From NCBI GenBank assembly GCA_000004985.1, contig GG738898.1: DNA of 64,000 bases, one strand, 5' to 3'. Numbering within the stretch: position 1 is the stretch's first letter; every line of letters starts with the position of its first letter. Positions 1 through 64,000 of the stretch are shown one piece after another. The translations under genes and the position numbers were made by a program. A model generated the notes under the pieces. That model did not search any database, was not told where the DNA came from, and saw nothing but the letters and a program-made list of their open reading frames with translations. Origin of the DNA: Naegleria gruberi (lineage: Eukaryota).

Positions 1-1
1 A

Positions 2-210
2 GAAGTTGCACCATTCGAAGGAAATTTTGAAGAGGAAGAGGTCGTAGAGCATAAAGATTTACAAATTTGTAGGATTAATCTTCCCTTTGGTAGTCCTCTA
101 TGTAAGGGAACAATAACAGAACAATTCGAATTGATACAAGATGAAGTAAATGTAGATAGCTATCGGGAGGTGGTGAATGAACATCTTGGTATTCCAATAG
201 AAGAACAATG
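2..210 (+). CDS. C-terminal fragment of an unknown protein, open from the window edge to TGA at 208-210
   Basis: Frame 2 is open from nt 2. It translates EVAPFEGNFEEEEVVEHKDLQICRINLPFGSPLCKGTITEQFELIQDEVNVDSYREVVNEHLGIPIEEQ*. The composition is coding-like. Confidence 0.3.
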
Positions 211-265
211 AAGTTATGAATTTACTCCTTTCGTATTCTATGATGAGATTAAGAGGGAGAAGGAA

Positions 266-508
266 ATGATGCTTCCCTATGTTAAGGAAATTCAACAATC
301 ACTGATTGCTCATTATGAAGATCATTATAATGAGATGACCAATGAACAGAGATCTTCTCCCTCAATGACATTTTATGGATTAAGACTGGGTATTATGCAT
401 CTCTTAAAGAGAGGAGGTGTAATGTTCTTTGAACCCAATGTAGTTGAAGATGCTCTCTATCAATTAAAAGCAATCATTTATTTGGTAATTAAGGAAGCTT
501 ATGAAAGT
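266..508 (+). CDS. N-terminal fragment of an unknown protein running into gap 509-813
   Basis: ORF MMLPYVKEIQQSLIAHYEDHYNEMTNEQRSS... It is in the same frame as the upstream fragment and is separated from it only by the TGA at 208-210. Confidence 0.3.
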
Positions 509-813
509 NNNNNNNNNNNNNNNNNNNNNNNNNNNNNNNNNNNNNNNNNNNNNNNNNNNNNNNNNNNNNNNNNNNNNNNNNNNNNNNNNNNNNNNNNNNN
601 NNNNNNNNNNNNNNNNNNNNNNNNNNNNNNNNNNNNNNNNNNNNNNNNNNNNNNNNNNNNNNNNNNNNNNNNNNNNNNNNNNNNNNNNNNNNNNNNNNNN
701 NNNNNNNNNNNNNNNNNNNNNNNNNNNNNNNNNNNNNNNNNNNNNNNNNNNNNNNNNNNNNNNNNNNNNNNNNNNNNNNNNNNNNNNNNNNNNNNNNNNN
801 NNNNNNNNNNNNN
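509..813. other. assembly gap (run of N)
   Basis: Literal N characters. Confidence 1.
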
Positions 814-837
814 TTGTTGTTTTTGCTCAGCAGTTCT

Positions 838-1434
838 TTGTTCAGCTTGTTGTTGTTGAGCAGCAATTTCTCCATTGGAAGAATAGGTTGATGGAGGAGC
901 TTGTTTATTTCTCTTTCCAACTGTCTTTCCACCTCCCATCAATAAAGAAGCTCCTTTGGTAATTTTACTGCAAAATCCTCTTTTTCCTTTCTTTGGTTGA
1001 CCACCAGCTTGTTGACTGGTTGAGTCTCCTCTGAAACCTCCTTTTCTTTTTAAGGAAATGATGAAGGTGATATCAGAAAGTTCTTCATTGGAAGAGAAGG
1101 CAAGAGTTGAAGATGAGTGTACGTATACAAACAGCTCCGAGAGTGGTTGATGGTTTAAGTGGATTACTTCGCGTTAGTTTATCCAACTTAGTAAGCTAAA
1201 AATTTGATAAATTGAATGGTAATTGTATTGATGAATAGTAATGATTGTTAAGATCAAATTATTTATTGAAGGTTTTTCACTACAACTAGACCCTCCAACA
1301 ATCCATTTCACATGGAGTTGGATTTTTGATTGTTCAACGTGACTATTTTCAATGATTTTTACAACATTTGTGTTCTCTTCTCCGATTTGGAACATTGTCA
1401 ACACTAGCAAGTTGGTTTCGTAAAGATATTTCAA
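838..1434 (-). CDS. unknown protein, partial, with a K/G/Q-rich C-terminal part continuing into the gap
   Basis: Minus-strand ORFs 1174-1434 (MKYLYETNLLVLTMFQIGEEN...) and 838-1173 (…SLKRKGGFRGDSTSQQAGGQPKKGKRGF…GGGKTVGKRNKQ…) share one frame, separated by a single TAA. Their relationship (intron or two genes) is unresolved. Confidence 0.25.
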
Positions 1435-1539
1435 TAAAGAAGAGTGTCACTTTGAAATAACGCAAAAACAATTGGTAACACACTATGTTCAATGTCGTAA
1501 ACAGAAGACTGCTATTAGTCTTTTCAAAATTTGAAAAAA

Positions 1540-2167
1540 ATGTTTAACAAAACCCATTGTTTACTAGTTACTTTGATATTATTCCTATTGTTTGCTCAAT
1601 CAGCTGTTGCCTTGATTGATCCAAATGATTTGAGTGAAATAAAAGAGACCATAATNTACCCTTTCCAACAGTTCTAACATTACATGTAGTACATGTTCTG
1701 AACAATTACTTCCATTCTTGAATGACATGTGTTGGAAGTATAACACCAATACTAGAGAGCAAATTGTTTCATTCTTGTCTATCTCTATTGATAAAGAACC
1801 TAACCAAAAATTGTTGAATGAGGTAATTGCTAGTGTTGCTCCAACCATTGTTGAACTTAAAACAGCTTCTCAGACTATGGAAGAAAAGAAGACTGATCTA
1901 CTTTCTGGATGGTTATCAACTTATGGATTCTACCCAAAAGGAAATGGTCAACCAATTGAGAGAGTTATTGGGTTTATTGTTACCAACTGGGCTTCACCTT
2001 CAACCACCTTACACATTCTTCTAAATGCCAGAAATATTCGTAATTTACTCAATACTAGACCTGCTTCTTCTGAAGTATTAATGTTTTCATTGATGAATTA
2101 CTTGAATAGTTTGAATAGTCTTGCCTACAGTTCTAAACCAGTTTGTTCTAGATTGGAATGTCATTAA
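1540..2167 (+). CDS. secreted protein of unknown function
   Basis: ATG at 1540 followed by a signal-peptide-like sequence MFNKTHCLLVTLILFLLFAQSAVA. The frame switches at the single ambiguous base N1656 into the long ORF ending at 2167 (…NITCSTCSEQLLPFLNDMCWKY…). This is probably one CDS with a base-call indel at the N. Confidence 0.5.
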
Positions 2168-2511
2168 ATGCGTTTTAACAAATTTGGTATTTAATTAAAT
2201 TGAATTGAACATTACACCTGTCTGAAATTGCTTGTGAAAGTTCTGAATATTCTTATATCTAGAATTGTATTCTCAATTTTTCAGTATTCGATACCTTATT
2301 TAAATTAGATTCTTCCTCACTAAAAACTTTCATATTTCCTCTTTAATATCTTTCAAAGAATCCGAAAGATATCCAAACATCCCTTAACAAGTAAGATTTG
2401 TTGGGCGACGAATTGTATGTAAAGGTGTTGGTTGACCAATAGAAACATCTGTTCCATCCTTGTAGTGATGAAGATTGATTGTCAGCAATTTTGTGGAATG
2501 ATATGTTTTTC

Positions 2512-2561
2512 NNNNNNNNNNNNNNNNNNNNNNNNNNNNNNNNNNNNNNNNNNNNNNNNNN
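2512..2561. other. assembly gap (run of N)
   Basis: Literal N characters. Confidence 1.
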
Positions 2562-2898
2562 CATTCTTTTTTGTAAATTGTCCACGAATTTAGAGAATCC
2601 TGAACAGAAGAACTCTGAAAAAGAAGACAATGCAGAAGAATTTAACAGAACAGAGAAGGAGCAAATAGAGATGGACATGAAGGAAGATTTTGCATATTTT
2701 GGTTACGCTCTTTATGAAGACGATTTTAATGAGTTTCCAATACTGGATAATGATGAAGACGATTCTTTGGAACAATTGGAACAAGCAACAGAGGAAATAT
2801 CTCTCCATTATCACTTACGAAGATTATTAAGGGAGCGTTCTTATGAATGCATTACAAATTACTTTCTGAAATTGTCAAAACCAACAAGTGCTGATTAA
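2562..2898 (+). CDS. acidic (D/E-rich) protein of unknown function, C-terminal part, possible
   Basis: ORF …ENPEQKNSEKEDNAEEFNRTEKEQIEMDMKEDFAYFGYALYEDDFNEFPILDNDEDDSLEQLEQ… ending in TAA. An alternative antisense ORF also exists. Confidence 0.3.
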
Positions 2899-3033
2899 AT
2901 CCACAAATATAGAGCGAGGAGACCATTCAGTAATCTTAATTTATTTTGTAAACCACTCCGCTTTGTTACTCCTCAAAAACTCCCTTCAAAGTCCGTAGAA
3001 GTAACACAAGAAAAAACCAAACAGAAAAAAAAA

Positions 3034-4955
3034 ATGTCAGTAAAAGGATTCTCACCATCATTATCATCGATCACTAACACATTGATGATCATTTTGATGA
3101 TGATTAATTTATTATCAATGGTTCATTCATCATTGTGTGCATCATCATCATCATGGACACAAAAACATGGTGATTTCTACATGTCCAATTCCATTCCTGA
3201 TTTTCCACTTTCCCATTCATCATGGATTAGTATGAATTCTCCGATGCTTACCAAGATGAATTTGAAACTTGATTCTACATCATTGATATTTGCAAATGCA
3301 CCATTGAGTGGTAAATTATTGATGGTTCTTGATGATGATAATCAACAATTGGTGATCGCAAGTATTAATTGTACTAGCGGAGTATTTAATATTGAAAGAA
3401 ATTTGACAAGTGTTTATCCTGGAACGAAGAGAGTTNNNNNNNNNNNNNNNNNNNNNNNNNNNNNNNNNNNNNNNNNNNNNNNNNNNNNNNNNNNNNNNNN
3501 NNNNNNNNNNNNNNNNNNNNNNNNNNNNNNNNNNNNNNNNNNNNNNNNNNNNNNNNNNNNNNNNNNNNNNNNNNNNNNNNNNNNNNNNNNNNNNNNNNNN
3601 NNNNNNNNNNNNNNNNNNNNNNNNNNNNNNNNNNNNNNNNNNNNNNNNNNNNNNNNNNNNNNNNNNNNNNNNNNNNNNNNNNNNNNNNNNNNNNNNNNNN
3701 NNNNNNNNNNNNNNNNNNNNNNNNNNNNNNNNNNNNNNNNNNNNNNNNNNNNNNNNNNNNNNNNNNNNNNNNNNNNNNNNNNNNNNNNNNNNNNNNNNNN
3801 NNNNNNNNNNNNNNNNNNNNNNNNNNNNNNNNNNNNNNNNNNNNNNNNNNNNNNNNNNNNNNNNNNNNNNNNNNNNNNNNNNNNNNNNNNNNNNNNNNNN
3901 NNNNNNNNNNNNNNNNNNNNNNNNNNNNNNNNNNNNNNNNNNNNNNNNNNNNNNNNNNNNNNNNNNNNNNNNNNNNNNNNNNNNNNNNNNNNNNNNNNNN
4001 NNNNNNNNNNNNNNNNNNNNNNNNNNNNNNNNNNNNNNNNNNNNNNNNNNNNNNNNNNNNNNNNNNNNNNNNNNNNNNNNNNNNNNNNNNNNNNNNNNNN
4101 NNNNNNNNNNNNNNNNNNNNNNNNNNNNNNNNNNNNNNNNNNNNNNNNNNNNNNNNNNNNNNNNNNNNNNNNNNNNNNNNNNNNNNNNNNNNNNNNNNNN
4201 NNNNNNNNNNNNNNNNNNNNNNNNNNNNNNNNNNNNNNNNNNNNNNNNNNNNNNNNNNNNNNNNNNNNNNNNNNNNNNNNNNNNNNNNNNNNNNNNNNNN
4301 NNNNNNNNNNNNNNNNNNNNNNNNNNNNNNNNNNNNNNNNNNNNNNNNNNNNNNNNNNNNNNNNNNNNNNNNNNNNNNNNNNNNNNNNNNNNNNNNNNNN
4401 NNNNNNNNNNNNNNNNNNNNACTTTCCAATGATTGTAAGGTGGCTATTATTGATTTGGAAATGGAGACCATTATTGTGGATGGAAAGAGACAAGCCAATG
4501 TTAAAATTGATCGATCCCTAACGGAACAATCTGCAATTGTTACAGTAAGTTTATTTATTTATGCAATACTTAATGTTATGATGAAATTAAAGTATTACGG
4601 AGCTAAAGTTATTAAAATGTGTGATAAAACATTATCAAACACAGTCAATATCACAGATTTGATAAGAAATGAAAATTTAGGACATTTATCACTTGGCAAT
4701 TTTGAGCATTTTGTTTACAATGTTTTGGATGAAAAGGTTTACAGTGGAAAAAAAACTTTAACTGAGACATTTATTTGTAAAATTGAAAGTAATGGTAAAA
4801 TTGTTGGCAAAATTCAAAGACCCAAGTCAAATTTGATAGAAATTGAATTTCCATCAACTCCAAACTATAGACACAAAGCACTAGTGTTGGCACTTGCCTT
4901 ATTTTGTTTTGCAACATCAGGTGGTGGTGGTGTCGTCTTCCCAATGATCATTTAA
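3034..4955 (+). CDS. secreted, probably GPI-anchored Ser-rich protein, interrupted by gap 3436-4420
   Basis: The N-terminus is hydrophobic and signal-like (…LMIILMMINLLSMVHSSLCASSSS). The C-terminus ends …LVLALALFCFATSGGGGVVFPMII*, which looks like a GPI signal. A candidate in-frame 48-nt intron GTAAGT…AAG lies at 4545-4592. Confidence 0.5.
3436..4420. other. assembly gap (run of N)
   Basis: Literal N characters. Confidence 1.
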
Positions 4956-5087
4956 TCAGCTCAACAATTAACTGCCCTTAGGAAATTTTGGAAAGCAACA
5001 AACACATTGAAAATCATTAAATTAATGAAAATCTGTCATGAAAAATTACAAAATGCTTTCCTTACCTTTAATAGAAATTCAAAAAAA

Positions 5088-5666
5088 TTATGTTTTTTTC
5101 CTTTTTGGTGTTGTGTTTCTTGCTGTATCATCAGTATCAGTTTCGTCTCCATCGTCATCTTCTTGATTGTTTAATTCATTTTCCATTTCTGAACTAGTTC
5201 TCTTCTTTAATTCTCCAAATTTATTTGCCATCTCTGTAAAATATGCCTTCCTTATCAAATCATTCAAATCACTGCCTTTATCTGCTGAACTTTCATTTTT
5301 CTTTTCTTTTTTATCTTTTTTTCCCTTCTTTTCCATTTTTAATTTGTCCATGATGGCAGTTTGCTTATTCTTGATGGTTTCACATTTGAGTTCTGACTCT
5401 AATTTACAATATTTAATAAATTCCATCATGTTAGTATCGGAATCAAAAAATTCAGTCATTTTCTTTTTAGAAATTCCCTTGCTTTTAGTTTCGTCCGATT
5501 TGTTAAAAATTGTGGAAAGATAGAAAGCGAGTAGAGGTGTATGTTTTTCTTGATTGTATCCCACTCTCTTGGCTGGAGATTCTTGAATTGTTTGTGGTGT
5601 TGTCGTGCTGATAGGAAGTGGACTATCTTGAGACGAAACTTGACTATTCTTTCTTCTTGGAGGCAT
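5088..5666 (-). CDS. Lys/Glu-rich, probably nuclear, protein of unknown function
   Basis: The ORF starts at the ATG for MPPRRKNSQVSSQDSPLPI… It has KKGKKDKKEKK and DDDGDETDTDD tracts and ends …TPKRKKT*. Confidence 0.5.
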   Translation of the reverse strand: MPPRRKNSQVSSQDSPLPISTTTPQTIQESPAKRVGYNQEKHTPLLAFYLSTIFNKSDETKSKGISKKKMTEFFDSDTNMMEFIKYCKLESELKCETIKNKQTAIMDKLKMEKKGKKDKKEKKNESSADKGSDLNDLIRKAYFTEMANKFGELKKRTSSEMENELNNQEDDDGDETDTDDTARNTTPKRKKT

Positions 5667-6055
5667 TTTTTTTATGGTGGACAAGAGAAAATGGGCTGGA
5701 TGTCAAATTGACATTAACACTTCCGTGAATGCAACTTTTTTGCCATCACCAAGTTGAATAAAGGTGCACACGACTCAATTTCTAGAAATGATTGATGCAA
5801 TTGTTGTTACTTCTTCATACGATTGTAAACATTTTATTAAATTCTCTAATTGAAACCAATAGGATGTTGTGTGTTATTATTGGGAAATGTTAAGGGAACT
5901 TTTCTCATTTTGATGGTTGAGCTTTGAGTTAAATTTTCCATGTGTTAATTCCCATGTGTGTTTATATGTTCCACTGATAAACTGAAAAGTATATTTCTCA
6001 TTTATGGAGAAGGGTTTAGTTTGGAGTTTCTACTCTAAGAAATCAAGAAAGAAAA

Positions 6056-6974
6056 ATGAAGAGTAGCTTAAAGTATTTGGTTGGTATGATAATTGGTGCA
6101 GGAGGAATGTACCTTTACACCAACACTAAACAACCTTCAGTGAGTACGAAACTTTATTCGAATCAATCATCAATATTTCTATTCAAATAACAATTAGAAT
6201 ATCATTGGTGGTTATGCACCTCTCCACAGAATTCATAACCACATTTGTGGTGTTCATGGCTATGCTCATGGTTAGTATTTTATTCGAAACTACAATAATC
6301 ATGATTACACATCAATAGATATGAAAAGAAGTATTACAGCTCATCATTATTGCTCTCATATCCGACCAGATTTTCATCAATGTGTTATTTATGATAGTGA
6401 TAGTCCTGATGCCAAACTAATCGGAATCGAATACATTATCACTGAGGAAACGTATAATACATTGGATCCAGAAGAGCAAAAACTTTGGCATTCTCACCAA
6501 TATGAAGTTAAAGGTGGATTGATTACGTGCCCTCATATTCCTCAACTTGTTGAACATCAAATTATGAAACATATAATTAAGGTAAGAGTTTCATTGTAAC
6601 AATTTATTGTAAACTTTGTAAAGACATATGGTAAAACATTCCACACTTGGCAAGTTGACACTCAACCTGATTTACCTTTGGGAATCCCTCAATTAATGAT
6701 GGCCTACACAAGAGAGGAGAATATGCCAGAAGCACATGTCAGAAAAATGTTTCTTAATATGGATAGATTGAGAGATGACATTATCAAAGATAGAATCTAC
6801 ATTGAAGGAAGTGAGAAAGGCATTCACCCAAATGCTGACTCCTGGGAGAAGGGAAATACCGAATTATTATTGAAACTTGTTGATTTCAATTCCAACTCCG
6901 TTTCAGCAAATAATAATTCAGAAATGAAACCAACAATTCCAAAAGATGTTGTCTTTGATTTGAAAAAGGAATAA
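6056..6974 (+). CDS. DUF1264 / oil-body-associated-protein (OBAP)-like protein, 4 exons
   Basis: Exons approx. 6056-6138, 6230-6270, 6319-6581 and 6624-6974 with GTGAGT/GTTAGT/GTAAGA donors and AG acceptors. The protein contains …[12 protein letters not shown]…HHYCSH…[21 protein letters not shown]…[12 protein letters not shown]…[12 protein letters not shown]…. The family assignment is from memory of DUF1264 motifs. Confidence 0.55.
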
Positions 6975-7070
6975 AACAATTTATTATCAATGCTTTCTAA
7001 CAAATACCACATGCTCCATGCAATATTCTTCCTTTCGTTGATTTTCCTTAGTTGTTTGGCTTAAGGGAAT

Positions 7071-7200
7071 AAATTCCGAGCAAATTCCGAAAAAAAAATG
7101 GCTTGAAATTGATTCCGAGGTTTGCAAACCAAAAATAATTCGGAAGCAAAACATCAACAATTTGGAAAGTTATTTTCGGGATGTAGTATTTAAATGATGG
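7071..7200 (+). promoter_or_regulatory. candidate hsp70 promoter with four ATTCCGA(G/A)-type repeats and TATTTAAAT
   Basis: AAATTCCGAG, CAAATTCCGAAAA, GATTCCGAGG and AATTCGGAAG lie within 80 bp, 110-240 bp upstream of the Hsp70 ATG. TATTTAAAT is at about 7187. Confidence 0.35.
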
Positions 7201-7311
7201 AACAATCTGCTCATGATGAAATAACAATCAGAAAAAAAAGAATTTAAATTATTCTTAGCTACAATATATTGTACATAATTATAATCGAGAGTAAATAGTA
7301 ATAACAACAAG

Positions 7312-9264
7312 ATGTCATCTGCTGAAGTATTTGATGGAGCCATTGGTATTGATTTGGGAACAACTTATTCATGTGTTGGTGTCTATATGGGAGATAATGT
7401 AGAAATCATTCCGAATGATCAAGGTAATAGAACAACACCTTCCTATGTTGCATTCACTGATGAAGAACGTTTAATTGGTGATGCTGCCAAGAATCAAGTT
7501 GCAATGAATCCACACAATACAGTATTTGATGCTAAACGTTTAATTGGTAGAAAGTTTTCCGATTCAACAGTTCAAGATGATATGAAACATTGGCCATTCA
7601 AGGTCATTACAAAGAGTGATGAGAAACCATACATTCAAGTTGAATACAAAGGAGAATCACATGTTTTCACACCAGAACAAATCTCATCCATGGTCTTGAC
7701 TAAAATGAAGGATATTTCAGAACAATATTTGGGTAAACAAGTCAAGAAGGCAGTCATTACAGTTCCTGCCTATTTCAACGACTCACAAAGACAAGCAACC
7801 AAGGATGCTGGTGCAATTGCTGGTTTGGAAGTTTTGAGAATTATCAATGAACCAACAGCTGCTGCCATTGCTTATGGTTTAAACAAGAAGGGTGAAAGAA
7901 ATGTTTTGATTTTCGATTTGGGTGGTGGTACTTTTGATGTTTCAATTTTGAATATTGAGGATGGTGTTTTTGAAGTGAAAGCCACTGCTGGTGATACTCA
8001 CTTGGGAGGAGAAGATTTTGATAACTTGATGGTTCAATTCTGCTGTCAAGAATTTAAGAGAAAGTACAAGAAGGATATTCAAGAAAATCCAAGAGCATTA
8101 AGAAGATTGAGAACTGCCTGTGAAAGAGCCAAGAGAAATTTATCATCAGCTGCCAATGCTTCAATTAATGTTGATTCAATTATGGACGGAATTGATTTGG
8201 ATATTTCAATGACTCGTGCTAAATTTGAACAATTGAATATGGACTTGTTTAAGAAGTGTTTCGAACCAGTCAAGAAGGTTTTACAAGATTCAGGATTGGA
8301 TAAGGCACAAATTGATGATGTTGTTCTTGTTGGTGGTTCAACTCGTATTCCAAAAGTTCAAGAAATGCTCAGAGAATTCTTCAATGGAAAAGAATTGTGC
8401 AGATCAATTAATCCAGATGAAGCTGTAGCTTATGGTGCTGCAGTTCAAGGCGGTGTTTTAACTGGTAAGGAAACCAAAGTCTTATTAATCGATGTTACTC
8501 CACTTTCATTGGGTATAGAAACAGCTGGTGGTGTCATGACCAAATTGATTGAAAGAAATTCAACCATTCCATGTAAGAAATCTGAAATCTTCTCAACCTA
8601 TGCTGATAATCAAACAGCAGTCACTATTCAAGTCTTTGAAGGAGAAAGAACCTTGACAAAGGATAATCACTTGTTGGGAAGATTTAACTTGGAAGGTATT
8701 CCACCAGCACCAAGAGGTGTTCCAAAGATTGAAGTCACATTTGAAATTGATTCTAATGGTATTATGAAAGTTTCTGCCAAGGATACTTCATCTGGTAAGA
8801 CACAAAACATTACCATCAAGAATGAACAAGGACGTTTGAGTAAGGAAGAAATTGAAGAAATGGTCAAGAAGGCCAAGGAAATGGAACAATTTGATAAGGA
8901 ATTGAAAGAAAAGATTGATGCCAAGAATCAATTAGAGGCCTACGCCTATCAAATGAAATCCACTGCTGATGATCCAAACTTGTCTGGTAAATTATCAGAT
9001 GCTGATAAGAATACCATCAAGAAGACATGTGAGGAAGTTATTAATTGGTTAGATAATAATTCTACCTATTCAAAGGATGATATTGAAAAGAGAAGAAAAG
9101 AATTGGAAGGTAAATGTGCACCAATTATTAGCAAGTTGTATCAACAAGGAGCTGGTCAACCAGAATTTACACCAAATGGTGCAAACTTTACCTCAGATAA
9201 TACTTCCAGTAATTCAAGCAACACAACATCAAAGCCAAAGTTTGAAGATGTTGATGTCGATTAA
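7312..9264 (+). CDS. cytosolic Hsp70/Hsc70 chaperone
   Basis: Intron-less 650-aa ORF with [22 protein letters not shown] and [14 protein letters not shown] signatures. The C-terminus is …FEDVDVD rather than EEVD. Confidence 0.95.
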
Positions 9265-9290
9265 ATAAACACTTTTTTTTGAAACCATTA

Positions 9291-9344
9291 TGCAATAATT
9301 CACCAATTTGACACTCTACCAAAATGGGTATACTTTTTGTGATT
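9291..9344. repeat. copy 1 of a ~50-bp segmental repeat, abutting gap 9345-9968
   Basis: CACCAATTTGACACTCTACCAAAATGGGTATACTTTTTGTGATT matches 12141-12184 exactly. Similarity decays further left. Confidence 0.9.
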
Positions 9345-9968
9345 NNNNNNNNNNNNNNNNNNNNNNNNNNNNNNNNNNNNNNNNNNNNNNNNNNNNNNNN
9401 NNNNNNNNNNNNNNNNNNNNNNNNNNNNNNNNNNNNNNNNNNNNNNNNNNNNNNNNNNNNNNNNNNNNNNNNNNNNNNNNNNNNNNNNNNNNNNNNNNNN
9501 NNNNNNNNNNNNNNNNNNNNNNNNNNNNNNNNNNNNNNNNNNNNNNNNNNNNNNNNNNNNNNNNNNNNNNNNNNNNNNNNNNNNNNNNNNNNNNNNNNNN
9601 NNNNNNNNNNNNNNNNNNNNNNNNNNNNNNNNNNNNNNNNNNNNNNNNNNNNNNNNNNNNNNNNNNNNNNNNNNNNNNNNNNNNNNNNNNNNNNNNNNNN
9701 NNNNNNNNNNNNNNNNNNNNNNNNNNNNNNNNNNNNNNNNNNNNNNNNNNNNNNNNNNNNNNNNNNNNNNNNNNNNNNNNNNNNNNNNNNNNNNNNNNNN
9801 NNNNNNNNNNNNNNNNNNNNNNNNNNNNNNNNNNNNNNNNNNNNNNNNNNNNNNNNNNNNNNNNNNNNNNNNNNNNNNNNNNNNNNNNNNNNNNNNNNNN
9901 NNNNNNNNNNNNNNNNNNNNNNNNNNNNNNNNNNNNNNNNNNNNNNNNNNNNNNNNNNNNNNNNNNNN
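9345..9968. other. assembly gap (run of N)
   Basis: Literal N characters. Confidence 1.
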
Positions 9969-10043
9969 ACATTTATCGTGTTCTGATTTCTAGAAAAAAC
10001 GAATGATATTGATTTACTGAAAGATTAATATTATTATCCAATA

Positions 10044-11296
10044 TTGTGATTTCGGAAAACCCTTTTCCTTTTTTTTTTGAATTTTTTCAAGGTTTGTTTG
10101 AATTGCTTCGGATTGGTTTGAATTGGATTGAATTGCATCAGATTTGAAAAAAATTTGGCTGCCCGAATTAACTGATAGAGTGTATGTGAATGGAAAAGGT
10201 TTGGCAGACGAAGAGATTCAATTAATTAAATATAAATATGACAATTATCTGCTAATAATATACCTCCACACAAAATTGCTCGTCTTATTCGAGTGGAAAC
10301 CTTGTTTTCTCTTCCGACGATTAGAAAATATATGGAAAACCAAGAAAAATCAAAACCAGGTCGTCCAAGGTATTCTGGAAAATCTACACAATTGAATATG
10401 TTGGCCTTTATTAAAACTTGTTTTGAAATTATGCCCACTCTTTATCTGCAAGAGTTGCAACAATCTATTAAGGAAATATTTGGAAATGAGATATCATTAT
10501 CTCAATTATCGGATGTCAAAACCAAGATTTTGAATATCACTAACAAGAAAGTGGAATTATTAAGTAATTATCGGAAAAAACCTCATATTCAACAACATAG
10601 AAAACTTTACAGAGAATTGGTTCTTGGTTTCGAAATTGATGATTTGTTTTTCATTGACGAGTCCACTGTTACATACACCGATCTAGCAAGAAGGAGAGGT
10701 CACTCATTAAAAGGAACACCTGCAAGGAACTCATCTCATCATGTTTCGAATAAGAGATTTTCAATTATTGCTTGCATCAATAGATTGGTTGGAGTAGTTT
10801 ATTGTGAAGTCATTGATACAACCGAAAAAGGAGTGGATCAAATTATCTTTTCAAACTTCATGGATACTTTGAAACATTTAATTCCAAAAGACAAAGTGTG
10901 TGTTATGGACAATAGTTCAGTTCATAATAAGGAAACTTTGGTTGATTCCATGAAGGAAGCTGGAATACATGTTCTATTTCAAAGTAGATATTCACCAGAT
11001 TACACTCTAATTGAATTTTGTTTCTCGTGGTTGAAAAGTGAACTGAAAAGAGAAGAATATATAACGTACCCATTGGCTTTCTTGGTGAAACAAACCTTTG
11101 ATAGTATGCCAGTGGAAATTGTTCGAAAATATGTTGGACACGCCCAACAGAATTGGAAATCCAATAGATTGTAAGTTAAAATAAAGTTTGTTTTATTTGA
11201 TTGAATTGGTTTGAATTGGTTTGTATTGGATTTTGTTGGAAAAAAAATTGCAAAAAAATTCAAAAAAAAAAGGAAAAGGGTTTTCCGAAATCACAA
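10044..11296 (+). mobile_element. Tc1/mariner-family DNA transposon, ~1.25 kb, with ~50-bp TIRs and TA target-site duplication
   Basis: Left end TTGTGATTTCGGAAAACCCTTTTCC(T)10GAATTTTTT is the exact reverse complement of the right end AAAAAATTC(A)10GGAAAAGGGTTTTCCGAAATCACAA. Both ends are flanked by TA (10042-43 and 11297-98). Subterminal TTGAATTGG direct repeats are present. An internal DD34E transposase ORF is present. Confidence 0.8.
10293..11174 (+). CDS. Tc1-like DD34E transposase, catalytic core ORF with N-terminal region out of frame
   Basis: The core reads DESTVTYTD…VMDNSS…(34 aa)…YSPDYTLIEFCFSWLK, i.e. DD34E. The paired/HTH-like N-terminus (LPELTDRVYVNGKGLADEEIQLIKY…) lies in another frame at 10144-10240 and has no ATG, so the gene is likely decayed. 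Confidence 0.7.
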   Translation: METLFSLPTIRKYMENQEKSKPGRPRYSGKSTQLNMLAFIKTCFEIMPTLYLQELQQSIKEIFGNEISLSQLSDVKTKILNITNKKVELLSNYRKKPHIQQHRKLYRELVLGFEIDDLFFIDESTVTYTDLARRRGHSLKGTPARNSSHHVSNKRFSIIACINRLVGVVYCEVIDTTEKGVDQIIFSNFMDTLKHLIPKDKVCVMDNSSVHNKETLVDSMKEAGIHVLFQSRYSPDYTLIEFCFSWLKSELKREEYITYPLAFLVKQTFDSMPVEIVRKYVGHAQQNWKSNRL

Positions 11297-11456
11297 TAGC
11301 CTTCATAATTTTAATATCAAAATTCAATCCGAGAAGAATAATTTTAATATTACTGACTCTTCTAATTGGGAAATATCAGGAAATACTTTTAATGTTGGCG
11401 CTTATACTACTACTGCATTCAATTTATATTACTTATTAGTAAATAATCAAGAATTG

Positions 11457-20223: not shown

Positions 20224-21999
20224 TTACTGAACTGATTTGAAATCTAAAATAATTCTTATTGCACCAGCAGCAAGGATAACAAGTGGTGCAGGAATATCAT
20301 AAACAGATAACATTAAAATACTGAACACAACAGTACATGCTGAGGCAATATGCAAGTTTGGAACACTTCCCAACCATAAAATGTAAACAGCAGTGAAAAC
20401 AAATCCGACAGAGGTTGCATTAACACCTTTGAGAATACTCTTAACAATTTGCTTCTGTCTATATCTGTGCCAGAATGGTAAAGCTCCCCAAACGAAAAGG
20501 AATGCAGGTAAAAACAATGCTACCCAACAAATGACGGCACCAACCACATCACCCATAATACCTCCAACATAGGCAGAAATATTGAACATTGGTCCAGGTA
20601 AGGCACTTTGTAAGGCAAAACCATTCAAGAATGAATCCTCTGTCAAATAACCCAATTCTGAAAATTCATTCAAAATCATTGGTAAAACAACATGACCTCC
20701 ACCAAATATCAAACTTCCAATTCTGTAAAATCCTTCTGCCCATTCAAGTGGTGGATATTTCACAGAAATACGAGCAATAAACAATCCAAATAAGAGGACA
20801 AAGAATATTGTCAAGAAGATTATACCCATGAATGGTCTCATTGGTAGTGGAAGTTTGGTTTCTTCAACTGTTGGTGATGCTGTTGTAGGTGGCAAGTCTT
20901 GTTCGTCCTCTTCTTCCTTTGGTGGATTGGATTCCAAATCAGCTGCATCTTCTTCATTTCTAAGGAGTTGTGGTTCAGATTCGGCTCCTGTTTCTTCCAA
21001 TTCAAATGAAGAATCACTTGTTGTTCTATTGTTGCCACGTCTCTTCAGCTTACTGAGCTTTTCACTGATATACTGCTTGAACTCTTTGATATTCATAATA
21101 AATACACGTGCAAAGAACTTGGCGGATGCAAAGAAACCTTTTGGTTTTCTCAATCCGTGCTCCTTGATTGTTCTCTGATAGAATATTTGGGTATATTCAA
21201 ATACTACATTGATAAATCCTCCACAAAACATGACAATTAAAACAGTATACCATTTTTGCCAAATGATAAATACTGCAAATGCAGCAATTAATAATGTTCT
21301 TGAAATCCTATCAGTGGTCAATCGTGATGATAACGTATATGCTGCATGAAGTACAATTGAGACAGCAGCACATGAAAATCCATTCAAAGCAACTTTCAAA
21401 TAATATGGAAACATTTCAGTGACATTTTGATCCTTTAACAAAACACCAGCACAGGCCATAATAATAGCAGTCGGTAAAGCAAAGAAAATAAATGATAATA
21501 ATCCTCCCAAATAACCAGCATGAATTGTACCAAGAGCAATCACTAATTGTGTACTAGTTGGTCCAGGTAATGATTGACAAACAGCAAACAATTCAGTAAA
21601 TTGTTCAAGAGTAACCCATTGCCTTTTCGTCACAAAATTCTCCTGTAAAATTGAAATATGTGCAGCTGGCCCACCAAAACTCAACAATCCCAAAGGAATC
21701 ATCGATGATGTAATATCCCATAATTTTAATAAATAACCTAAAAAGAAAGTTCTTCTCAATCTTTGTATTCTGGATTCCGGTTGAATATTTGGTAATGGTG
21801 ATTGTTGTTGGTCCTCTTCATCTTCATTATTAATTGATATTGTATGATGATGATTGTATTCTTGTTGTTGTTGTTCATCTTCCTCGATTATTATTTCTTC
21901 CTCATTATTATCCGATGATGATCCAATCACATTCTGTCTATTGATGATAATGTTCGATTCTCTTGGAATGTTTCCTTCCTCATCATGAAGGCTTTGCAT
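20224..21999 (-). CDS. chromate ion transporter (CHR family, two-domain ChrA-like)
   Basis: 591 aa. Two homologous halves each contain GGxxAHI…LPGP(TS/MF) motifs. The protein is polytopic and hydrophobic. The N-terminus is acidic and Q-rich. Confidence 0.8.
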   Translation of the reverse strand: MQSLHDEEGNIPRESNIIINRQNVIGSSSDNNEEEIIIEEDEQQQQEYNHHHTISINNEDEEDQQQSPLPNIQPESRIQRLRRTFFLGYLLKLWDITSSMIPLGLLSFGGPAAHISILQENFVTKRQWVTLEQFTELFAVCQSLPGPTSTQLVIALGTIHAGYLGGLLSFIFFALPTAIIMACAGVLLKDQNVTEMFPYYLKVALNGFSCAAVSIVLHAAYTLSSRLTTDRISRTLLIAAFAVFIIWQKWYTVLIVMFCGGFINVVFEYTQIFYQRTIKEHGLRKPKGFFASAKFFARVFIMNIKEFKQYISEKLSKLKRRGNNRTTSDSSFELEETGAESEPQLLRNEEDAADLESNPPKEEEDEQDLPPTTASPTVEETKLPLPMRPFMGIIFLTIFFVLLFGLFIARISVKYPPLEWAEGFYRIGSLIFGGGHVVLPMILNEFSELGYLTEDSFLNGFALQSALPGPMFNISAYVGGIMGDVVGAVICWVALFLPAFLFVWGALPFWHRYRQKQIVKSILKGVNATSVGFVFTAVYILWLGSVPNLHIASACTVVFSILMLSVYDIPAPLVILAAGAIRIILDFKSVQ

Positions 22000-22151
22000 T
22001 TTTTTGTAATTACGAAAAAAATCTTTTATTTAAAGTACCAATAGTATTAATGCATTACAATAAACTTTTTTATTATATAACAAGAATATATAATATTATT
22101 CATTCCGATACTTTGAGTTTCATATTGGCTATTAGATAATATATCATCATC

Positions 22152-22823
22152 ATGAATTATTTAATTTATTTAAAAAAAATGAAAATGAAAATTGTTTGTT
22201 TGATTGCTTGTCTCGTTGTCGTTTGTTTCCTCTCGCAACAAACCTTCGGATTTGATATCTTTGCCTCTACACAAAAGAAGATCCAACAAAGCAATGAAAA
22301 GTTGGACTTGAATGGAATTGCTCTCGTTCAAAGAGTACCAGAACATCCAGCAATTATGAAGCTGAAGAGTAAATTGATGAAGGCTAAAGAAGCATCTTGT
22401 CACTATAGTAATATTTCAAAGGATCAAAAGGCTTTTGAATGTGATGTTTCTGTTAATCAAACCATTGTTGGAGAACATGTTGCTTTCAATGCTTCATTTT
22501 CTGTTGATGTTGATTTAAAGACTGAATCAGCCATTGTTCAAATTGTTTTTGATGGAATGGTTATTTATAATAAGAATTTGACAATTGCTGATTTGACTGT
22601 ACCAATTTGCGTTACTCCAGCTGCTTTGGATAAGCTCATTTCCTTGTGTCTTGATTTTAGTCAACTTAAATTTGATGTCAATAAGGAATGTTTCAGAGCT
22701 TTTGTTTCTCTTGATTTGAAGATTATTTACATTAAGGAAATAACAATTATTCCACCACAAGAATTTGGTTGGAATATGGCTCAATGTGATGCTACAGTTC
22801 CATTCTATGCCAAGAAGAAATAA
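22152..22823 (+). CDS. secreted cysteine-containing protein of unknown function
   Basis: Signal peptide MKMKIVCLIACLVVVCFLSQQTFG. The protein has N-glycosylation sequons and several Cys. Confidence 0.55.
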   Translation: MNYLIYLKKMKMKIVCLIACLVVVCFLSQQTFGFDIFASTQKKIQQSNEKLDLNGIALVQRVPEHPAIMKLKSKLMKAKEASCHYSNISKDQKAFECDVSVNQTIVGEHVAFNASFSVDVDLKTESAIVQIVFDGMVIYNKNLTIADLTVPICVTPAALDKLISLCLDFSQLKFDVNKECFRAFVSLDLKIIYIKEITIIPPQEFGWNMAQCDATVPFYAKKK

Positions 22824-23012
22824 ATTTATTCTTCTGTGGTTTCAAGAAATTTCTTTGAAAGAAGAACTCAGAATTGGACGTTTTACTTAAATAGCTGAAC
22901 TGAACTTTGAATTATTAGTCAGTTATTCAACACACGACTTTCTAATATAAAATACCACAGTTGAAAGTTCTATTGGAACATCTCTAACAATCATCTCGCG
23001 ATATTTAAGAGA

Positions 23013-24848
23013 ATGATTTTCATAAAAAGAATGGAAATTGACACGATTATCAAATTTAATAACTCACCAATACAATGTAAATATTTGAATAAATTATTCT
23101 CGCTCCTCTTTCAAACTACAATTAGCCTTACTTTCGTATACGAAAAAATGTCTGCACAACCACATTATTCGTCGCCCTACAAAAACAATACACCATCCGG
23201 TGATGTAAATAACAACAACTATCATACACCTACAAAACCTTCCCAGCCCTTTAACGGAACATCACCTCAAACTATTTACTTGAGTCCAAGCTATTCGAAT
23301 TATTCGACTAATCCTTCAATACTAGTTTCGGCTAGTCCTGTCAGTAATCTACAACCCTATGACTTGAATCAACAACCAATCACCTTAAATATTTCTTATG
23401 ATGATGATCCATTCAATGATGAATTACCAACACAATATAGTCTTTCATCGATGGTTCCGCATAATCCTTCACTGTCGAATAGATCTAGTACAAACTCAAA
23501 TCAAAGATCTACATCAAGATTAAGCACCGGAGCTCAATCGAATAGTAGACCACAATCACCTCCTCCCCCATCATATAACGAAGCAATTGGTCATCCAACA
23601 AATGTTTCTCCAATAACTTCACCACATTCGAATAATACTTCTCCTCCTAATATCGATTTGAAATCAATGGTTGAACTCGAACCAAAAACAATTCAGGGAA
23701 GGAAAGTATATAGCACTTCTTGGAGTGAACCACCACAACATGCTGCTGGATCATCTCCAAACATAATGTATCACGATGTTTTTGTTCGAAAGTTGGATCA
23801 GGACGCTATTCAAAGGTCGACACCTAATCTCTCCAGACAAACATTCGATTTATATAATCATATAGTGAACCAGAAGGAAATTCCTGGTGATGCATCACTA
23901 TTAAGAAAGGAAAAGGACTTGTTGGGTGTCAATAAGGAACTAGAACAAAAGTCACAATCAAAGAATGCAATTCATCCAGTTGAGGTTCAGAAAGAGGATT
24001 TGGAAAAGATGGACAATGAACAGACTCCTCTTGAAAGACCAGAAGAGGAAATTCTCTACGATATTTACAGAACTAAAAACAAGCTGGAAGATTTGAGAAA
24101 GGAGCTGGCAGCAAAACAGTCACGAAAAAGCAAAGTTTGCTGGAATATGAGTTTTCTAGGTTTGGATGTTTTAGAGATTTTAGTGACAATTTTGTTGATC
24201 AACTTTTGTGTTGCCTCATTCTGGAGAGGAACTTGGGTTCTCATAGAGAGCTATGTTGTGTTTGGAGGGACAAGTCCTGAGAGGGCAGCCCAAATTAATT
24301 TAATATATTTAGGAATAGGTATTGCATCAGTCGGTTTCTTCCAATTATTGAGTGTGGTTGTGAGCAATCATGATGTTCACACTATTCTCCATAAATACTG
24401 GAAGAGTGTCAGGGAAAGTTTCAGAGATTCCGATAGACCCTATCACAAAATGAGACCAAAGATATTTGGATTTTGCATTCTTTCATTCCTGTGGATTGTT
24501 GAGAAGGTTCACGTTTATATCGTAGCTGTTGGATGTGTATTTTGCTGGAGAGGTGTCTTTGGTATTTGGGATTCGTATATTGCTCCATACATGGATAAGG
24601 AAAATCAAATTATCAGTGGTTGGTTATCTCATGGTTTAGGCCTGGTGTTTGTCTTAATATTCGGTTGTATGAATAGTCTGACAGTTGCCCCAGCCAGAAC
24701 AACCAATGATAGAATGATGAGTTTCTCAGGTTTCGTCGGTTCCAAGTGGAATTTCATCACCAATTTCATTAAGGAACACAAAAAGACCAATCAAGAACGA
24801 AAAATATTGAAAGAATGTGCCAGAAGAGACTCTGTTACCAGTAACTAA
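23013..24848 (+). CDS. multi-pass membrane protein with S/P/N-rich N-terminal region and a PPPPSY (PY) motif
   Basis: The 611-aa ORF has several predicted TM helices in the C-terminal half (…LEILVTILLINFCVASFW…, …IYLGIGIASVGFFQLL…). A PY motif lies in a low-complexity N-terminus. Confidence 0.55.
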   Translation: MIFIKRMEIDTIIKFNNSPIQCKYLNKLFSLLFQTTISLTFVYEKMSAQPHYSSPYKNNTPSGDVNNNNYHTPTKPSQPFNGTSPQTIYLSPSYSNYSTNPSILVSASPVSNLQPYDLNQQPITLNISYDDDPFNDELPTQYSLSSMVPHNPSLSNRSSTNSNQRSTSRLSTGAQSNSRPQSPPPPSYNEAIGHPTNVSPITSPHSNNTSPPNIDLKSMVELEPKTIQGRKVYSTSWSEPPQHAAGSSPNIMYHDVFVRKLDQDAIQRSTPNLSRQTFDLYNHIVNQKEIPGDASLLRKEKDLLGVNKELEQKSQSKNAIHPVEVQKEDLEKMDNEQTPLERPEEEILYDIYRTKNKLEDLRKELAAKQSRKSKVCWNMSFLGLDVLEILVTILLINFCVASFWRGTWVLIESYVVFGGTSPERAAQINLIYLGIGIASVGFFQLLSVVVSNHDVHTILHKYWKSVRESFRDSDRPYHKMRPKIFGFCILSFLWIVEKVHVYIVAVGCVFCWRGVFGIWDSYIAPYMDKENQIISGWLSHGLGLVFVLIFGCMNSLTVAPARTTNDRMMSFSGFVGSKWNFITNFIKEHKKTNQERKILKECARRDSVTSN

Positions 24849-24879
24849 CATGGTAATTAGGAGCTACGTGTTTTCAAGT

Positions 24880-26218
24880 TCACCTAATAAATTTATTCAT
24901 TATATCTAACATTATTGAAGCAATTTGATTGAATGCTTTATTGTATTCTTCCTTCTTTTCCAGGTATTGATTTTGGGAAGGATTAAGGTCGCTAAGAAAT
25001 GCATACATGCACATCATCAGTTCAATCAAGCGGTATATGAGATGTAAATCTTGAATGGATGATAGTAAAGGTTCAACTCGCTCAATTAATACTGTCAGAA
25101 CAGCCTTTCTTTTTGTTTCTTCTTTCAAGAATGTTAAAGAACTATGTAAAATAATATTGAAGAACGGAGCTGTTCTATGAATAATTCGAACAAGTAACTG
25201 GTTCATGATTCTAATACACTCAAATGTTAATACCTCCAACTTGTCAATTACCGGAGTGAGGTCATTTAACTGAAGTAATGGACTTGCAATATTATGAATG
25301 GCAAATAGCCTTCCTTCATCATCTAGATTCATCTCTCTAATATTTACCGATACATACAGTAAATTTAATGATGTGGGGTTATTTTCTGCCAATTCAATAA
25401 GATCAATAAGCTCTTTAGGTTGTTTCAGAGCTTGGTTAATCTCTGATAAAATTCTTGCTAACTCTATTGACACTTCCATGTCAAACCCTGCAAAACATCG
25501 CATATGTTCACTCCTCAACATGGAAATAATACCTTCAGTATCTATTAATTGTCTAGGTGCACCTAATAATAAGGAGGAAACAAACAGCTCCAACTTATTC
25601 AGTGGAATAATTTCCATAAAATCTCGTAGCCATAACCAATATGAGGTATCTTCAATAAAGATTGCTGAAGAAAAAGAGAGGCATTCGTAGGCCATTTCCA
25701 AGTGTTTGTCCCTTTCGGTGCAATGATAAGCTTTGAATATATGTATCATGCCATTGACAAAATACTCGAACTGGTGTGGGATGTTAACAGTGAATGTTAG
25801 GGAAAACAGAGCATTCACGAAATGTATTGCTTACAGACTTCAACTCTTCCCAGATAAGGGATTCGGATTGGTTAGAATGTTCTTCAATTAAATTAACAAC
25901 AGACACTTGTGTAAGTTCCATCCAAACAGTTTTTGTTTCTCCGTTAACATGCTGCAACACTTTGGTAGGATCATTGCTCACTTCTTCCACTACTGTGTTT
26001 CCATGCACTTTCATTGCCTTTATCAAAAATAGTAGAGAAGTTAATTCTTTATGTTGGTTCTTAGTGTGTAGATGAACAGCTAGTTGATACAAATCCTGGT
26101 CTTCCACTTCCTCAATCACTTTTTCTACAAATAACCTATCTAATACACGTATAGGATGAGAAAATTGTGGTTTTAAATATGTGGTGATGAGTTCAAGAGA
26201 TTTTATCATTTTTTTCAA
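24880..26218 (-). CDS. alpha-helical protein of unknown function, 2 exons
   Basis: Two overlapping ORFs in different frames join through a 64-nt intron (GTAAGC…CACCAG) at about 25771-25834. The join gives …WEELKS|FEYFVNGMIHIF…. Confidence 0.6.
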
Positions 26219-26433
26219 AGATTTCTTAATGCAATCATTCTTCCTATTTTATGTTTTTCGATTGGTACTTTATAATAGTGAGTAATCTCAATCAAAGTTG
26301 CGAACAATTATTTCAACATTTTCTAGAGTTCCAAGTTCCCAAAGAGTGAAATTTGAATATGCATTTTCAAAAATTACAATAAAACACAATGCACTTCCAG
26401 AAATGATGAACTTTTGAAACAACACAAAAAAAA

Positions 26434-27612
26434 ATGTTACAAGACATGCCAGAGATTCCCATCGATGACTTTGATGAGGAACAATCAACACAAGAAACAT
26501 CAACAAACTTTGACAGAAGCAAGACAAATAAGAAGAAGAAACTTCATGATAGAGATGTCTATCAACTCGTTGCCAAGTATCCGAGTGCTAAAGAGAAGTC
26601 ATCTGGAGGTGGTTCTAATAGGAGATGGGTTGAGGGAGTGACAATGGTTTTTGCTCAGGAGAAGATTGATGGTTCTCAACTCTCTGTTAAACGAATGTAT
26701 AAGGATGAGATGGAATTGGTGGAGAAGAATAGTTGTTGTGGAAGGGATGATGATGATGAGGAGGAAGGAGATTCGGAAAATGTAGTGGAAACACCAAGTT
26801 CTCTTCCAGAATTTGTAAAGGACACTGATAGAGAAACACAACTTGTGTTTAGGTCAAAGAGAGGTCCAATTGGTTGTGATACTTTCTTTGGAGATGCTGT
26901 TCGTTCAGTTTCGACACTTGCTGATTTATTGAGGCCGAATTGGACCTATAGAGGTGAAACTGTAACACGATTGAGACATACTAGAATTTTATATGGTAGA
27001 ATTCCAAAACATTCATTTGTGTTATTCGAAATTCAAAATGAAAAGGGCCACTATTTGCCTCCAAATTTAATTCAAGAAGAAGCTGAAAGAATTGGTTTTG
27101 AATATTCTCAAATTTTATATCAAGGCATTCTGGATTTTAAGAAATTGAAAGAAGTTGCAAATAATTCCAAATCTCAACTTGGTGGTTTTGCAATGATTGA
27201 AGGTATTGTGACAAAAATGTACAAAAATGGTAAAATGTCATCCTTCAAATTAGTTGCCAAACAATACAAGGAAACAAAAACCAAGAAAATCATGAAGATT
27301 AATGAATTCTCAGAATTAGATAAGAAATTAAAAGTAATTGCAAAGGGAGTGTGCACTAGGTCAAGATGGGAAAAGGCAATTTTCAGATTTTTGGAAAATG
27401 GAGGTGAGAAAAAGGATTCAGATTTGGGAGGTAAAATTTCTCTTGAAATTAAGAACGATATCATGAAGGAAGAAACGGAAACAGTTATTCGATTGTTGAA
27501 AGAGAATGATATTGAGTACACTGATACCATTCTCAATGTTATTCTGGAACATGCAGTGGATGGAGCCAAAGATTGGGCCAAAGATTTTGTCAAAAACCTC
27601 GACAATGTCTAA
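26434..27612 (+). CDS. ATP-dependent polynucleotide (RNA) ligase-like nucleotidyltransferase
   Basis: 392 aa. It has motif I AQEKIDGSQL (KxDG), motif IV IEGIVTK and motif V FKLVAK in the expected order and spacing. Confidence 0.55.
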   Translation: MLQDMPEIPIDDFDEEQSTQETSTNFDRSKTNKKKKLHDRDVYQLVAKYPSAKEKSSGGGSNRRWVEGVTMVFAQEKIDGSQLSVKRMYKDEMELVEKNSCCGRDDDDEEEGDSENVVETPSSLPEFVKDTDRETQLVFRSKRGPIGCDTFFGDAVRSVSTLADLLRPNWTYRGETVTRLRHTRILYGRIPKHSFVLFEIQNEKGHYLPPNLIQEEAERIGFEYSQILYQGILDFKKLKEVANNSKSQLGGFAMIEGIVTKMYKNGKMSSFKLVAKQYKETKTKKIMKINEFSELDKKLKVIAKGVCTRSRWEKAIFRFLENGGEKKDSDLGGKISLEIKNDIMKEETETVIRLLKENDIEYTDTILNVILEHAVDGAKDWAKDFVKNLDNV

Positions 27613-28104
27613 TTCTTCCAATAAATTCACATCCTAAACTATTCGAAACCAAACGATTCGCTTCACACTACAATTTTCTAAATTTTGGCGCGTAACCAAT
27701 TCTGGCGCACATGACCATTTTCAACATGTCCATAAAAAAAATTACAACCAAATATTCTTGGAGTTTTGATCCTAACACAATCTTTGAAAAAATAAAGCAA
27801 AAAAGAATATCACACAATATCAGGACAATATTTTCAAAGCCTTCTTTAAATATTATTTAAATATTATTTTCAATAATTGTTGTTATTGTTGTGCTTTACG
27901 GGACAAGCTAATTTATTCTTCTTTGTTATTGGAAATCTTATTGGAGGAAGTGTAACAATCATTGAGAGTAGAGAGCATCATTATATAATTGAAACAAATA
28001 ATAACAATATTGCAATAGCTATTGAACAATAACAACATCAATAGAAGGAGTTTTTAATAATTATAATAATAACAAAAATAGTTTTTTGGGAGGAGGAAAA
28101 CAAA

Positions 28105-29460
28105 ATGTTTAATTCAATATCGGCCAATGATGATTTTATGAATTCTTTAATGACTGGAGAGGAGGAAACGTTTACGAGTAGTGGGAGTGCTGGTCAGCAT
28201 CGAAATAGATATTTGGAAAAGTCGAAACAGAGCAAATCACCAACAATGAATTCTTCATCACCTTCATCATCACCTAAATTACAGGATTCAACAAATAGAC
28301 GATATACAATGACACCTGGTGGTCAACCAAAGTTAGCTTCTGAGATGGTTCCTATTCCATCTTCCCGAAATACGAATTACGGAAGAAGATTGAGATATAA
28401 TTTGTTTGGAACATCTGCTCCATCGAATGGAATGGATAGTAATAATTCGAATATGAGTTCGCAACCACCAATTGACTCATTACCAGAACAACAAATTTCT
28501 AATTCTGTTGCAACTTCTGTAATAAGCAGAACCAACAGTTTGTACAGTAATAATAGTACACAAGTACCTTATAATCCTATCGAGTTCCAAATTGAAAGAG
28601 AAAATCTCACTTTTAATACTGATCAAGAAGTGCCCAGGTTTAAAATTGGCATTTTTGGACGAAATTCTTCCATATTTACAATTCTATTTGTTCTTCACCT
28701 TAAAAGTGAATGGTATTACATGGATGGAAAGTTAAAATCGACGGATTCATTTAGATTGGATCCCACTTCTGACAGCTTTATATCAACAAGGCCAATTATG
28801 AATCCAATAGAATCTGATGAAAATGAATTAGCACTTGTTTCGTTGGAATGGATTGATATGTCTCCTACACATAACCAATACCAACTAAAGGATACTGAAG
28901 GATTCGTGTATGTTTTAGATATTGGTTGCAAAGTAAATGGTGAAGAATATTTGCCAAAGAGTTTTGAGGATCAATTACGAGTTGCAATTCAGTACTTGCA
29001 AACATATATCAAGAGGAGAATAATGAGGAATAACAAGAACGAAAATTTTGAGGAATTTGAGGAACCAGTTGTGTTCTTGTGTTATCATGACGAGGATTTG
29101 TACAATTTGAGAGAGGAAGAATTAAACAATTCTCTAGATAAGAGAAATTCTATAATAATGACAAATGAAGACGATTCACCATTAGAAGAAAGCGCCAGGT
29201 CTATAAATATTCGAAATGCAATTCAAAAAACCTTAAACGAACAAATACCACTCAAGTTAAAGAATACCAAAGTTTATGTTCAGGAGGCTAAAGATCACAA
29301 ATCCATAGGATCCTTCATAGACAATAGTTTCGCCTTTCTTGCAAGCGAAATTACATTATCCAAATTCATGAATGAACACAAAGCGAAAAATGGCCAAAAT
29401 TCAATATCATCTTTCTTTGCCTCTAGTAGAGACGAGGAAGTTTCAGATAATCTATTGTAA
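28105..29460 (+). CDS. Ser/Asn-rich hypothetical protein
   Basis: 451-aa single ORF. Its 3' end overlaps the 3' end of the convergent DUF4116 gene by about 9 nt. Confidence 0.5.
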   Translation: MFNSISANDDFMNSLMTGEEETFTSSGSAGQHRNRYLEKSKQSKSPTMNSSSPSSSPKLQDSTNRRYTMTPGGQPKLASEMVPIPSSRNTNYGRRLRYNLFGTSAPSNGMDSNNSNMSSQPPIDSLPEQQISNSVATSVISRTNSLYSNNSTQVPYNPIEFQIERENLTFNTDQEVPRFKIGIFGRNSSIFTILFVLHLKSEWYYMDGKLKSTDSFRLDPTSDSFISTRPIMNPIESDENELALVSLEWIDMSPTHNQYQLKDTEGFVYVLDIGCKVNGEEYLPKSFEDQLRVAIQYLQTYIKRRIMRNNKNENFEEFEEPVVFLCYHDEDLYNLREEELNNSLDKRNSIIMTNEDDSPLEESARSINIRNAIQKTLNEQIPLKLKNTKVYVQEAKDHKSIGSFIDNSFAFLASEITLSKFMNEHKAKNGQNSISSFFASSRDEEVSDNLL

Positions 29461-31249
29461 ATTATTTAAATGTGGAATCTTTTCCTTAAGCAAGTTGTAA
29501 ACCTCTTCATTCTTCATGAACATGGTTGGAAGGTGTAGATAAATATATTTTTCAATATCAGCAGGAGTGTTGTGTTGGAGTGCCTTAACAACAAGTTCTG
29601 AGGTAAGAAAATTGTAAGGAATAATCTTGAAATTAGTTGGTTCAGTAATTGCCAATTTGATAAAATCTGTATCTCTCTTTTGATAAAAGTCTAACCCAAC
29701 ATATAATTTTGGCTGGGCTGTCAATATCTTGATAATATTCTCTTTTGAAGTAAATTTTTCTGGAACATCTATCCATCTATATTGCATATGCTGCAAAGCA
29801 ATTATAACCATCTCAAGAGTTAATATCTCTTCCTTAATCATTGAAAGAATTGAAGGACTACAATTATATCCTTGAGAGAGAGCCGTCATTACTAGATCTG
29901 GAGTTTGGTGCACATATGAAATTGTTGCTGGATTAGTCATCACAAGATGCTGAATCATGTTATCACTCAAGTAAACATCCTTAGGCAGTATTTTCAACAA
30001 CTCTACTCCATATTTGTTATTTGCTAATTTCATTAATACATCCTCGTCCAGAAGTAATGACTTATCAACACAAGAAAGGTCAAGTTTTTGCCCATAAAAA
30101 TTTCTAACTAAACTCAGTAATTCCAATATGAATTGTTTGTTTGATCTCAGTTTAGGACTTATTAAGGGGAATGCCGAAGTGTGTACTTGTAAGAGTAATA
30201 GAGCTTTAGGATAATCATGGCAAAACAAATAAAGTGTTTGATCGGGTATATAATCAAAGTTCGAAAAATAGGTACCTCCTTTTTGGATCATTGAGTTTAA
30301 TGTTGTTGTTAACACTTCAACATCAACTTTCAAAGATTCAGGAAGGGATTTGTAAAGAGAGCCACGATCATGGAATACTAATTTGAGAGCTACCTCCTTA
30401 TCCGATTTCAATCTATCAGAAATAATGTTAAAGAGAATCAAGGTATTGTTATAAGTTATTGATTCCAATATCAAGCTCTTGTCGTCACTAACTTCAAAAG
30501 GCACTGTTGCACTAAAGCTGTAAGTAATATTTTTGAAAGTTGTCAACACAATATCTCTATCCTTCTTGAGTCTTTCCGAGATGAATTCATATTTGCGATA
30601 GGAAGATTTTACAGCACTAAGTGCTATTTCCTTATCGTCTTTGAAGAGGGGTGATATTTTTGATATACACAGTCCATTTTTCACTGCCTCTAAGCAAATA
30701 TCACGATCCTCTTTCAAGTTGTCAGACAGGGACAGATAAGTATTGCATGTCTTTTGAATCATATTCAATGCATATTCTTTGTTCTCTATTATTGACTTGG
30801 GAATGAATTCTACAACAGAAAGAGTAGGCATCTCCTCCATTCTGAACGGCTTGGATCTGATAGTCTCTTGTGCAATTTCTGTTCCTTTCACTCTTTCAGA
30901 ACAAAATCTAACAGTAAGAGGATGCATAAGCAGAATGTCTTTCATAAATATTTCGTCATCTTTGATTTCATCTGAAGCATATTGAATAGCATCTAAATAA
31001 TTTGACACAGCTGCACAAACAATATCTCTATTATTCCTTAGTTCTTTGGAAACATATTTCAATTGACTCCCATTATTCCTTAAATATTTCAACACAAATT
31101 CGGGATCATTCTTCTTTTCTTCAGTTGCGAACCTGATAGGCTCTCGTTTCGGTACAATTTTGAGATTCAACTTTTGTTGTGGTAATAGACTTTTGAACCA
31201 TTTCTTCATGTTACCTAACTTGTTAAATGAATAATTCTCGAATCCCATT
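29452..31249 (-). CDS. DUF4116-repeat protein, partial, N-terminus in gap
   Basis: Repeated units of the type …(D/N)R(D/E)IVL(A/T)AV…AL(Q/K)YAS(D/E)ELK(N/D)D…, e.g. LRNNRDIVCAAVSNYLDAIQYASDEIKDDEIFM and LKEDRDICLEAVKNG. The ORF continues into the N-run. Confidence 0.7.
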
Positions 31250-32795
31250 NNNNNNNNNNNNNNNNNNNNNNNNNNNNNNNNNNNNNNNNNNNNNNNNNNN
31301 NNNNNNNNNNNNNNNNNNNNNNNNNNNNNNNNNNNNNNNNNNNNNNNNNNNNNNNNNNNNNNNNNNNNNNNNNNNNNNNNNNNNNNNNNNNNNNNNNNNN
31401 NNNNNNNNNNNNNNNNNNNNNNNNNNNNNNNNNNNNNNNNNNNNNNNNNNNNNNNNNNNNNNNNNNNNNNNNNNNNNNNNNNNNNNNNNNNNNNNNNNNN
31501 NNNNNNNNNNNNNNNNNNNNNNNNNNNNNNNNNNNNNNNNNNNNNNNNNNNNNNNNNNNNNNNNNNNNNNNNNNNNNNNNNNNNNNNNNNNNNNNNNNNN
31601 NNNNNNNNNNNNNNNNNNNNNNNNNNNNNNNNNNNNNNNNNNNNNNNNNNNNNNNNNNNNNNNNNNNNNNNNNNNNNNNNNNNNNNNNNNNNNNNNNNNN
31701 NNNNNNNNNNNNNNNNNNNNNNNNNNNNNNNNNNNNNNNNNNNNNNNNNNNNNNNNNNNNNNNNNNNNNNNNNNNNNNNNNNNNNNNNNNNNNNNNNNNN
31801 NNNNNNNNNNNNNNNNNNNNNNNNNNNNNNNNNNNNNNNNNNNNNNNNNNNNNNNNNNNNNNNNNNNNNNNNNNNNNNNNNNNNNNNNNNNNNNNNNNNN
31901 NNNNNNNNNNNNNNNNNNNNNNNNNNNNNNNNNNNNNNNNNNNNNNNNNNNNNNNNNNNNNNNNNNNNNNNNNNNNNNNNNNNNNNNNNNNNNNNNNNNN
32001 NNNNNNNNNNNNNNNNNNNNNNNNNNNNNNNNNNNNNNNNNNNNNNNNNNNNNNNNNNNNNNNNNNNNNNNNNNNNNNNNNNNNNNNNNNNNNNNNNNNN
32101 NNNNNNNNNNNNNNNNNNNNNNNNNNNNNNNNNNNNNNNNNNNNNNNNNNNNNNNNNNNNNNNNNNNNNNNNNNNNNNNNNNNNNNNNNNNNNNNNNNNN
32201 NNNNNNNNNNNNNNNNNNNNNNNNNNNNNNNNNNNNNNNNNNNNNNNNNNNNNNNNNNNNNNNNNNNNNNNNNNNNNNNNNNNNNNNNNNNNNNNNNNNN
32301 NNNNNNNNNNNNNNNNNNNNNNNNNNNNNNNNNNNNNNNNNNNNNNNNNNNNNNNNNNNNNNNNNNNNNNNNNNNNNNNNNNNNNNNNNNNNNNNNNNNN
32401 NNNNNNNNNNNNNNNNNNNNNNNNNNNNNNNNNNNNNNNNNNNNNNNNNNNNNNNNNNNNNNNNNNNNNNNNNNNNNNNNNNNNNNNNNNNNNNNNNNNN
32501 NNNNNNNNNNNNNNNNNNNNNNNNNNNNNNNNNNNNNNNNNNNNNNNNNNNNNNNNNNNNNNNNNNNNNNNNNNNNNNNNNNNNNNNNNNNNNNNNNNNN
32601 NNNNNNNNNNNNNNNNNNNNNNNNNNNNNNNNNNNNNNNNNNNNNNNNNNNNNNNNNNNNNNNNNNNNNNNNNNNNNNNNNNNNNNNNNNNNNNNNNNNN
32701 NNNNNNNNNNNNNNNNNNNNNNNNNNNNNNNNNNNNNNNNNNNNNNNNNNNNNNNNNNNNNNNNNNNNNNNNNNNNNNNNNNNNNNNNNNNNNNN
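31250..32795. other. assembly gap (run of N)
   Basis: Literal N characters. Confidence 1.
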
Positions 32796-33464
32796 CTGTT
32801 ACTGTGCTTCACATTTGGTCAAGGTTATTCATTTGGTCAACCAATTAAACCAGGTGCTCAATCAATTGATACACCAGGTAGAGTTACTTGTTCAGATTCA
32901 GTGATTGTTTCGAATTCATTGATTATTATCTATGCTAAGGTAGTAATGATTAAGAAACCAAGAATTGATTCTCTCACCAATGGAGAAAGAGTAGAAAGTG
33001 AAGTTTCCAGAGGATTTGGAAAGTATGCCAATATTGGACCAATTACACCAAACATCTGTGTTACTTTCACTGGTTCAGTTACAAGAAACCCGTTGACTAT
33101 TTACATGCTGCAACAAGAATTCAGCAAGAATAGAGATTATGCTTCTCCTGATTATTACACAACTGCTATCACACTTCCAGTTGGTCATAATGTTGAAGCC
33201 AAATTCTGTACCAATGAAACCTACTTTAACGAAGTTGGTCAGCTCAAACAAGAATTGGATTTTGCCTTCTTGTCAGAAATTCCAGAAACTGTAAGTGAAT
33301 TTGTATTGACTTCTTCCATTAGCACTGGAGGTAATACTGCAGGTACTGTTGTTGGTGTACTTTTTGCTCTTGGTATTGTGTATGTTATTTGTGGTGGTTT
33401 GATCACTGCTGGTATTATCTATTGGAAAAAGAAGAGAGTCAATTATGACACCATCACTGAATAA
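32796..33464 (+). CDS. C-terminal part of a type-I membrane protein
   Basis: The ORF emerges from the gap. It has an ectodomain with Cys and N-glycosylation sites, then a TM helix AGTVVGVLFALGIVYVICGGLITAGIIYW, then a short basic tail KKKRVNYDTITE*. Confidence 0.5.
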   Translation: MLLCFTFGQGYSFGQPIKPGAQSIDTPGRVTCSDSVIVSNSLIIIYAKVVMIKKPRIDSLTNGERVESEVSRGFGKYANIGPITPNICVTFTGSVTRNPLTIYMLQQEFSKNRDYASPDYYTTAITLPVGHNVEAKFCTNETYFNEVGQLKQELDFAFLSEIPETVSEFVLTSSISTGGNTAGTVVGVLFALGIVYVICGGLITAGIIYWKKKRVNYDTITE

Positions 33465-34619
33465 AACCATAAAGAAATTCAAATTAATTGTTATCTTGAT
33501 CATTCCGATAATTTCCACCTCCTTCTCTTACTCATTCAATTTGATATTGAATTCTAAACATGTCCATTATCCAACAGTGTACATTTTCCAATTAGGAAAA
33601 AAATGGTTGTTATTTTAATCGTGGTATAAATAATTTTTTAACTGACAAACAAAACCATCATATAGGAAAAGTCTAGACTAACAATCTAAGGATTGTCTAC
33701 TTGATTGTTGTTGCTATTAAGAGTTAATTCTTGGCCTCTAATAATTCTAATAACTGTAACTGCAGCAAAGGAAGTACAAAAAATTCTCGCAACAAGAATT
33801 TTGGAGACAAAAAAAATTGTGGCTCAGATGGCTCCTCTAAAAGGAACCGGAAAACGTGTTCTTTGCTTCAACAACTTTAAAAAAACTACACAACAACCAC
33901 TACCATCATCATGAATACATCACCACTTCCTCGTACTCCTTGCTCTCCAAGTGATCAATCCCATCATCACTCGAATTGTTCACAAATTTCTAGGACAAAC
34001 ACTTCAATTTTATCTTCCTATCCACACAAAATCTACACAATACAGATTGTGCCTTCCATAAAACCAGAAAAATCAGAGAATAACTCAGAGTCTCTGAATG
34101 GACCTGGATTTTACTTCAAGAAGGTTTGTCCAACGAAATCAACACAAAAGACAATAAGAAATAATTTGAGGGAGAGTATCCAAAGATCAACAGACAAGAT
34201 TACAAAGAAAAGAAAAATGTAGCTACTGTTGTACCCTAAATGTATTTTGAAATTGAAATAAATAAAAGTCATGTATTTTAAATTATTATTGAATAATATT
34301 TATTATGTCAGCAATACTTTCCTCGTTCTGTCAGTCAGATTTCTTCTTGCACTTGGGGTTTGTTTCAACAGCCCAATGAAGCAATGCTTGGTCTAAGAAT
34401 GAAACGATAGTTAAATATCCTTATTTGCCCTCTCCAATTACGACATAATCAGTGTAACTTTTGCCTTTGATAGGGATCAATCAGTTACTCCAATGCAATG
34501 AAAAGGATCTCATCTTCATTCATCAATTGAATCATAATGTTGTTAATGTTAATCAAATCCAGGGTAGAAAAGTTGCTCACATCAGACATATCAAGGACTT
34601 AATTTCATCTTGAATGTAT

Positions 34620-34691
34620 TCCCGTGTAGTCCAATGGCTAGGATACCTGGCTTTCACCCAGGAGGTCCGGGTTCAATTCCCGGCATGGGAG
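34620..34691 (+). tRNA. tRNA-Glu (anticodon UUC)
   Basis: TCCCGTGTAGTCCAATGGCTAGGATACCTGGCTTTCACCCAGGAGGTCCGGGTTCAATTCCCGGCATGGGAG. The cloverleaf is canonical: anticodon loop CTTTCAC, T-arm CCGGG/TTCAATT/CCCGG, 7-bp acceptor stem with one G:U pair. Confidence 0.85.
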
Positions 34692-35359
34692 AATAATTTT
34701 GATTTTGGGTTCGAATTCGTGTTCAACAATGAAGAATCGAATAATAGCATTACCCGATCGAAAGTACCAGGCTTGGATTGGTAGTATTTTTGCTTCATTG
34801 TCAACTTATAATAAAATGTGCATAAGGAAAGAGGAGTATGATGAAACTGGACCAAATATCGTTCATAGAAAGTGAATCGAATAAATATCACAGAAATGCT
34901 TCATTAATGATTGACGCCTTATCTTCCAACAACATATTTCCATCAACTACTGTAGACCAAAGATAATTTTATTTATGGAAGACTTCCAATATTCACTTCA
35001 GATCTTTCTTCAAGAAATTTCGAGCAAATTGATTTAAAGTGTTGTAAGAGATATATTGATTATTTCGAAAGTTTAAAACAGAACAGTATTGGACGAAAAA
35101 GATGAAAGAAAAATAATTTTCAATGTCAAAGCAAAAGAATGTAAGGTAGAACCATTTACAATATACACATACCGCATTCACCAACCTTGGTTAGTTTTGG
35201 AGCTTATTCGAGCTTTGAAGGATTTTTGAATGTTGAATTTGAATGGAAATTGTTGGGTGAATTCTCTGGTTTAACAATGTTAGTGATTGATTACGATCGG
35301 AACACATTAGGTGCTGTCCATGGTACGAAATTATTGCATCACGTTTTAAAAGAAATTTT

Positions 35360-36706
35360 CTACCAATCAACCTCTTTGTAATTCTTGTATAATTTTCCAT
35401 ACTTGAAACTTCCAGAAAGGATAGGGTGCAGAACTCTGAAGGCAGCATCAAGATCAGTAAGAGGAGGAGCTCTATATGCAGGTAAAGCAGAGGATACCCA
35501 ACCAGTATCTACACTATTCACCAAAATTCCATTTCTAGCATAATATTCGCTGCAACTCCTCGTTAGCATATTTAGACTTGCCTTACTAGTATTGGTTTGA
35601 ATATGACTATCAGATTTCCCACTCGTCTCAAATTGTCCCTCATGAGAAGTGACATTGATTATAAAACTATGCCCAAAACGAACTGAATGATGGATGTCAT
35701 TTTCTTCTAAATCTTGGCTGTCATCATATGATGGTTTCATAATTTCAAACAACTCTGAAGCTAGAATGGTTGGAGAAACGGTATTAATCATTTGAGATTC
35801 TACAATTTCAGTGACGGATACATCAGAAAGCTTCTCATTCCAAGAGTTTGTAGGCCTATAATCGACTTGTTCTCCCCAAATATCTTTTTCACCTTTAGGA
35901 AAGTAATCATAAGTCAATGACGCATCATCTAATCTGGTTTCAGTTGACTTGGTAATTTCAATAGATTTCTCGATAAGGTTTGAATCATTTTCATGAATAA
36001 TTGGCATGGCACTTTCTTCACTTTTGGTCAGGTACTTTTGTTCAGACTTTAACAGTGATTTGTAGTATTCTAGTGGCCGTTTTACAGTCTGGGCAGCATT
36101 GTTAATTAATATATGGATTTGTTTGAAATTCTTCTTGATATATTGAGTGAAATCAATAACTGACTTTCCATCTTTGAGATTTAGTGGGTATATCAATAAT
36201 CTATCGTACCACTCAGAAAAGTCTTTACATTTCTTAAACTTTAACAGAGCGTCAGATGCAAATCTGGTTTCTTTTGTAAAATATATAGTTAAAAATACTT
36301 ACCTAGTAGTAACAATAACTTTCGCACCCAACCTCAACAAAACGAGAGCAGTTTGAAGACCAATCTTGATTCTCCCTCCAGTTACAATGGCTGCCTTATC
36401 ACAAAGAAGATTACTGGGATATGAGTATTCTCTAATTGCGTCATTGAAATGATTACAATGTGAGCACATGGAATGTCTATTATCTAGATGTTTTTCTCCT
36501 CCTCTCCTATTCGTGACACTGTACTTGCGTTGAGTTTTGTAATGAATATATTTACCACATAAATAGCATTTGAAGAAGTTGTACTTTTCTCGTAGATGAC
36601 TCTCAAAATATCCCTCAAGAAAGTAATGAGAGAGATCAACACTGAATAACTGTCTCAAAGATTTTACAAAATAGTGAATATCCTCTGTGGTAATGTGGTG
36701 CTTAAT
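35360..36706 (-). CDS. short-chain dehydrogenase/reductase (SDR) with zinc-finger-like N-terminal extension, partial
   Basis: Exon 2 (to about 36263) has LINNAAQ, SKASLNMLTRS (YxxxK region) and VNSVDTGWV. A 39-nt intron lies at about 36264-36302. Exon 1 has the Rossmann motif AAIVTGGRIKIGLQTA preceded by FKCYLCGKYIHYKTQRKY…HSMCSHCNH. It continues into gap 36707-36895. Confidence 0.75.
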
Positions 36707-36895
36707 NNNNNNNNNNNNNNNNNNNNNNNNNNNNNNNNNNNNNNNNNNNNNNNNNNNNNNNNNNNNNNNNNNNNNNNNNNNNNNNNNNNNNNNNNNNNNN
36801 NNNNNNNNNNNNNNNNNNNNNNNNNNNNNNNNNNNNNNNNNNNNNNNNNNNNNNNNNNNNNNNNNNNNNNNNNNNNNNNNNNNNNNNNNNNNNNN
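36707..36895. other. assembly gap (run of N)
   Basis: Literal N characters. Confidence 1.
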
Positions 36896-38843
36896 ATCAC
36901 TCTCTAATAAGGCGCTCAATCTTGGTGGTACATTCTACCTTCCATATAGACACCACTATTCTGTAGAACAATTATTGGAGGCATATCCTTCCTTTACTGA
37001 GTTTGTCGGTTTCAAAAAGTACCTAGATCCAAACAGAGTCTTTAATAATATGTGGTTTGATAACTATTCAAAGCTTGTGGAAAATAAGTTTGGAACCATT
37101 AGCCCAAAGCCAATTTCTATTTCTCCATTTGTTAGTTTATTCCCAAACAACAACACTTTCATCAATAACAAGAATTATCATTTTATGACTAGTTTGGGTA
37201 AACAAGTTAACCAGAGTAGAGTTTTTGATTTTTTGAGATATGTCTTTCCAGTAGTTGATGCTAAAGAATTCCAAAGATTTCTTTTGATAAATAAGCAGCT
37301 AGACGACAAGCAACTTTACAACTTAATTCAATCAAATTACCTTAATTCAAACATTTCAAAAGCGAAGATATTATTTAATCTTGTAAGATATAACACGTTC
37401 ATACTTGCTAAAGAAATTGAAAGGCAAATATCTGAATTACTTGAAAGCAATATCCTTCACAATAGAAAGTTTGATGGCCAGTTGACCATTGGAGATTGTG
37501 GAAGATTTACAAATTTATTGAAGAAGAAATTCAAAGTTAGTGGCTCATCCTTTGTAGTCAATGATAAAGAAAGAGCAACCGATGTATTAGAGAGGAAATC
37601 TTTAACACCAGTCGGTAAATTTGTACCATATGATCAATTACACGATATTCCTTCTAATAGTGTAGATTTAATAACTTGTTTCATAGGATTGCATCACTAC
37701 ACTGACACAGAACTAAACTTGTACATGAAAGAACTCAAAAGAATTCTTAGACCTAATGGAATATTTATTTTGAGAGAGCACGATGTGGACAACGAACACA
37801 TGGAATCTATGGTTCATGTAGCTCACAATATTTTCAATGCCCTGACAGGTTTGACATTTGAGGATAATGAGAAGGAATTCAGACACTTCAGATCTATGAA
37901 AGAATGGAATAGCATTTGCAAATCATTTGGATTTTACAACTTGGAAAATTATCAACTTCAACATGGCGACTCCACAATAGATTTAATGACTGCCTACGTT
38001 AATGAAAAAGATGGTGATCATGCATCCACAAATGTCACCAATCCTATTGATAGTTCTATTGGAAATTTGATGAATATTACAGATAAGGATTACAAAAGAG
38101 ATCAAAACAAGACAGATTTTACCATACCAGAGTGGTTCACAGTTGAAATTGTTCAACACATGGGACGCTTCTTGCAACATACTCCTTGGTATGATTATCC
38201 ATATAATCATACTATTTCCAAATTCTGGAAACTCTTCTTCAACTCTTGTACAAGAGTAATGAAGAGGGATGGATTGAAACAAGTCTTTGCAGGATACTTC
38301 TTTATGAATCTGACTATTGGAGCTATTTCATCCATACTCCTTGCACAAATGGGTATTTTGGCAATGCTTCCTCGTTTTGGATCAAAATTCTTCAATAATA
38401 CAACTGCCAATATTACAACTATTCAGGCAATTATTTCTGCTAAGGAAGATATAAGATCCACCCTTGAAAAATGTGACATTCACATCATTAATGAAACTAT
38501 GAATGACAAGAGAGAATATCTTTATCATGTCAAATTACCAAGATTCCTCCCATTCACACAATCACTTCAACACCTCGCAAAACAAACTCCATATGCACAA
38601 CTAGAGGAAATTGCTGGCAATCAAATGGTCAATGTTAAAATCACTATCAGAAATCCAAACATTATCAAATTCAGCTCCCTTGTCAAGTGCCAAGAAATTG
38701 AAAATTATCAAGTTGTACCAAATAATGAGCATCACAACGAGACTGTCATTATCTATTCTGTCTCTGTAAAAAATCTAATTCAATTTTTGAGAGAAGCAAT
38801 GAATCAGACTGGACTAGAACAAATCCAGATTCATGATTTTTAA
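36896..38843 (+). CDS. multidomain protein, partial: ALO/GULO-type FAD-oxidase C-terminal motif, class-I SAM methyltransferase domain, and a ~300-aa uncharacterised tail
   Basis: One continuous ORF from the gap. It has GGTFYLPYRHHYSVEQLLEAYPSFTEFVGFKKYLDPNRVFNNMWFDNY (ALO C-terminal pattern HWxK…YP…DP…F.N.Y). It then has LTIGDCGRF and VDLITCFIGLHHYTDTELNLYMKELKRILRPNGIFILREHD (methyltransferase motifs I and II/III). Confidence 0.7.
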
Positions 38844-39106
38844 ATTTGTAGTGGAAACGTTTATTAATTAATAAAATTGGCTTACAAGCAATCTATTAAG
38901 GATTTAATATTAGAAATATTAGGGCAGTCAACAACAAAATTTGGAACAGAAATTTATTTCCATTATTCGACATAATAGTTCAAAAAGATTGGTTAGCTGA
39001 TGAGAACTTTGTTGAGAAATTACCAATAATTGATTTTGAAAAGTTGCCAGACAATATTAGATAGATATACAAACCAAACATATTTTTGAAAGCACTGAAA
39101 AATCCA

Positions 39107-39872
39107 ATGTTGAAATACGAAACAATTCTAAAGGATGTTCAAAATTTGAATCAAGATCCAAAGAAAAATAAGAAATTGATCCAAGCTCTAATCGAACGCT
39201 TTCCAAAATCATTGCAGATCTTTAAAGATCCACTTGATTTAAATACAAATCTCATAATGAAGGTCCTAGCACGTGATGGTACTGCTATTCGATTCCTACC
39301 AGAAAGTTGGAGAAATGATCAAATAGTGTTACAGGCAGTTAAGAGTATTCCAAATGCTCTTGAATTTGCATCTGACGAATTGAAAAACAAATTTAAAATT
39401 GTTAAGGCGGCTTGTAGACTCAAGCAAATTCCTCCGTCGTGGAATTGTCAAATTTACAGATGAATCATTGAAGAAGGATAAGGATTTTATCATTCAATTA
39501 TGGAGCTTCCTTGATCCACCTCTCGATTTTATGAAAGAGTTTCCACTAACGATGGAGGATTATATTGAAAGTGTGAAATTGAAAAATGGTCCCTTTTCGA
39601 ATTTGAGTGAGGAACTGAGATGCAACAGGGAATTTGTCAAGAAAATTGTTACAATTATTCATCCTTACAGATTTTGGACGTTACTGCCACTGTCTATTCA
39701 ATCAGATAAGGAAATAGTTCTACTAGCCATTCAGCATGGTCTGAGCCCATTTTTCTTGCATAAAGAAATGAAGGATGATCCATACGTTTCCAAAATATTA
39801 GTGGAAAAGTATCTAAATGCATCAGATATTGAATTGATATATGATAAATTTCATCGAAGCTTGTTTGAATAA
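39107..39872 (+). CDS. DUF4116-repeat protein, 2 exons
   Basis: Two overlapping ORFs in different frames join across a 46-nt intron GTAGAC…TTTACAG at about 39414-39459, giving …KIVKAA|YESLKKDKDFIIQLW…. The repeats include FLPESWRNDQIVLQAVKSIPNALEFASDELKNK and SIQSDKEIVLLAIQHG. Confidence 0.55.
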
Positions 39873-39895
39873 TAATATAATAAATTGCAGTGTTT

Positions 39896-41008
39896 TTAAG
39901 CCCATCTTAATAAAACCTCTGCTGCTTTCTTTGTTTCTGGATTCTTTATCTTGCTGAATAGGGATCGAGCTTTTTCTAAATCTTTTGGAACTCCTTCCCC
40001 ACCGTTCAAATAAATAGCTCCAAGATTAAAAAGGGAATTATCATTACCTTGATCGGCTGCTTTTTGTAACCAATAAATAGCTTTGGCTTTGTCTTCTTTA
40101 ACTCCTGTTCCCATATTGTACATGGCCCCCAGGTTATTCTGTGCTGATACATCACCTTTGTTAGCCAGTTGCTCGAGCCAGTTCACATCTGTTGAATAAT
40201 CCTTCTTGCTTATCTCATGTAGAGCTGCAATAGAACCTTGAAAACCTTGACTGGCAGCTTTTTCTAACCATTGAATTCCAATTTGATAATCCTGTTTAAC
40301 CCCAATTCCATTAAAGTACATTATTCCAACATTGTGTTGTGAGTGAACATATCCTCCTTCTGCTGATTTCAAGTACCAATCAAAGGCAGTAAATGGGTTC
40401 TTCTCTACTGCATCCCCTCTTGCATAAAAACCACCCAAGTTATATTGAGCTTTTGCATATCCATTATCAGACGCTTTTTTGAACCAATACAATGCCTTTG
40501 ACTTGTCACCAATCGCAAGATATTGGACCCCAAGATTATTCTGTGCTTTTACGTGGTTTTGATTGGCTGATTTTTCAAAAAACTGCAGTGCTATTTCAAT
40601 ATTTTTAGGCACACCCAAACCTTCCTGGTACAAGTAACCCAAATTAAATTGAGCTTCTGAATTATTTTGTTCAGCCGATTTCTCATACCAATAGACAGCT
40701 TTCTTATAATCAATGTCAACTCCAGTTCCATTTTGATAAGCAGCTCCAAGATTATTCTGTGCTATGGAATCTCCTGTATCAGCTTGTAGTTGAAGTAATT
40801 CAAGAGATGATTTGTTGGGTGATGATTTGAAAAAATTCATAAAGCCTAATCCCTTTGATGAAGCATGAAACGATCTAATGTTTAAATTAGTATTAATATT
40901 ATTATTGATTACAGCAAATGGTAATGAACATTCCGAGAATTTTGTCATCAAAGGCTTTGGTAAAAACTTTGAATTCAACAAGAAGGCTGTCTTTTTGATT
41001 GCTCTCAT
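39896..41008 (-). CDS. Sel1-repeat (SLR/TPR-like) protein
   Basis: 370 aa with about 7 Sel1 units (AQNNLGAAYQNGTGVDIDYKKAVYWYEKSAEQNNSEAQFNLGYLYQEGLGV…). Confidence 0.85.
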   Translation of the reverse strand: MRAIKKTAFLLNSKFLPKPLMTKFSECSLPFAVINNNINTNLNIRSFHASSKGLGFMNFFKSSPNKSSLELLQLQADTGDSIAQNNLGAAYQNGTGVDIDYKKAVYWYEKSAEQNNSEAQFNLGYLYQEGLGVPKNIEIALQFFEKSANQNHVKAQNNLGVQYLAIGDKSKALYWFKKASDNGYAKAQYNLGGFYARGDAVEKNPFTAFDWYLKSAEGGYVHSQHNVGIMYFNGIGVKQDYQIGIQWLEKAASQGFQGSIAALHEISKKDYSTDVNWLEQLANKGDVSAQNNLGAMYNMGTGVKEDKAKAIYWLQKAADQGNDNSLFNLGAIYLNGGEGVPKDLEKARSLFSKIKNPETKKAAEVLLRWA

Positions 41009-41112
41009 TTTTTAACAATATTAATTTATTAAATTGATTGAAAAATTAAAAAAATTATAAAGCTTGCGCGCTTATTTTACTGAACGGATTTTTGAAAATT
41101 AAAATCGAATAG

Positions 41113-41124
41113 TTTGGCGCCAAA
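41113..41124. promoter_or_regulatory. palindromic E2F-type site TTTGGCGCCAAA in a bidirectional intergenic region
   Basis: It is a perfect 12-bp palindrome matching the E2F consensus TTTSSCGC on both strands. It lies between the divergent Sel1 gene (ATG about 41008) and the SAS-6-like gene (ATG 41210). A GCGCGC motif is also at 41067-41072. Confidence 0.4.
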
Positions 41125-41209
41125 TGATTACAGCACTAAAAAACGTTACCATCATCTTTAAAAAAAATACCTCAACACACTATCTTCTCAACCCAACGAC
41201 ACCAATACA

Positions 41210-42076
41210 ATGAATACATCACTCCATACACCAAAGAAGAATAGTCAGTTCTCTGTTGGCTCTCCTCCTCAACCAAATTCTATTCAACAATCATCAATTG
41301 CCTCTGTCGGATCACCTTCAACTTCTGCTTCTCTATTGACTGGCATTGATTTTAAGGCTATTGAGGATATGGATCCATCGTTAGCAGAAGGACATAGAAC
41401 AATCTTTGATAAGGAAATACCAATTGAATTACGTACTCAAGATCAAAATGAGTCTGACAATGATCTAGGAACCCTTGAAGCTATCAGAGTTAAAATCCTC
41501 ATCTTGGAAGGAGAACACGAAGACGAGGCTCATGTAAAGTTGGAACTTACTTCCGAGTCTGATCTTTTCTTCCATTATTCTCACACTGTTGGAAGACAAC
41601 AATTTATTGGCCTGCAACAATCCCAAAAGTTGATGGTTGATTTCCCAAATTATCCAAAAATGTTGAGCAAGATGTTGAATGCTTGTGTCAAGGAACCAGA
41701 AAGTTTCTTATGTATCTTGATTATGGAAAGAGATGGAAAAGGATTGCTTAATTTTGTTCAAAATATGGAATACAAGGTAAGTGTTTGAGAATCATTGAAA
41801 ATTTAACAATGTCAGTTTGTGGAATTACTGAGTTTGGAATTGAGTGAAAGTCCAGAACATGTTATTCGTCAACATATTTCATTCAGATATAACAGTATGA
41901 GGTCAAGAGTTGCTATCCTCAACGCTAGATTGCAAGAAGTTTCCAACATTATTAAGATTAAGAACCCATCCCTGTTGTTGCACTTAAGTCGTGCTGTAAC
42001 AGGAGCCCAAACAAGTCTTTCTGCTCCATCATCCTCCTATTTAAATACTCAACAACCTGTACAAAAGAAGAAATAA
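41210..42076 (+). CDS. SAS-6 N-terminal (XRCC4-superfamily head) domain-like protein, 2 exons
   Basis: Exon 1 is 41210-41776, then a 39-nt GTAAGT…TCAG intron, then exon 2 41816-42076. …DLFFHYSHTVGRQQFIGLQQSQKLMVDFPNYPKMLSKML…FLCILIMERDGKGLLNFVQNMEYK|FVELLSLELSE… resembles the SAS-6 head (DPFFLY…FQSLK…GLLVDF.AFPQKFIDLL). No long coiled coil follows. Confidence 0.5.
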
Positions 42077-42092
42077 ACTAGGGACAATCTTT

Positions 42093-43295
42093 TTATTCGA
42101 TATTTTCCACAAGAGCCATCAATTGTTCACTTGATGAAGGTCTAGCAGCTGGATCCAATTGTAAAGTCATTTGAACAAAGTCCAACAATTCTTCACTGTA
42201 AATATCCTTCAACTCATTACAAATATCACTGACAAAGTTTGGATTCTTGGATAATTCCTCTTTAACATCGGTCATTCTCTGTGAAAGAATTTCTAAAATG
42301 ATAACACCTAGGGACCAAATATCACTCGATGCTGAATAGTCCTGTCCTTTAGCTTGCTCTGGAGACATGTAGCACTCTGTTCCAACTTTGGCATTTTCCA
42401 CAGATTTTACAAAACAACTCAATCCAAAATCTCCAATTCTCAACTCATCTCTCTCATTATCATTGAAGAAAATATTCTCTGGTTTCAAATCTCTGTGAAG
42501 ATAACCTTTCGTATGAATAAAAACTAGAGCAGCAGTCAATTTTCTCAACCAATTCACTACCAGTGTTTGACTGACAAGTGAGGATGCACCATTCTTCTTC
42601 TTGAACCTATCCAAGTACATTCTCAAGTCTCCTCCCTTGCAAAACTCCAAAATAATACAGAGAACATATTCTTGTTTTCCTGCATCACTTTCACTAGCTC
42701 CTACTCCAATAGTATCGGCAATAATTGTCGATTCCTTTTGTTCAACGAAAAAGTCATGAATTGAATTGATATACTCGTGTCTCAATGAATAGAGAGATTT
42801 GATTTCATTAAAGTTCTGATTCAATTCTTGTATGGTTCTCAGCTTGATTCTCTTCATGACATAGAACTTCTTTTCAGTAGAATCCTTCTCAGAAACTATA
42901 TAGGCAGCACCCTGAGCTCCAAGTCCAATACGTTTCTTGATAGCATACTTTTCACTATAGTCAGTTCCCTTACTTTCAATTGCTGTTTCAAGAGTTGATT
43001 TGATTGCTTCCTCTTCTTCGGGTGTCAGTTTGGGATTGGTAATGAGTTTCTGTGGACGCTTTGGTGGTCCAGTTGGTACATTTTCCGTTACACTGTCAAA
43101 TAAGTGTTGCTTTGGTACAAGTGAAGTGGTTTGAATTTGTGAGGAAGGTCTCTTTAAAATATTCGAAATGAAATTGGAGAAACCTCTCTTCTTGACAGTT
43201 GGTTTTGGAATACTGGCGCTCTTCTTTCCTGAATCCTTCATTATTCCTGAAATACTCAACACATCTGAAACTCCATTATCACTACAATTCATCAT
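42093..43295 (-). CDS. Ser/Thr protein kinase
   Basis: 400 aa. It has GAQGAAYIV…VMKRI (VAIK equivalent), HRDLKPENIFF, DFGLS and GTECYMSPE. Confidence 0.85.
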   Translation of the reverse strand: MMNCSDNGVSDVLSISGIMKDSGKKSASIPKPTVKKRGFSNFISNILKRPSSQIQTTSLVPKQHLFDSVTENVPTGPPKRPQKLITNPKLTPEEEEAIKSTLETAIESKGTDYSEKYAIKKRIGLGAQGAAYIVSEKDSTEKKFYVMKRIKLRTIQELNQNFNEIKSLYSLRHEYINSIHDFFVEQKESTIIADTIGVGASESDAGKQEYVLCIILEFCKGGDLRMYLDRFKKKNGASSLVSQTLVVNWLRKLTAALVFIHTKGYLHRDLKPENIFFNDNERDELRIGDFGLSCFVKSVENAKVGTECYMSPEQAKGQDYSASSDIWSLGVIILEILSQRMTDVKEELSKNPNFVSDICNELKDIYSEELLDFVQMTLQLDPAARPSSSEQLMALVENIE

Positions 43296-43327
43296 TAATA
43301 AATATTTTGAAAATATTGTAATAATAC

Positions 43328-64000: not shown

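What the first reader, a model, noticed from the sequence alone, without database searches (positions are those of the whole stretch)
10044..11296. Structurally complete Tc1/mariner element with 50-bp perfect TIRs but a decayed transposase N-terminus
The two ends are exact reverse complements over about 48 bp, including a (T)10 run. They are flanked by a TA duplication. The internal ORF has an intact DD34E triad. The paired/HTH DNA-binding region is in a different frame and lacks an ATG, which suggests a recently inactivated or non-autonomous copy. The insertion sits between the Hsp70 3' region and the BTB-ARL 3' end. The downstream host sequence continues as an open Asn-rich ORF, so a host gene may have been disrupted.
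Basis: seen in the sequence. Interest (0 to 1): 0.5.

Follow-up and report, generated by a model that had tools for sequence, protein, structure and literature searches.

The report
Defective IS630/Tc1-type transposon copy in Naegleria
This is one broken copy of an ordinary cut-and-paste DNA transposon (IS630/Tc1/mariner superfamily) in the amoeboflagellate Naegleria gruberi: its ends are intact but it cannot make its own transposase, and it lacks a second gene of unknown function that all its examined relatives carry.

Summary
Window 10044-11296 is a 1,253-bp element with perfect 44-nt terminal inverted repeats (46 nt counting the flanking TA, not 48-50) and a TA duplication. Its ORF has a Pfam DDE_3 domain and a DD34E triad.

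The host is Naegleria gruberi. The ORF is the unannotated "predicted protein" NAEGRDRAFT_72532.

An intact 341-aa homologue (64% identical, from a Logan contig) confirms the N-terminal damage. Its residues 10-34 align to one frame and 36-341 to another, which implies a single 1-nt deficit at about 10252-10253. No ATG exists in the upstream frame.

By profile and fold the protein belongs to the IS630/Tc1/mariner superfamily, with a paired-box-like N-terminus and a Mos1-like catalytic core. It fails the specific tests I ran for Tc1 proper, mariner and bacterial IS630.

All eight distinct relatives with enough flanking DNA have a second ORF next to the transposase; inverted repeats enclose both genes in the six where both ends are on the contig. 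The Naegleria copy has none, so it looks like an internal-deletion derivative.

I found no other copy in the window or among annotated N. gruberi proteins. The whole genome could not be searched. Disruption of a host gene is not supported.

This is a new member of a known kind and of modest interest.

The parts
10042..10043 (.). Left copy of the TA target-site duplication
   Evidence: TA immediately outside the left TIR.
10044..10087 (+). Left terminal inverted repeat, 44 nt (TTGTGATTTCGGAAAACCC...T10...GAATTTTTT)
   Evidence: 100% complementary to 11253-11296; the 25-mer is unique to the two ends, with 0 expected by chance.
10089..10157 (+). Left subterminal ~70-bp block, including four 10-bp GTTTGAATTG tandem units at 10096-10135. 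It is a direct (not inverted) repeat of 11183-11250.
   Evidence: 78% over 69 nt, same strand. (TRF, period 10). (direct z=14, inverted z=-0.9); aligns with the left subterminal region of relative L001 (score 45 against shuffles of 23 +/- 3.7).
10177..10251 (+). Remnant of the transposase N-terminus (first HTH of the paired-like domain) in frame 2, with no ATG upstream in that frame
   Evidence: P0002 residues 10-34 align here (40% identical, 72% positive); no ATG in frame 2 after the stop at 10129.
10252..10253 (+). Frameshift site: 2 nt where the intact homologue has one codon, i.e. a 1-nt deficit
   Evidence: the frame +2 segment ends at element position 208 and the frame +1 segment starts at 211. 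P0002 residue 35 is left unmatched.
10254..11174 (+). Remaining transposase reading frame: 306 codons plus stop. Covers the end of HTH1, HTH2 and the DDE_3 catalytic domain. D1 is at 10656-10658, D2 at 10908-10910 and E at 11013-11015 (DD34E). The annotated 280-aa model NAEGRDRAFT_72532 starts at ATG 10332.
11183..11250 (+). Right subterminal block, including about three GTTTGAATTG-type units at 11201-11229, in the same orientation as the left block
11253..11296 (-). Right terminal inverted repeat, 44 nt
11297..11298 (.). Right copy of the TA target-site duplication

Best explanation
Window 10044-11296 is one copy of a cut-and-paste DNA transposon of the IS630/Tc1/mariner (ITm) superfamily in the Naegleria gruberi genome.

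How elements of this kind work (established knowledge of the superfamily, not tested here): a roughly 340-aa transposase binds the terminal inverted repeats through an N-terminal paired-like double helix-turn-helix. Its RNase-H-fold DDE centre excises the element and inserts it at a TA dinucleotide, which is duplicated.

This copy keeps everything needed in cis: two identical 44-nt TIRs and the TA duplication. It cannot supply the protein in trans, for three reasons:
1. No start codon remains in the frame that encodes the first HTH.
2. A 1-nt deficit at about 10252-10253 separates that HTH from the rest of the protein.
3. It lacks the second ORF present in all eight examined relatives.

The most economical history (inferred) is one internal deletion. 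It would have removed ORF2, the intergenic promoter region and the first few transposase codons including the ATG. A separate 1-nt deletion then followed.

The rest of the ORF is open for 306 codons and has all invariant family residues. It shows no excess of lineage-specific substitutions. The inactivation is therefore recent compared with the divergence from its nearest relative.

The copy could move only if a full-length element supplied transposase. None was seen.
For: Shown:
- Perfect 44-nt TIRs plus TA.
- DDE_3 and DD34E in invariant family columns.
- The host and gene identity: N. gruberi, XP_002672310.1 / NAEGRDRAFT_72532.
- The frame break and the missing ATG, located against the intact homologue P0002.
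- Superfamily membership. The family profile hits Mos1 (7e-11), SETMAR and Sleeping Beauty (9e-8) catalytic domains. Its N-terminal positions 5-121 hit Pax5/8/6/Prd paired boxes (1e-6 to 6e-4). The AlphaFold model of P0002 (pLDDT 87) matches full-length Mos1 best (E=2e-11).
- Purifying selection over most of the divergence: dN=0.28, dS about 2.1 and saturated.
- Lineage-specific losses of family-consensus residues: 7 in this copy against 5 in P0002.
- Relatives are two-gene elements. In L002/L003/L004, 33-40-nt TIRs enclose ORF2 and the transposase, with TA flanks at three different sites and 99.7-100% identical copies. L001 contig ends are a 30-nt perfect inverted repeat around both genes. 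L010, L158 and L159 have a convergent ORF inside the inverted repeats. L012/L013 have a Fanzor1 homologue inside 90-nt inverted repeats.
- The ORF2 of L001 and of L002 are homologous (Smith-Waterman score 143 against shuffles of 64 +/- 10, maximum 98, z=7.7). Their transposases are only 32% identical, so ORF2 predates the split from the Naegleria lineage.
- The left subterminal DNA of the Naegleria element aligns to the left end of L001, and transposase homology resumes at about codon 5-6.
Against: - The whole N. gruberi assembly could not be searched. Copy number, a master copy and an empty site are therefore untested.
- Both coding lesions lie within about 110-285 bp of a contig edge (gap 9345-9968), where Sanger assemblies can be thin.
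- The deletion breakpoints rest on short AT-rich alignments between elements that are only 67% identical in DNA.
- Perfect TIRs reflect selection along the mobile lineage as well as insertion age, so 'recent' is qualitative.
- A significant ~70-bp direct repeat just inside both TIRs is not explained by the model.
Confidence: 0.8

Rival explanations
1. The copy is actually autonomous. The missing ATG and the frameshift would be base-calling or assembly errors near the contig end, or the element would be a natural single-gene form.
For: Both lesions lie within 110-285 bp of the gap edge at 9968. The other 306 codons are intact with all invariant residues.
Against: The left TIR lies even closer to the gap (76-119 bp) and matches the right TIR 44/44, so base calls there are good. 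There are two independent lesions. The expected ATG position is an A-run that would need more than one change. All eight relatives examined carry a second ORF.
Confidence: 0.08
2. The 280-aa ORF (NAEGRDRAFT_72532: HTH2 plus catalytic domain) is expressed from ATG 10332 and is functional. It could act as a truncated regulator or poison subunit of transposition, or as an incipiently domesticated host protein.
For: It has an open 280-codon frame with an intact DD34E and was annotated by JGI. dN is much smaller than dS against the nearest homologue.
Against: It is still flanked by perfect TIRs and a TSD. No orthologue in another named Naegleria species or any other named organism appeared in two searches of 5.8 billion proteins. 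Two highly conserved residues just before the catalytic E are replaced, NPIE to TLIE. The low dN/dS is expected from the time the gene spent as an active transposase. No expression data were available.
Confidence: 0.07
3. The insertion knocked out a host gene, whose remaining 3' part is the open frame 11298-11801.
For: An ORF of at least 167 codons is unlikely by chance at 33.5% GC. My estimate from base composition is about 0.02 expected in the window. Its codon usage is gene-like in that frame only (+0.135 bits per codon against -0.35 to -0.53 in the other frames).
Against: It has no homologue and no N. gruberi gene model. In the reconstructed empty site the frame closes 12 codons upstream of the TA and contains no ATG. 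The stretch before the first ATG (11457) has a codon score of about 0. The data fit equally well a small unannotated gene starting at 11457, with the element about 160 bp upstream of it.
Confidence: 0.15

Closest known systems
Tc1 family (DD34E): Tc1/Tc3 of C. elegans, Sleeping Beauty
   Same: TA target duplication, TIRs, a transposase of about 340 aa, a paired-like bipartite HTH followed by a DDE_3 catalytic domain, and D-34-E spacing.
   Different: No match to the Tc1-specific Pfam HTH_Tnp_Tc3_2. Sleeping Beauty is reached only by the family profile (9e-8; E=0.49 with two sequences). The termini read TTGTGA..., not CAGT (the CAGT terminus of Tc1 is from my own knowledge). Relatives carry a second ORF.
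Bacterial IS630 family (NCBIfam NF033545)
   Same: It is the best-scoring named family. All 18 clade members hit it (best 8.7e-37). The named distant relatives are 'IS630 family transposase' entries from bacterial MAGs. Protein size and triad are similar.
   Different: P0002 scores 90.5 bits, below the 100-bit cut-off. Identity is only 21-25%. No relative was found in 185,579 bacterial and archaeal genomes with the clade's conserved peptides. The host is a eukaryote, the TIRs are 44 nt, and relatives carry an ORF2 with a basic N-terminus that I read as NLS-like.
Mos1 mariner transposase (PDB 3HOS, 4U7B)
   Same: Best structural match over the full length (Foldseek E=2e-11, about 350 aligned columns) and best PDB sequence-profile match (7e-11).
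   Different: The third catalytic residue is E, not D. There is no Pfam Transposase_1 match. Identity is about 15%.
Fanzor1-carrying Mariner/Tc1-type elements of protists and giant viruses (Bao & Jurka 2013 and Saito et al. 2023, both cited from my own knowledge)
   Same: Transposase relatives in giant-virus MAG contigs (31-32% identical over residues 115-307) sit divergently next to a 701-aa Fanzor1 homologue (E=3e-27 to SpuFz1, 8GKH). Both lie inside 90-nt inverted repeats.
   Different: The Naegleria element has no second gene. The ORF2 of its closer relatives (334-414 aa, K/E-rich) shows no Fanzor, Pfam or PDB similarity.
Multi-ORF ITm elements of ciliates: TBE1, Tec1/Tec2, Paramecium Sardine/Thon (from my own knowledge)
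   Same: An ITm-type DDE transposase accompanied by extra element-encoded ORFs.
   Different: In ciliates the extra ORFs are a tyrosine recombinase, zinc-finger or kinase-like proteins. The ORF2 seen here has no recognisable domain. No direct comparison was run.

Membership tests
IS630/Tc1/mariner (ITm) superfamily | Terminal inverted repeats flanked by a duplicated TA | tested here: met
   44-nt perfect TIRs with TA on both sides.
IS630/Tc1/mariner (ITm) superfamily | DDE/D catalytic triad in an RNase-H-like domain | tested here: met
   DDE_3 at E=3e-19. D/D/E fall in invariant columns with D-34-E spacing. The profile hits Mos1, SETMAR and SB. The model of P0002 matches Mos1.
IS630/Tc1/mariner (ITm) superfamily | N-terminal paired-like bipartite helix-turn-helix | tested here: met
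   Family profile positions 5-121 hit Pax5/8/6/Prd paired boxes. The model shows two three-helix bundles. In the window copy itself the first HTH is cut off by the frameshift.
IS630/Tc1/mariner (ITm) superfamily | Mobility: several copies at different sites | not testable with these tools
   The N. gruberi assembly is not in any searchable collection. There is no second copy in the 64-kb window or among annotated N. gruberi proteins. Mobility is shown only for the relative in L002/L003/L004, which has three insertion sites.
Tc1 family in the strict sense | Tc1/Tc3-type second HTH (Pfam PF01498, HTH_Tnp_Tc3_2) | tested here: not met
   No such hit in any of 18 clade members at E<=0.01.
Tc1 family in the strict sense | Phylogenetic placement among reference Tc1 transposases | not tested
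Only PDB and HMM comparisons were run.
mariner family | DD34D triad and Pfam Transposase_1 | tested here: not met
   The third residue is E (GAA at 11013-11015). There is no Transposase_1 hit.
Bacterial IS630 family (NCBIfam NF033545 equivalog) | Score at or above the curated cut-off of 100 bits | tested here: not met
   P0002 scores 90.5 bits.
Autonomous transposon | Complete transposase ORF with a start codon | tested here: not met
   No ATG in frame 2, and a 1-nt deficit at 10252-10253.
Two-gene elements of this clade (transposase plus ORF2) | A second ORF of about 300-700 aa inside the TIRs | tested here: not met
   Only about 150 bp and 122 bp of non-coding DNA flank the transposase ORF. 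tblastn of six partner ORFs (ORF2 of L001, L002, L005, L007 and L010, and the L012 Fanzor1 homologue) finds nothing in the window.

The most novel reading that the evidence does not exclude
The Naegleria copy may be a deletion derivative of a previously undescribed two-gene branch of IS630/Tc1-like transposons. This branch is found in AT-rich protist and giant-virus DNA. Its transposase travels with a fast-evolving ORF2 of about 300-400 aa that has a basic N-terminus (MAKRK...), which I read as NLS-like, and no known domain. In some lineages a Fanzor takes that place. ORF2 would be an element-encoded accessory factor needed for, or regulating, transposition. Its loss, rather than the frameshift alone, would be what makes short copies like this one non-autonomous.
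Probability: 0.4. Interest if true: 0.5.

Novelty: new member of a known kind. Interest (0 to 1): 0.3.

Why it matters
For the window itself it matters little. It re-labels an N. gruberi 'predicted protein' (NAEGRDRAFT_72532) as the remnant of a transposase inside a defective transposon. It also warns that the locus sits next to an assembly gap.

The wider value lies in the relatives. This sparsely populated clade has only 21 cluster representatives scoring at or below 1e-30 among 1.8 billion, almost all unnamed metagenomic sequences. It consistently pairs an IS630/Tc1-type transposase with a second gene.

If ORF2 is a real accessory factor, the clade would add to the few multi-gene ITm elements known. 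It would also link protist elements to the Fanzor-carrying elements of giant viruses. The intact homologue plus the 44-nt Naegleria TIRs would be a ready test system.

Tried and rejected
Searches that found nothing:
- Exact-protein look-ups of the Hsp70, the 280-aa model and a 293-aa version in the contig index. No N. gruberi contig other than the window could be read.
- The JGI metagenome scan gave only relatives at 43% identity or less in the best segment (28-32% for the best-scoring loci), with no Naegleria-like copies. The first attempt with the 18-sequence alignment failed for lack of a conserved stretch.
- The bacterial and archaeal genome scan gave no relative.
- The exact TIR probe found nothing in viral contigs.
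- Literature searches for the gene identifiers, the SRA run, Naegleria plus IS630/Tc1, and two-ORF Tc1/mariner elements gave nothing relevant.

Ideas considered and rejected:
- Programmed -1 frameshifting. There is no X_XXY_YYZ slippery site at 10240-10260, and there is still no ATG (read).
- A short intron bridging the frames. The homologue aligns continuously on both sides of the break.
- ORF2 being a degenerate Fanzor. There is no PDB or Pfam similarity.
- An ORF2 remnant elsewhere in the window.
- The IR/DR (Sleeping Beauty-type) reading of the subterminal repeats. They are direct, not inverted.

Homology among the more distant ORF2s (L007, L010, L158, L159) could not be shown (z below 4).

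Full report
**1. The observation**

The region was read directly. An inverted-repeat search returns arms 10042-10087 and 11253-11298, 46 nt and 100% complementary. That is a TA on each side of a 1,253-bp element (10044-11296) with perfect 44-nt TIRs, which include the T10 run.

A 25-nt TIR probe allowing 3 mismatches matches only these two ends, with 0 expected in 100 shuffles. An 18-mer that includes the TA adds only one 3-mismatch site, at 26364, which is probably chance: 0.31 matches were expected in shuffles. BLASTN and TBLASTN of the element against the window find no second copy.

The window is 33.5% GC and has seven N-runs. One of them (9345-9968) ends 75 bp from the left TIR.

**2. Coding content**

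The long frame 10254-11171 hits Pfam DDE_3 (E=3e-19). The triad is D at 10656-10658, D at 10908-10910 and E at 11013-11015. There are 83 and 34 residues between them, so the triad is DD34E. All three lie in invariant columns of an 18-member family alignment.

**3. Host and identity**

A search of 5.8 billion proteins returned two hits.
- A 280-aa "predicted protein" of Naegleria gruberi at 100% identity. It is XP_002672310.1 / EFC39566.1 / NAEGRDRAFT_72532, on a 310-kb scaffold. The adjacent Hsp70 is EFC39565.1.
- P0002, an intact 341-aa protein, 64% identical, from a 2,678-bp Logan contig of run SRR26782601 (L001).

**4. The N-terminal defect is real**

tblastn of P0002 against the element aligns residues 36-341 without a gap to frame +1 (element positions 211-1128). 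Residues 10-34 align to frame +2 (positions 134-208). Two nucleotides (window 10252-10253) are left for residue 35, so there is a single 1-nt deficit.

Frame 2 has no ATG between its last stop (10129) and the break. The position aligned with P0002 Met1 falls in an A-run, not a point-mutated ATG.

The JGI model starts at ATG 10332. In the AlphaFold model of P0002 (pLDDT 87), a β-hairpin spans residues 3-13, HTH1 helices span 20-62, HTH2 spans 82-127 and the catalytic domain spans 166-336. The JGI product would therefore lack the hairpin and HTH1.

Sequencing error is a concern so close to a gap. However, the TIR lies even closer to the gap and matches its partner 44/44, and there are two separate lesions. 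I rate the error explanation at about 0.08.

**5. How decayed is the rest?**

Not measurably.
- Against L001 the frame has dN=0.28 and dS of about 2.1, which is saturated.
- At positions where at least 50% of 16 outgroup sequences agree, the Naegleria copy alone deviates at 7 and P0002 alone at 5.
- Two of the seven are the conserved N-P before the catalytic E (NPIE to TLIE).

Inactivation is therefore recent compared with the 64%-identity divergence.

**6. Family placement**

An exhaustive profile search of 1.84 billion cluster representatives gave 2,969 hits at E<=1e-3 but only 21 at E<=1e-30.

- Pfam sees only DDE_3 in all 18 members, with sporadic generic HTH families. It sees no Tc1-type PF01498 and no mariner Transposase_1.
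- NCBIfam IS630 (NF033545) hits all 18, but P0002 scores 90.5 bits against a cut-off of 100.
- A profile search with names shows that the next named relatives are bacterial "IS630 family transposase" entries at 21-25% identity. It shows no other N. gruberi protein.
- Against PDB sequences the profile hits Mos1 (7e-11), SETMAR (2e-8) and Sleeping Beauty (9e-8). With its N-terminal positions 5-121 it hits the paired boxes of Pax5, Pax8, Pax6 and Prd (1e-6 to 6e-4).
- Foldseek of the model ranks full-length Mos1 first (E=2e-11).

The element is thus a secure member of the ITm superfamily, on the IS630/Tc1 (DDE_3, DD34E) side. It fails the specific tests I could run for Tc1 proper, mariner and bacterial IS630. 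A recent survey argues that IS630 and Tc1 cannot be cleanly separated and that many protist and giant-virus members remain unrecognised (PMC11544213).

**7. The relatives are two-gene elements**

This was not part of the finding, but it changes its reading.

- **L001** (64% relative). The contig ends (1-30 and 2649-2678) are a perfect inverted repeat. They enclose the transposase (1555-2580, +) and a divergent 414-aa ORF (172-1416, -).
- **L002/L003/L004** (P0006, 32% identical). TIRs of 33-40 nt (about 90% complementary) enclose a divergent 334-337-aa ORF and the transposase. The element ends TAGCTG...CAGCTA are followed by TA. The three contigs have three different right flanks, and the copies are 99.7-100% identical. 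This is a recently mobile two-gene unit.
- **L005/L006 and L007/L008.** Both have a divergent upstream ORF cut by the contig end.
- **N-terminal motif.** Four of these ORF2s begin M-(A/T/P)-K-(P)-R-K.
- **L010, L158 and L159.** Each has a 299-365-aa ORF convergent with the transposase and inside inverted repeats of 29-55 nt.
- **Giant-virus MAG contigs L012/L013.** The divergent partner is a 701-aa Fanzor1 homologue (E=3e-27 to SpuFz1, PDB 8GKH), inside 90-nt inverted repeats.

The ORF2 of L001 and of L002 are significantly similar (score 143 against shuffles of 64 +/- 10, maximum 98, z=7.7). The more distant ORF2s are not. None has a Pfam or PDB relative.

The transposase of L002 is an outgroup to the Naegleria/L001 pair, and its ORF2 is homologous to that of L001. 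Parsimony therefore says the ancestor of the Naegleria element had ORF2.

**8. The deletion model (inference)**

The Naegleria left subterminal DNA (element positions 33-114) aligns with L001 46-126. The score is 45 against shuffles of 23 +/- 3.7 (maximum 37). This is better than its match to the L001 intergenic region. Protein-level homology to the transposase resumes a few codons after the expected ATG.

One deletion removing ORF2, the intergenic region and the first codons would explain both the small size (1,253 bp against more than 2.2 kb) and the missing start codon. The alignments are short and AT-rich, so the breakpoints are approximate.

**9. Unexplained**

Just inside each TIR lies a ~70-bp block: 10089-10157 and 11183-11250. 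The two blocks are 78% identical in direct orientation (z=14; inverted z=-0.9). They contain 10-bp GTTTGAATTG tandem units. All three exact GTTTGAATTG copies in the window are here, all on the + strand.

L001 has no such direct repeat, although a TTGAAT core recurs in its non-coding parts. These blocks could be accessory protein-binding sites or filler DNA from the repair event. Neither was tested.

**10. Surroundings and the host-gene claim**

The element lies between the 3' end of HSP70 (stop at 9264, +) and the 3' end of a BTB+Arf gene (12140-14108, -).

The frame that leaves the right TIR stays open to 11801.
- It has gene-like codon usage in that frame only (+0.135 bits per codon), but about 0 before its first ATG at 11457.
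- It has no homologue and no N. gruberi gene model.
- In the reconstructed empty site the frame closes 12 codons upstream of the TA, with no ATG.

A small unannotated gene starting at 11457, with the element about 160 bp upstream of it, fits at least as well as a disrupted gene.

**11. What could not be done**

The N. gruberi assembly is not in any searchable DNA collection, and exact-protein look-ups found no other contig. Metagenome, viral and prokaryotic scans found no close copies.

**12. Verdict**

This is a real, TA-flanked, TIR-perfect but coding-defective and ORF2-less copy of an IS630/Tc1-type DD34E transposon. It is a new member of a known kind and of modest interest (0.3). The most novel reading still open is that its clade is a two-gene branch of ITm elements with an unknown accessory protein.

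Noticed in passing
L001 172-1416(-); L002 97-1101(-); L003 930-1934(-); L004 97-1110(-); L005 1-234(-); L007 1-828(-); L010 1449-2381(-); L158 2047-2946(-); L159 7045-8142(-): Every relative of the transposase with enough flank has a second ORF of about 300-414 aa with no known domain, and in those where both ends are on the contig it lies inside the inverted repeats. It is either divergent (starting MAKRK-like) or convergent. The ORF2 of L001 and of L002 are homologous (z=7.7).
   Followed up: partly
L012 667-2772(-), L013 1560-3665(-): In giant-virus MAG contigs, a 308-aa transposase relative sits divergently next to a 701-aa Fanzor1 homologue (E=3e-27 to SpuFz1, PDB 8GKH). In L012, 90-nt inverted repeats (479-568 / 3883-3972) enclose both.
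   Followed up: partly
window 10089-10157 and 11183-11250: A ~70-bp block with 10-bp GTTTGAATTG tandem units is repeated in direct, not inverted, orientation just inside both TIRs (78% identical, z=14). It is not seen in the nearest relative. Its function is unknown.
   Followed up: partly
window 11298-11801 (first ATG at 11457): Unannotated open frame with gene-like codon usage. It has no homologue in 5.8 billion proteins and no N. gruberi gene model. It may be a small orphan gene immediately downstream of the insertion.
   Followed up: partly
window 11007-11012: The conserved N-P immediately before the catalytic Glu (NPIE in 81-88% of the clade) is T-L in the Naegleria copy. This may be an additional catalytic impairment.
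   Followed up: no
window 9345-9968: A 624-nt assembly gap ends 75 bp from the left TIR, so the upstream flank and any empty-site reconstruction are incomplete. Six other N-runs occur in the window.
   Followed up: no
window 14659-15552(-) and 15606-16430(-): Two adjacent same-strand ORFs (297 and 274 aa) share long similar stretches (for example ...LLGNQPDEVVKEILNY... and ...LLGSQPDEIIEQILNF...; ...FEIEFGELGMVRF... in both). They look like a tandem gene duplication.
   Followed up: no
window 9235-9264: The Hsp70 (NAEGRDRAFT_44741) ends in ...EDVDVD rather than the EEVD that, from my own knowledge, ends canonical cytosolic Hsp70s.
   Followed up: no
window 16486-16556(-) and 34619-34692(+): Two tRNA genes were found: tRNA-Ala(TGC) and tRNA-Glu(TTC). 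Neither is adjacent to the element.
   Followed up: no

What the first reader, a model, noticed from the sequence alone, without database searches (positions are those of the whole stretch)
41008..42076. SAS-6-head-like protein without the coiled-coil, driven from a bidirectional region carrying a palindromic E2F site
The protein matches the SAS-6 N-terminal head in several blocks (DLFFHY…LMVDFPNYPKML…). It ends about 100 aa later with no long coiled-coil, so it is not a canonical cartwheel protein. It may instead be an XRCC4/XLF-like head-domain protein or a SAS-6 remnant. The perfect palindrome TTTGGCGCCAAA at 41113-41124 matches the E2F consensus. E2F sites classically control centriole-duplication and DNA-repair genes.
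Basis: partly seen in the sequence, partly recalled or inferred. Interest (0 to 1): 0.5.

Follow-up and report, generated by a model that had tools for sequence, protein, structure and literature searches.

The report
Naegleria SAS6-like (SAS6L) protein gene
This is the Naegleria gruberi copy of SAS6L, an already described short relative of the centriole protein SAS-6 that forms linear arrays on microtubule structures; the gene is ordinary, but its promoter carries an E2F-type DNA motif whose core is kept in related species, which is a modest new lead.

Summary
The window is Naegleria gruberi. A two-exon gene (41210-41776, 41816-42076; 39-nt intron) encodes 275 aa (not 277). It has a SAS-6_N head (Pfam E 4e-40), then about 77 residues holding one short helix, and no long coiled coil.

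It is not an XRCC4/XLF protein or a SAS-6 remnant. It is an orthologue of SAS6L, a family described in 2013. It matches Toxoplasma SAS6L (PDB 9Y9Z) at E 2e-67, against 1e-11 for SAS-6 heads. In 9Y9Z, SAS6L homodimers form linear arrays on conoid fibres. The residue aligned with the SAS-6 head-to-head knob, Y188, is invariant. The deposited N. gruberi model (192 aa) reads into the intron and is truncated.

TTTGGCGCCAAA sits at 41113-41124 and is unique in the window. N. gruberi encodes E2F, DEL and RB. A block CGCC-N7/8-TACAG lies in the SAS6L promoters of four Naegleria-clade species, and Willaertia has TTTGGCGC at -47. So a conserved E2F-like element is likely. E2F binding is untested, and the head-to-head gene arrangement is not conserved.

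Verdict: a known family, with a modest regulatory lead.

The parts
41009..41209 (.). 201-bp intergenic region (27% GC) between the divergent start codons of the Sel1-repeat gene (minus strand) and SAS6L (plus strand)
41113..41124 (.). Perfect 12-bp palindrome TTTGGCGCCAAA, which is two overlapping inverted E2F-consensus sites. It lies 97-86 bp upstream of the SAS6L ATG
   Evidence: It is unique in the window. TTTSSCGC gives 5 matches against 1.2 expected.
41118..41133 (+). Conserved promoter block CGCC-N7-TACAG (CGCCAAATGATTACAG). It is the half of the palindrome kept in orthologous SAS6L promoters, followed by a possible initiator-like TACAG
   Evidence: The same block with N7/8 spacing lies on the coding strand in N. 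fowleri, N. lovaniensis and an environmental Naegleria-like contig. There is only one other occurrence in 120 kb, both strands.
41066..41071 (.). Second GC box (GCGCGC, within CTTGCGCGCTTA) in the same AT-rich intergenic region. Its significance is unknown
41210..41776 (+). SAS6L exon 1 (residues 1-189): a low-complexity N-terminus (1-45) and most of the SAS-6_N head
41777..41815 (+). 39-nt intron, GTAAGT...CAG, with an in-frame TGA. It is absent from the N. fowleri, N. lovaniensis and environmental orthologues
   Evidence: Splicing restores the invariant MEYK|FVELLS motif.
41816..42076 (+). SAS6L exon 2 (residues 190-275 plus the stop): the last head strand, the short C-terminal helix, the KxKNPSLL motif and a basic tail. 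It is missing from the deposited 192-aa model XP_002672320.1
41402..41842 (+). SAS-6_N head domain (residues 65-198), interrupted by the intron
   Evidence: Pfam PF16531, E 4.3e-40. Coordinates.
41771..41773 (+). Tyr188, which aligns with Phe145 of Chlamydomonas SAS-6 (the head-to-head 'knob'). It is invariant in 29 SAS6L sequences
   Evidence: In the alignment, the 6zzc chain differs from 6zz8 at this position, with E in place of F.
41855..41962 (+). C-terminal helix (about residues 203-238) with a 3/4 hydrophobic spacing over about 4 heptads. It is inferred to be a short dimerising coiled coil, and is followed by the invariant P240 and L242-L243
   Evidence: AlphaFold model of the N. lovaniensis orthologue: helix 213-248, pLDDT about 90. 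Hydrophobic pattern. Invariant columns.

Best explanation
The gene is the Naegleria gruberi orthologue (NAEGRDRAFT_72547) of SAS6L, the SAS-6-like family. The product is a 275-aa structural protein made of a SAS-6-type head plus a helix of about 36 residues, with no cartwheel-spoke coiled coil.

Shown: it belongs to the family by sequence and by fold. The residue aligned with the SAS-6 head-to-head knob (Y188) is conserved. The C-terminal helix has a heptad-like pattern.

Inferred from the Toxoplasma conoid-fibre structure: two chains pair through the short helix, and the dimers join head to head. Without long spokes they form straight arrays that lie along microtubule-based structures, rather than nine-fold rings. 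In Naegleria the most likely site is the flagellar apparatus that is built de novo during the amoeba-to-flagellate change. The basal plate and transition zone are candidates, as in Trypanosoma. The canonical SAS-6 encoded elsewhere in the genome builds the cartwheel.

Transcription probably starts close to a conserved promoter block, (T/A)(T/A)TGGCG(C/G) followed 7-8 bp later by TACAG. In N. gruberi this block is a perfect palindromic E2F-type site. The likeliest reader of the block is the E2F/DP/DEL system that the genome encodes. That step is inference only.
For: Organism and gene: the exon 1 ORF is 100% identical to N. gruberi XP_002672320.1, NAEGRDRAFT_72547.

Family: Pfam SAS-6_N at E 4e-40. 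Phmmer against the PDB gives T. gondii SAS6L (9y9z) at E 2.3e-67 over residues 38-250, against 1.6e-11 for the best SAS-6 head. The top 120 database homologues are 192-338 aa, and nearly all carry PF16531 as their only recorded Pfam domain. They come from heteroloboseans, alveolates, ciliates, green algae, haptophytes and oomycetes. The spliced product aligns end to end with 28 of them, with 31 invariant columns including Y188-K189-F190 across the splice junction. The AlphaFold model of the N. lovaniensis orthologue (77% identical to the N. gruberi product; core pLDDT above 90) is closest to the seven 9y9z SAS6L chains: E 8e-25 to 1e-17, TM-score 0.80-0.89 normalised to the target. SAS-6 heads follow at about E 1e-13.

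Mechanism: in 9Y9Z, SAS6L homodimers form linear arrays along conoid fibres, with SAS-6-like interfaces (PMC12819142). Overexpressed SAS6L forms filaments, and T. brucei SAS6L sits at the axoneme basal plate (PMC3697468). Naegleria has a separate canonical SAS-6 (PMC4819266).

Promoter: the palindrome is unique in the window. TTTSGCGS occurs in 3 of 6 heterolobosean SAS6L promoters, which 5 of 20,000 simulations reach. In the Willaertia locus (6.9 kb) and the environmental locus (4.8 kb) it is the only copy. N. fowleri has CTTGGCGCCATT at -34, the only GGCGCC in 8.8 kb. CGCC-N7/8-TACAG is found in all four Naegleria-clade promoters and once elsewhere in 120 kb. N. gruberi E2F exists, with E2F_TDP and CC-MB domains and the RRIYD motif. 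DEL and RB are also listed.
Against: No expression, localisation or assembly data for the Naegleria protein could be obtained, so the site of action is extrapolated from Toxoplasma and Trypanosoma.

The strict E2F consensus is met only in N. gruberi and Willaertia. N. fowleri and N. lovaniensis keep only AATGGCG(C/G). Acrasis and a second environmental relative have nothing. The relaxed motif and the CGCC-TACAG block were defined after seeing the data. The attempted positive control was equivocal. The Willaertia E2F gene has its only TTTGGCGC at its own 5' end, but the N. lovaniensis E2F locus has none. The other two motif sites in the window are not next to obvious S-phase or flagellar genes, and a Rad51-like gene has none.
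Confidence: 0.85

Rival explanations
1. The protein is an XRCC4/XLF/PAXX-type DNA-repair scaffold: a head domain plus a short stalk that bridges DNA ends, rather than a cytoskeletal SAS-6 relative.
For: The general shape is the same: a beta-sandwich head followed by one helix that could dimerise. From established knowledge, SAS-6 and XRCC4 heads belong to one structural superfamily.
Against: No XRCC4 or XLF Pfam hit even at E<=1. No such protein appears among the 29 PDB sequence hits or the top 50 Foldseek hits, which are all SAS6L or SAS-6. The protein is about 60% identical to T. gondii SAS6L, which was seen bound to tubulin fibres.
Confidence: 0.01
2. The gene is a decaying remnant or truncated pseudogene of the cartwheel protein SAS-6 that has lost its coiled coil.
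For: It has the head only, and the public gene model is even shorter, at 192 aa.
Against: The length and domain layout match orthologues across eukaryotic supergroups. Mean column identity is 41%, and the invariant motifs reach into the last exon. It scores far higher against SAS6L than against any SAS-6. Naegleria keeps a separate functional SAS-6. The short public model is an annotation error caused by a missed intron.
Confidence: 0.01
3. The GC-rich promoter element is real and conserved, but it is read by a factor other than E2F, or is simply part of the core promoter or start-site architecture. Its fit to the E2F consensus in N. gruberi is then coincidental.
For: Only CGCCA(W)3 and TACAG are shared by all four Naegleria promoters. 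The T-tract that E2F prefers is replaced by AAT in N. fowleri and N. lovaniensis. Basal-body genes in Naegleria are induced by differentiation, not in S phase. The regulators of cilia genes in Naegleria are unknown (PMC12183034). The N. lovaniensis E2F locus lacks the motif.
Against: The N. gruberi site is a perfect double E2F consensus. The Willaertia site (TTTGGCGC) and the environmental site (TTTTGGCGGGAG) also fit E2F-family sites. The genome encodes E2F with an intact DNA-recognition motif. Willaertia has the same octamer at the 5' end of its own E2F gene.
Confidence: 0.3
4. The palindrome is a chance occurrence with no regulatory role.
For: It was picked out after reading the sequence. 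About 30 perfect 12-bp palindromes of any kind are expected in 64 kb of this composition (own estimate). Acrasis and one environmental relative lack any such motif.
Against: This exact 12-mer is expected about 0.002 times in the window (own estimate from base composition). Related GC cores recur at the same place, with the same spacing to TACAG, in otherwise unalignable promoters of four species. Three or more of six promoters carry TTTSGCGS in only 5 of 20,000 simulations.
Confidence: 0.1

Closest known systems
Toxoplasma gondii SAS6L (TGME49_301420; PDB 9Y9Z conoid fibre)
   Same: Same family and same layout: a short variable N-terminus, the SAS-6_N head, one short helix and the KxKNPSLL motif. 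Phmmer gives E 2.3e-67 over 213 residues. The model of the N. lovaniensis orthologue superposes at TM-score 0.80-0.89 normalised to the target. The MEYKF knob motif is identical.
   Different: Naegleria has no conoid, so the host structure must be different, presumably flagellar. The N-terminal 45 residues are unrelated. The N. gruberi gene has an intron.
Trypanosoma brucei SAS6L (axoneme basal plate; de Leon et al. 2013, PMC3697468)
   Same: It is a member of the same family in another discoban flagellate. It provides the most plausible model for localisation, at the distal transition zone where the central pair starts.
   Different: No direct sequence comparison with the T. brucei protein was made here. 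Localisation in Naegleria is untested.
Canonical SAS-6 (Chlamydomonas Bld12p, zebrafish, Leishmania and C. elegans SAS-6)
   Same: The head fold is shared (Foldseek about E 1e-13, 14-24% identity). A hydrophobic residue (Y188) aligns with the F145 knob. A helix follows the head.
   Different: SAS-6 has about 300 residues of coiled coil that form the nine cartwheel spokes. Here the helix is about 36 residues. The sequence score is 48 bits, against 230 for SAS6L. SAS6L forms straight arrays rather than rings.
XRCC4 / XLF / PAXX / CCDC61 head-and-stalk proteins
   Same: The general architecture of head plus dimerising stalk (established knowledge).
   Different: No detectable sequence match, and none among the top structural matches.
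Palindromic E2F sites of animal promoters (for example the overlapping inverted sites TTTCGCGCCAAA at the DHFR start site; recalled from the literature, not checked here)
   Same: A 12-bp inverted pair of TTTSSCGC half-sites. It lies close to what may be the transcription start (TACAG 7 bp downstream).
   Different: No evidence of binding, of cell-cycle regulation or of the start site in Naegleria. Only one half-site is conserved between species.

Membership tests
SAS6L (SAS-6-like) family | Contains the conserved domain of about 200 aa shared with the SAS-6 head (now Pfam PF16531 SAS-6_N) | tested here: met
   PF16531 at E 4.3e-40, residues 65-198, covering the full profile 2-135 of 135.
SAS6L (SAS-6-like) family | Groups with SAS6L proteins rather than with SAS-6 | tested here: met
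   230.5 bits (E 2.3e-67) to T. gondii SAS6L, against 47.7 bits to the best SAS-6. Foldseek ranks the seven SAS6L chains first. No formal tree was built.
SAS6L (SAS-6-like) family | [quoted passage not shown] | tested here: met
   275 aa in total. Only about 77 residues follow the head, with one helix of about 36 residues. The listed homologues are 192-338 aa.
SAS6L (SAS-6-like) family | Occurs alongside a canonical SAS-6 in an organism that builds basal bodies | not tested
   Taken from the literature only: the Naegleria genome encodes SAS-6, and antibodies place it at basal bodies (PMC4819266).
SAS6L (SAS-6-like) family | Self-assembles into filaments or linear arrays, and localises to a microtubule-based structure (conoid fibres, basal plate) | not testable with these tools
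   Only indirect support. The residue aligned with the knob (Y188) is invariant, and the helix has a heptad-like pattern.
Canonical SAS-6 (cartwheel protein) | N-terminal head domain with a hydrophobic knob for head-to-head contacts | tested here: met
Canonical SAS-6 (cartwheel protein) | Long (about 300 aa) coiled coil forming the cartwheel spokes | tested here: not met
   The protein ends 77 residues after the head. It is therefore not filed as SAS-6.
XRCC4/XLF family | Sequence or fold match to XRCC4, XLF or PAXX heads | tested here: not met
   No Pfam hit at E<=1 other than SAS-6_N. None in the PDB sequence hits or the Foldseek top 50.
E2F-regulated promoter | A site matching TTTSSCGC close to the start of the gene | tested here: met
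   TTTGGCGCCAAA at 41113-41124, 86-97 bp upstream of the ATG.
E2F-regulated promoter | The organism encodes E2F/DP-type factors with an intact DNA-binding domain | tested here: met
   N. gruberi E2F (P0124) carries PF02319 and PF16421 and contains RRIYDITNVLEG. DEL and RB are listed in the supplement of PMC4862756.
E2F-regulated promoter | The site is conserved in orthologous promoters | tested here: inconclusive
   The strict consensus is met in 2 of 7 species and TTTSGCGS in 3 of 7. The core TGGCG(C/G) with fixed spacing to TACAG is met in 4 of 4 Naegleria-clade species. It is absent in Acrasis and in one environmental relative.
E2F-regulated promoter | The motif is enriched genome-wide upstream of S-phase (or co-regulated) genes, and the factor binds the site | not testable with these tools
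   No access to the whole N. gruberi genome or to binding data. The only control, the E2F gene's own promoter, was positive in Willaertia and negative in N. lovaniensis.

The most novel reading that the evidence does not exclude
The conserved E2F-type element upstream of SAS6L could mean that the E2F/DP/DEL-RB system helps to switch on (or hold off) flagellar-apparatus genes in Naegleria and its relatives during the amoeba-to-flagellate change. In that change basal bodies form de novo, outside the cell cycle. This would parallel E2F4/5-MCIDAS control of de novo centriole amplification in vertebrate multiciliated cells. It would also name a first candidate regulator for cilia genes in an organism that lacks RFX, FOXJ1 and XAP5 (PMC12183034).
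Probability: 0.15. Interest if true: 0.55.

Novelty: already known. Interest (0 to 1): 0.22.

Why it matters
The gene adds little new. SAS6L has been a described family since 2013, an atomic structure in its native assembly was published in 2025, and the Naegleria protein is a plain orthologue. Three small points are useful.

1. The public N. gruberi model (XP_002672320.1, 192 aa) misses an intron. It lacks the last 86 residues, including the helix that probably makes the dimer. It should be corrected before anyone uses it for antibodies, proteomics or phylogeny.

2. Naegleria builds its whole flagellar apparatus from nothing in about an hour. It has no conoid. It is therefore a clean system in which to ask what SAS6L does in an ordinary flagellate.

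3. The conserved E2F-like promoter block is a concrete, testable lead into how flagellar genes are switched on in Naegleria. Their regulators are unknown.

Tried and rejected
I modelled the N. lovaniensis orthologue instead.
- Global MAFFT alignment of the five proximal promoters was uninformative, because the distance to the ATG differs. I anchored on the motif instead.
- Expression data for NAEGRDRAFT_72547 could not be found. Fritz-Laylin and Cande 2010 and Kennard 2025 are not held. The preprint has no supplement text. No paper mentions the gene's identifiers.
- The N. gruberi E2F locus is not on record, so the autoregulation control used only N. lovaniensis and Willaertia, and the result was equivocal.
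- PDB sequence searches of the unknown 451-aa protein and of the RNA-ligase-like protein next to the 27684 motif gave nothing.
- A search for tandem repeats in the window found none.
- A 2026 preprint on the trypanosome basal plate does not mention SAS6L.
- The XRCC4/XLF and SAS-6-remnant readings were considered and rejected.
Full report
**What is in the sequence**

The window is AT-rich eukaryotic DNA, about 33% GC. Between a Sel1-repeat gene on the minus strand (39896-41008; seven Sel1 repeats) and a protein-kinase ORF on the minus strand (42093-43295) lies a plus-strand gene. Its first ORF runs from ATG 41210 and reads 'MEYK' before a GTAAGT. Removing 41777-41815 (39 nt, GTAAGT...CAG, with an in-frame TGA) joins it in frame to 41816-42076. 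The product is 275 aa.

**Organism and gene model**

The exon 1 ORF is 100% identical to a 192-aa 'predicted protein' of Naegleria gruberi (XP_002672320.1, NAEGRDRAFT_72547, UniProt D2VU61). That public model reads into the intron and stops there. The spliced product aligns end to end with 28 homologues. The junction restores the invariant motif Y188-K189-F190..L193-L194, and exon 2 carries further invariant positions: R213, Y214, N215, K236, K238, P240, L242 and L243. The spliced 275-aa model is therefore right, and the deposited one is truncated. The orthologues in N. fowleri, N. lovaniensis and an environmental Naegleria-like contig are intronless; their gene length equals three times the residue count plus the stop codon.

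**What the protein is**

- Pfam gives one hit, SAS-6_N (PF16531), at E 4.3e-40 over residues 65-198. Nothing else appears even at E<=1.
- Against all PDB sequences the best match is 9y9z, a 263-residue 'SAS6 N-terminal domain-containing protein', at E 2.3e-67 over residues 38-250. True SAS-6 heads from Chlamydomonas, zebrafish, Leishmania and C. elegans reach only 1.6e-11 or weaker.
- 9Y9Z is the cryo-EM model of the Toxoplasma conoid fibre, and the matching chain is SAS6L, TGME49_301420 (PMC12819142).
- The 120 best database homologues are all short (192-338 aa). Nearly all carry PF16531 as their only recorded Pfam domain. They come from heteroloboseans, alveolates, ciliates, green algae, haptophytes and oomycetes.
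- An AlphaFold model of the N. lovaniensis orthologue (77% identical to the N. gruberi product) shows a beta-rich head, then a 36-residue helix and a 13-residue helix. Mean pLDDT is 77.9 and the core is above 90.
- Foldseek against the PDB ranks seven 9y9z SAS6L chains first (E 8e-25 to 1e-17, TM-score 0.80-0.89 normalised to the target). SAS-6 heads follow at about E 1e-13. No XRCC4 or XLF entry appears in the top 50.

The protein is therefore a member of the SAS-6-like (SAS6L) family defined by de Leon et al. 2013 (PMC3697468): the SAS-6 head without the coiled-coil tail, found in diverse protists and lost in Holozoa. It is not a remnant. The family is more conserved than SAS-6 itself: about 50% identity between supergroups, against the 24% average across SAS-6 and SAS6L quoted. 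Naegleria also has a canonical SAS-6 at its basal bodies (PMC4819266).

**How it most likely works**

Shown here:
- Family membership.
- The residue that aligns with Phe145 of Chlamydomonas SAS-6 is Tyr188. In the alignment, the 6zzc chain carries E at this position where 6zz8 has F. From the SAS-6 literature, recalled and not checked here, F145 is the knob that makes head-to-head contacts. Tyr188 is invariant in 29 SAS6L sequences.
- Residues of about 203-238 form a helix with hydrophobic residues spaced 4,4,3,4,3,4,3,4 (I206, I210, Y214, M217, V221, L224, L228, V231, I235). That is about four heptads.

Inferred from the Toxoplasma structure and cell biology:
- Two chains pair through the short helix.
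- The dimers join head to head and form straight arrays along a microtubule-based structure. This also explains the filaments seen on overexpression.
- In Trypanosoma the protein sits at the axoneme basal plate.
- Naegleria has no conoid, and it builds basal bodies, flagella, rootlet and cortical microtubules de novo during differentiation. The flagellar apparatus is therefore the likely site.

I found no Naegleria expression or localisation data.

**The E2F-like palindrome**

TTTGGCGCCAAA at 41113-41124 is unique in the window. The consensus TTTSSCGC occurs 5 times against 1.2 expected; 0 of 100 shuffles reach 5, and the palindrome counts twice. The other sites are 27684, 59233 (TTTGGCGCCAAT) and 59285. 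All lie outside the long open reading frames.

N. gruberi does encode the factor. The supplement of Medina et al. 2016 lists NgruE2F, NgruDEL and NgruRB. A database search with that E2F sequence returns a 100% identical N. gruberi protein with E2F_TDP and CC-MB domains, plus orthologues in N. lovaniensis, N. fowleri, Willaertia and Acrasis.

I then fetched the SAS6L loci of six relatives:

| Species or contig | Site upstream of SAS6L | Position |
|---|---|---|
| Willaertia magna | TTTTGGCGCTAAAA | -47 |
| Environmental Naegleria-like contig | TTTTGGCGGGAG (minus strand) | -39 |
| N. fowleri | CTTGGCGCCATT | -34 |
| N. lovaniensis | AACCGCCATTTTT (degenerate) | about -35 (L001 3969; ATG at 4001) |
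| Acrasis, and a second environmental relative | none | n/a |

In the Willaertia locus (6.9 kb), the environmental locus (4.8 kb) and the N. fowleri locus (8.8 kb), the SAS6L-promoter copy is the only copy of the motif or of GGCGCC. Three or more of six promoters carrying TTTSGCGS arose in 5 of 20,000 first-order Markov simulations. That motif variant was chosen after seeing the data.

Anchoring on the motif shows a block CGCC-N7/8-TACAG on the coding strand in all four Naegleria-clade promoters. There is one other occurrence in 120 kb, both strands. So a conserved cis-element exists and belongs to SAS6L. The upstream neighbour differs between species: Sel1 in N. gruberi, a WHD/AAA gene in N. 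lovaniensis, a rubrerythrin-like gene in Willaertia. The 'bidirectional' aspect is therefore specific to N. gruberi.

Only the half-site reading GCGCCAAA on the coding strand is conserved. The perfect palindrome is a feature of N. gruberi alone. That E2F reads the element is inference. As a control I examined the promoters of the E2F genes themselves. In Willaertia the only TTTGGCGC in 7.4 kb sits at the 5' end of the E2F gene model. N. lovaniensis has none, and the N. gruberi locus could not be retrieved. The result is equivocal.

A review notes that the regulators of cilia genes in Naegleria are unknown, and that RFX, FOXJ1 and XAP5 are absent (PMC12183034). The same review describes E2F4/5-MCIDAS driving centriole amplification in vertebrate multiciliated cells. 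That is the basis for the more novel reading, to which I give about 15%.

**Comparison and novelty**

The closest known protein is T. gondii SAS6L, and the T. brucei orthologue is the best model for location. The protein passes every membership test for SAS6L that could be run. It fails the defining coiled-coil test for SAS-6, and it shows no link to XRCC4/XLF. The family, its distribution and its assembly mode are published, and the Naegleria protein is already in the databases. The finding is therefore 'already known'. What is new is minor: a corrected gene model, a lineage-specific intron, and a conserved E2F-like promoter block.

**Verdict**

Interest is low (0.22), and most of that rests on the promoter lead.

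Noticed in passing
window 41210-42076; public model XP_002672320.1 / D2VU61: The deposited N. gruberi gene model is 192 aa. It reads through the GTAAGT donor into the intron and stops. The conserved last 86 residues (exon 2) are missing from the public protein.
   Followed up: yes
window 41777-41815; L001 4001-4840, L008 4001-4849, L002 1854-2678: The 39-nt intron is present only in N. gruberi. The N. lovaniensis, N. fowleri and environmental orthologues are uninterrupted ORFs, so this is a recent intron gain or loss within the genus.
   Followed up: partly
window 42093-45136, minus strand: The G-alpha ORFs (44057-45136 and 43328-43990) and the protein-kinase ORF (42093-43295) appear to be one gene. 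The G-alpha 'stop' TAA lies inside a GTAAGT donor. A 50-nt intron (43331-43282) joins ...KILL to NDNGVSDV in the kinase frame. The N. fowleri (1067 aa) and N. lovaniensis (836 aa) models also combine G-alpha and Pkinase in one product. This heterotrimeric-G-alpha/kinase fusion may deserve its own look.
   Followed up: partly
window 27684-27691, 59233-59244, 59285-59292: Other E2F-consensus sites, all outside long ORFs. TTTGGCGC lies 72 bp after an RNA-ligase-like gene and 420 bp before an unknown 451-aa gene. TTTGGCGCCAAT and TTTCCCGC (minus strand) lie 250-300 bp upstream of an AMP-binding-enzyme gene (ATG at 58983, minus strand). None of these neighbours is an obvious S-phase or flagellar gene.
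   Followed up: partly
L011 3046-3053 (Willaertia magna E2F locus); L010 (N. lovaniensis E2F locus): The only TTTGGCGC in 7.4 kb around the Willaertia E2F gene sits at the 5' end of the gene model. It is followed 9 bp later by another ATG, so the annotated start may be wrong. This would fit E2F autoregulation. The N. lovaniensis E2F locus has no such site.
   Followed up: partly
window 41066-41071: A second GC island (CTTGCGCGCTTA) lies in the otherwise 27%-GC SAS6L/Sel1 intergenic region. It is one mismatch from TTTSSCGC. Its conservation was not examined.
   Followed up: no
window 2001-6000, 8001-10000, 30001-34000: Stretches of very low GC (21-25%). Long overlapping ORFs lie on both strands at 31223-33464 and 3034-4521, with no Pfam match. 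They look like low-complexity coding or non-coding sequence rather than ordinary genes.
   Followed up: no
window 48031-49047, minus strand: A Rad51/RecA-like paralogue (Pfam Rad51, E 1e-10) with no E2F-like motif upstream. This is a small negative data point for the idea that the motif marks DNA-repair genes here.
   Followed up: no
L004 4100-6053 (Willaertia) and L010 4254-6375 (N. lovaniensis): A SAM-PAS-PB1 domain gene lies next to SAS6L in Willaertia, and a similar one lies next to E2F in N. lovaniensis. SAS6L and E2F are on the same contig in both species, about 60-90 kb apart. This may be rearranged synteny or paralogues.
   Followed up: no
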